DNA of 52,747 nucleotides, from contig JAHLWZ010000595.1 of assembly GCA_020536535.1 (NCBI GenBank), forward strand, positions 1-52,747. Direction: 5' to 3'. The position numbers were made by a program, and so were the translations under genes. The first letter of the stretch is position 1. The number at the start of each line of letters is the position of its first letter. Of the stretch, positions 1-52,747 are shown piece after piece. This DNA is from Pelomyxa schiedti. Its lineage: Eukaryota; Protista; Evosea. The notes under the pieces were generated by a model. The model searched no databases. It was not told the DNA's origin and saw only the letters and a program-made list of their open reading frames with translations.

Positions 1-110
1 GTGCTTCACCATGCGTCCACCACATGAGCTGCCCAATGTTGTACCCATCACCTGCCCTAATCCCATTTGCTAGAGCATTCAGGCCATCACGTAACTCACA
101 GGAAGTCCAT
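1..110 (-). CDS. Possible 5' end of a gene running off the left edge (MDFL|AGDGYNIGQLMWWTHGEA...)
   Basis: ATG at 110-108, a GTGAGT donor and a TAG acceptor give an open frame to the window edge. No family recognised. Confidence 0.3.
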
Positions 111-520
111 TCTCCTTGTGGATCTTACTACTGTTGAGTGAGTTGTCGGTGACTGAGGAAGAGGTGGCGTAGTGGCGTGTTGCTCTTTTTTTTTTTTTTT
201 GTGGTAATGAAAATAAAACGTGCTTTTTTTTTTTGCTCATTCCATTCACGCACGAAGTTTACACTGGTCGCCGTCACACCATCTGTCAACATTGCCAAGC
301 AAGTTTTTTTTGTTTTTATACAGAAGCAAGTTCCGCCCAAAGCGGGTAAAGCAAAGCGTTTAAAAGACTTTAAAAGCTTAAGCGTGGGTCCGTTGGATGC
401 CCGACTCCAAAAGGGAGACTGCACCACCTCCCAATACAGATTCTTGTTTGGAACCACAAATACACGGTGGTTTGTCTTGTATTGAAATAAAAGGTAGGAA
501 TTTTGCGTTCCATGATATTG

Positions 521-2117
521 TCAGGATAGTTCAACAAGTGGGTGTGGTTCTGGGGTGGTGGGGTATTTCTTGTGGTGATTGCGCACGACAAACACCACAA
601 CTGCCGCACTGGTGACTACTGTAACAATGCAGATCACAAGAGCACCCACTCCCAACAGTAAGGAGTTGAGGGTGGTGGGAGTTACATATTTATAAATACT
701 TGAGTATCCCTCTGCCACCTGCTCACAGAAAATCCCGGTATAGGCTGAAAAGCATCTGCAAGAACCAGTACTATCACAAAGGCCAGCTATTTTTTCGTAA
801 GTCTAAGCCAGCTTTAATTAATACCTTTGTTACAAGTTTCGGTATCACAGTACGTTTGGCAAAGAGTGCTAGAGTCATCACCACATTGGGGATAATAGTT
901 AGGAAGGCATTTACAGTTAGTCCTTCCCCATTGGTCGTAAGCCCAGTGTTGACCTGAGAAAGGTTCAGATTAGAATAATAACTACGCTTGGGAGACTTGC
1001 CTGTATTAGCTCCGCAGTCACATCCTCCATTAAATAGGCACGACCCAACCCCATTGCAGTTAACTTCAGGTCCACATTTAGAATAAAAGTCCTGGTGATT
1101 TAGACACTCGACTAGAATTTGGGCCTCCGTTTCAGCAGCTATATCCTGTGCTGTGCGCTTCATAGAGTCGGGGCACGAGCTTGAGAGGTAGTCGTCCTCG
1201 GTGAGTGAAGTGACACACTGGTGAAGCATATTTCCACACTCGCAAGATGTGTACGATTCCACTGTAACACACCAATCATGCATCTTTGAAGGGAAAGGGT
1301 AAGACGGTATATTGACTTCTTTTTATATTGAACCTGGCAGCACAAGTCCAGGGCATCACATGGTTGTTCCCCAGGGCAACCAAAGTAACCAATTGAACAG
1401 AACTTCCCATATTCCCTTACAAGGCCACCAACAGAACAAGCACACTTCCTTGAGCAAGTATCATTGTCTGTAGGTCCCCACGCTAATTAAAATTAGAAAA
1501 AATAAGAGGAGGTAGCCAAAGTCAAACCTGATTGATACACACAGGACTCGTCATAAGTTGTAGCATGGAAGTCATAATTGAAAGCCTGCAAATCAGTGCA
1601 GCCGATGCCATACCTGCATACGAAAATGCCAATTACAATCACGGGAAAAGAAAGAAGAAGAAGAAAAGAAAAGAAAAAGTAAAAAAAAAAAATCACGGCT
1701 CCCAAGAGCCCAGACTCACGGCTGGCAAGTAGGCTCGACGTCAAGAAGCCAGCAGTCTTCAGAAGCCCTAATCCACGTGTCCGCGCACGTCTCGTACGCG
1801 TCGTAGCGGCCGACGCACGTCGCCGACGATTCGCACCAGTCGCACTCCCCGTTCAGCATGCACTGCTGGCACGACGTGCCGTCGGCCGAGCCGCACGACG
1901 CCCCGACGCCGGTCGCGAGGGCCATGGCTCGCGACGCGAACTTTGACATCATGTGGTGCGCGTAGTCGTGCGCCCGGTGGCCGATCGCCGCGAACGGCTG
2001 CTCCAGCTGGTTGGGGCCATCGTCGACGTCGATGGGCGCCGTAGCTGCGGACACTGCGAGAAGTGATGCAGTCAGAAGAAGCACGAGGGCCGCGATGACA
2101 AATCCCCAGAGATACAT
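521..2117 (-). CDS. Type I membrane protein: signal peptide + PSI domain + GCTD-type motif + plant-type (group XI-like) secretory phospholipase A2 domain + EGF-like repeats + TM helix (436 aa)
   Basis: Exons 2117-1720, 1613-1528, 1482-1334, 1283-1001, 953-825, 786-521 total 1311 nt and stay in frame. PSI: SCQQCMLNGECDWCESSATC. PLA2: CSRKC..REYGKFCSIGYFGCPGEQPCDALDLCCQ|MHDWCV. EGF: CNKAGLCDSTGSCRCFSAYTGIFCE. TM: LLLGVGALVICIVTVVTSAAVVVFVV. Confidence 0.85.
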
Positions 2118-2442
2118 CTTTGCTTGCTTGCTTGGATTGTGTTGTGGTGTGTTTATTTTATATTTGTGCTTGTGTCTGCGTTGTGGTGTTGGATCTTTGT
2201 TCTGTCTTTTCCCCTGCCTGTTTCCTTCTTTCCTTTTTTTTGTGTTTGAACGGAACTTTTCTTTTGCCGGATCTCCAGGTTTTTGGGAAGTTTGTGATGA
2301 ATACAAAGTGTAAAATCCCTGCGTTGCTTCTAGATTTAGGTGTCGTGGCCCTGGGGTAAAAGGGGAAACTCCCAGCCCTTGTGTTTTTGTATGTATAACG
2401 ACTGTGTCGGGAAGGCGATGGGGTGGGATGTGAATGATGGGT

Positions 2443-5400
2443 TTAGTAGCCACCTACAACTCCTCTTCTGGACCTGTTGCTGAAAGATACTGGTTTTGCT
2501 GGTGTTGGTTGCTGTAGAATGCGTGACTGGATGTTGCTGTTCCCATTTACAACTGCAGGTGAATAACCAGGGGGGTACTGCAGTGGAGCCAGCAGCGGGC
2601 CGGGCCGGGGCTGGCTCGAGGCTGTGCTGAATGTGCTGAATATGCTGTTGGTACTGCTGTTGTGTGATTGTGGGGCGAAGCGGTTGAGAGTAGTTGTTGT
2701 TGCTGCTGCTGCTGGTGGAGTGGTGGATGAACTTATGGGAGGCTGGGGGACTGAGCTTGTTTGCGGCTGAAAGGAAACAGTGCTCTCACCGCTGGAAGAT
2801 ATCCTTTGCACTGTGTAGTGTTGGTTTTAGGTGTCAAGTGCTTGAAAGAGACCTGTTCCGTCCGGGAACACGTTTTCTTCATCCCCGTTGGGAAATATCT
2901 GCTTTTGTGTGCCGTCGGGGAAGGTGATTTCTTTTCTTCCATCAGGGAAGTGCTTTTCAATCTGTTTTTAGCATATAAGTGCTGGCACTAGTATACAATA
3001 TTCTGAAAGGGGAGAGACAGACTTGGCGATTGGCAAAGTAGTATACTTGTAATCCATCAGGGAATGTGGCATGGGTAGTGTTTGCATTTGCGTAGTAGTA
3101 TATATTCTTACTATCAGGAAACACCTTTTTGATGAGTAAGTGCATCTGAATAATTTACTGATCTCTTACTTGTTTTATATCACCATTCTTAAAATATACC
3201 TATTTGTTGGTGAGGAAAAAACTTGAGTAGTTATTGGGGAGAATACACATGAGTGTCCATCAGGAAGTATCGTCTTGCGAGTGCCGTTAGTGAATTGTAA
3301 AGTTCTTCTGCCACTAGCAAAAATTCTTTCAATCTTGTGGAAAATCACTTCATGAATGTGAAAAAGAAGTTACTTTGCCATCCTGAGAACAATTCTCTTT
3401 CAAAAGAGTGTCCCCTCGTGGGGAAGTTACTTCTTTAGTTAGCCAACCGACTTGTTCTTTTTAACATTAAAATTATGGAAGAACTTGAAAAAATGGGAAA
3501 CCTTGAAATGGAGGGCCACTTTCATCTGCAGGTACTGGCGCAGTAGGAGTCGCGATATTAGACAGTTCTGTTGTTCTCACTACTGGAGGAGGAGCTTTCT
3601 GTCTTGTTTCTGGTTTACAGTTATGGCAAAAAACAAAAAAAAGACGAACCAGAAGGTTTTTGTTGAATTGTTGAAGTCCTTTCCTGGGCAATATCAAGAG
3701 CTCTTTTTTCATGAAACCTAACTTCTTGCTCAAGTTCCGATACTTGGGCAGTTAGTTCCTCAATCCTCTTTTTCGATCTGTCAAGAGCACCCTGGTATTT
3801 TGCCTGAACTCAAGAAAGTCATTAGAATAAGCCCTTTTCCGAATTTACTTCATTTATTTAGCCTAATAGTGCTGAGACCTACTTTTTGAGATTTAAATTC
3901 TGTGTCTAACTGTAGATATTGATTTTGTAAAGCTTCCAGATCATCTTTCAACCTTGTGGGATTGAGTTGAAAGTGAGAAATCGAGGAGATACTTTTTCTC
4001 GGAGTCAGACTTCCTGGCAATGGATTGAACTCGCTCCCGTTTAATTTTTTTTAGTTCGTCTTCTTTAAACTTCTCAAATTGCTCCAGTTGGGCGGCTTTT
4101 TCTCGTTCAAATGATGCCTTATCCAAATTACTTATAACTTATCTTACACTCTAGCATACTTTATCAGCCTTGAGTTGCTGTAATAAAACTTCGTGATCTT
4201 CTCGTATTCGCTTGAGTTTGTCATTTTCTTGTCTATACTTGGAGATTTCTTCCTCCAATATCTGGGGGAGTTAGAACACAGAAAGAAAACGACTGCAGGT
4301 ATAACCTTTTGTTTTTCAGCAATTTCCCTTTCTTTTACCTTGGCGTTGCTTGTTTTTTTTAAGGTAGCTGGAGCAGAAGCACTTCCCCGTGCATTGAGAG
4401 TGACTGGATTGGCTGTTGTGGGTTGTTGTAAATGAAACACCCTTGTGACTAATGACGATGCCCCAGGAGTTGCACCAGCAAAGTTCTGGTCAGAGCTTGC
4501 CTTGTATAGTGTGAGGTATGATCATCAACCTAAAGAGTTGCAAAAAAAAAGGGAAAGCACTACCTTGCTTTTAGAGAGAAGGTTCAGTGCAGAGTGTGCA
4601 ACTGGATCTTCTACAGAACCCCAAGCATCTTCGTCACCAAATACCTTCAAAATATTAATCCCTCAGACAATTTAGAAGGGTACCATAGAATCTTGCCCAT
4701 TTAAAGTGGGAGGAGTTTTTTTGGATGTGTTATTTTGACATGTCAGAATTTGTGCTTCGAGGTTTTCAAACTCCAGTAACTCTTTGTTCTATATTCATTT
4801 AATTGGGGAAGAAACTCTTATGTAATTACTTGCTGCTGCTTCCACTGGAGCCACTGACTGGCGGGCATAGCACTGGCAAGGAGTTTTTGTTCAATGAGAG
4901 CAAGGGCTGATCTATCTTGCAATGAACTGGTTTTTGGAGGCTCTACTGGGGGCACAAGTGGTTGCTGGATCATAACTTGTGATGAACGGTTGCTGTTCTG
5001 TTTATTTTGTGATGGATGTGTAATTATGGACTTTTCTGGGAGGTTTGATTTATCAGGGTCACCAGGTGCTTGTTTGGATATTTCAGACGCACTCCCTTTC
5101 TTGGAGCTTAATATTGACTTGAAGTCCATCTGAGGATTTCTTCCAGAATTGGTCATTGGTTTGCCTGTTGGTTTCCCATCCAAATTGGATTTCTCCAGTT
5201 CAAAATCTGTGCGTTGAGGAGCTTGTGTGCCAATTGCCTGTGCTGAAGTGGCTTTTCTGAGACTGTTTTGATTTGATGAAGGTTTAGGAGCTTCACTCAC
5301 ATTTTTGGGAACACTTTCAATGCCTGTAAAGCTAACCTTTATTTTAATCAGAGAGAAAAATATCAAATGGAACTTACAAACTTTTAGTTCAGAGGCTTTG

Positions 5401-6799
5401 GAGTCAGGTACTCGTTTTGTCTTGTCTTGGGGCGGATTCTCGGTATTTTCTGGATCGGCCCCCTTCAGTAATTGATTTGCAGGAAAATAGATTAATATAA
5501 GATGTTACATGGCTACGTTCTGCAGCCTTCTGCTTGGCAAGCAGGTAGGCAATTGGTCTTCCTCCCCGATCTCCCCGCTTGAGGAAGGTACTTTTCTTAG
5601 GAGATGCTTTTTGTGGTGATGCTGTTTGCTGACTCTCTCGCATGGCCTTTTCAACAAGTTCGTCAAATGTAAGTGCTTTTGCTCCTTCACCTTTTTTCTT
5701 TTTTCAGCATTTTTAGAAAAAGATAACCGAGATTACCTATCCCTGGGCATATTGGTTTCTCTTCTTGATTTGATGCTGACTGAGTGTCTTTTTCAGCACT
5801 ATTTTCAGGGATAGAGGTATCAACGTGAGTCGGATTGGTTGGAGTGCTCAAATGAGCAGGGGATTGGAGCTCGTCTATGGTGTGATTTGATTGTAAGTGC
5901 TCTGAGCTAAGATCATTGCCTCGTTCTGTGGAAGAATTTTCTGTATTTTTTTGTGGTGTTTGAAAGTGAATGGGCTGCTTCGTCTGTTGCGGTAGGGATG
6001 ATTGTTGTTTCATTTGTCGTAGTGACTGTTGTTGCACTGCCTGTTGTCTTATTGCTTGCTGTTTTTGATTGTTGCTCGAGTCCTTTTGTATCTGGTTTGT
6101 CTGTGGGCCCTCAGAAGGGTATGTTTCTCCTCTACCATCCCCAATTCTGTCTAGTGCCGGCAAGTCGTCCCTCGTAGCTGCAGCAGCCAGTAGCCTGTCA
6201 GCCAAATCCTCGTCCTCTTCCGCGCCATCCGCCACACCAGTTGCAGCAGCGGCTCCTCTGTCAATGGTTGTTCCATTTGCTCCAACTCTGCCACCACGAT
6301 TATTACCCCTGCCACTTCCATTGTTCTTATCCTTGCCCGCGGCGTGTCCGTCAGCGTCGCTGTGCTGGCGGTCATCGTCCCTGGTGCGCCCCAGGTCGCT
6401 CCCCTCGCGATCAGCAGCGCCGCTCAAGTCACAAGTGCCGCTGCCGCAGGAGCTCGAGCCGCCCGACCTCGTGGCCTTGTCTGTTGCCCTCGCTCCGCCG
6501 CGCCGGCCTCCCGACGAGCTGCCGTGCTCTGCGTCGTGATCGTCGTTGGCGCCTCCTCCTGCTTCGTGGGGGACCACGCTGCCGTCCATCGTGAGTGACA
6601 TCGTGCCCCCCATCGTGAGCGTGCCGCCAAGTACCGACAGGTCCAGCTCCTCGCTGACGTAGTCGACTTGGTCGTCAATGTCATCGTACTCCTCTGCAAT
6701 GTCGTCGTCGCCCCCCGAAGCAGCGACGATTTCGCCTCGATTCTTCTTCTCCCCCACTACCACAAACGCCGATACACCACATTTCTTCCCGTCGTTCAT
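2443..6799 (-). CDS. CENPJ: Centriole protein SAS-4/CPAP (Tcp10/G-box domain), multi-exon
   Basis: Spliced C-terminal beta-repeat TCP domain ([73 protein letters not shown]), a central coiled coil and a CPAP-like FLKRG motif near 5580. Start codon less certain. Confidence 0.88.
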
Positions 6800-6967
6800 G
6801 GGACCGGATGGTTTTTTCGTTTTTAATTATGTTTGGTCCAAGGAACCTCAAAACAGACGAAATCGGCGCAGGGAAATTACTCCTGTACTCGTTTGGCAGG
6901 CGAAAACAAAAAGGAAACAAAGAAAAAGGAAAGAGTTCAAGACATGTATTCTAGTAAGTTGATGATT

Positions 6968-7295
6968 TTACAGAAGGGAGAGGCAGAGGGCGAAAGCCAG
7001 GGTGGCCACAGAGACCACGAGGGCGGCAGAGGCTCCGTACTGGTCGGCGGGGACTGCCCCTGCTGCGCTGGCAGAGCTGCCGACGGTCACGCCGCTGACT
7101 GGGTCGATGCGGCTGTCGTCGTCGATGCTGGAGGCGGTCTCGTAGAGCGAGAAGCCCTGGTTGGTCAGGAGTGTGAGCAGAGAGTCCAGGGTGAGCGAGG
7201 TGGAAAGGTCCGAGGCGGTGAGGCCCTGGAGAAGGATGTAGATACCGCTATTGTGGTGGGAAGGGGAGGTTATTGAAAGGGGTTTAGAACTAGGT

Positions 7296-7331
<36 letters not shown>

Positions 7332-8860
7332 CTATTACCTTCCGGTATCGTTAAGAAGCTTGGCGAAAATGCTGTCCATGTCAATTCCAGTATTAAGGTT
7401 GAAATCTGTGCGAGTTGAGAAGAGGAAAAGAGTAGGAAGTTAGTGCACCTTTCATGATCCAGGCGGCAAAGTCGTCCCAGTTGTCCTTAGCATACTCATA
7501 GTCTACATTGTCAAGGTACAACTCCAACTGGGGAATGTCAGTCAATGCTGACAACAGCATAAGAGAAATGTTTCAAATCGAGAGTAAATTACATCCGTCG
7601 CAGACTTCGGGCATTGTGAGGCCAGCCTCAGTAAACAGAGTTTCAAAGCGGTTGTATACTTCCTCCTCAAGGACAGTGTTATACAGGGCAGAGAAGCAGC
7701 AACCTAAAAGGAGTGAACGCTAATACTAGAATTATTAATCCAACCAGCAGTATCCACCAAATTTGTAAGAGCATCGAGGCAGTCTTGGGTAAGATCGGTG
7801 GTTGGGCAAAGGGTCATCACATCTTTTGTTAGTTACTACATTTATAAAAGGGTAAAAAAACGGACTGGAAGTGGTGAGGGCATTATAAGCAAGAGGCCAG
7901 CAAAGATCGCCATCAGCATTAGTGTAACACAAAATGTCAAAGGCTTGATCCCAGGTGTCGTCATCGAAATAGTCGTTCAGAGACATATAGCGAGGAATAC
8001 AAGCAGACGTGCAAGACTAGAAGGTGTGAACAGGGGAAAAAAAGGCGACTCCACATACAATTGTGGCAGCAGTCAAGTAGTCATCATCGTCAAAAGCAAT
8101 GCTTAGATCCTGAAGTTCCAGAGCACACCAAGTGTCTCCCTCCTTCATGCACACACTCGAGTAAGCAGTTAAGTCCGTCAGTTGTGTGTCGATAGAGGCA
8201 TAGGAAACCAACTGCGGAAGTGAGACAAGGACAACATAGCGTTTCGTACCTGAGACCAGTAGTAGGGAATGCAAGGATCACAGTAAGATTCAAGCTCGGT
8301 CTCTGTTACAGGCCAGGTGATCCCGGCATCGAGCATTGCTTGCATGGAAACCATGCAGAACTCGCCGTCGAGCTAAGACGGTGTTGGAGAATTGAAGGAC
8401 TGAGGAGGGCGTACTTGAAGGCAAACAGTACCGATCATTTCAATGATGGGATCAATGTTGGTATAAACTATGCTTACGCCACATTCATCGGCCATATTTT
8501 CGAGGAGCGTGTTAAAGTTCTTTTGTTGGGAAAATGTTAGTGGCGAAGCACAACGAGAAAACCTACGTTAAATGTGCAGTCACCAGAACTTGCGCAGAAT
8601 GAATCCAGTTCAGATTCAAGGTTATCATCAAGAATAGTGGGAAACGAAGAGTAGCATTCCTACGCTCCGTCAATTAAAAGTCAGAGTTAGGACTCATTCC
8701 GTACCGCAAACATGGCGGTCAACTCAGACGCCGAATCCAGGCATCCCTGCGTTATGGTAAAAAAAAAGGCGTATCAACGGGAAAAAAAGGGGCCTACCGC
8801 TGAGCTAAAAGTGACGAAGGAACAGAGGGCAATAAACCCTAGTACGATTACGCTTTTCAT
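6968..8860 (-). CDS. Secreted Cys-rich, acidic, probably GPI-anchored surface protein, multi-exon
   Basis: Signal peptide MKSVIVLGFIALCSFVTFSSA, Cys-rich spliced exons and a C-terminal hydrophobic tail GASAALVVSVATLAFALCLSLL*. Confidence 0.7.
7298..7331. repeat. 34-nt poly(G) homopolymer within an intron
   Basis: Read directly. It lies between a minus-strand GTAATAG donor and AATAG acceptor. Confidence 0.9.
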
Positions 8861-9092
8861 TTTTTTTTCCTATTTACCGTTCGTTGTGGGTAGTTGTTGT
8901 TGCTGTTTGTTTTTTTTAAAAAAGTTGTGACTTTTTCGTTTTTTATTTTGTCCTGCGGTTATGTTGCAGCTGTTTCCGGAAAAGTGGTGGAAACTGGTGA
9001 GGCGGTATTTTTGGGATATACGCTAAGAAGAACATAAAAACAATAAGGCAGTTCCGGGTAAGGGAACTGCAGATGATCAACTTTTAGTTCCG

Positions 9093-9980
9093 CTACGCGC
9101 AGAGATCTCTCAGTCTCTCAAGACTGACTTGGGCCCAGCCACAATTGGGCAACCATATCCCGCACACTTTGTGCAAGAAGTCCTGGTGCGCGAACGCGAC
9201 GATCTTGCGGTCTTGAGGTAGAACCTCGGGAAGGATTTCAGGTGATGTGGCCAAATGGAATAGCAACTGTGCAAACTGCCGGACCCTGAAGTCTGTGTCC
9301 TCATCAGGTTCTATCAACAGCCTTCTGGCGAAAACACTACGCCAAAACTCAGGCTTGGAATGTGTCACACAGGTTTCACACAGTCCAATGGGGCTACACG
9401 CAGCCCCGTCAGTAGTACTTGTATTCGATGATGTTGTGGTTGTCGCTGCTGCTGTGCTACTCGCCATTGAAGCAGCATCACCACCACAGTCAACAATCCC
9501 TCCTCCACACGTGCAATGGTCGGCCAGTTCGCCGCGGTACCACCACAGTTCCTTGGTCATATATCCATAGTCAAACACAGGTGGCTCAAAAACTCTCCTG
9601 AGCGTCGACGTCAGAGTCCCCACGTTGCAGCTGTGGTACATTGGCTCGGCGCACAGCGTAGTGACTATCACCCGCGAAACGGCATTTCGCGTAACTGTCG
9701 GTTCGGCCGCAGCGTCTGCAGATCGGCCCGTGGGCAGCGGCGGAGGCGTGTGCAGTTGGAGCGAGTACGCAGCGGTCTGGAGGGCCCGCGTCAGCGGGGA
9801 GCTGACCGCGATTGTGGGACGGAGGACCTGCAGGAACTCGTGCAACTTGCCCGACGACGCCTGGGCGACGCCGTGGGCTGTCAACTTGGGATCTATTATC
9901 AACGGATCGGACCAATGTCCACCAACAGTCTGTGCTTGGTTGTACTCGGACTCACCATGCCGTATTACGTAAACTGACAT
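9093..9980 (-). CDS. Histidine phosphatase / phosphoglycerate mutase family protein, single exon
   Basis: VIRHGESEYN catalytic motif, DPKLTAHGVAQA, SSPLTRALQTA and C-terminal FAH. Confidence 0.9.
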   Translation of the reverse strand: MSVYVIRHGESEYNQAQTVGGHWSDPLIIDPKLTAHGVAQASSGKLHEFLQVLRPTIAVSSPLTRALQTAAYSLQLHTPPPLPTGRSADAAAEPTVTRNAVSRVIVTTLCAEPMYHSCNVGTLTSTLRRVFEPPVFDYGYMTKELWWYRGELADHCTCGGGIVDCGGDAASMASSTAAATTTTSSNTSTTDGAACSPIGLCETCVTHSKPEFWRSVFARRLLIEPDEDTDFRVRQFAQLLFHLATSPEILPEVLPQDRKIVAFAHQDFLHKVCGIWLPNCGWAQVSLERLRDLCA

Positions 9981-10282
9981 TCATGAGAGTCTGATGGCTG
10001 TTTCAAAGACCGGAATGACTCTGGAATTACTGCAACTCTCGCAATGGGTAATGGTCCCAGAGGGAGCATTTTTTCCTCGGCGGGGTGTTGGGAAACTCGA
10101 AGCTTGAACAAGAAGGGATGCCTTTTTTAACTTTCTAAGAAATCTCGATCACAACCGGAAAATGAAAAATAGCTCTCTGGTTGTTGTTTTTTCGTTTCGT
10201 TTTGTTGCTTTTTTATTTACCCGAAGATCCCACCAGTGTGGAGGCTTTTGTCGACACAACAACAACTGCAACACGGACAACC

Positions 10283-13200
10283 ATGCGGAAATCATCGTCT
10301 AAATCTCCGTCTCCGGCGTTGAACAGCAGCGGCTCCATGGCCGAAATCGGCGCATCGCACAACGCCACCGTTACGACTACGTTCTTTGGCAAAGTCGGCT
10401 ACAGACACCGCGTCACGATTACTTTCGTGGGAGCGAAGAATTTGCCGCTCAGCGACGGCGCCCCGGCGATCGTGAAGTGGAGGCGAGGGCTCGTACTCAA
10501 GGGCAGAGCGAAAAGTCCGCCTACGCCGGTTTCAAAGGGCTCAGTTGATTGGAATCTCCCTGTGAACTTCACGATTACGTTGTTCAAGGAATCGGGCACT
10601 GGCAAGTACGAAGAAAAGAAACTGCACGTGGCTGTTGGAGAGGTAACATCGGTGTTACAAAGGGGGTCGTTTTTCCTTCTTTCTTTCTCATTCCTTCTCC
10701 CCGATCCCAATAGGAGCGCAAAATCAAGTCATCAACTGTTGGGGAGGTCGAAATGAACTTTGCCGAGTTCGCTGATGCGTCGGGACCACAACATAGAACG
10801 TACACTCTTTCCAAAGCATCTAAGAACCCTCCGATTACCCTTAATGTAGGATCCAACTCAAATTACCTTGTTATTTATTTATTATATTATCCTAGATTGT
10901 TGTCAATGACGAGAACATGGGTGTTGCCAAGTACTTCTCCCTTGCACTTGGTTTAATCTTATAACTTTGCGCTAGGGAAGGTGATAATGATGAGGATGAG
11001 GAAGAAGAGATAGGGTCTTCGGCTGCCGCTGCCAGTCCCCCACCCGTTTCAATACCCACAATGTATTTCCACTTTTTCCTCAAGACCGACTTTTAACATC
11101 GTAAGTGACAATAGTGAAGAAGATGACTTGCAAAAAAAGCTTGAAGAAATGACAAAAGAAAGGGACGAATTAGCTGAAGCCTTTAAAGAACTCGGTATGG
11201 CTTCAAATTAACTCTTTGTTTTGTAATGTTCTTTGTAGAACAAAAGGATGTCGAGAATACTGACACAATATCAAACTTGCGGAAGGAATTAGACTCATCT
11301 GCCAAGAAGATAAAAGCTTTGAAAGATGACCTGCATGACTCCCATAAAGAAGTACACCTCCCTTTGCCCTATCTCAAACTATCTCAAACATTGCCATTTC
11401 TGTCTAGGCTCGCCAGCAGAAATCATCAGAACGCGATAACCAACACGAAACAGAAGAGCTTAATGAACAAATTGAAAAACTCAAACAAAAGGTAGCAAAC
11501 CTTGAAGAGCAACTAGAACAATCTCGTAGTGCAGCGGCACAAACGGAAAAACGTTTAAGTGCAGCGGTGGAAGAGTCCAGTAAGAGTGGAGATCGTATTC
11601 CCGAATTGGAAAGGCAAATTACCGAGTTGCAGAAGGACAAAGCTGCCCTTGCAGAAAAAGTTCATTCCAAGAAGGACAGGTCACACAACTTGAAAAAAAA
11701 GATAGCAGAACTCGAAGCGGCCCTAAAAGAGGCACAAAAAGAATTGGAGGAACTGGAAGACAGGTGTGAGGAGCTACTAGAGACCACCAAGAAAGCGAAA
11801 CGTCTCGAAACCGAATTGAAAGAAGAAAAAGCGGCAAGTGAAGCAGCTGCCAATTCTTTCAAGGAGCAGATCGCACAATTATCTGCTGAAGTGAAGAAAC
11901 TAACTGCTGCCCTAGATGAAGAAAAAGCAGTGAATCGAGTCCAAGCTCAGTCAGGAAACCAAAGCGAATCCCAGACACAAGAGATTATGGTTGAAAATCA
12001 ACGACTAAAATCACGGTTATCTAGCACAGAGGATGAACTGCAACAAACTACCCAAAAAGAACGTGACTTGGCAACTAAAGTTTCTGCTCTGGAAAAGGAA
12101 CTGCAGACGGTGAAAACCAGCTCAGAGGAAATGTCAAACAAACTCGAAAAATCCAACTTGCACACTGAAGAGCTGGAACACCGAGAACATGACAATACGA
12201 AAAAAATAACAGCCTTGGAGGATCAGTTGACTACTGTTAAAAAAAGTGCTGAAGAAGAAGCCGAGCAACTCAAAAAGAGAGTCGTTGAACTAGAGCAATC
12301 CTTGGAAAAGGCTTCCTCTCTATCACACCAAACCCTTTCTCAGCATGAAGAGCAGCTTGCAGTTGAGATCAAGAATTTGAAAAGTGCCAGAGATCAGGCA
12401 GAAGCCGAGGTTCGTAAGGTAAAAGGAAAAATCGGTGACCTGGAGAATGAGGTCCGTGATTTGAAGACTGCCCTCGATAATGAGAGAACCCTGAAAGAGG
12501 GGAGCGATAGAGTTGCAGGGAAAGTGCACGATTTAGAGGTTCAAATCAGTGAGCTTGAAAAGGAGAACAGACGTCTCCAAGACGCTCAAGAGGAAGAGCA
12601 CCAAAAGGCGAAGGAAGCTTCACAAATAAGGAATGAGAATAGTTTGATATATCATGCAGTAGAAGGGGTACTTTTCACCCTCATGTCTCTCCACCTCACA
12701 AATTTCGTCAGTGGCTTAAACCAACAGAAGATCATAGTCCTATCAAGTCTATGGCATCACTTGCAGTTACCTGGAGTATAGTACAATCCATTCATAGTAT
12801 TTCCAAAGAGTCACTGAGGTTTGCTATCTCGCCTTTATAAGCCTTATATAAGGGGGTAGTTTGTGTTTACTCAAGAGAACATATTCTTTTCTTCTCCAAT
12901 TAACAGCACTCATCCCACGTCCACATGCACACATTTCATTTGCCCAGTGGAGACCCTCCCTGATGGTGGTCCTTCCTACTTGCATAAGTTTTGCCATTTG
13001 CTCTCAAGCCAGTATACCCACATACTGAAACGAACGAAGAAAGTTGGTTCCCATCGTCTTAAGCAAACTAACAGTACCGCCAGGTTTTAAAACCACTTAT
13101 ACTCCCTTCAATATTAGAACAAAGCCTACCCGTATTTAGTAAGACAGAAAAACGTCCCGCCACTAAGTAAACAAACAGCTACATTGAAGAAAACTTAACC

Positions 13201-13855
13201 TTGGTAAAAGGAATTCTGGTACTATTATCTCCGCATTGACCGAGCTGATGCAGTATTCCAGTCTGACTCTTCCGAAGCCAGTTTACGTACAATTTTTCTG
13301 TCAACTTTACTACTGGATCAATGCAGTGGTTTTTAATCACATTGTCACGCACCCTGATATTTGTAAGTCTCAACGAGCCAACTGTACCAGTATTAACTGT
13401 TCCCAGGTACTTGTAGCACCGGTTTTCAAGTGAAATTGAGTTTATCACAACTGGAGGACTTGGCCTCCACCAACTCTTTCAAGGAAGCAAGGTAACTTCC
13501 ACTCCTGCAAACTTTTCACCTTCTCACTCGCCTCAGGTCCTTTTTAAGACACTGCCAACAAGCAGCTGGTGTATTGATGGTAGACCCTCAGGTTTTAGAT
13601 AACGCCATAAGCAGCAGTATCTTTGGCGTTCTCTCACCCAGTCAAGTCGCCACCCTTGTTGTTCACTTCCGTCCAGACAGGTACCTACCTAACACCTAAT
13701 ACTTATCCCCACTAACCGCTTCCTACAGCAATTTCCCTGGACTTGAAGTTCCCAAGGAGGTTGTGACCAAGATGGAAGCCCTTGTAACCACTGAGAGTGT
13801 TATCCTCGACCCGGAACAGCTCAAAATGCCCGAAACATGTGGTTTTTGTTCATGA
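10283..13855 (+). CDS. NT-C2 (EEIG1/EHBP1-type) domain + long coiled coil + Dilute (DIL) domain protein
   Basis: N-terminal IVKWRRG..VDWNLPVNFTITLFKE..KYEEKKL..TVGEVEMNFAEFA; about 400 aa heptad region (11567-12660); C-terminal QFFCQLYYWINAVVFNHIV..GFQVKLSLSQLE..LSPSQVATLVVHFRPD. Confidence 0.8.
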
Positions 13856-13933
13856 AAGGAAGAAATCGTAATACAATAGTAGTAGAAAGAACAAAACCAT
13901 TAAGTTAATTCAAACAAATTCCTATCTTTACTG

Positions 13934-15215
13934 TCACGGGTAAAGGTAACCAACCCAGCAGTACGGGGTCATTTTCAAGTGCTCAGATTCTTTCCTGGTT
14001 CCGGTTTCCACATCCCAATCAAAGAGTTGTGCACTGTGCACTGAAGGAGCTCCATACATGTAGAAGTGGTTGGTTTGCGGGATGTATGCGGAGCCAACAG
14101 CCCAAACATAGTTTTCCAGGGCATACGTGGTGCCAATATCAGAGAAGGTAACAGACGGATCAACAGTCATTTCGTCCAAACAAAGGTTGGCTGCTACACC
14201 AACTGGCCTTGGCCCTGAAAAAAAGTTAAGGTGTTACTAACTGACCAGGATCAAGTGACAATAATAATAGACTCACTTTGGATGCGGCTTTTCAAAATGG
14301 AATAAGGAGAGGGGAACGACATATTCACTTCAAGCAGGGACTCACCTCCTGGGATTGCTGAAGGAGACTATGATGATGAATGAGTTATAAAAGCCGTTGT
14401 GAAGGCATCTATTACTTCAAAACACCAGTACTTTGTCGCCCAAGGGTATTCTCCAATTGTTCCATCTCCACGAAAAACCAGCATGAGGCCAGAGTATATG
14501 ATGCCATCAGGTAATGTTATTTCGCTGTTCAAATTGGGGAAGAAATATTGATGACTCTGGCTATCGTAGGTCTGACCCCCGAGACTATGCTGTGATTTTA
14601 GCATACGAATGTTTAAATAGCGGAACATTACGTGAAACCCATCATCTCAGAGCTGGAGTTATAGGACGCCATCACAGTAAGTTCCCCAGTGGCTGGAACC
14701 ACGCTGTACAGGATAAGATCTCTTCGTACTGTGGTGCCCAGAATTACAGTGTGCCACACAGAATCGCATTTAACATCACCAATATATTCATCCACAGTGA
14801 AGTTTGCTCTTGACAGGGGAAAAAAAATAAAGTTACGCCAACAGGTCGCTGGAAAAGCCATTCAATTACCCAGTGTAAATCAAGGTCCCTGTTGTTGGAT
14901 CCAGGGCATCAATTCTGTGGATCCCAGACTCACCGTTGTAGCCGTACGCCATGTACACAATGTTGTCAACGTTATCAATGCACCCTCCAAGGTATGATCG
15001 GTCAGACATTACATATCTGATGGGAATGCATGAGCAAAAGTGAAGGGTGTTTTTTTTGGAACTCGCATGTCTGTTGGCTCCATAGGGTCAGCTTCAGTAT
15101 CCATGGTGTAAATTGTGATGGTCTCCAGCCAGTCATTATCTCCTATCAACACTGACCCCTCAACAGCCAGAAAAAGCCCTACAACACAAACCACTGCCCC
15201 CCGTCCAAACGGCAT
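13934..15215 (-). CDS. Secreted hypothetical protein, multi-exon, beta-rich (possibly a propeller)
   Basis: Signal peptide MPFGRGAVVCVVGLFLAVEG and a chain of minus-strand exon ORFs. No family recognised. Confidence 0.55.
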
Positions 15216-15576
15216 TTTCGTTTTTGTGGTTCCGTTATTTTAACTGATGACAAAAAGTCCAACGGTTTCACTTAAATGAGGTATCCTCGTGATAAACCGT
15301 GGAAAGCTGATATTCCCACAACTCATGTCATCATCATCTGGGATGGTGGAAAATTGTTGCTATTTTTGTTGCCTGGGTGGTAGTTCCTCTCCAGCCGGTG
15401 ACGGTGGGTGGCCTTGATTAGAAGAGGGCAGTTCTGTTGATCAGTTTTGGCGGTGATCTTGGAACCTTGACTTACTTAATTACTTAATTCCGTAATTACT
15501 GGAATAGAACCAAACTGGGTTTTACAAGCCAAAAAGGTTCCCAAAGTAATTTGTAAGTAAATAAAAATATAAGTAA

Positions 15577-18267
15577 ATGAGAGTATTCGAGCTAGGGTTA
15601 TGTTTTGTTCTCCTGCAGCTCTGTGGGCTGTCTGAGGGGACATCGGGACAACTTATTCTAAATGCACCATCAGGGGTGCAGACAGCAACACAGGGAATAG
15701 GCACGGCTTGGAGTGTAACAGTGAATGCTACTGCAGAGTGAGTAGTGGAAAAGAAATAAGGGTTATCATACTAACATGCCAATAGTACTCCGACTTATTG
15801 GCCACAAGAAATCCTGCGGAATGGGGCACCGACTCCATACTGCTACTATTCCAGTCTTGGCTCAGAATCAGCAACGGATAGACTCACCATTGATCTGCTC
15901 AAGGAAAGGAATATCACTTCTATGTTGCTGTTCTCCGCGGTACTCGGTGGATATTATTCAATGCTCAATGTTGAGGCGTCGGCGGTGAATGGGATAACAT
16001 CATACCCTGTCACACTGGCTCCCAGTATCTCAAAGCATTCTGCTTCTCGTTGACTAAGTTCTTGCCAGAGTGGACTGCTGGGGGGCCATTTGCTTCTGAT
16101 CAGACTGCCATGGAGTTATATGTCAACAGAAAAGTGAGATATATAACAATTCTTGCTAAAAAAACTTACCCAGACTGGTGGTTCTACATGGGGAAAATTC
16201 ACTTCTATGGTTTGATGAGAGTTTCCTGCAAATTACAACTGACGTGATTGTAGAATGTGCAACTCCTTGCAGTTATCCAACTATGTTAAATTCCGGCACT
16301 TGTGCTTGCATATCACGTATTGCCTGTTTCTGTAATATCGATCTCGTCACTTTTCTCCAGTTCCACAGTGTGACAGATACGTGCGCACTTCGCAAGTTAA
16401 TCAGTGGAGTCCATACATCCTTTCTTCACAAAGCGGATTCACGTCAACGGACACGTTGACAATCACTTTCGTAAAGCCAATTGTGAACGGGGAAGGTCCG
16501 CTGTCAATCTTGACATCAGGAGGTGAGAACCAACATGATCACATTTCGTGGCCAAGTAACATCTTCATCCTTCAGAAAAAAACACAGGATGTGGATGCCC
16601 CTCGAGCTCTTGCACGATCACTCAGTCGGGGTGTGATATTCAATACAGGTTCACCACCAACTGGCAGTTTTTCTTGAACAACTGCGGTCCTGAGCTCCTT
16701 CCGTCTGATGTCTCTCGCTTGTATTACAAGACAACCTTTAATTGTGTGTGAAACCAGTCTTTGTCAACACTTTCTGAAACACTCACCAGATAACTTTGAA
16801 ACGCTTATCGTCAATTCATCGGCGGTTCTGGCCACCAGAGAATCAACTCCAATATTTGTGGGTGGCAGTATGTCCAACACTATTCTAATAACTCGGTATA
16901 GATTTCGATCCCCAAGGTGATAGAATTGACCTCCGTGCAAATCAATGTCACAGATCCATATCTCCCTGCGGAGGTTAATGCCTATGTAAGTGTACCACTG
17001 GCTTTTCGTTGTTATCCCAATTATATCAGGTTCAAGTGAAGGAGATTGTCAACAGGCAACTCCGCCTCGAGTTTTACACAACCACACTCAGTCCATATGA
17101 CCTCAACATCACCGGAATATCTCAAAATGCGATGTTCTTGAACCAGACTTTGACGGTAAACTCAATCTTCATCCTTCTTCAAGAGTTTTGATGTGAAAAA
17201 TAGCACCAAAGCACTGTGTGCACCCTCACAACACCCACTTGTCAACAATACTGGCTGATTCAGAGTTTCCTTGCTCCAGGTAAGTTCAATCCCTTAAAAT
17301 ATTGGAGATTTACCAGTTTCTCTCAAGAGGTTTGCATTTTCGAAGGACAACCACTTCTTCTTCCATTCAACCTTCTCTGCCTCTCGGGTGCATCTTGCTC
17401 GTTCATGGTGAATGGAGTGGAAAAGCGCAACGGAACGTTGAGCATTCCTTTGTGGTCTCCCGATCTCTGTGGATCTGTGCAGGTATGATGACAAGAATGT
17501 GCCTGGAAAAATGGAATTAACGGTGGTTGGTTTTCAGGTCAATGCATCCCTGACTGGAACAATGAACATTTACAGTGACAGTTCATGCACAACTCTCAGC
17601 ACATCTTTCAAAGCTGTGCCTCCAACCTTTGGGTATCTACTGGTACGTTCCCCTTCAAGACACAGACTTCTACTCAAGTGCAAAAATAGATCAGCCTCGC
17701 CTCAACGATTTCCATTGATTCCATCACAATCAAGAACCTCAATGTGATAATTGACGGGATCCCAACTGCCATTGTGTGAGTGACTAGCCACTTTCACGAG
17801 TTATCTTCAGTTCGACCAATTCATTCCTCCAATAGGTTCAATGGAGTCAACACAGCACTCGCCACAACGTCCAAGTTCAGTTCCACGAACCCATGGGATG
17901 CTGCAAAGTCAAAAATGCAGATAGCCTTAGAGTTCAACATCAACTGGCTCACTCTTGGTATCAAAACATACATATTCCTTCCCCACATATGTCTCTTCCC
18001 TCTGCCTGAAAGCAATGGCTATTGTCACGCCACTAATCACACGAACTTGCAGAAATGGGAGAGATCAACGAGTTGAAATTCAACGCAGAGCTGAACGTGA
18101 ATTACAAAACGGCCAAGAGGGCAGACGACTACCCAGACACCATAAGCCTCGAGACTTCCTGCACGGTTTCTGGGCAAAATATCTTGTCGTCGTCCTCGAC
18201 TGCATCATCTCTTGTCGTTCGTCTCCCCTTGTTTCTTGTCTTATTCTTGGCATGTTTATTCTTGTAA
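15577..18267 (+). CDS. Secreted, probably GPI-anchored surface protein with a possible discoidin/galactose-binding-like N-domain and Cys-rich segments
   Basis: Signal MRVFELGLCFVLLQLCGLSEG; DRLTIDLLKERNITS and KVRYITILAK..IHFYG resemble F5/8-type C; tail SSSSTASSLVVRLPLFLVLFLACLFL*. Confidence 0.65.
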
Positions 18268-18487
18268 ATACTGTAAATAAAAAAAAGAAAGCAAGAAGAG
18301 TACCAGGGGGTGTGAATGGTTGAGAACCGTTCTGTTTTGGAACATTCATTCCTTCTCGTGGTTTTTTGGTGCTTGGACACAATCTGCCAAAGAGTATCAA
18401 TTCTGTGGATGCAAGTCCCACCATTATGGCCCTACTCCAGGTGTTGTCGTGTAGAAGTCAGTTTGTTTGTCATTTGCTGAGATTCTC

Positions 18488-19230
18488 CCAGATAACTTTG
18501 AAACGCGTATTGCCAATTCTTATGTTATTCAAGCCATCAGAGAGTCAACTCCCATATTTGTAGGGGTGGATTCTATGTTGTAGAGCCATCCTTACAATAA
18601 GTTATAGATCCACCTCCGTGCAAATCAAGTTTACAAATCCATATCTCCCTGTAAAGGTTGATGCTTATGTATGTGAGCCATGGCTCTTTCTTTGCTTCAA
18701 CTCCGCCTCGAGTTTTATACAACTACTCTAAGCCCATATGATCTTAACATTACAGGGATAACTCCAAATGGAATGTTTTTAAACCAGTCTTTGACAGTAA
18801 AAACCCTTTCTTCAACGAGGAGTGTTAATATGAACGTAGCACACCTCACGACGCCTACTTGTCAAAGTGCACAATAGATTAGCTTGACCTCAACGATTTC
18901 CATTGATTCCCAATCAAGAACTTTGAGGCGAATTAACGGGGTCCCCATTGTTATTGTGTGAGTGCGATCACTGATGAGTTGGACTTCAATTTGACAAGGA
19001 GCAAATTAGGTTCAATGGAGTCAACACAGCAGTCGCCACACAAGCCAAGTTCAGTTCCACGAACCCATGGGATGCTGCAAAGTCAAAAATGCATATAACC
19101 CACGAGTCACTCTTGGTGTCTAAATTTTCACTTCCCACGCGCCTGCATCACCACTCAAAACGTGCAGAGATGGGGCAGATTAAAGAGCCAGCGCCCATCT
19201 CTTGTCGTCCATCTCCCCGTGCTCATTGTG
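18488..19230 (+). pseudogene. Degenerate, internally deleted tandem copy of the 3' half of the upstream surface-protein gene (about 16786-18240)
   Basis: Collinear shared blocks: ccagataactttgaaacgc, acctccgtgcaaatcaa, caactccgcctcgagtttta, cctcaacgatttccattgattcc, ccaagttcagttccacgaacccatgggatgctgcaaagtcaaaaatgca, catctcttgtcgt. Large deletions, and no 5' half. Confidence 0.8.
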
Positions 19231-19588
19231 GTGTCTTCGTGTGTTGAATGCATTCAAACATGGTTTCATTTTACTGGAAGGGAGAAAAAAAAACAAAGGC
19301 TGAGGGGGGTAGAACCAGGGGATGGTGAATGGAGTAGCGTGGGGTTTTTGCCTCGCCGGGGACGCATGCCATGCGACCCGGGAGGCTGGCCGGTTTCTCT
19401 TTTCAGGGGAACCCGGCCAATATTGCATGCAGTTGCTCTGATGAGGATATTATTCGAAGTACCACACTCACATGGGAGCACCATTGCTCCCCCTCATCCT
19501 CCTCTCAACCCAAAACCAAGCACGTCGTTTTTTTTGGCCCGTTTTTTTCACCCAACCGGCATTATGGGTTTTGTTGTGGCTTCCTGGT

Positions 19589-20197
19589 CTAGTGCCTTCC
19601 CTCCTTGTACTCGACGGTGACAGGTGTTACTTTGAGGACCAGCAGTGTTGGGTCTAGTAGTTTCGTTGTGAGTGTTGGCTCTTTTGTGTGGGATAATACC
19701 TTCTACACCGCCTGGGAAGTATTGGTAGAGTGAGTCATTCCAGAGTTTTTCTTTGATTGCTCGGTCTGTTTCAAAGCTACAAGTTGCCATGACGCGCATT
19801 TCAGAGGCTTGATGGCAATCCATTCCTTCACGGCTCCACATGTATAAACAGGCTTCTAAGGAGACGTCAGTTGGACATTATAGTGTGGTTGGGATACTTG
19901 GAGATTGGTGCATTTCCGCTACCTTCTTGGAGTCCTTGCTTGTGAAAAACCTGGTGTAAAACAAAGTGAGCCAAACGGAATGTTTTAACAGAGATTTTGC
20001 CTCACCTTATAGATCCATCAGGTATCTTGTCGTTGATGCTGAGTGCCTCCATCGCTCTAACATTAGGCCCCTCTGCCGTAGCTGTAGCAACATACACAAC
20101 CCTTTCAGGGATTAGTATATTACGAGATACAGCGAACATACTTAATCTTGCGCATGTACTGCCAGTGGCGGTCCTCCATCCTTGTTGAAGTTGCCAT
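19589..20197 (-). CDS. Pyridoxamine 5'-phosphate oxidase-like FMN-binding split-barrel protein (general stress protein 26 type), 5 exons
   Basis: Spliced product MATSTRMEDRHWQYMRKIKVVYVATATAEGPNVRAM..IRFFTSKDSKKVAEMHQSPKACLYMW..DRAIKEKLWNDSLYQYFPGGVEDPTLLVLKVTPVTVEY. Confidence 0.85.
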
Positions 20198-20350
20198 ATT
20201 CTTTCCTTACAGATCGCTTCTTGGTTGTATCGTTTAGTTTGTTTGGAAAAATGATCTTTGCAAAAGAAAATTGTTTTAACGTTGACACGGCAGGCAATTA
20301 GTGTCATGTGTCAAAAAGTAAAGGGTTTTTTTTTTTAGATCTTACCATTT

Positions 20351-22283
20351 CTACAATGAATCCCCACTTTTGCACTCGCCAGATGGGACTGCAAAAGAGA
20401 ACCCCACGAATCTTGCTGAAGTATGCGGTTTGAGCAACAGTACCACGTCCCGTATGAAGAACGAAGGCAAAGGCGTCAAGATCAAGGATGCACATCTACC
20501 TTTCACACCAGTTAGGAAAGCAGTTGCCACCTGCATGTATGTGCCCCACTATTTTAGTGTTTTGTTGTTGTTATTTGTTGAAAACCTCTCAGATTTGGGA
20601 GCTCACCTCAATGGCCTCACGGATTTTGTAATTTGAGATGTTTGGAATACAGGAACACATTTTCCCTTTGCTCAACATATATAAGACGATTTTGGCATGA
20701 ATACATCTTTCTGGGCACACCTCTTGACAAGCGGAAATAGTTTTCTCAATTAGACCTGGTGTTTCGATAACACCAACCTGCAGTAATAGCAAAGCCAGGT
20801 CAAAGTTATTTGACGGCAAGGCAATTTCTAGAGGAGTAAGAGTTGAGCCATCTTTTTGAGGCCAAGAGATGGAACACCGGTCAGGTGTATGTGGGACTAC
20901 AATAGAAAGTGACTGCAGGTGCAGCCTACTTTGGCACATATTAATGAAGGTTGGAGAAAGCCAGTCATCTGCGCCACCTATTTTTGGAATCCTGGCTCTG
21001 TGTTGCAGGAGCAATCTGCAAATATCATGTTGACCTTGGATTAAAGCCAATTCCAAAGGAACAACCGCACTAGTACTTCCACACTGATCAGCAGAAATTC
21101 CATTGTCCAATATGGCTTCTACAACTTGTAAATTTTTCCCAGCTACAGCCCGGATTAAGATATTTTCAGGAGGGCTAGAACTATGTGACAGTAGAACTCT
21201 CATTATACATGCTGTTGATGTACAGGCTTGCAATAATGCCTGAGGAGAAACAGTTGCCCCATGTTCAATGAGACTGAGTACAAGACCTTCATTGGAAGCT
21301 TCAATGGCAATATCAAGGAGACATCCTGTATCAAATGCGCAATTGACATCAAGTCCATTGTGAATGAGCATATCCAGAATTTCATCGACTCGCTTTTTGC
21401 GGTCAACCTTGATAAATTGTTTGCCCTTACAAAGACTACGCAGACCCTCATATGCTCCATCACTATTGGCTTCAGAAACACGGTTTTCCAAAAGAACCCT
21501 CACATAATCAGCCATGGCAAAGTAGATTGCAATTTGCAATATATTTCCATCTCTGTCTAGTCCTGTATGCCCTGGGGCCATTTGTGCAAGTAAATCCAGC
21601 TTTTCACATTCAACAAGTACTTCCAGAACCTGGGCAGTGACATTCATTCCTGCCAGTAGCAAGGCTTCAATACTTGAGTACGCATTAGTGTAGAGTGCTT
21701 CTTTTAAGACCTCAGAGCTTTCAATAAAAGGTACTGCAAGTGATGCCACTTCCAGTATCTTTCTCATTTGATCCGTGTTCTTCCTTTTTTCACATCTTAT
21801 TACTGCAAACCACAGCTGCTTCCCCATGTTTTCCATGGCAACACTCTTTTGTGAGCCAGCACCCAGCAAAGCCTTTGCCGCTGCAATGGTGGGTTCAAGT
21901 AGTACTTCAATGCATTCCACACAACCCCATTTGGCAGCACTGAGTAACGGGCTACAACCTCGGCTGTCTACTTCTCCCGCCAATTTCATAAAGCATTGCA
22001 TCCCAACAGTATCCTGAATGATCCTCAACGCTTCCGCTGGGCGACACCCCGCGGTTTTCACTTCCGTCATTTGGTGGCTCATGTTACATTCCCTCGCCAC
22101 AACGTGCAACACATTCGATGCGCCGCTTGGAGTCTGCTCGCCGATTACTTGACGTAGTGCTCTGGTGAAGGTTTCCCTCCACTCAGGACTGTCCTCATAC
22201 TCCCTAATTAGCCTCACAAACTCCTGCAAATTGTCTCCTTCAGACCCTTGGACTGGGGGCTTTCGACCTCGCCTTCCAAACAT
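20351..22283 (-). CDS. Ankyrin-repeat protein with a C-terminal F-box-like motif on the last exon
   Basis: Ankyrin repeats (GCSPLLSAAKWGCVECIEVLL, PLELALIQGQHDICRLLLQHRA, TPLEIAL). Intron 20606-20531; last exon VATAFLTGVKGRCASLILTPLPSFFIRDVVLLL. Confidence 0.85.
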
Positions 22284-22395
22284 CACCCGATTCGCGTGAT
22301 CGTGGTTTTGAGAAACAAAGCAACAAGAAAAGACCTCGTCGGTTGAGGGAGGAATATTTTTTCAATTTCGCACAGTGACTGCTCTTGCAACGAGG

Positions 22396-23653
22396 ATGCG
22401 TGCCAAGAAAGTGCGAAAGACAGTAGGGCACAATAACGCGCAAGTACTTCATAATAAATAGTTAGTGGTTTTCTAAGTCAAAAAACCAAGACCACTCTTG
22501 GAATTCCAGTGCTTATTCTTAACGAAATTCTTGCTTTTCTGACCCCAAAAGATTTGTATAGATGTAGAAGAGTTTGCAAGGAACTTCTACTTCATTAATT
22601 TCATTAAGGAGTCAACTAAACGAATCAGGAGTTTTGCACTGTCGTCGATGAACTAGTCGGTCAGCCGAGCTATTGGACAAACTTCAGTCTCTCCAGACAG
22701 AGTTTTCTAAATTCTGCTATTGCTTACAGCCGATTTGCTGCTGGACTCGAACACTTTGCGTTTCTGACACCCTCGTCATTTGACACACATGCTAGGCTTC
22801 AATACGACTACCACTTTAAGTTTCTTCTAGTTGGTTGTCATACCATTTTTTGGCTCTATCTTACCACTCTACAGGCGATACGGAAGTTGGGAAGCACGAA
22901 CTTGTGAGACACTTCTCCTGTAATACTGTGGATTTTAATGAGACCGGTTCTGTAAATCTCACTGTTCAGTTTTATACGAAGGTAGATAGAAGAGTCACTA
23001 ATATCTAAATTTACACTCTTGGCAGACTCTAAACCTTAGTGGTATCATTGATTTTTTTTTTCAACAAACGTTGTACTTATGTGGCCCAGTTTGGGTTTAT
23101 GATCCCATGGTATTCAGACATATGTGCTACCGTCCTTTTAGAGAGACAGTAGTAGTGATAATCTGCTTTGATCTCTCTGGTATAACTCCATTGGTAGGAA
23201 AATGTATATTAACATTCCCAGATAGGCGTACCTTCGAAAATTTGCATAACTGGTACCACGAAATCCAAAGATATTCTGCAGAGGTTTACAAATCCAATAC
23301 CCAACTCCTTATGACAAAATTTAGATGCCAAGAATACTCATTATTGGCACGAAATCAGAGTTGCAACACGACGTTACTACCAAAGAGGTTCACATCCAAA
23401 ACTCAGATACAAACCCAAAACCAACATGCCTTTTTTCATTAAGGTAACTGAGGCGTGTAACTCAATCAATTCCATGTATTCCGCATATGTCGACGAGGAA
23501 GTCTTCTACATTGAAACCAGCAGTCATAAGTCCTACAATGTAGACTTGCCCTTCCTAATAGCCACCAACCTTGCCATTAAAGCCAAACTCAGTACACCAG
23601 TGCCCTCTGTAGTACCAAAACCAACCCCCAACCCAGGTTGCATTCTCTCCTAA
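22396..23653 (+). CDS. F-box + divergent Rab-like small GTPase fusion with C-terminal CaaX (CILS)
   Basis: Exon 2 (22491-22580) LGIPVLILNEILAFLTPKDLYRCRRVCK is an F-box. It is followed by YDYHFKFLLVGDTEVGKH, IICFDLSDRRTFENLHNWYHEI, ILIIGTKSEL, FYIETSSH and GCILS*. Confidence 0.8.
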
Positions 23654-23948
23654 AGGATTGAATGAACCCCAGAGAGGTCATTTCCCCTCACAATCACAAA
23701 ACACACAGACCAAGCAAAGGATCCCAGTTTTCGGCTTACAGTAACGTGAACACCTACCTCTTGCCTTATAAGTCACACTTACCTTCTCTTCAAAGCCCTC
23801 AACTTTGAAGTTGTTGGTTTTTTTTTTCACGGCGAAGGGGTGCAGTGTCACTGCAGCAGTGACTTGTCCCATAATTAAATTAATTTCTTCAGCCTCGCTT
23901 GTGGTGCACAAAGCAAACAGCATTCACGTGTTGTAATTAAAATCAGTG

Positions 23949-26900
23949 ATGAGTTTGTTGTCTGTTGCAAAACAGTCACTTGTTGAGGCTGTGGGGAGGG
24001 GTGATGTCAGCTCAAATGAATCATTTAACGTGTATAAAAAGGTATGCCAAAATTTGATTTGGATTTGTCCGTGGGGGGCGTTTCGTTTCGCTTGAACGCG
24101 AAAGTAATAGTACAAATAGAGCGCAAAGACTATGAGAATTCAGCTGAAAAATATTACGGCTGCATGTGAAAGAAAATTGGATGAGAGGCTCCAATGTGAA
24201 TAGCATATCATTGCAATGCTCTTTCACAAATCCTTTTAGATGCCAGTAACTACTTGGGAGCGGAGCATATGATAGATGCATTTGGATCCTATGCAACAGA
24301 ACTTGGTCTGTCCCATGAGTGTGAAGTACTTGGTTTCTCCCTCTGAAACTCACGTCATCTCCACTCAATGTCTTAAAGGTTCTGCATTAAGAACATATAG
24401 TGATATACAAAGACAACTCTTGAATCTACGGAAAACACTGGTAAAAAATCTCCGAAATTGACACTGTATTTATCAAGAAATATAAGGACTCAGAGCTACG
24501 TGAGCAAGTGGTGAAACCTCTGAACCAGTTTGTGGATGTGGATGTCAAGAAAATGCGCAATACCAAGACTCAATATTATCACATCCGAAAAAGTTATGAC
24601 TCTTTGCGCAGCAAAATGAGAGATTTGGAGGCTGAACGGAAGCCAGACCCAAATAAACTCTTTTTGGTTTGTTTTTAATCTCCATTTATTGTTGGACTTA
24701 AGTGCCAATTTGGATAAACTCAGGGTCACCAAGAAACAGCTGCTGTAGGTGCCGAGTTCTATAACATACAAACAAAAACACTCAGTGAACTTGAGGATTG
24801 CAATATGAGACGTGACTTTGATGTGCTAAGCAATATAAGGTTACTTGCCGTGTTCTCTAACAAAAAAAATGAAATTCCTATGTAGACAATTACTGCTTCT
24901 ACAGTCTGAGTACCACCGAAAGTCTTTTGCTCTTTTCAAGGAGCAGGAAGCATTCATCCAACACCTTCAACAAGCTGCTGAACAGGTTATTACACTTTTG
25001 TAGTCGAAGTTGACCTATTTAAATACCCAGGCGAAGATAGTTTACCAAGATGCGAAAAATAAACGGGAAGAACAGACTCAACTTTACCTCAAGGATAGAT
25101 ACCAACACAAATACGATGTTCTCGTTGATGTAAGTACCTCTTCTGCATGTGGTTCTCTTTTATTTATTAACTTTCATGGCAGTTATTGTCCGCACCAAAT
25201 TTGCTTGTGGTATCAGGTCTCATTGACATTTTGCCCCAGCAAAAAGCTGATGAGGTCATGGTCTCAGTGGTAAGGTGGAAGCCCAAAAATGTCGATTACG
25301 AGTTTACAAATGTAACTCCAGAATATTGGATTATAACAACAGTGCTCTTCCTTTGGTGGAAGCTGAGATATCAAGACAAGTTCAAGAAACAAGTAATTCT
25401 GTTGCCCTACTATGTTCTTAACACGTACTAACCTCAACAAATAGCTGAACCTGGCACAATCTTTCGAGGAAATACCACAGCCACGAAGTTAATGACAGCC
25501 TTCACCAAAATGATTGGCAAGGACTATATCATTAGTACACTAAAACCTTCACTGCAGTATGTTATTGATTACCCAGACGATTACGAGGTGAAAATGTTAA
25601 ACTTCAAGATGCTTTCCAATGAAAAATCACAGATCGATCCTGCTAAAATTTCTTCCACGGAAAGCCTGGAAACCAATATTGCAAACTTGGTTCAAGTTAC
25701 AAGTAAACTTCAAATGATTCTTAACTGTGGAATTCAAAAATCCCCAGACAATTTCTTTGACCATATTATTGGTTCAACTGCCCGCTGCCCAATGTATGGG
25801 CTTTGTTATACGCAAGTTATTTTTAACTTTTGTTAAGGCCAATTCGTGTGATTTGCAGGCACTTACGAAACGAAGTCTCACGGAAATTTGATTCCCGTGC
25901 TGGTGTAATTGCTGTAAGTGGGTACGTTGGTTTTAAGAAGTAACCCTTTGGTCTCACAATTATCAATCAGGATGATGTTTCTGCGATTCTTTTGTCCCAA
26001 CATTTTAGCACCAACAGCACTGGGGATCTTGCCAGCTGCACCACCACACGCAACATTACGAACGCTGCTTCTTATAACAAAAACCATGCAAAATCTTGTG
26101 AATTATGCGGAACTCAATTCAAAAGAAGGTTTTTGCCCTTCATTTACAAAATTGGAAGAAGTAAAACCTTGCGTGCAGGCTTCATGGCTGCTATGGATGA
26201 TTTCATTATGGACAAGAGACCGGCGATATCTGCGTGGTACGACCAGTTGACAGTAAGTTATCATCCACATAGAATAAGAGAATAAGTCAACTAAACGTGG
26301 TCAAGGAAATACCACAGGACTGGGTGAAGAAGTATACGCCCTGTGCCTCTCTTACAGACCTTTACTCTAATGACTTCCCTCTCGTGGAGGATGCCTGCCG
26401 AACAAATTATAAGAAATTAGGAAAAGATCTTTCTGAGGACAAGGTTTCTTCTTCCATTCACCTGAAAGTAAATGAAACTCACTTCAATTTCCAAACAGTC
26501 AACAGTAACCAAACTCTGTCAAGTCCTGGCACACCTTGAGCAGTGCACGACCTTAGAACACTCCACAGCATCCCTCGACTCCTCTCAGGGCCGCCAGACT
26601 GCCCTCACATCAGCTCTATCCCCAACTGGCACCCCGGCAGCTTCCCCAGCACCAACACCGTCATCATCCCCCACACTCCCTGATCGTGGGGCAGATGCAA
26701 CAACAGTCAGTACTTCTGCCTCATCTTCCACAGGTTTTACAGGCAACACAAGCATCTCCACACCCTCGACGAGCCCCGCTTCCATGAAATCTTCCGATAC
26801 GGAAGAAGTGCCGGTTGAGCCTTCAACATCACCACACACCACACGTGCGTTATGCACCAGCCCAACTACTACTAGTACAACAAGCTCCCCTACGACTGTA

Positions 26901-27698
26901 CCTTCCACAACTTCACACATCATAAAAAGACCACCACATCTCATCAGTGGCACCACCAACACGTCCTCCACCAAGTCTCCATCAGAATCACCCAATACAT
27001 CAACAACAATCCCTCGCCCCATAGGATCCACCAATTCATCCAATGCCGCTACGTCAGTAACTGCAAATTCACCTAAAACCGCTGCAACTGCAACCTCAAA
27101 TGCAACTGCAACTGCAAATTCAAATTCAAATGCAACTGCAAATGCACCTGCAAGTGCAGTAACTGAAACGGGAACGGCCACATCGACATCAACTTTGGCA
27201 ACAACAACAGTGCCGTTTTCACATAGGCGGATTGTGAGCATGACAATGCCAGCGAGGCCAGTGCCCATTCCGTCACCCCGTCACCCAGGCACATCGAACA
27301 TGAACTCCTCAGGTCCACTGAGACCCAGCTCACCACCGCCAACATCAACATCAGCATCTGCCTTCTCAATCTCGAGTCCACCAGTACGTCCGATCCCACT
27401 TATTCCCAAGCCCTCATCATCAACTGAACCCTCGCAGGGTTCTGTATCCTTAGCAACAACAACAGAACACAGCACCAGTTCACAGTCACTAAAGCGGGCA
27501 CAGCAGCCACCACAAACACAATCACAAGCAGCATCAGAATCACAACCAACACAAACCAGCAGTAGGCCACTTCCCAATCCACAACGTGATCAGAATCTGG
27601 GCAAGAGTGATCCCACAACAATATCGGGAACGGGAACACCACGCCTTGTCAAGACGACGATGCTGCACCCTTCCCCATCAACCCCCAGGAAAACCTAA
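23949..27698 (+). CDS. BAR-domain + RasGAP protein with a long Ser/Thr/Pro-rich tail
   Basis: RasGAP motifs IFRGNTTATKLM (arginine finger), FLRFFCPNILAP and TKTMQNLVN. N-terminal BAR-like helices (AKQSLVEAVG, LGSALRTYSDIQ). The BAR call and the start are less sure than the GAP call. Confidence 0.85.
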
Positions 27699-27844
27699 AA
27701 ACCAGCCTGGTTTCCAACTTGGCGCAGAAAATTTGATTGTCAATGTTTTATTTTTAGTCATCGTTGTTCCCACAACACGACAAAAAGAAGGTGAGGTGAT
27801 ACAGCCCAGTCAGATTGTTGAGGACACACAAACATAAGAACAAC

Positions 27845-29087
27845 ATGGCTACTACCACTACCACAACCACGACGACGACGACGACCACGGCGGCCGCTCC
27901 ATCCATGCAATGTCCAGCCTCGGGGTGCCTGTGGACTGGTGAGGAGGATCACATGTTTGCCCACCTCTCTGTATGCAAACATGCGGCGGCGTGGGATCCA
28001 TCGCCCTGCCATCGTTGCAGGAGGGTGTGTAAGCATAAGTGTGATCGGTGCGGGGAGCATTGGGACAAGTACGCCCCGGGTGTGGCTCTGTATTCGCCAA
28101 TCCGCCTGGCGAGGGAACAAAGAGAAAAAGACAGGCAGGGGAGTCAGGAGAGGGGGGAGGAGGCTGGGGGCGATGGACAGCCTGCGACTGCGGCAGCGGT
28201 GAGGACTGGGGACGAGGGAGATGAGGAAGCTGGAGATGAGGAAGCTGAGGAAGCTGAGGAAGATGAGGAAGATGAGGAAGATGAGGAGGCCCCGCAATCG
28301 GGTGTGGAGAGGGAGGATACTGATACTAGTGATGGTGATGACGGGGGGAAGGAGGTCCCATTGGGGAGCAAACACCGCAAAAGGAGGGTGGATAGTGATT
28401 CTGAATACGAGGATCCCAAGTACCAAAAGTACATTGAAAAGGAGATGGTGGAGTGTGGGTTACCAGTAATTCGTGGCGACAATACATCAGCACCAACAGC
28501 AACAAGCAGTGGCACCAATGAGAGTGGCTTTGAGGAGGTTGGGGATGGATACAGTCATTACCCCTTGCAAGTGGATCCTGCGAACGTGATGGATGATGCA
28601 GAGGTGGAGGGAGAGTCTGCGGAGCTGGAAGCGGTGATGGCACTGGAGGTGATTGGGGCTAATGCTGTAAATGTAAGTGTTGGATTGTCTGCTCTGGAGC
28701 AGTCAAAGTCTGTGGAGAATTCAGCTACGTTCTTTGGATTGGGACAGGTGAACATTCGTATATCACTGATACCAGAAACGCAAGCAAACCAAGAAACGCT
28801 GCGCATCACTGCACAGCTTCCTGAACACCCCTCCAAAAAGCCATTCATTGCAACGGTAGTTTTCCTTTCTTGAGTATTGCACAAAACAACACAAACCAAC
28901 TAAAATGTAACACTCACAATTATAGGTGCAACCATTGGGAATGCTATCAGCGCGAGGCCGTCCTTATGCAGGCCAAACCCAGCCATTCAAAGGCCCACAA
29001 GAGAAAGCCCACATAATATTCAACTTGGCTGAATTCAATACGAGGAGTGACAAGCTCGAGTTCAGAATCATCCTTACCTCCTCCTAA
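27845..29087 (+). CDS. TRAF/SIAH-type zinc-finger protein with an acidic low-complexity middle region, 2 exons
   Basis: CPASGCLWTGEEDHMFAHLSVC plus CHRC..CDRC; GAG-GAA-GAT/GCT repeats near 28210-28290; intron at about 28857-28925, then open to TAA at 29087. Confidence 0.6.
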
Positions 29088-29722
29088 AAGACCCTTAATT
29101 GTTTCCAGAACCAACCAAGTTGGCAACTAACAAATTAACAAATGAACGAAAGAGGGTGTTGGCCCCTGGCAATTGTGGGATTGAGTTGTGTCATTCCAAA
29201 GCCAAGTAACTCTATCAAGGTTTACTCGTGGTTGCCAATAAGGCAATGCACCCCAAAAACACCACACAGTAGTTGCTTTGGTTGACAAAGTAATGAATAA
29301 AATACAGAAATGTTTTTCTACTTCAACAAACAATTTTCTTATCAGACCTGCAATTCACACAAGGGGAGCTGGTAAACCCAATTGGAGCTCATCTGGCATT
29401 TCAGAGTTTACATCGTCCATTATACCTTGCACAATATTTTCCAATACTGAAACTTGTTAGTGATTGATTGGTAGAATAGAAGGACAGTCACCTGAATGAT
29501 GAGCAACTGGCATTGATGGTGAGGCATGAAGAGCAGGTGCAGTTGGAGGGGCAGTAACTGAAACCAGCAATTGTGGTGGGGGTACGAAAGTGCGAGTAAA
29601 GTATGTTGTGTACAAGGGGGCAGCTTTGATGCACACAATACGGGTGTTTGTTACTGCACTTAGGAAGGTAAGAACGGGAGTGTGAATGTCACCAGAAGGG
29701 AAAAGCGGGTAAATATGGTGCG

Positions 29723-30186
29723 TTATGTTATGAACAATCCTCCTGTGGCAATGTCAGGTGAGGAGGAAGCAAATAATCCATACACATGGTAATTTTTAAA
29801 TATATTGAGGAGATCCAGCGTTGTGCACCAAGAGGGTATTCCAAAGGCTCGGCGGACCAACAACAACTCAGGAAACGGTACCGCCTTGGGAGGGAATTTT
29901 GGCTCTCGATGATAAAACTCGGCAGCTGGAACTTCAAGGTAGATATTTCTTCCCTTCTTGTGCCATATCCTCGGAACTGCAGCAGCCTCCTCGGCAGTTC
30001 GAAAATTTACGTAAGTGGCAATGCACATTCTACCGGGCTCCTTGGCAACTGTGATGCGAAGGAGTTAAACTACATCAGGTTTCCTAGCATTCGGAAAAGA
30101 GAGTTCATAGTCAATGCTTTGTCCTCTGGCTGCACAAAAACGCGCCTCGATTTGGGCAAGTGTATTGGCCTGGGGTACTGCGACAT
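29723..30186 (-). pseudogene. RRM-like coding remnant with a frameshift/stop
   Basis: RRVFVQ..TMNSLFRMLG in one frame and LRITVAKEPGRMCIATYVNFRTAEEAAA in another. No GT-AG intron restores the frame. A second RRM-like start follows (FGIPSWCTTLDLLNIFKNY). Confidence 0.4.
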
Positions 30187-30959
30187 CCACAACGTATCAC
30201 TTCGCTTTTTATTTGTTTTTTTTATGTGGGATTTTTTTTCCTTTTTGTCCTACCATGAGTCAGGCAAATTAATGCTCGAAATTACTCGTAGAGGGAAGGG
30301 CAGTGCGTAGTGATTTTTGGCATCGTTCCCCGGCTCAATGCCGAGGCGTGGTGAAGATCTTGGCATCTCCAAAAGTTCATATTAAACGGTTACTGTGGAC
30401 CTCATGCATTAGTGGTGGGTGGCTCTTTGTAGTCTCGGCTAATAATCACATACGGTGTTTTCTGCATTTGATCGCCTATAATCTCCTCGTACAGCTTGCA
30501 TACAATTGTATTGTACCTTAATAGCTTTTTTCATCTAAGTTCGAGATTTTGGCTCACCTGCGTCTCGAGACAATCACAAGCCCATGTTACGTTACGCTTC
30601 GATGAGTTACAAAGTACTCCTTGGCTGCTTGGCACATTATAATCCGGGGCACAATGAATCTTCCCGCGCTTTAAAGTGTGAAAATGGTACCATTTTCCCG
30701 CGCTTATCATTTAATCCAACGTGCCACTAGAATTCGACTCGAGTCGCAAACCACAGGTGATTTAGGTTTCTGAGCTTAAAAGCCTAGTAAGCGAGAGTGA
30801 CATTCCATTCAGTGACACTCTTGGCTTAAAAGGCATTTAAGCACAGACTCAATTTCGCTATCTGGTAGACCCGGTAGCTGACCAGCTTCACTCCAACAGG
30901 AGCCGAACAAGCGAAGAAAATTGTAATGATACAAGCATAACAACCGCTCCTACTGAATT

Positions 30960-31352
30960 CAACAGAGCATCTGGCTGTCGCATCCTTCATTGGGAATACG
31001 GCAGTAGTCGAAACTTTGCTCCAAAAGTGTGGTGGCACATCTCCCCCAACGACACCCAACGCACCACCACCACTTCACGTGGCAGCGTACTATGGCAATG
31101 TAGAATGTATGAAAAAACTGCTCGCTTCTGGGTGCTCCCCGTTGGAAACAGATGTAAATGGAAGGTGTGTGGTACACTAAATAAGAGCCAACTCTAATCC
31201 CACTCAGAAATGCCCTTCATCTTGTAGTAGCTGCGGGAAATATTGAAGCTGTGAACCTTTTACTGAAAGATGCCTCAACAGGGTCCCAAGCGAAAATGGC
31301 GCAAGATAACGGCGGCAAAACCCCTTCCCAGTTTGCTGACGAATGTGAATAG
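30960..31352 (+). CDS. Ankyrin-repeat coding segment (gene ends unresolved; missed by the ORF track)
   Basis: ASFIGNTAVVETLL..PPLHVAAYYGNVECMKKLLASG..DVNGR|NALHLVVAAGNIEAVNLLL..DNGGKTP across a GT-AG intron at about 31165-31208. Confidence 0.7.
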
Positions 31353-31986
31353 GGGTATCTTAGAAGGGACAAAAGTCAAGCCATCGGATTCTTCTCTTAA
31401 GGTCATAACCAAAGGCCACGAGGTATCCACTTCCGCCCTTTGCATCCCCACTTACATTCCTCAAGAAAAAGTTCCCAAAAACACGTACTGATTGACTTGT
31501 CACTCTTACAACCTCAGCCTAAGCTCGGGCAGTGTCACTCTAGCACCGTTACAACACTAAATGTAACCTCAAAGTTATTTACCTATGGTATCACGCGTAT
31601 GTCCAAAGAAACGCCCTCCCCGTTTCGAAAGGTCAAAAAAACTGATTACTTCCCACGGGTTCCAAAAAAAATTGATTACGAATCTTTAATAAAAAACCCG
31701 CGAAGAAGGAAAACAATACACAAAAGACATAAAAAAATAAAAATAGACCAGCGGTGCTGCGCTCCGGTCCACCGTCAAATCTTCCATTGGGAGTCATAGC
31801 AAGCAGTTGGTTCGGTGCATGCAACACTCTCGCAGGCAACCAAAGAGTAGAAAGTAGTGGTGGGGTACCAGTCACGCACTCAGAGCAGTCCTCTCTCTCT
31901 CCACCCCCCCACTTGTTTCCATTCAAGTTCAACAACAACCAACACCACTCTTCCTGCAGGCAGGGATCAGGCTCTGGGTCAACCCC

Positions 31987-32876
31987 GTTTCCCCTATGGC
32001 TGCGTCTTGACATGCCGTGCAGTGGGCGGGTTGGGGCGGAGCCCCCTTGCACCACAACCAAACCACCACCACGCATCCCATTCTTCCCATTCCATTCCCA
32101 ATTCAACAAAACCAGTTCCTCCTCCTGTGGCACTGTCAACAAAAGCTGAAGCTGGCGGGCTGTTGTGGTGATGACACTCTCTGTCTATTGTGTAGTGGTA
32201 TTCATTTCCAAAATTTCCACCAATCCACTTTATTTGGCATACTAGCTACCAGTAGCATATCATCGTATCACATCACACAGCCAAAGAAGCAACAAGAGTA
32301 TTGCCTCTGCCCTCGTGTGGTTAAGCCGTACCCTCTCCGTTTGCCGTTGTGTTATTCAAAGAAATCACCCTTTTTACCAAGTTGTTGTAACGTTGTTGTT
32401 TGCTGTAGCCTCCCTCTTGTTGTAGGGTGAACAGAGATTAGCGTGACAACTCTCCTACCTTTGGGACACCATTGTTGGACGATGCGGGCCGGATAGAACG
32501 TAAAGGTATCTACACCAACCCTGGAAAAAAATATACCCAACGGTGAATGCAAAGCCAGGAGTCTTTGTTTTTACAATAATGGTCTTTGCAATATGTTTGT
32601 TGTGGTTTGAGGGTGTTGTGAATGGTGGCGGTGCTCTGCGAATGGAGCCGGGAACCCAGTACTGGTGCCGCTGCGGAACCTTGGCAGCAAAAATTGGTCT
32701 GCTACAAGTAAGTCTGAGGCTCTGCATAGGCTGCTGGATGCTGTTCCAGGCTGTGTGTCCGCAGCCGGCACGCAATCAAGCTGGTCTCAACACCCTAAGC
32801 ATTGTATCCTGATAAAGAGTAAGTTGAGTAAAATCAGGGGTTTCATCAAACATGGCGACTTCAGGAGTGCCGCATT
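31987..32876. repeat. Direct repeat, copy 1 (pairs with 36732-37465)
   Basis: Long near-identical blocks. Copy 1 has about 155 extra bp (32142-32297). A further short match links about 32977-33013 with about 38366-38400. Confidence 0.92.
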
Positions 32877-34030
32877 GGTAATGGAAACATCTTGTTCTTG
32901 TCCAGAACCGTAGAATCTCATTCAGGCTTGGTATTACTATTCCATGGGTTATAACAGGCAAGAAGCGAAAACTGGCACCAGCCACCACACATTTGTGGCA
33001 TTGTTCTCCAGAGATATAGTCCAAGAGCTTCTGATACCATATTAGTGCCATAATGAAATAACGAATGGGCTTTACACCTTGGAATGCTATCTTGGTTTGA
33101 TGACTGTCATTGAAGGTCATACAGTATAAAAGTTTTCTCGGTGCATTCAAGGTTGCCTGTGTACTCTTGGATACTTATCACCTGAAATAATCAGAAAATT
33201 AAATTCAAACAAGAATTTCTTTTTTGGGAGGGAAGAAACCTTTGCAAAAGGTCCCTTTACTGCACTTAGAGTTTCCTTTCCTAAAATGACAGCAATTTAG
33301 TACTGTATAAGTATACATAGCGAACTATTTCAAACCTATCCACAGCAGCTCTTTGCAAGGGAAAGAGTATAGCTGACACCTAAAGGTTATTTGGTGAAAA
33401 AATGAAATGAATGGGTATAGCTACGTGAAATATACAAAGTTTAATGCTGGATTTAATGAAAAGGCCACTTAAAGGAATAGCAGGGAAAAAAAGGAAGGAC
33501 ATTAGATTTTCCGTGCCGCACTCCCAAAAACCACCACCAAGTGCCGCACGCATGTTTTTTTTTTGTTTGTGATTTTATGGCGACAGGGACTCCCTTGTTT
33601 AGTTGTTGCACAGTCAATATGGCATGACCAAACTAAAGCATTGCTTTTCGGAGTACTCTTCAGAACCAACTTAGTTTCGGGAGGTTACTCTGCAATGTGT
33701 TGGGGTGCGGCAAACTTGGGGTAAAAAAACGATTTTTTTGCTTCGATTTTTTTGCTTTTCCAGTGGTGGTTGTGCTTCTGGGTGGTTTCTGTGGCCACTG
33801 AACGTGTGTGATGCTGTTTTGGGGGTGGTGTTTTGTGAAATTGTTGGGAGTGTCTTTGTGTGGGTTCAGTGTGAATTAAGCACCTTGTGCAACCTCTTTT
33901 TCATTTTTTAGGAGCAGCACCTGCAAGGGCTCAGGCACTGTGTCACAGTGCTCACTGACAGAATTACTATACTGTTTAAGGAAGAGGCCTGAACTGTGGC
34001 AAGTTGTAAGGGCAGCTGGCATGTTGGATT

Positions 34031-34100
34031 TGAAGTGGCTGTGTGACAGCCAGTGTCATTTGAGGTGATTGTGTGACAGCTGATGTCATTTGAGGCTGTG
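34031..34100. repeat. Short 30-bp tandem repeat (about 2.3 copies)
   Basis: tgaagtggctgtgtgacagccagtgtcatt / tgaggtgattgtgtgacagctgatgtcatt / tgaggctgtg. Confidence 0.7.
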
Positions 34101-36631
34101 GGAGGCAGAGACACTTGGGGATGAGGCTCAATAAAGGGAGTTTCAGGTGTCAATGGTGTTGTGAAGCTGCTTTTTGGGCTGTGTTACAAGGAGATGATGG
34201 TGGTACAATCGGAGGTTCATCTGGAGGCCAAAAGGGATCTTCTGCATCAGGACCACACTCCACCAATGTGGAATTGCCTGGCTCTCTGGAAGTATCATCA
34301 TCCAAGTGAGAATTATCCAGCTGTAGTAAGGAAGCAGTGTAAATGGGATTTGTTCTGTGTGGCTCAACTACTATAAGTGGTTCCCTTCTGGCACTTGCTC
34401 TTGAGTGCCTCTTGCTGAACTTCCAGTGGGAGGTCCATTTGGCATCCTCTTCAGAGGAGCAGAAGTGAGTTTCTTGGCAATTGTGAATTCCTCCATTGAG
34501 TATTGTAAGATAAGATTGCTCTTTTTGTGGCAAAATTCTCTGATGAAGAAGAACTAATGGAGTTCTTGGTGGGGTGGAGGGAATTCAAGTAAGCACACTT
34601 TGGCTGATTTGTGGTCCTGGCACCAACATGGTGTCTAGCTTGTTAAAAGAACTTTCCACCTTTTGTGTAGTAATTGGTTGTGAAAAGCAGACTCCCCTAT
34701 GAAATTTTTCCAAGGAGCAGTAAGGTAATAGCTGGCTTACAAAGAGGTATGTACATACCTCTTCAAGTACCATTCCACTTGGTGGAAATTGCATGAGCCT
34801 CTGCTGAGGTTGTCTTCATAAATTGATGAGACATCTTGTTACAGAGAAAAGTCTTTGACAATGAAGCAACGCAACAGTGGTGGCCATCTCTGAATGCAGT
34901 TACAGCTTGGGGAAAGCTTGTCCACTTTTGGAAGTAATTAGCAAATCAAATGTAGCTTTGCATGCTCCCAGGAAAGCCACATCAATACCAAGTGTCACAT
35001 CATCCAAGGGAGACTTCTTTTGTGAAAGTGTTGACAAACAAACCTCAGACATCTTTGAAGCAGATGAGAGTGGGATGTTGAGCACAATTCAAAGCCCATC
35101 TTCTCCCTGCACAGGTATGTATTGCACTGTTAGTTTTTAGGTGTACTTTTGGCAAGACCAGTTAAATCACTGTGCTGCACTGTGCAATCTGTATTGGGAA
35201 GCCTTTGTTCTGAAAAACATTCGTTGCCAAAAACTTTTGTTGCTGAAAACTTTGGTGTATCATGATCAATGATGGAAGTTTTCACACCCCAATTTTGTAT
35301 AAAGCACAGATACACCTCTAATGTTGTAATTCCCAAAATGCTTCTTGCCAAACAGTTGGCATAAACTAAAATATGGCCCAAATGGGGAAACAGGTGGAAC
35401 CTTCCATTACCCAACATGCAGGGTGAAATGTTGCATGTGTGGTGAAACATTAAAACCAAGGCAGAAAGGAACAAGCACACAGGGAATGAGTCCCAAAACT
35501 TTGTTGGTGTTTGAGAATAAACACACTTTCAAACTGTGGGCAGAAAAGAAAAGGGATACATACTCTCCCTGGATGGGGTCAATGGAAACCAGGAAGCATC
35601 TGTGGGACAGACGAGCAGGGGCCCATGCCCCAATGAAAACATTCTTGTCTAGGACACATGGCACAATGACATTCAGATTCCTTTTTTTTTTTCCTTTTGC
35701 CTTGCATTGTGTCTACTGTCTTCACACTGAGACACCCTGTGGTTTCCATTCCATTGCTCACACGAGGTACCAGAAAGTTCCCTTAATGTCTTGTTCACAG
35801 ACTTCCCAAAGAGAAGATTAAACAGCACACTAGTCAAAGAGGTTCCCACTAGCTCTTGGCCACCTGTATCTTATTTTTGTGCAATTTCCTTTCCCTTGGC
35901 ACCACAACTATGCCATCTCCAGCCCCTTTCTGGAAAGACCAAAATCTTTAACCTGCAAGTTCACTCCTCTGGCCTGTATCAAATCAATCCCAGGCACACC
36001 ACAACTGTCATCAGTCAGACAGCAGGGAATACCACATCACCACCAACCAAAATACACTTGTGAGTACTTCCGCCCCAATGCTTGCTTCTCTCTGGTGCAA
36101 GCAGTCACTGCTCACCCAACAGAAATTTCCTTTACACTCTTGGGTAGTGATGTGTTCCCCTTGGACAATTCCATGCTAATTAACAACAGCCAACAGTGTT
36201 CTTCTGCCAACACCGTAAAAACCCAAACTTATTGAAACAAAATGCAAGTTTCCCCTATAACCCACAAATGCAATTTTTTTGTCAATATGAGTAAATAATT
36301 CAATTTTCTGGTTCGATTGGGGGGAAATTTGACAGTTCATCAATCTGGTGCCCTTTTTTTTTTTCCTTTTTGCCGAATTATTTTTCCTCATTTCCCCAGA
36401 CTTCCTGATGGGAGTCCCTGCCATTGCTGTGTTTGATGAGAATGTGCCCACCTTGTGGGGTGCATGTGATTTATGAAGATGCCCAAACGATCTTCCTGAA
36501 CTGTCATGCCTGTTAGCTTCTGTGGGAAGAGAATAAAGCCCCACAGAGGGAAAAGAACGAAAGAGAGTGAGAGTGTAAAGGTTCTCTTGCTTATTCTCGT
36601 GCTTGGGTTGCACGTGTTCAAAGGATAATTA

Positions 36632-36731
36632 NNNNNNNNNNNNNNNNNNNNNNNNNNNNNNNNNNNNNNNNNNNNNNNNNNNNNNNNNNNNNNNNNNNNN
36701 NNNNNNNNNNNNNNNNNNNNNNNNNNNNNNN
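36632..36731. other. Assembly gap (100 N)
   Basis: Run of N. Confidence 1.
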
Positions 36732-37465
36732 GTTTCCCCTATGGCTGCGTCTTGACATGCCGTGCAGTGGGCGGGTTGGGGCGGAGCCCCCTTGCACCAC
36801 AACCAAACCACCACCACGCATCCCATTCTTCCCATTCCATTCCCAATTCAACGAAACCAGTTCCTCCTCCTGTGGCACTGTCAACACAAGTGTTTTTGGT
36901 TGTATTGCCTCTACCCTCGTGTGGTTACACCGTACCCTCTACATTTGCCGTTGTGTTCCAAGAAATCACCCTTTTTACCAAGTTGTTGTTACGTTGTTGT
37001 TTTCTGTAGCCTCTTGTTGTCGGGTGAACAGAGATTAGCGTGACAACTCTCCTACCTTTGGGGCACCATTGTTGGACGATGTGGGCCGGATAGAACGTAG
37101 AGGTAAACCCTGGAAAAAAAAAATACCCAACAGTGAATGCAAAGCCAGGAGTCTTTGTTTTTACAATAATGGTCTTTGAAATATGTTTGTTGTGGTTTGA
37201 GGGTGTTGTGAATGGTGGTGGTGCTCTGTGAATGGAGCCGGGAACCCCAGTACTGGTGCCACTGTGGAACCTTGGCAGCAAAAATTGGTCTGCTACAAGT
37301 AAGTCTGAGGCTCTGCACAGGCTGCTGGATGCTGTTCCAGGCTGTGTGTCTGCAGCCTGCACATTCAAGCTGGTCTCAATACCCTAAGCATTGTATCCTG
37401 ATAAAGAGTAAGTTGAGTAAAATCAGGGGTTTCATCAAACATGGTGACTTCAGGAGTGCCACATT
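36732..37465. repeat. Direct repeat, copy 2 (CpG-decayed; begins at the assembly gap)
   Basis: Aligned by eye to 31987-32876. Confidence 0.92.
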
Positions 37466-38427
37466 CACTGGATCAAGGGTGAAGGGCAAAGGTGTCAGTG
37501 TTTTCCTCTATGAAGTCTTCACCCAAAAACCCAAGGGGCAAAGGTCACATTTGGCTTCCATGCAAGGGGATGCCCCAGCTCAACTTGCACCTTTGCATTT
37601 TTGATAAAACAAATACCAGTGAGATACTGGCCATCAATCAGCTTTTTTGCTTTATTGGCCTGAAATCACTTTTCAGGCCACTTCAACTTGAACCACACAA
37701 ATCAACTGTGTTGCCACACCTGTGCACCCAACAGCCTTCAGCCACAGCACACAAGAGATTCAGCACCACATTGGCAAATGAGTGCAAAGATTGACTTCAG
37801 CAGTTCTTTTTCTCTTAATGAACCAACCCTTTGACCAAAACATGGGAAAGCTCCCACAGCTTGTAATGAATGATCCACACTTCTTGGGAAGCCAGCTATT
37901 AGATTTTCCACAACAGAAGTTGGCAATCTCACAGTGAGAGTGTAAAGAAACACGTGTGGGCACAAGTATCATTCTTCTCATCTTGCATTCACATTCCATT
38001 CATTTTTGATGAACAAAAGAAAATGTCTCTTGTTTGGTGCCACAGTGACCCTCAAAGAAGCTTGTGATGACTTTGTGTTTTGAAAAGGGGTAACCTCACA
38101 ATACCTGCATCTGGTCTGCAGTTGTTAATAACAATGCTATCTCTGATATGGGCATCACCTTGATGTTATGCTTGAGAGATGAGATGACTACAACGTCATT
38201 GTCAAACTCAATGTCACGGGATTTGGGAACTCAGGTATCCTATCCAACAGAGGATCTAACTCAGGGGAAGTTCATGAGAGGGAGTACTGCAATTTAAAAC
38301 ACGACTTACTGATAGCACTAGTCAGATTTTGTGCTTGTTTTTGTGCTTCCATTAGATTATTTGAGACCAGCACCACATTTGTGGCATTGTTCTCAGAAAG
38401 ATCGAAAAAGGTGATGACAAAATAAAA

Positions 38428-41400
38428 ATGTTTGGCGTAAGCGAAGTGTTCGATGTGAACAAGTTGGCGCTTCTGCTGCCACCCGAGCAGTTACCTGCCG
38501 CCATGATTGGTGCACCACTGGGGGCCCAGCAGGCGCCGGCGACGAGTAGCACTACGTCGTCGCAGCTCCCACAATTTCTGGGCCCGGCGCAGCAGCAACA
38601 AACGCAGCAGCAGCCTCCACCACCACAACAACAACCGGGAACTAGTGCCACAATTCTAATGTCGAACGCACCTGCCAACGCGAACACGGGAGGGTCCAAC
38701 AAACAAACGATGAGAATAACGTTGGTGGGGCGGGAGAGATCTGGCGACATACTGTTCGCTGTCCATCTCAAAACACCCGTAATGCAACAACCACAGCAGC
38801 AACCGGGTCACTCAACTTCACCGGCTTCTTTGTCATCCTCGACGCCGACGACGGCTCCCGGGCGCGGATTTGCGCGCCCGGATCGCGGCGCGACGGACAC
38901 ATCGCCACCGCCAGCGGCGGCGTCGTTGTCGCTGGGTTTGTCGTTTGGTGGGGGGCCTGGAATGCTGGCAAACTCGCACCCGTCTCACACGTGCCAGCAC
39001 CCGCATTTAGGCTCCTTGATGGGGGGCGGTGTTGTTCTGTCTGGGCCGCCAACAATCCCGCCACCACACCTACCAAGTAATGGCGCGGATGGGCAAACGC
39101 CTGTCGTGCAGGCCTCATCATCGCAGGTGCTGAGACCACTTTTTTTTTTTTTTTTCCCTTATTACTTACACTCTTCTATAGACACCAGTAAGTGCTGAGA
39201 GTCTGGGTGCGAATACAGGACCAATACCTGGCATTGGTCGTATGAGTAAAAGGACCTTTCTGAATGTACACAAGGTGGGCAGTCGTGTGTGCACAAAACT
39301 AGCTGTGTGGGAGGAAGAAATGGATATTGTCAATGCTTCAATCAACGACACTCACTCACTCTTTGGTATTTCCCATAATTTCTCTTCCACTTTGGCAAGT
39401 TCTTACTCCTTGAGCAGCTGTAACTGTTAGGAAACACCGCAAAGATGGTTTACTCCTTGAGAACCCTTTTTTAAATAAAACTTTTTCTGTAAGGTGTAAA
39501 GTGGATATCCTTTCTTTATGAGAATTGCCTGTTAGGGAAACATCACACCCTTCTTGATCACGACCTATATCTTCAAGTTCAAGTCAGTTTCTTATTCTGC
39601 CTACCATGTGCTTGACTAATGTAATTAATGCAGTTCGTGACTGATACAGTAGTAAGAAGTCAAGTGGATACAACATTTCTCTTTTTTGTAGAAAGTGAAG
39701 CAATCAAATTTTATCGTGTCCGATACAAAGTTCAACACAACCAAGATAAAACCATAGGTTCTATGGTATAGTTATCACTACTCCGCACCAGCACTTATAC
39801 TTCGTAGACTCTAGTAGAAAAACCAGAAAAACTTGGCCAAATTGCTCCAGACTACCTTTGGGCACAACTGGACGTAGAACGCCAGCATATTTATACAGTA
39901 ACATCACTACCTGATGAACGACCACTTTCAACTACCCCTCCCCTTGCCACTGGTATACCGTCCAATGCTTCTATCACCTCCGGTAACGGCGCAGCCGCAC
40001 AATCTTCAAATGCCCTGGGGGTAGTAAGTTCTTCCAGTTCAAGTGGATTTCCGTATCAGCAAGCTCAGCTTCTTTCGTGCTGGGTTTTTAGCAGAGACCA
40101 ATGGACTCAAGCATGGAATCACATAGTAGACTTACCAACTGTACTGTATCCCCGTCAGCTCACTTTTCCTATTCCATTTGAGTTGGGAAGACCCATTGCG
40201 CAAGCTGTTGCCCATGCAACTATGGTCTCTCTACTGGTGTGCCTTAATTTTTATTCTCTGGTTTTTTGAAAACAAAAATCCAATCCCTTTCTCCTTGGCT
40301 CACTCGTAGCTCTGCAGACATCTGAAGCACGATCCAGTACCATCACATGCTTATGTATACAACATCAAGTCAGAGAGGACCCACCTGTCCTTCCAATCAC
40401 TATAATCGTCTTTAATGGGATAAAAAAGCGGCTGGACTTTTCTATCAATCTCACGTCACTCCACCCTTCTTCAACAATAACACTGGAGGTATAACTCTGA
40501 TAGCCTAACTGTATTGATTACACAACAGGAAGTCCACGTCTTATTCTCCTCTATTGAGGGATATCTTGTAGTTTGGCTACCAGGCCATGTGATCCACTTG
40601 TTTGACTTGAGTGACACACATCACATCTGTGCTGGGCCTTTTGTATTTGGGGAAGATGCGTGCCCAGTACATGTTGGAATGTCACTTCGCAAGTCGACCT
40701 CAGCAACACAACCACAAATCGTTGTCCCGTTGCATCTGGTTATTCCAGGAACCAAATGTATCATTCACATCCAAAATAATAATAAAAATAATAAAGTTCA
40801 CAGCTGGTTCCTACTTTCTGGATTGTCACTCTGGAGTTGTTTATGATTTCAGTTGGGATAAAGGTCACTTACTAAAGGTTCCTTTGGACAATAAAGCACA
40901 AATTCCCATAACAAACAAGATGTTTGAACAAAGTGACTCGGAGGTTTTCATGTGCCAAATACTCCACCTTGTGTGTGTGCACCTAAAAAATGGTGAGTCC
41001 GACATGGGCACTGCTCGAACTGTAAATTTATTTCACTTCAAATCTATCGTCTGATCCTTCCAAGTTGATTACCAGACTCCTGAGCAGCAACGCTGGGAAA
41101 CTAACACCAGATTTGCTTAAGGAATACCTTCTAGGTTTGGGGAAAATGGGATTTGAAGGTATCTTATCATTTGTGCACAAGGGAGGTGCTTCAGACAGGC
41201 CCTGGCTGGACCTGCTTCAGAAAAAGTACTGCGACATTTTCCAGCAAGTACCCTTAAATTGCTGGAGTCTTCTCAGGTGTACAACTTGGCATTATTTACT
41301 ATTGAAAACTAATAGTAAACACTTTCCTAGATGCACAAGACTCTCCTTAATGCCTCAGTGCACTCCCTTGACCCCCACAAAGCAAAACCTTCTAAAGTGA

Positions 41401-42600
41401 GTCAAGATGGTGCCTTTGCAGAATCCTTTTAATTTTTTTTCTCCCTAGAATGTTACCTTTGGATTAGAACAAAACCCAAGTTCATTTCCAGCGTCAATGT
41501 TTACGCTGCCCACCATTGCTGTCCCGTTGTTTACACCCTCTCGTAATCCTTTGCTGTTATTATTTCCCTCTAAAAAGACTAGTATGTCCTCACACCACCA
41601 TTTCGTTCTCATCCTTCCCAGCGGAACCTGTGGTTACATGTGCATCTGAGGAAGACTATCAGTGCTGCGCACTTCCATCTACAATTTTTAAGAGTGAGAT
41701 GACTTCTCGCCTTGTAGGATGTGGTGTGAAAGATGGTGAAAGAAACTTACATCCTCTCATTACCGCTTTTAGAGAAGACAACGTACCTCGTTTTCTTGAA
41801 TGTACTGTAGATAACAATAAAAAGATCTCATTCACAACGGAAATGTTTGAAACTATCAAAAACTTGGTGCAATCTCGTTTAATGACTGACTCTTCATTGT
41901 TCCAGGTAAATTGCAAGTAATTTGTATCTGTATTAACTCTTGAAACAGATTCTTCATCACCTCTACATTGCCATGGAAGACTTGTGCTTCCCCTTTCCTA
42001 AAGTAGTTTTGATGTTCTTTCTCTCCAGCACTTACTTTGGGTAGGGGTTCCATACTTTGTTCATCACTACTGGCTTCCGTTGTCTTCCTCCTCATGTTTT
42101 CTTGCAATACATCAATCGCGGCCTGTTTGTTGTAACAAAGGAATTTGTGAAAGAGTGCATATTACCCGCCAAACATTTAAGCCCTGGATTTCGCAATTGT
42201 ATACTATCAAAGATCCCCGGGTTCATTGTCCCCGATTCCTCTGCCAAATGGTTGGCCCATGCTTCTCTTGCTTCCCTAACAAACGAACTACAGTCATGCA
42301 GCACACAGATTCAAATTCCTTGTCAATTTCCCAGAAGCGGCTCTCTCTGGCCACGTATCTAACTCAGCTGTAGGAACAACCACTCCCAGGGTATCGCACC
42401 GTGGAACAGCAGCCGCATCGTCTTCCATAATTCTAACCCTGCCCACTGCACCTGGGGTGGATGTATCCCAATTGGAAGAGGCAAAATTCCTTCCTCTGGT
42501 TATATATAGACAAATGTTTAAGCACAATACACTGTCACAACCAAACTTATATAAACGATTTGCGAAAGATATGGCCAACTGTGATGGCACAGACTTCTAA
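38428..42600 (+). CDS. GSAP: Gamma-secretase-activating protein / pigeon homologue, multi-exon
   Basis: N-terminal ITLVGRERSGDILF and MDIVNASINDTHSLFG; YLVVWLPGHVIHLFD; C-terminal GSAP-16-like DLCFPFPKGFHTLFITTGFRCLPPHVFLQYINRGLFVVT. Confidence 0.8.
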
Positions 42601-42721
42601 CTCCAACACCAAACACCACAACCAAAAAAAGAGAAACAAGCCTTCTCTTAAATGCCCAATGTGGCACAACCGTAACCAGTTTCTTTTTTCTTTACAACTG
42701 CCTCTCATAAAACTAATTCGT

Positions 42722-44056
42722 TTAGGCTAGAAACGAGAGTATCAGGACTAGAACAGGTTTGGGTACAGAGAGGATAATTGAGGTAGAACCCAGTCGTGGG
42801 TGATGACCACATAGAATGGCCATCTTTTTCTGAATGTATTTCTGTGGGATTGTTTGTGAGATTAAGAGGGAGCACATAGAAAGGTACCCTGGAATTACGG
42901 AGTAACACCATGACTGAAGGCGGCACATGTGGTTTGAGGCCTTTTAGTGATTTGAGATCCATGCCGTACACTTCAACAAGCATCACTGCAGTTTTGGCGC
43001 TTCCAAAACAGGCCGCGGAGCCAAGAGCACCACTATGGTGAAGCATGTATTCGGCCGCAGAGGGTTCATTCTGAGTATAGGCACTTTGTACCACCCGGAA
43101 AATTGTGTCCTCTGAGAAGTCGATTCGGACTGTGCGCTCGATTACCTCTGCAGAAACTCTGGCCCCGGCATCAAGTAGCATGTTTATAATTCGCTCGTTA
43201 TTGGAACTGTAGACGTGAAGAGCAGTTTGCAAGGTTAAATCCCAATCTCTGGAGAATAAGGTGTAAGAGCGGACAAAAAAAGGAGGGCAATACCCTACAC
43301 ATCCCTTCAGATTCGGATCTGCTCCGAGCTTCAGGAGTACTGCAACAATGCGTTCACTACCCTTGACTATAAATCAGTAAGCTGGGACAGAAAGAGGAAA
43401 AAAATAGCAAAGAAAAAAAACCAATGTATAAATGAAGATAGGAGAAAAACCCTCCAACAAGAGTAGTGCAACGGAGTCCCCGCGGTGCTGGTTTGATTGA
43501 CATTGGCCCCGCGCGCAACTAGAATCTCGATAAGGCGTATTCCCACAGACACAAGAAGATCATTCTCGCTCTTGGTTCTGGAATACGAGTTGCGGCATGC
43601 AGTCAACAAAGGTGTGTCTGGAGAGCACACGCAAGGGTCATTACATCCAGCACCAAATTCCAGTAGGCACTTCACCACATCAATCCTGGTCTCCAACTCC
43701 TCACCCCCCAAAGGGTAGCCGCCGCGGGGATTATGGGAAGTCGACTTCGGAGCGAGACAGCACAGCAGCGCCAAATGCAGGGGCCGGCACGGCCCGGCGA
43801 CGTCTCCCCACCAAGTCGGCTCCCTAGAGTCCTCGACGGCGCCCGACGCCAAGTTGATCTCTGGGTATTGCCCACGCGGCGGCACCGAGAGGTTCACGAA
43901 GTGGGCGCTCAAATTGTGGGACGACGATGCCGACGAGGAGGAGTCGCCAACCACGACGCCGATAAGTTGCCTCAGTCCCGCGCAGTCTCCAGCCACAATT
44001 CGGGAGCCCAAAAGGGCCCCCATTGACGCAGGGAACTGGGGCGTTTCGTCCGTCAT
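42722..44056 (-). CDS. Ankyrin-repeat protein with a C-terminal F-box-like motif on the last exon
   Basis: DTPLLTAC..LIEILVARGANVNQTSTAGTPLHYSC, LLKLGADPN, QTALH..MLLDAGA. Intron 42887-42842; last exon KYIQKKMAILCGHHPRLGSTSIILSVPKPVLVLILSFLA*. Confidence 0.82.
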
Positions 44057-44548
44057 CAAGTATACTTCCTTTCTGATGACGGTGGGAAAGGTTTCTTGGC
44101 AGTGGAATCCCACCGACGCGCATTCTTGGGCGAAGCCACCAGTGCGTCTCGATTCAGGCACCAGACCTGGAAATGCTTGTACAAGCACAAATCGTGCTCT
44201 CCGACAGAGGGAAATATTTCGTTCCGTTGAACTTCATTACCATTCGTGCACGCCAGACATTTAAGGAACGTGAGAGGTGGAAATCGGCTTTGAAGGGAAC
44301 CTTTTTCCCCGGGTTTAGTGCAAAACTTAAGTTTCTTCCCGGCGTTGGAGGGGGAAACGACCTGCAACCGAAATATTTCGCTTTGACAGGTCTCGGCTTT
44401 ATAAACCATGACGGTACCGCATTAAATAAAACAAAACTCAAAGCCCAAAGGTACAAACACTCCTCAACTGTTCTTTTTTTCTCCTCACCTAGTTTCTCCA
44501 GAACAAGCCAACACATAGCCGGTAGAATCAACCTACAACTTATTAGAA

Positions 44549-46021
44549 ATGGCACAGTGCCCAAGTCCAATTGTGAACGAGAACATACTCGCTGCTGAGC
44601 ACAAGGAAAGCCTCCGCAAGGTCTGCGAATTGCTCGACATGAATACCCCTCTGGCTTCCACTGCAGCCCGTTTGGCTCTGTCAGGCATGAATGTCTCTGA
44701 CTTGACTGATGACTCGTTGGCAAAGTATCTCTCCCCGCTATTTTAGAGAGTTGGTACTCATCCCGTCGTTTAGATACATACACGACCGGCTGGAGGAGAG
44801 AATCACAAATCGAGCAGCAAAGGCGGCCTTGTACTCATCAAAGCGGAAATCGGCCAACCAGCTCGAGCTGTACGCTTATGCATTCCAGTCATTGCCGTAC
44901 ATCACAGGTAATAACTCATTCCCTAGCAAACTGGCTCATTTTGCAAAGCTATATCAAGTCTCTTGAGTGAAGCTGTTACATCTTACATTGAGCCGGGAGA
45001 TACACACTTCACTCTGATTGACATCGGTATTGGAACAGGAGCACAAGAAAGAGCGATAATCTCTCACATTGCATCACTGCCTCTTGGTCATGAATTGAGC
45101 TCGATACACATAGTAGGAATAGATCTATGTGAAGGTTCTCTTCGGTCAGCTGGGAACAGTTGCGTAGAGGCCGGAAGAATCGCTGGCGTTCAGGTGACAT
45201 ATTCCTCAGTATGCGGATTTGCCGAAACTCTCACAACTGAGAAATGGGAAGGAATCCTGTCCTCTGCTAATCAAGAGGTAGAGATAACTCTTTGTGGGTA
45301 AATAAGTCTTACCTTGATTCAGAGGAGCAGAGTAGTTGTGATGGCTTCACTGGCGATGCATCACTTGCTACCTGAGAAAAGAAGTGATTTACTCCGGACA
45401 CTGAAGACAGTGAAGTCGATGGGTGGAGTAAGTGGCGTAGTACTTGCAGAACCGCATCTGAATCATGCAGACAATAAGATTGCTGCAAGATTCGAAAGCA
45501 GTTGGAATCACTTTCAACTGGTTTGGGAGCTCATTGACTCACTCGATTATACTCACAAAGTACGACCATTCACTTTTCATCCCTGCATGCTGGCTTAATC
45601 ACCACAGGAAAAATTCCATGTCAAACAGTTTTTCCTGCGAGAGTTGGATGATGTATTTGCTAACTCTGACGAGATAAGAACTGAGCGTGAGACCGAAATG
45701 CAAACGTGGGTTGATCTGCTTGCTTGTTGTGGTTATTCCACACACCCTCTCTCCAGATCAGAGGCAGTCCCCTGGTAATTTCTAAGCCCTTGAAAAAAAT
45801 CTTGCCATGACTCTTACATAATATTCAGTTCTGGTGGAGTGGAAATTGTACCACATGGAGAATGGCTAGGAATTGACTGGAAAGGTGTAACGCTGATTGG
45901 GATACTATCATTTATACCACAGTGTGAGGAGAGTGAAGGGCCGAGCAAAAACAGAGTCCCTGAGAGGTACTGCACGCCGTCGGAGGAGACTTACTCCACA
46001 CAGAGCTGGTCACTAGCCTGA
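44549..46021 (+). CDS. Stand-alone GRAS-domain (Rossmann methyltransferase-like) protein of bacterial type, 6 exons, 411 aa
   Basis: Exons 44549-44724, 44774-44907, 44949-45277, 45323-45559, 45608-45774, 45829-46021 total 1236 nt in frame, all GT-AG. Motifs in GRAS order: QSLPYI..SEAV; FTLIDIGIGTGAQ (VHIID equivalent); IHIVGID; VVMASLAMHHL; VVLAEPHLNH..RFESSWNHFQLVWELID (PFYRE equivalent); FFLRELDDVF..RTERET..WVDLLACCGY; LGIDWKGVTLIGILSF (SAW equivalent). Confidence 0.88.
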
Positions 46022-47312
46022 TAAATTTTGTTTATTTGTCAGTGTGATTATCTGTGTGTTGGTACAATAGAATTTTTTGCCTCCAAATTTTGAGGTTCCT
46101 CTTTTGTCCTTCTATTTCTTGTATCCGGTAGAAGGACATAGAGATTTTCGAAAATAGGAATTGACTGTATACTTGTAGCCAAAGAGCACTGCACAGCAAA
46201 AAATGTTAGCAAAAAAAGAAAAAAAAAAAGGGTGTTTGTGTTGAGTGGATGATTAAAACACATCGACTCAGAAACATCCGGCACTCACTTATGGGTGGTC
46301 CCCCTGTTGCCCAGTTTCCCCTCGCTGTGGTGTTCTCTCCGAATGAGGCAACTGCGCCAACTTACCAAACGCCGGTCACTCACGACGGGAGTCTCCTGAC
46401 GCAAAGTGGTGTGTGTTGTAATCGGTCCACGCTACACCAAAACAATTCCTCAGTTGCCTCCCTGTGGAGCAGGAGTATTTGAGCCCAGTTGGAATACCAT
46501 AACACTCGATCGCATCTACGATATCCCACGTAAGCGAAAAAGAACTTTTTTTTTTTCAAAACCATCATCGTTTGCCTTCGTGCACGCACTACACAGTACG
46601 GTGCACCACACTCCGCTGCAATGTGCTCCAGCTAATCTCCACCCATAACAAACCACATCGTAGGGTTTCCTTATTTGCTGAATTGAATTTGCCAAGCTGC
46701 TGTGGCTTTGGGTTTGTTGAATTTGCATGCAGGAGTACGGCTCGATTACCGGTACTTTGTCTTCTTTTATTGTTATCTTTATTTGTTTCTTATTCTTTTA
46801 TCTCCATTTGTGGCGCCTCTTTACAATTTTTTAGGATTTGGGAATTTCCCAGAGGGCACTGTGACCTTATGATTTGCACGTAACCTACAAGAACCGGAAC
46901 CCTGTAACGTCTTGGTAAAGACCCGGGCTCCCAGCACTGACGATGTATTTTAAGTACTCTCAATCAAAAAATTTTCTTGTGGTTTTTTTTAGGTACGTTG
47001 ATGTTGCGCCGTAGTTGTATCGGAATATGTCTGTATCTCAGCCAAGTAGTGCCAAGTAACCACGGCCCATAATGCCGACGCAGCAGGCGCAACCACAACG
47101 TAAGAGACATTTTGTCACCGGCTCTATCCGTGTTCCGTGACGACATTTTGTCACGCTGGACTGTACAATTCATTCCCCCTCCCTTTTATGCGCTGCGGGT
47201 ACCGGATACCAGTGACAATTACAACACTTGTCGTAGTTGCCGGCAATAAATCGTTTTAAGGAAACATGTGTCGCGTCATACAACAGTACATGTTCTTTAG
47301 TGGTTTTTCACT

Positions 47313-50227
47313 TTATCTGCCCTTCAACTCTTGGATGCTTTTTTTGCTTTCAACAAAATTGAATCCTCCTTGCTGAAAATTTCCTGTTGAAGGAGTTGGC
47401 AGGAGATAGTAAGACCAGGGATTTGCCTTGGATAGTTTTTCGACTTGTTTTCGCTTGGCTTCTTGTTCCTTGGGAGTCAAGGGCTCTAGACTACAAAGGT
47501 GTTAAAAGTAAACCATTGTAATTATCTGTCACTTACGGTTTGTTAGTGGGTTCTGCAGCAAGGCTTCTATCATAAGCCTGATCAGAGGTAAGACATGTGT
47601 TCGCAGAATCTTGAAGGTACTTCGTGTAGCTTGGTACGGAGGTGAAGGAGTGAGGTTGCATCTGGAATTGTTGAATTGCTCTGTGGTTTGGTTATAAGAG
47701 AAACATGTGGCATTGTGTTCGTACTTGATGACATTTGATAGATTTCGATACTTGACGAAATTTATCAATGTCGTGTCCGGCACAGTATTTGGGTTGCCAT
47801 CACAAACAAAAACTACGTCTGTGAGAAATACACCTTCAACGACGTGAGAAGATAAAATTCTGACACTTTTGAACCTAGATAAGGAATACACGGCGGTACG
47901 GCGAACTTCAGAGTCTCGCGATACACTGAAAAGTTGCCTTTTGGATCAAAAAGCTGTGTATACTTATCATAAAGATCCCAGGTAGAACCCGGAAGCAGCT
48001 GTACACTGTTAAACTGGCTAGTAAGTAAGGACTGGATACCTCCCAAGAAGATCTTAATCTGTGAACTGCCGAATTTTGGAGTGCAGATATTATTTCCATA
48101 ACGGCATTATAGTTGCGGAGAGCAAAACAAGCCTTGGTATTGGTAGAATTAGAACCCTGGAAATTTGTTTTGCCGTTACATCTGCAGTGAGGATAAGTCT
48201 ATGTAAGAGAATGGCTCGGTCTCTGATGTTATCATGCCGAACAATCTCAGTGATGGCCCACATTGTCCTCTAGTAGTTGAAAAAGTCATTAAGTAAAAAA
48301 TGAGAGGTGCATAAGATACTTTATTTGATTCAAGCACCATTCGGGATATATTTGGTGCTAATTTGTCTTTTACAGCCTGCTTGTTCCAGGCCTGTCCAAT
48401 GAATTCTTTTGTGGTTTTTATTTGAGTAGGTACTTTGGAAGCTGAGGAAAAAACCTTTCGGCCGAATTTTGGACCATAATTCCCACTCTAGGAGAGTAAT
48501 CTGCCTTGCTAGTTCTTCTGGGTGGAAATCCAGCATAGAGGACACGGTTCCGTAATCCATAAGATGTATCGGTGGAGGTGGCTCCCCAAGGGGGTTTGAT
48601 ACCCAGTCTCGAACCTGATAGACTACATTTAGGCATTACAAAATGGCAAAGAACCAACTCGCTCCAAATTTTTCAGCACAATCAGAGCCACTTTGCAAGA
48701 TTCTGAAAATACTTTCAGGATTTGGGAAGCAAGTCTTAGGAGATCCAAGTTCTCCTTGAAGTCGTACTGATACATGGAAGTCCATGTCTTCAGGAGATTA
48801 ACCACCCTTTTGAAAATGAGAAGAGAAAATCCTATTAGAACTACTTTAAACGTATTCTTTGTTTCATATCACTGAATTGTGTGGCATCTACCCAAGAAGG
48901 TTTTCTCATGAAAAATCTGGAATCATTGTCAAACATAAACTGAACACCAAGAAAGTTACCTTGCCACGAGTATTTCAAGGAGCTCTGGCCCTGTCGTGAA
49001 CGCAGAGTAGCAAATAAGGAAAGAGTGCATAAAATCCATGTCTACATTTCAAAGTGAATAGTTCCCTCACCCTGGATAGGCAGAACCAACCACTTTCTTC
49101 AGGATGTGTGAGGTATTGGATTAACTTGTAAATTGTCCCTCCACGTATCATGATATCACGGGAACCAGGAGCAAGCTGTTTTTGTTTGTTTTTTTAATGT
49201 AATATAATTGATCAATTTCTCTGACGGGTTTCAAAGATTGGTTGTACTGGGGCAGACCTGTGTGGCCAGCTCAATTGGAACACGCATCCATCTTACATTG
49301 TCTTCACCATCGGGTTGTTCAAAGCTTGGGTAATGTTTTAAACATTGTACAGCCCAATCCGGAGGAGGCTCATTTGGTTCATTTTCATACTTTCATCGAA
49401 AGTATTAGGTACGATTTGCAAAGCAAAGAACTCACAGAAATTGGCTCATCACCGACATTCTTTGGAAGAGGAAGAAGCTCCAGAGGATCTGAAGATTTCT
49501 GAGAAATTGATTAGAAAAAATTGGAATATAGGTTGCCCACCTTGAGGTCAGGCTTGAGAGGTGAGCTTTGCGTGAATAGTGACACATCAGCACCAAGTAA
49601 CTTGTTGGCCTTGGAATGTATGGGTGAGTCGGTTGTACAACTTCGGGGACGGCTCATAGTAGTGTTTGTTTTGACCGCCGAGGATGCTGAGACGGAAAGT
49701 TCACTATTAACGGCTGCAGAACATTTGGTGTCAGCTGTAATGGGTGTGGTTGATTCAAAGGAAGCACTGCCACTGCTGCTTGATGAAGAACTAGAAGATC
49801 CTGAAGAAACGCCCCCTGAACTTGCTGCACTGTTCTCAGTGTACACAGTATTGCAGTTGGAGGGAAGAGGTGTAGAGACAGACATTGGTGGGGGTGGAGG
49901 AGGAGAAGGAGAAGTAGATTTGTGATAGCCCGGTGACGAAGGGGGAGTCTCAGAGTCGGGGAGAGGTGGGGGTGGTGGTGGGGGGGATGGATCTTCATGT
50001 CTGTGTGTGTGCGGGTGGGCATGGGAGTGGTGAGAGTGGTGGTGGTGAGAGTGAGTGGAATGTGAAGAGTGCAGAGATGAACTCTGTGCATTTCCATGCA
50101 TTTGTGATGACTTGACGCTAATGACTCCCTGACTGCTGCTGCGAACGCGCCCTGGCATTCCAAGGGACGGGTCACCCGAACATGGCTCGGGACTTACAAC
50201 AATTGCAGGATATGACATGTGGTGCAT
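47313..50227 (-). CDS. Ras guanine nucleotide exchange factor (REM + CDC25 domains) with a Pro/Ser/His-rich N-terminus; 5' end uncertain
   Basis: IRGGTIYKLIQYLT..FLICYSAFTTGPELL (REM); PEELARQITLLEW, NYNAVMEIISALQNSAVHRLRSSW, PPCIPYLGVFLTDVVFVCDGNP, LINFVK (CDC25). Confidence 0.92.
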
Positions 50228-50677
50228 CGATATCAGTGACTTGTGGCTACGTGGAAGCTTCACATTCGCATCAGCTAGCCATTCATTCCATTCCACCAAG
50301 TCAGGGTAAAAGAATAAACAAAAAGGTGTTCATACCAAGGGGAGGAGGCGGCGGGGACGGCTTTTTTATGTTTTTATGTTGGAAAAACAACAATGCATTA
50401 ATTAGATGTCAACGCAGGGGATTTAATTTTTTTGGTTCGTGGTGCACTGTGTGGCTTGGTTGGGAGTGCAAAACAAAAAAATCAAAGCACAAACGTCGTG
50501 GCTCATCTTCTGTGATCAAAAGGATTTCTGTTTGTTCCTTTATTTTTCCTTTGGTTTCTTTTTCTACCGCGAATTGTGATGTTCGCTGCTGAAACTGGAA
50601 TTGTGACCATTTATTTTTTCCATAGCCAGAGTACGAGTGATAGCTGATGAATCGTCCCACTGAGTTTGGGGCTGTGC

Positions 50678-52523
50678 TTACTTTTTGGCTGGTGATTGCA
50701 GTAGGGGACGAATCAACTTGGCAATGGCAAGGGGATTGTAGTGCTCAATCACGTGTTGCCTGCCGGCTTCACCAACTGCTTTGGCGGCAGCGGGATTTGT
50801 TACTACATGCCGCATAAGTTGCCTATTTGTGGAGTCAGGCAATGCGGGAAGGGTGTGAAAGGAAAAAAAGTACTTGAGATGGGTTTTGGAAGGCTCTGCC
50901 CAGTGAAAGGTTCGAAATGGACCTGATTTGGGGTGAACCATCTTCTCGACGGATATAAGGTATGAATTGTTCTCAAGCATGAATTCTGTGTTACCGGACC
51001 AGTTAGTCGCTATAACAGGGACCCTGTGCAAGTATCAGCGCGAGTATTCTGTTAATGTCGAGGGCCGACATACCCCATGGCCATTGCTTCGATATGTGGT
51101 CTTCCCCAACCTTCACCTCTACTTGGTACCACCAAGCAATCAATGGAGGCATACAATCGGGGCATATCATCGTCACTGAGGTAATTTTGAATCATAGAAA
51201 CTCGGGGTTGTAACTGCACTATCTTAAGTTCACTTATGTAAAGGAGCAGATACCTTGGGATCTGGCCTGGCTTGCATTGACAACTCCTTCAACTCTGCTT
51301 CTACGACCTCACTTACGAAAAGTTAACAAATAGTTTACTTCCAGAAAATTTACCGGCTTGTGTGGTACTCATGCGTCAGAATTAGAAGCTGTACATTATC
51401 TTCAACTGAGAATTCCTCCATGTAGGACTTACACTATCAGAGGAAATTGAGTAGTTTTAGTTGATACCTGGATTAAAATGTCATAGCCCTTGCGCTCTTC
51501 CCATTTGGCAACACTCAAAAAGGTAAATATATTTTGATCCACCTAAGAATAAATTATCCTCAGTGGGTGAGGCGGAATCGGGCGTACCCATTCAAGTGGA
51601 AGTGCTGAATGAGGATCAAACAGATCTGTATCCACAGGTTCTGGAACCACTACTATCTTTTTCGAGTCTACGCCACTTCCTAGCAATAGTTGAGAATGAA
51701 CAAAGAGAACTGGCTTCCTACTTATAAATACTTCTCTATGAAATTGGGTTGGAACCCAGACTTCATCCATAGAATTGCATCTGGGTACCCAACCTTCAGG
51801 GATCATGTCAGTTTCTCCCATGGTTCTTCCAACTCTGCATTTGTGTTTTTGTGTTAGGAACTGCCCATCATTTTTTATTTTATTTCAGAGTTACTGGAAG
51901 AAGATGAAGTGAAGGTGTTGACATTTTAAAAAAAGGAACATTACTGCGTGGTGGACACTCAGATGTCTGGTACAGTGGGGGGTACCATGCCCCTGGTTCT
52001 GAGTGGCATATCACCACTGTTTCACTGAAACGGTGTAAGAAAAGGTGGGAAGCAGAGAGGCTACTTGAGTAGGAGTTCAGTGTTGGTGAACAAAAGTAGT
52101 TTCTTCTTCCTCTGGCGTGGCATCCCAAAGACATAGTCCATTGATACTCCATCACCTTCAGACTATTAGCTCCAGAAAGCAGAATGACACGGGGGAACAA
52201 AAAAAAAAAAAAGAAAGAAAAAATAACCATGCTGGGAAATCGCTATGGAGATATTTGGCACAAGTGACAAGGCGTCAACAAAAGACTGTGCTTCACTGCA
52301 ATATCCCCCGCCACTGAAAAATGGCGCCTGTTCACAAACGTACATATGTAAACTAAATTTCGTGAACGCGGGGGTTTTTTTTTACCATCCACAAGACTTG
52401 TGGGTTCGTCACAACGGCAGGATCCGAAACGCCGTGGGGCCCATAATTTAGAAAGATGTTTATGGCTACAGAGAGAACGAGGACACATGCACCAACGCCA
52501 ACAGCCAACCGACACCAGTTCAT
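50678..52523 (-). CDS. GT-B fold glycosyltransferase (family 4-like) with an N-terminal type II membrane anchor
   Basis: VLWM|APFFSGGGYCSEA, CHSEPGAW, GRTMGETD..MDEVWVPTQF, KWEERKG, PSRGEGWGRPHIEAMAMG (EX7E), VIATNWSG. Confidence 0.9.
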
Positions 52524-52747
52524 TCCTCAAAGAACAACAGATCGCAGATCTGCGTTTAATCTCGGCAACTGCGGCCTTTGTTGATTCGTTGTTTAATTCC
52601 CGAGTGATTCATTGACCTTAGTAAGTCTTGGGACTGCCCAAGTGTGCACACTTTTTATCGGGTTTATTAGTTTTCTCAGTCCAGAGACGAGGAACTGAGA
52701 CGGAAAAAAAAGGCGTTTTCTACAAGACCATCGGCCACGGGGTGCAA

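What the first reader, a model, noticed from the sequence alone, without database searches (positions are those of the whole stretch)
44549..46021. Intron-containing bacterial-type GRAS gene in a non-plant eukaryote
Seen: six GT-AG exons give a 411-aa protein with every GRAS block in order, no plant-type disordered or DELLA N-terminus, and an intact DIGIGTG glycine loop plus the GID acidic residue after strand 2. Established: GRAS proteins (DELLA, SCR, SHR, NSP1/2) are treated as plant-lineage regulators acquired from bacteria; bacterial GRAS proteins keep the Rossmann SAM-binding motif that plant ones have degraded. Inference: an independent bacterium-to-protist transfer, domesticated with five host-style introns. 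It may be an active small-molecule methyltransferase or a ligand sensor, i.e. a GRAS system outside plants. This is my best candidate for an undescribed system in the window.
Basis: partly seen in the sequence, partly recalled or inferred. Interest (0 to 1): 0.9.

Follow-up and report, generated by a model that had tools for sequence, protein, structure and literature searches.

The report
Prokaryote-type GRAS gene in an amoeba
The anaerobic amoeba Pelomyxa schiedti has a real, spliced, twice-present gene for a GRAS protein, a family usually called plant-specific; it came from prokaryotes separately from the plant genes and still looks like a small-molecule methylating enzyme rather than a gene regulator.

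Summary
Observation confirmed. Six exons with five GT-AG introns (41-54 nt) give 411 aa. The GenBank proteins of this gene and of a second copy on scaffold C4 (both auto-named 'GAI protein', Pelomyxa schiedti) match my models at all five junctions. The two copies are under strong purifying selection (dN/dS about 0.09). Pfam GRAS scores 76 bits; the predicted fold matches plant GRAS at Z 34-37 against 18 or less for methyltransferases. The protein is prokaryote-type: a prokaryote-only profile scores 228 bits, a plant-only one 66. Plants nest with a myxobacterial subgroup (100/99) that excludes Pelomyxa, and a plant+Pelomyxa clade is rejected (AU p=0.005). So the acquisition was independent; the donor is unresolved. 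SAM motifs (GxGxG, D162, E196) and a His-His pair are kept. The nearest non-GRAS folds include metal-dependent carboxylate methyltransferases (CysG/BelI), and prokaryotic GRAS genes recur beside amino-acid/2-oxo-acid enzymes. Best guess: a SAM- and metal-dependent small-acid methyltransferase (about 50%); a ligand sensor about 25%. No activity or RNA evidence was obtained. No paper on it was found. The scan had already noted the other copy (s1-377886).

The parts
44205..44548 (+). Upstream region duplicated with the gene (about 85% identical in the C4 copy); TATA-like words at 44400 and 44423
   Evidence: promoter role is inference
44549..44724 (+). Exon 1 (codons 1-59): cap helices; GenBank model of this copy starts later, at Met47
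44725..44773 (+). Intron 1, 49 nt, GT-AG, phase 2
44774..44907 (+). Exon 2: cap helix 3 and linker with invariant Y79 and Q88
44908..44948 (+). Intron 2, 41 nt, GT-AG, phase 1
44949..45277 (+). Exon 3: Rossmann strands 1-3 (VHIID/LHRII region)
45020..45040 (+). SAM motif I, D128-x-G130-x-G132-x-G134
45122..45124 (+). D162, acid at the end of strand 2 (ribose-binding position)
45278..45322 (+). Intron 3, 45 nt, GT-AG, phase 0, holds an in-frame stop
45323..45559 (+). Exon 4: strands 4-5 and helix 10, with H226-H227, E256, H261, H276
45359..45364 (+). H226-H227 pair after strand 4: candidate catalytic or metal-binding residues
   Evidence: equivalence inferred
45560..45607 (+). Intron 4, 48 nt, GT-AG, phase 0, holds an in-frame stop
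45608..45774 (+). Exon 5: K298, R303, E304, D307, R316, E318, W326
45775..45828 (+). Intron 5, 54 nt, GT-AG, phase 2
45829..46021 (+). Exon 6: last strands, a 30-aa low-confidence tail absent from prokaryotic kin, and the stop codon

Best explanation
A GRAS gene entered the Pelomyxa lineage from a prokaryote long ago, separately from the transfer that gave plants their GRAS genes. It gained five host-type introns, diverged far, and was recently duplicated as a 2-kb block; both copies are maintained. SHOWN: gene structure, GRAS fold, prokaryote-type sequence, purifying selection, non-monophyly with plants. INFERRED: the protein is a soluble enzyme. SAM binds at the Rossmann core (G130/G132/G134, D162, E196). 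H226-H227 plus a later acid (D307 or E304) hold a divalent metal or act as the base. A small carboxylic, 2-oxo or amino acid enters the cavity under the helical cap and is methylated. The substrate has probably drifted from the prokaryotic one, since N110, P163, N272, H320 and E321 are changed.
For: 35 of 48 positions conserved at 85% or more in prokaryotic GRAS are kept, against 26 of 180 poorly conserved positions. GxGxG + acid162 + HH occur together in Pelomyxa, in 51/51 pattern-found and 14/15 HMM-found prokaryotic GRAS, and in 0/30 plant GRAS. Profile alignment with O-methyltransferases puts the glycine loop on their motif I and H226-H227 on their LH-D motif (weak, E 0.0015). The best non-GRAS folds include CysG/BelI (Z 17.7-18.0, rmsd 2.8-3.0, about 212 aligned), tied with MM_2633, EgtD and CmoA; AprA, SxtA and SgvM follow. 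CysG/BelI use a His-His-Asp Ca2+ site to methylate 3-isopropylmalate-type acids (PMC11408123). D307 is Asp in 98% of the prokaryotic set and Asn in all sampled plants. Prokaryotic GRAS genes lie next to three unrelated enzyme families that interconvert amino acids and 2-oxo acids: a HisC-like aminotransferase (25 Bacteroidota loci, a Streptomyces fusion, 3 myxobacteria), a Glu/Leu/Phe/Val dehydrogenase (2 cyanobacteria) and an FMN glutamate-synthase-like protein (5 loci). None of the 13 amino-acid differences between the copies touches a conserved position; pN 0.016, pS 0.164, p 3e-19. Tree and AU test.
Against: No GRAS protein has been shown to methylate anything (own knowledge); plant GRAS did not bind SAM or SAH in ITC (PMC5873383), and no prokaryotic GRAS structure is in the PDB copy. 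Several near kin (Methanoperedens L004, Myxococcaceae L005, Skermanella) sit next to sensor kinases instead, and others are fused to CBS domains. Pelomyxa has no close partner aminotransferase (best 27%, E 1e-4). 13 of the 48 conserved positions are lost. The top non-GRAS folds are tied within about 1 Z unit, so they do not single out a substrate.
Confidence: 0.5

Rival explanations
1. Same origin, but the protein is a non-catalytic sensor: it binds SAM/SAH or an amino-acid metabolite in the capped cavity and passes the signal on by protein contact, for example to a kinase.
For: Sensor histidine kinases lie within 1 kb in 8 of 76 prokaryotic loci, including L004 and L005, and in Skermanella. 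CBS and TerB fusions exist. Neighbouring amino-acid enzymes could be regulated targets rather than pathway partners. Pelomyxa has at least two HisKA matches. Plant GRAS turned into interaction hubs (PMC5873383).
Against: Kinases are common neighbours anywhere, vary in orientation, and were not tested against a background rate. The His-His-acid set is kept, which suits catalysis.
Confidence: 0.25
2. It has converged on the plant role: a nuclear transcription co-regulator or scaffold without ligand chemistry.
For: Full GRAS cap and core fold, a small basic patch K82-R83-K84, and a new flexible tail.
Against: The SAM motifs that plants lost are all kept; only 19 of 56 plant-conserved positions are matched; there is no N-terminal activation region; two near-identical copies rather than a family; pI 5.3.
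Confidence: 0.1
3. The gene came from a plant or alga, or shares one eukaryotic origin with plant GRAS.
For: W365 matches the plant residue, and 4 of 20 diagnostic columns are plant-like. With sparse sampling the AU test did not reject it (p 0.37). The Pelomyxa branch is very long (2.5 changes per column).
Against: Once plant-proximal myxobacteria were added, plant+Pelomyxa monophyly was rejected (p 0.005). 12 of 20 diagnostic columns are bacterial-like. Profile scores are 228 versus 66 bits. All sequence hits were prokaryotic-type GRAS or the gene itself. No algal GRAS was in the tree.
Confidence: 0.05
4. Artefact: a pseudogene, a wrong gene model, or DNA of a prokaryote or another protist in the culture.
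For: The culture was polyxenic and polyeukaryotic and the DNA was whole-genome amplified (PMC8887013). No RNA reads were checked.
Against: Five spliceosomal introns; neighbours are ankyrin, RasGEF and RasGAP genes; the second copy is on a 467-kb scaffold; exon GC is 47.8% against a genome GC of 46.5%; indels between the copies fall only outside exons; strong purifying selection.
Confidence: 0.04

Closest known systems
Prokaryotic GRAS family proteins (PF03514; Zhang, Iyer and Aravind 2012, known to me from memory and as cited in PMC9474926)
   Same: Stand-alone GRAS domain of about 365 aa; GxGxG loop, acid after strand 2, ALHH-type motif, EP-x-x-x-H, K-x-FF-x-RE-x-x-D; nested among Myxococcota, Gemmatimonadota, Actinomycetota and Methanoperedens sequences (100/97).
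   Different: Nuclear gene with five introns; at most about 28% identity; 13 of 48 conserved positions changed; extra C-terminal tail; no operon partner.
Plant GRAS regulators (SCL3, RGA/DELLA, SCL7, SHR-SCR)
   Same: Cap plus alpha/beta core fold, Z 34-37, rmsd 2.4-3.0 over about 345 residues.
   Different: No variable N-terminus or DELLA motif; SAM motifs intact; D307 instead of Asn; no SAW tryptophan; intron-rich, whereas plant genes are mostly single-exon (PMC5332381); separate origin.
CysG/BelI His-His-Asp metal-dependent carboxyl O-methyltransferases (PMC11408123) and related class I enzymes (MM_2633, CmoA, EgtD, AprA/SxtA MT, SgvM/MppJ)
   Same: Seven-strand SAM fold, Z 16-18; same order of Gly loop, ribose acid, adenine acid and His-His after strand 4.
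   Different: They lack the GRAS cap and the extra strand-helix-strand segment; 13-16% identity; the third metal ligand is not confirmed here.

Membership tests
GRAS family (PF03514) | Profile score over the curated cut-off | tested here: met
   76.1 bits against 27, E 3e-21
GRAS family (PF03514) | Helical cap plus Rossmann core with the GRAS-specific extra segment | tested here: met
   AF2 pLDDT 86.6; Z 34-37 to four plant GRAS over residues 9-380, next fold Z 18
Prokaryote-type GRAS | Intact SAM motifs (GxGxG, acid after strand 2, acid after strand 3, HH after strand 4) | tested here: met
Prokaryote-type GRAS | Groups with prokaryotic sequences, not with plants | tested here: met
   100/97 clade of 21 prokaryotic rows plus Pelomyxa; AU p 0.005 against plant+Pelomyxa. 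Exact sister unresolved.
Plant GRAS / DELLA (GAI) | DELLA/TVHYNP or long disordered N-terminal region | tested here: not met
   Ordered helix from residue 11; no PF12041 hit. The GenBank name 'GAI protein' is a misnomer.
Plant GRAS / DELLA (GAI) | Monophyly with plant GRAS | tested here: not met
Plant GRAS / DELLA (GAI) | Nuclear transcription co-regulation, dimer formation | not testable with these tools
   needs localisation and interaction assays
Class I SAM-dependent methyltransferase (active) | Fold and SAM-binding motifs | tested here: met
Class I SAM-dependent methyltransferase (active) | SAM binding and methyl transfer | not testable with these tools
   no assay exists for any GRAS that I could find
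CysG/BelI-type HHD methyltransferase | His-His-Asp triad in metal-binding geometry | tested here: inconclusive
   H226-H227 present at the matching place; D307/E304 are candidates; distances could not be measured

The most novel reading that the evidence does not exclude
This is the only GRAS known from a eukaryote outside plants and their algal kin: a second, independent domestication that kept the ancestral chemistry, with prokaryote-type GRAS being His-His-Asp metal-dependent methyltransferases of amino-acid-derived acids. Plant GRAS regulators would then be pseudo-enzymes that lost a definable metal/SAM site (Asp to Asn at 307, loss of the glycine loop), and their empty cavity would have a traceable ancestral ligand.
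Probability: 0.3. Interest if true: 0.8.

Novelty: new member of a known kind. Interest (0 to 1): 0.55.

Why it matters
GRAS proteins control gibberellin response, root patterning and symbiosis, and are described as plant-specific products of one transfer from bacteria (PMC12448838, PMC5873383). A maintained, intron-bearing GRAS in an amoebozoan shows a second entry into eukaryotes with a different outcome: the enzyme-like site was kept and no regulatory N-terminus was added. The residues that survive in it after very long divergence pick out the likely active site, giving a concrete test of the long-standing, untested prediction that ancestral GRAS proteins are methyltransferases. The limit: that test can be done as well on the prokaryotic proteins, and prokaryote-to-anaerobic-protist transfers are common.

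Tried and rejected
The joined gene model was not sent to any search tool. Searches went exon by exon by reference and then used the collection's own proteins P0001 and P0015. The joined translation was built from coordinates only inside scripts, to check frame and length, compare the two copies and compare with those proteins. Zhang 2012, Hirano 2017 and Li 2016 are not held. No paper holds both Pelomyxa and GRAS, and the genome paper's supplement has no mention. No other eukaryotic prokaryote-type GRAS appeared; these searches are insensitive at 25% identity, so absence is not shown. No viral GRAS. No further GRAS in 400 genomes of the Methanoperedens phylum or 400 of the actinomycete phylum, so a methanogen-endosymbiont donor has no support. 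The first AU test was inconclusive (p 0.37) until plant-proximal bacteria were added. An allele explanation for the C4 copy was rejected: homology is limited to about 2 kb and the flanks differ. My idea that E256 and E318 equal the catalytic glutamates of COMT-type enzymes was not confirmed: profile alignment was reliable only up to just past H226-H227. The look-up of encoding contigs returned nothing for the Pelomyxa proteins.

Full report
Gene structure. The sequence gives six exons (44549-44724, 44774-44907, 44949-45277, 45323-45559, 45608-45774, 45829-46021) and five GT-AG introns of 49, 41, 45, 48 and 54 nt, encoding 411 aa without an internal stop. Searched separately, exons 3, 4 and 5 hit consecutive parts of Pfam GRAS. 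An exon-3 search of 1.84 billion representatives returned one identical protein, P0001. It is KAH3760657.1, 'GAI protein [Pelomyxa schiedti]', with cluster mate KAH3768014.1 (P0015, 411 aa). P0001 equals residues 47-411 of my model and P0015 equals my model of the second copy, so the deposited annotation agrees at all five junctions. The genome size and contig count (52.4 Mb, 5337) match the P. schiedti assembly, which has about 7.4 introns per gene, 98% of them GT-AG (PMC8887013). The joined model was not sent to search tools; the collection's own protein ids were used instead. RNA reads could not be checked.

A real, maintained host gene. The genome has exactly two copies by both the Pfam and the prokaryote-type profile. 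They share about 2 kb (92% identity) with different flanks, so this is a block duplication. Exons differ by 62 substitutions and no indel; introns and flanks carry indels. There are 47 synonymous and 15 non-synonymous changes (pS 0.164, pN 0.016, Fisher p 3e-19). Five of the 13 changed residues lie in the 30-residue tail and none at a position conserved in prokaryotes. The first 46 codons are open in both copies, carry mostly synonymous changes and fold into cap helices that align with plant GRAS from residue 9, so the 411-aa start is better than GenBank's Met47 for this copy. Neighbours are ankyrin, RasGEF and RasGAP genes.

Family. P0001 scores 76 bits on PF03514, with the best methyltransferase family at E 0.06. 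The AlphaFold model (pLDDT 86.6, pTM 0.86) matches SCL3, RGA, SCL7 and SHR at Z 34-37, and the next folds, all class I methyltransferases, at Z 18 or less. Atlas neighbours are bacterial GRAS clusters first (0.95-0.96) and plant clusters later (0.88). It is a GRAS protein but not a DELLA/GAI.

Origin. I gathered 76 prokaryotic loci by pattern, 15 more from Myxococcota by profile, and plant genes from metagenome contigs (subfamily labels are my motif-based guesses; SHR, HAM, NSP and algal genes are missing). A prokaryote-only profile scores the Pelomyxa protein 228 bits and a plant-only profile 66; of 20 diagnostic columns 12 are bacterial-like, 4 plant-like and 4 neither. The first careful tree placed it among prokaryotes (95/84, 98/89), but the AU test did not reject union with plants (p 0.37). 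Four myxobacterial proteins (L229-L232) then proved plant-proximal: they score higher on the plant profile and group with plants at 100/99, in line with the published single transfer from one bacterial subgroup (PMC12448838). In this 55-row tree (the long rows P0010, L070 and P0060 were left out) Pelomyxa lies in a 100/97 clade of 21 prokaryotic rows, and plant+Pelomyxa monophyly is rejected (p 0.005). Either still needs a separate entry into eukaryotes or an unusual history of losses. The branch is very long (2.5), so the transfer is old or evolution was fast; no donor can be named.

Active site. Despite at most about 28% identity, 35 of 48 highly conserved prokaryotic positions are kept, against 26 of 180 variable ones. 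These include D128, G130, G132, G134, Q136, D162, E196, H226, H227, E256, H261, H276, K298, R303, E304, D307, R316, E318 and W326. GxGxG, acid 162 and His-His occur together in Pelomyxa, in 51/51 of the pattern-found set (circular for the glycine loop), in 14/15 of the profile-found set (not selected by that pattern) and in 0/30 plants. Plant GRAS lack these motifs and bound neither SAM nor SAH (PMC5873383). A weak profile alignment to O-methyltransferases (E 0.0015) places the loop on motif I and H226-H227 on the LH-D motif after strand 4. Among the nearest non-GRAS folds are CysG and BelI (Z about 18, rmsd 2.8-3.0), tied with MM_2633, EgtD and CmoA. CysG and BelI bind SAM through a Gly, a ribose Asp and an adenine Asp, and methylate small malate-type acids using a His-His-Asp calcium site (PMC11408123). 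The same order of residues is present here. D307, Asp in most prokaryotic GRAS and Asn in all sampled plants and in the four plant-proximal bacteria, is my candidate third ligand; this is inference, not measured. Changed positions (N110S, P163L, N272S, H320E, E321T) suggest a shifted substrate.

Context of relatives. A HisC-like PLP aminotransferase lies directly beside GRAS in 25 Bacteroidota loci (kin, so not independent), is fused to it in Streptomyces, and adjoins it in three plant-proximal myxobacteria. A Glu/Leu/Phe/Val dehydrogenase follows it in two cyanobacteria and an FMN glutamate-synthase-like gene flanks it in five Melainabacteria/cyanobacterial loci. Three unrelated enzyme families thus point to amino-acid/2-oxo-acid chemistry. 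Sensor kinases are adjacent in 8 of 76 loci and in Skermanella, and CBS fusions occur, which supports the sensor rival. Pelomyxa did not take a close partner aminotransferase along.

Verdict. Shown: a genuine, selected, intron-bearing prokaryote-type GRAS gene in an archamoeba, not monophyletic with plant GRAS. Inferred: SAM binding (about 70%) and methyl transfer to a small acid (about 50%). I found no paper describing a GRAS outside plants, their algal kin and prokaryotes, though the library is incomplete and GenBank's automatic name already records the family match. The scan had noted the other copy (s1-377886) with a similar reading, which is not independent support. New member of a known kind; interest 0.55.

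Noticed in passing
L229, L230, L231, L232 (Myxococcota genomes G646, G552, G797, G577): Plant-proximal bacterial GRAS: higher score on a plant profile than on the bacterial one, sister to plants at 100/99, keep GxGxG and His-His but have the plant Asn at position 307; three lie beside an aminotransferase. Good candidates for the plant donor lineage.
   Followed up: partly
L013:7094-8584 and P0013 / L239: In Leptothoe-like cyanobacteria GRAS lies in a cluster with an amino-acid dehydrogenase and a multi-core peptide precursor (repeated GG-leader cores ending in NHNE, DUF5836); in P0013 the precursor repeats are fused in frame to GRAS. GRAS might tailor a RiPP there.
   Followed up: partly
window 44549-44686: The GenBank model KAH3760657.1 starts at Met47 and drops two cap helices; the paralog's model has the full 411 aa.
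   Followed up: yes
L004 / L204:8001-9122: An archaeal GRAS (Candidatus Methanoperedens) in a cluster of PAS/GAF sensor kinases; none found in 400 other genomes of that phylum.
   Followed up: partly
L236:6719-7837: GRAS on Skermanella plasmids, tail to tail with a PAS kinase and a response regulator, the same arrangement as in Methanoperedens.
   Followed up: no
window 42705-44188 (minus) and 47529-48657 (minus): Flanking host genes: an ankyrin-repeat gene divergent from GRAS and a multi-exon RasGEF gene downstream; no sign of functional linkage.
   Followed up: partly
G000:C3602:8-187 and G000:C920:11862-12041: Two histidine-kinase (HisKA) matches in the Pelomyxa genome.
   Followed up: no
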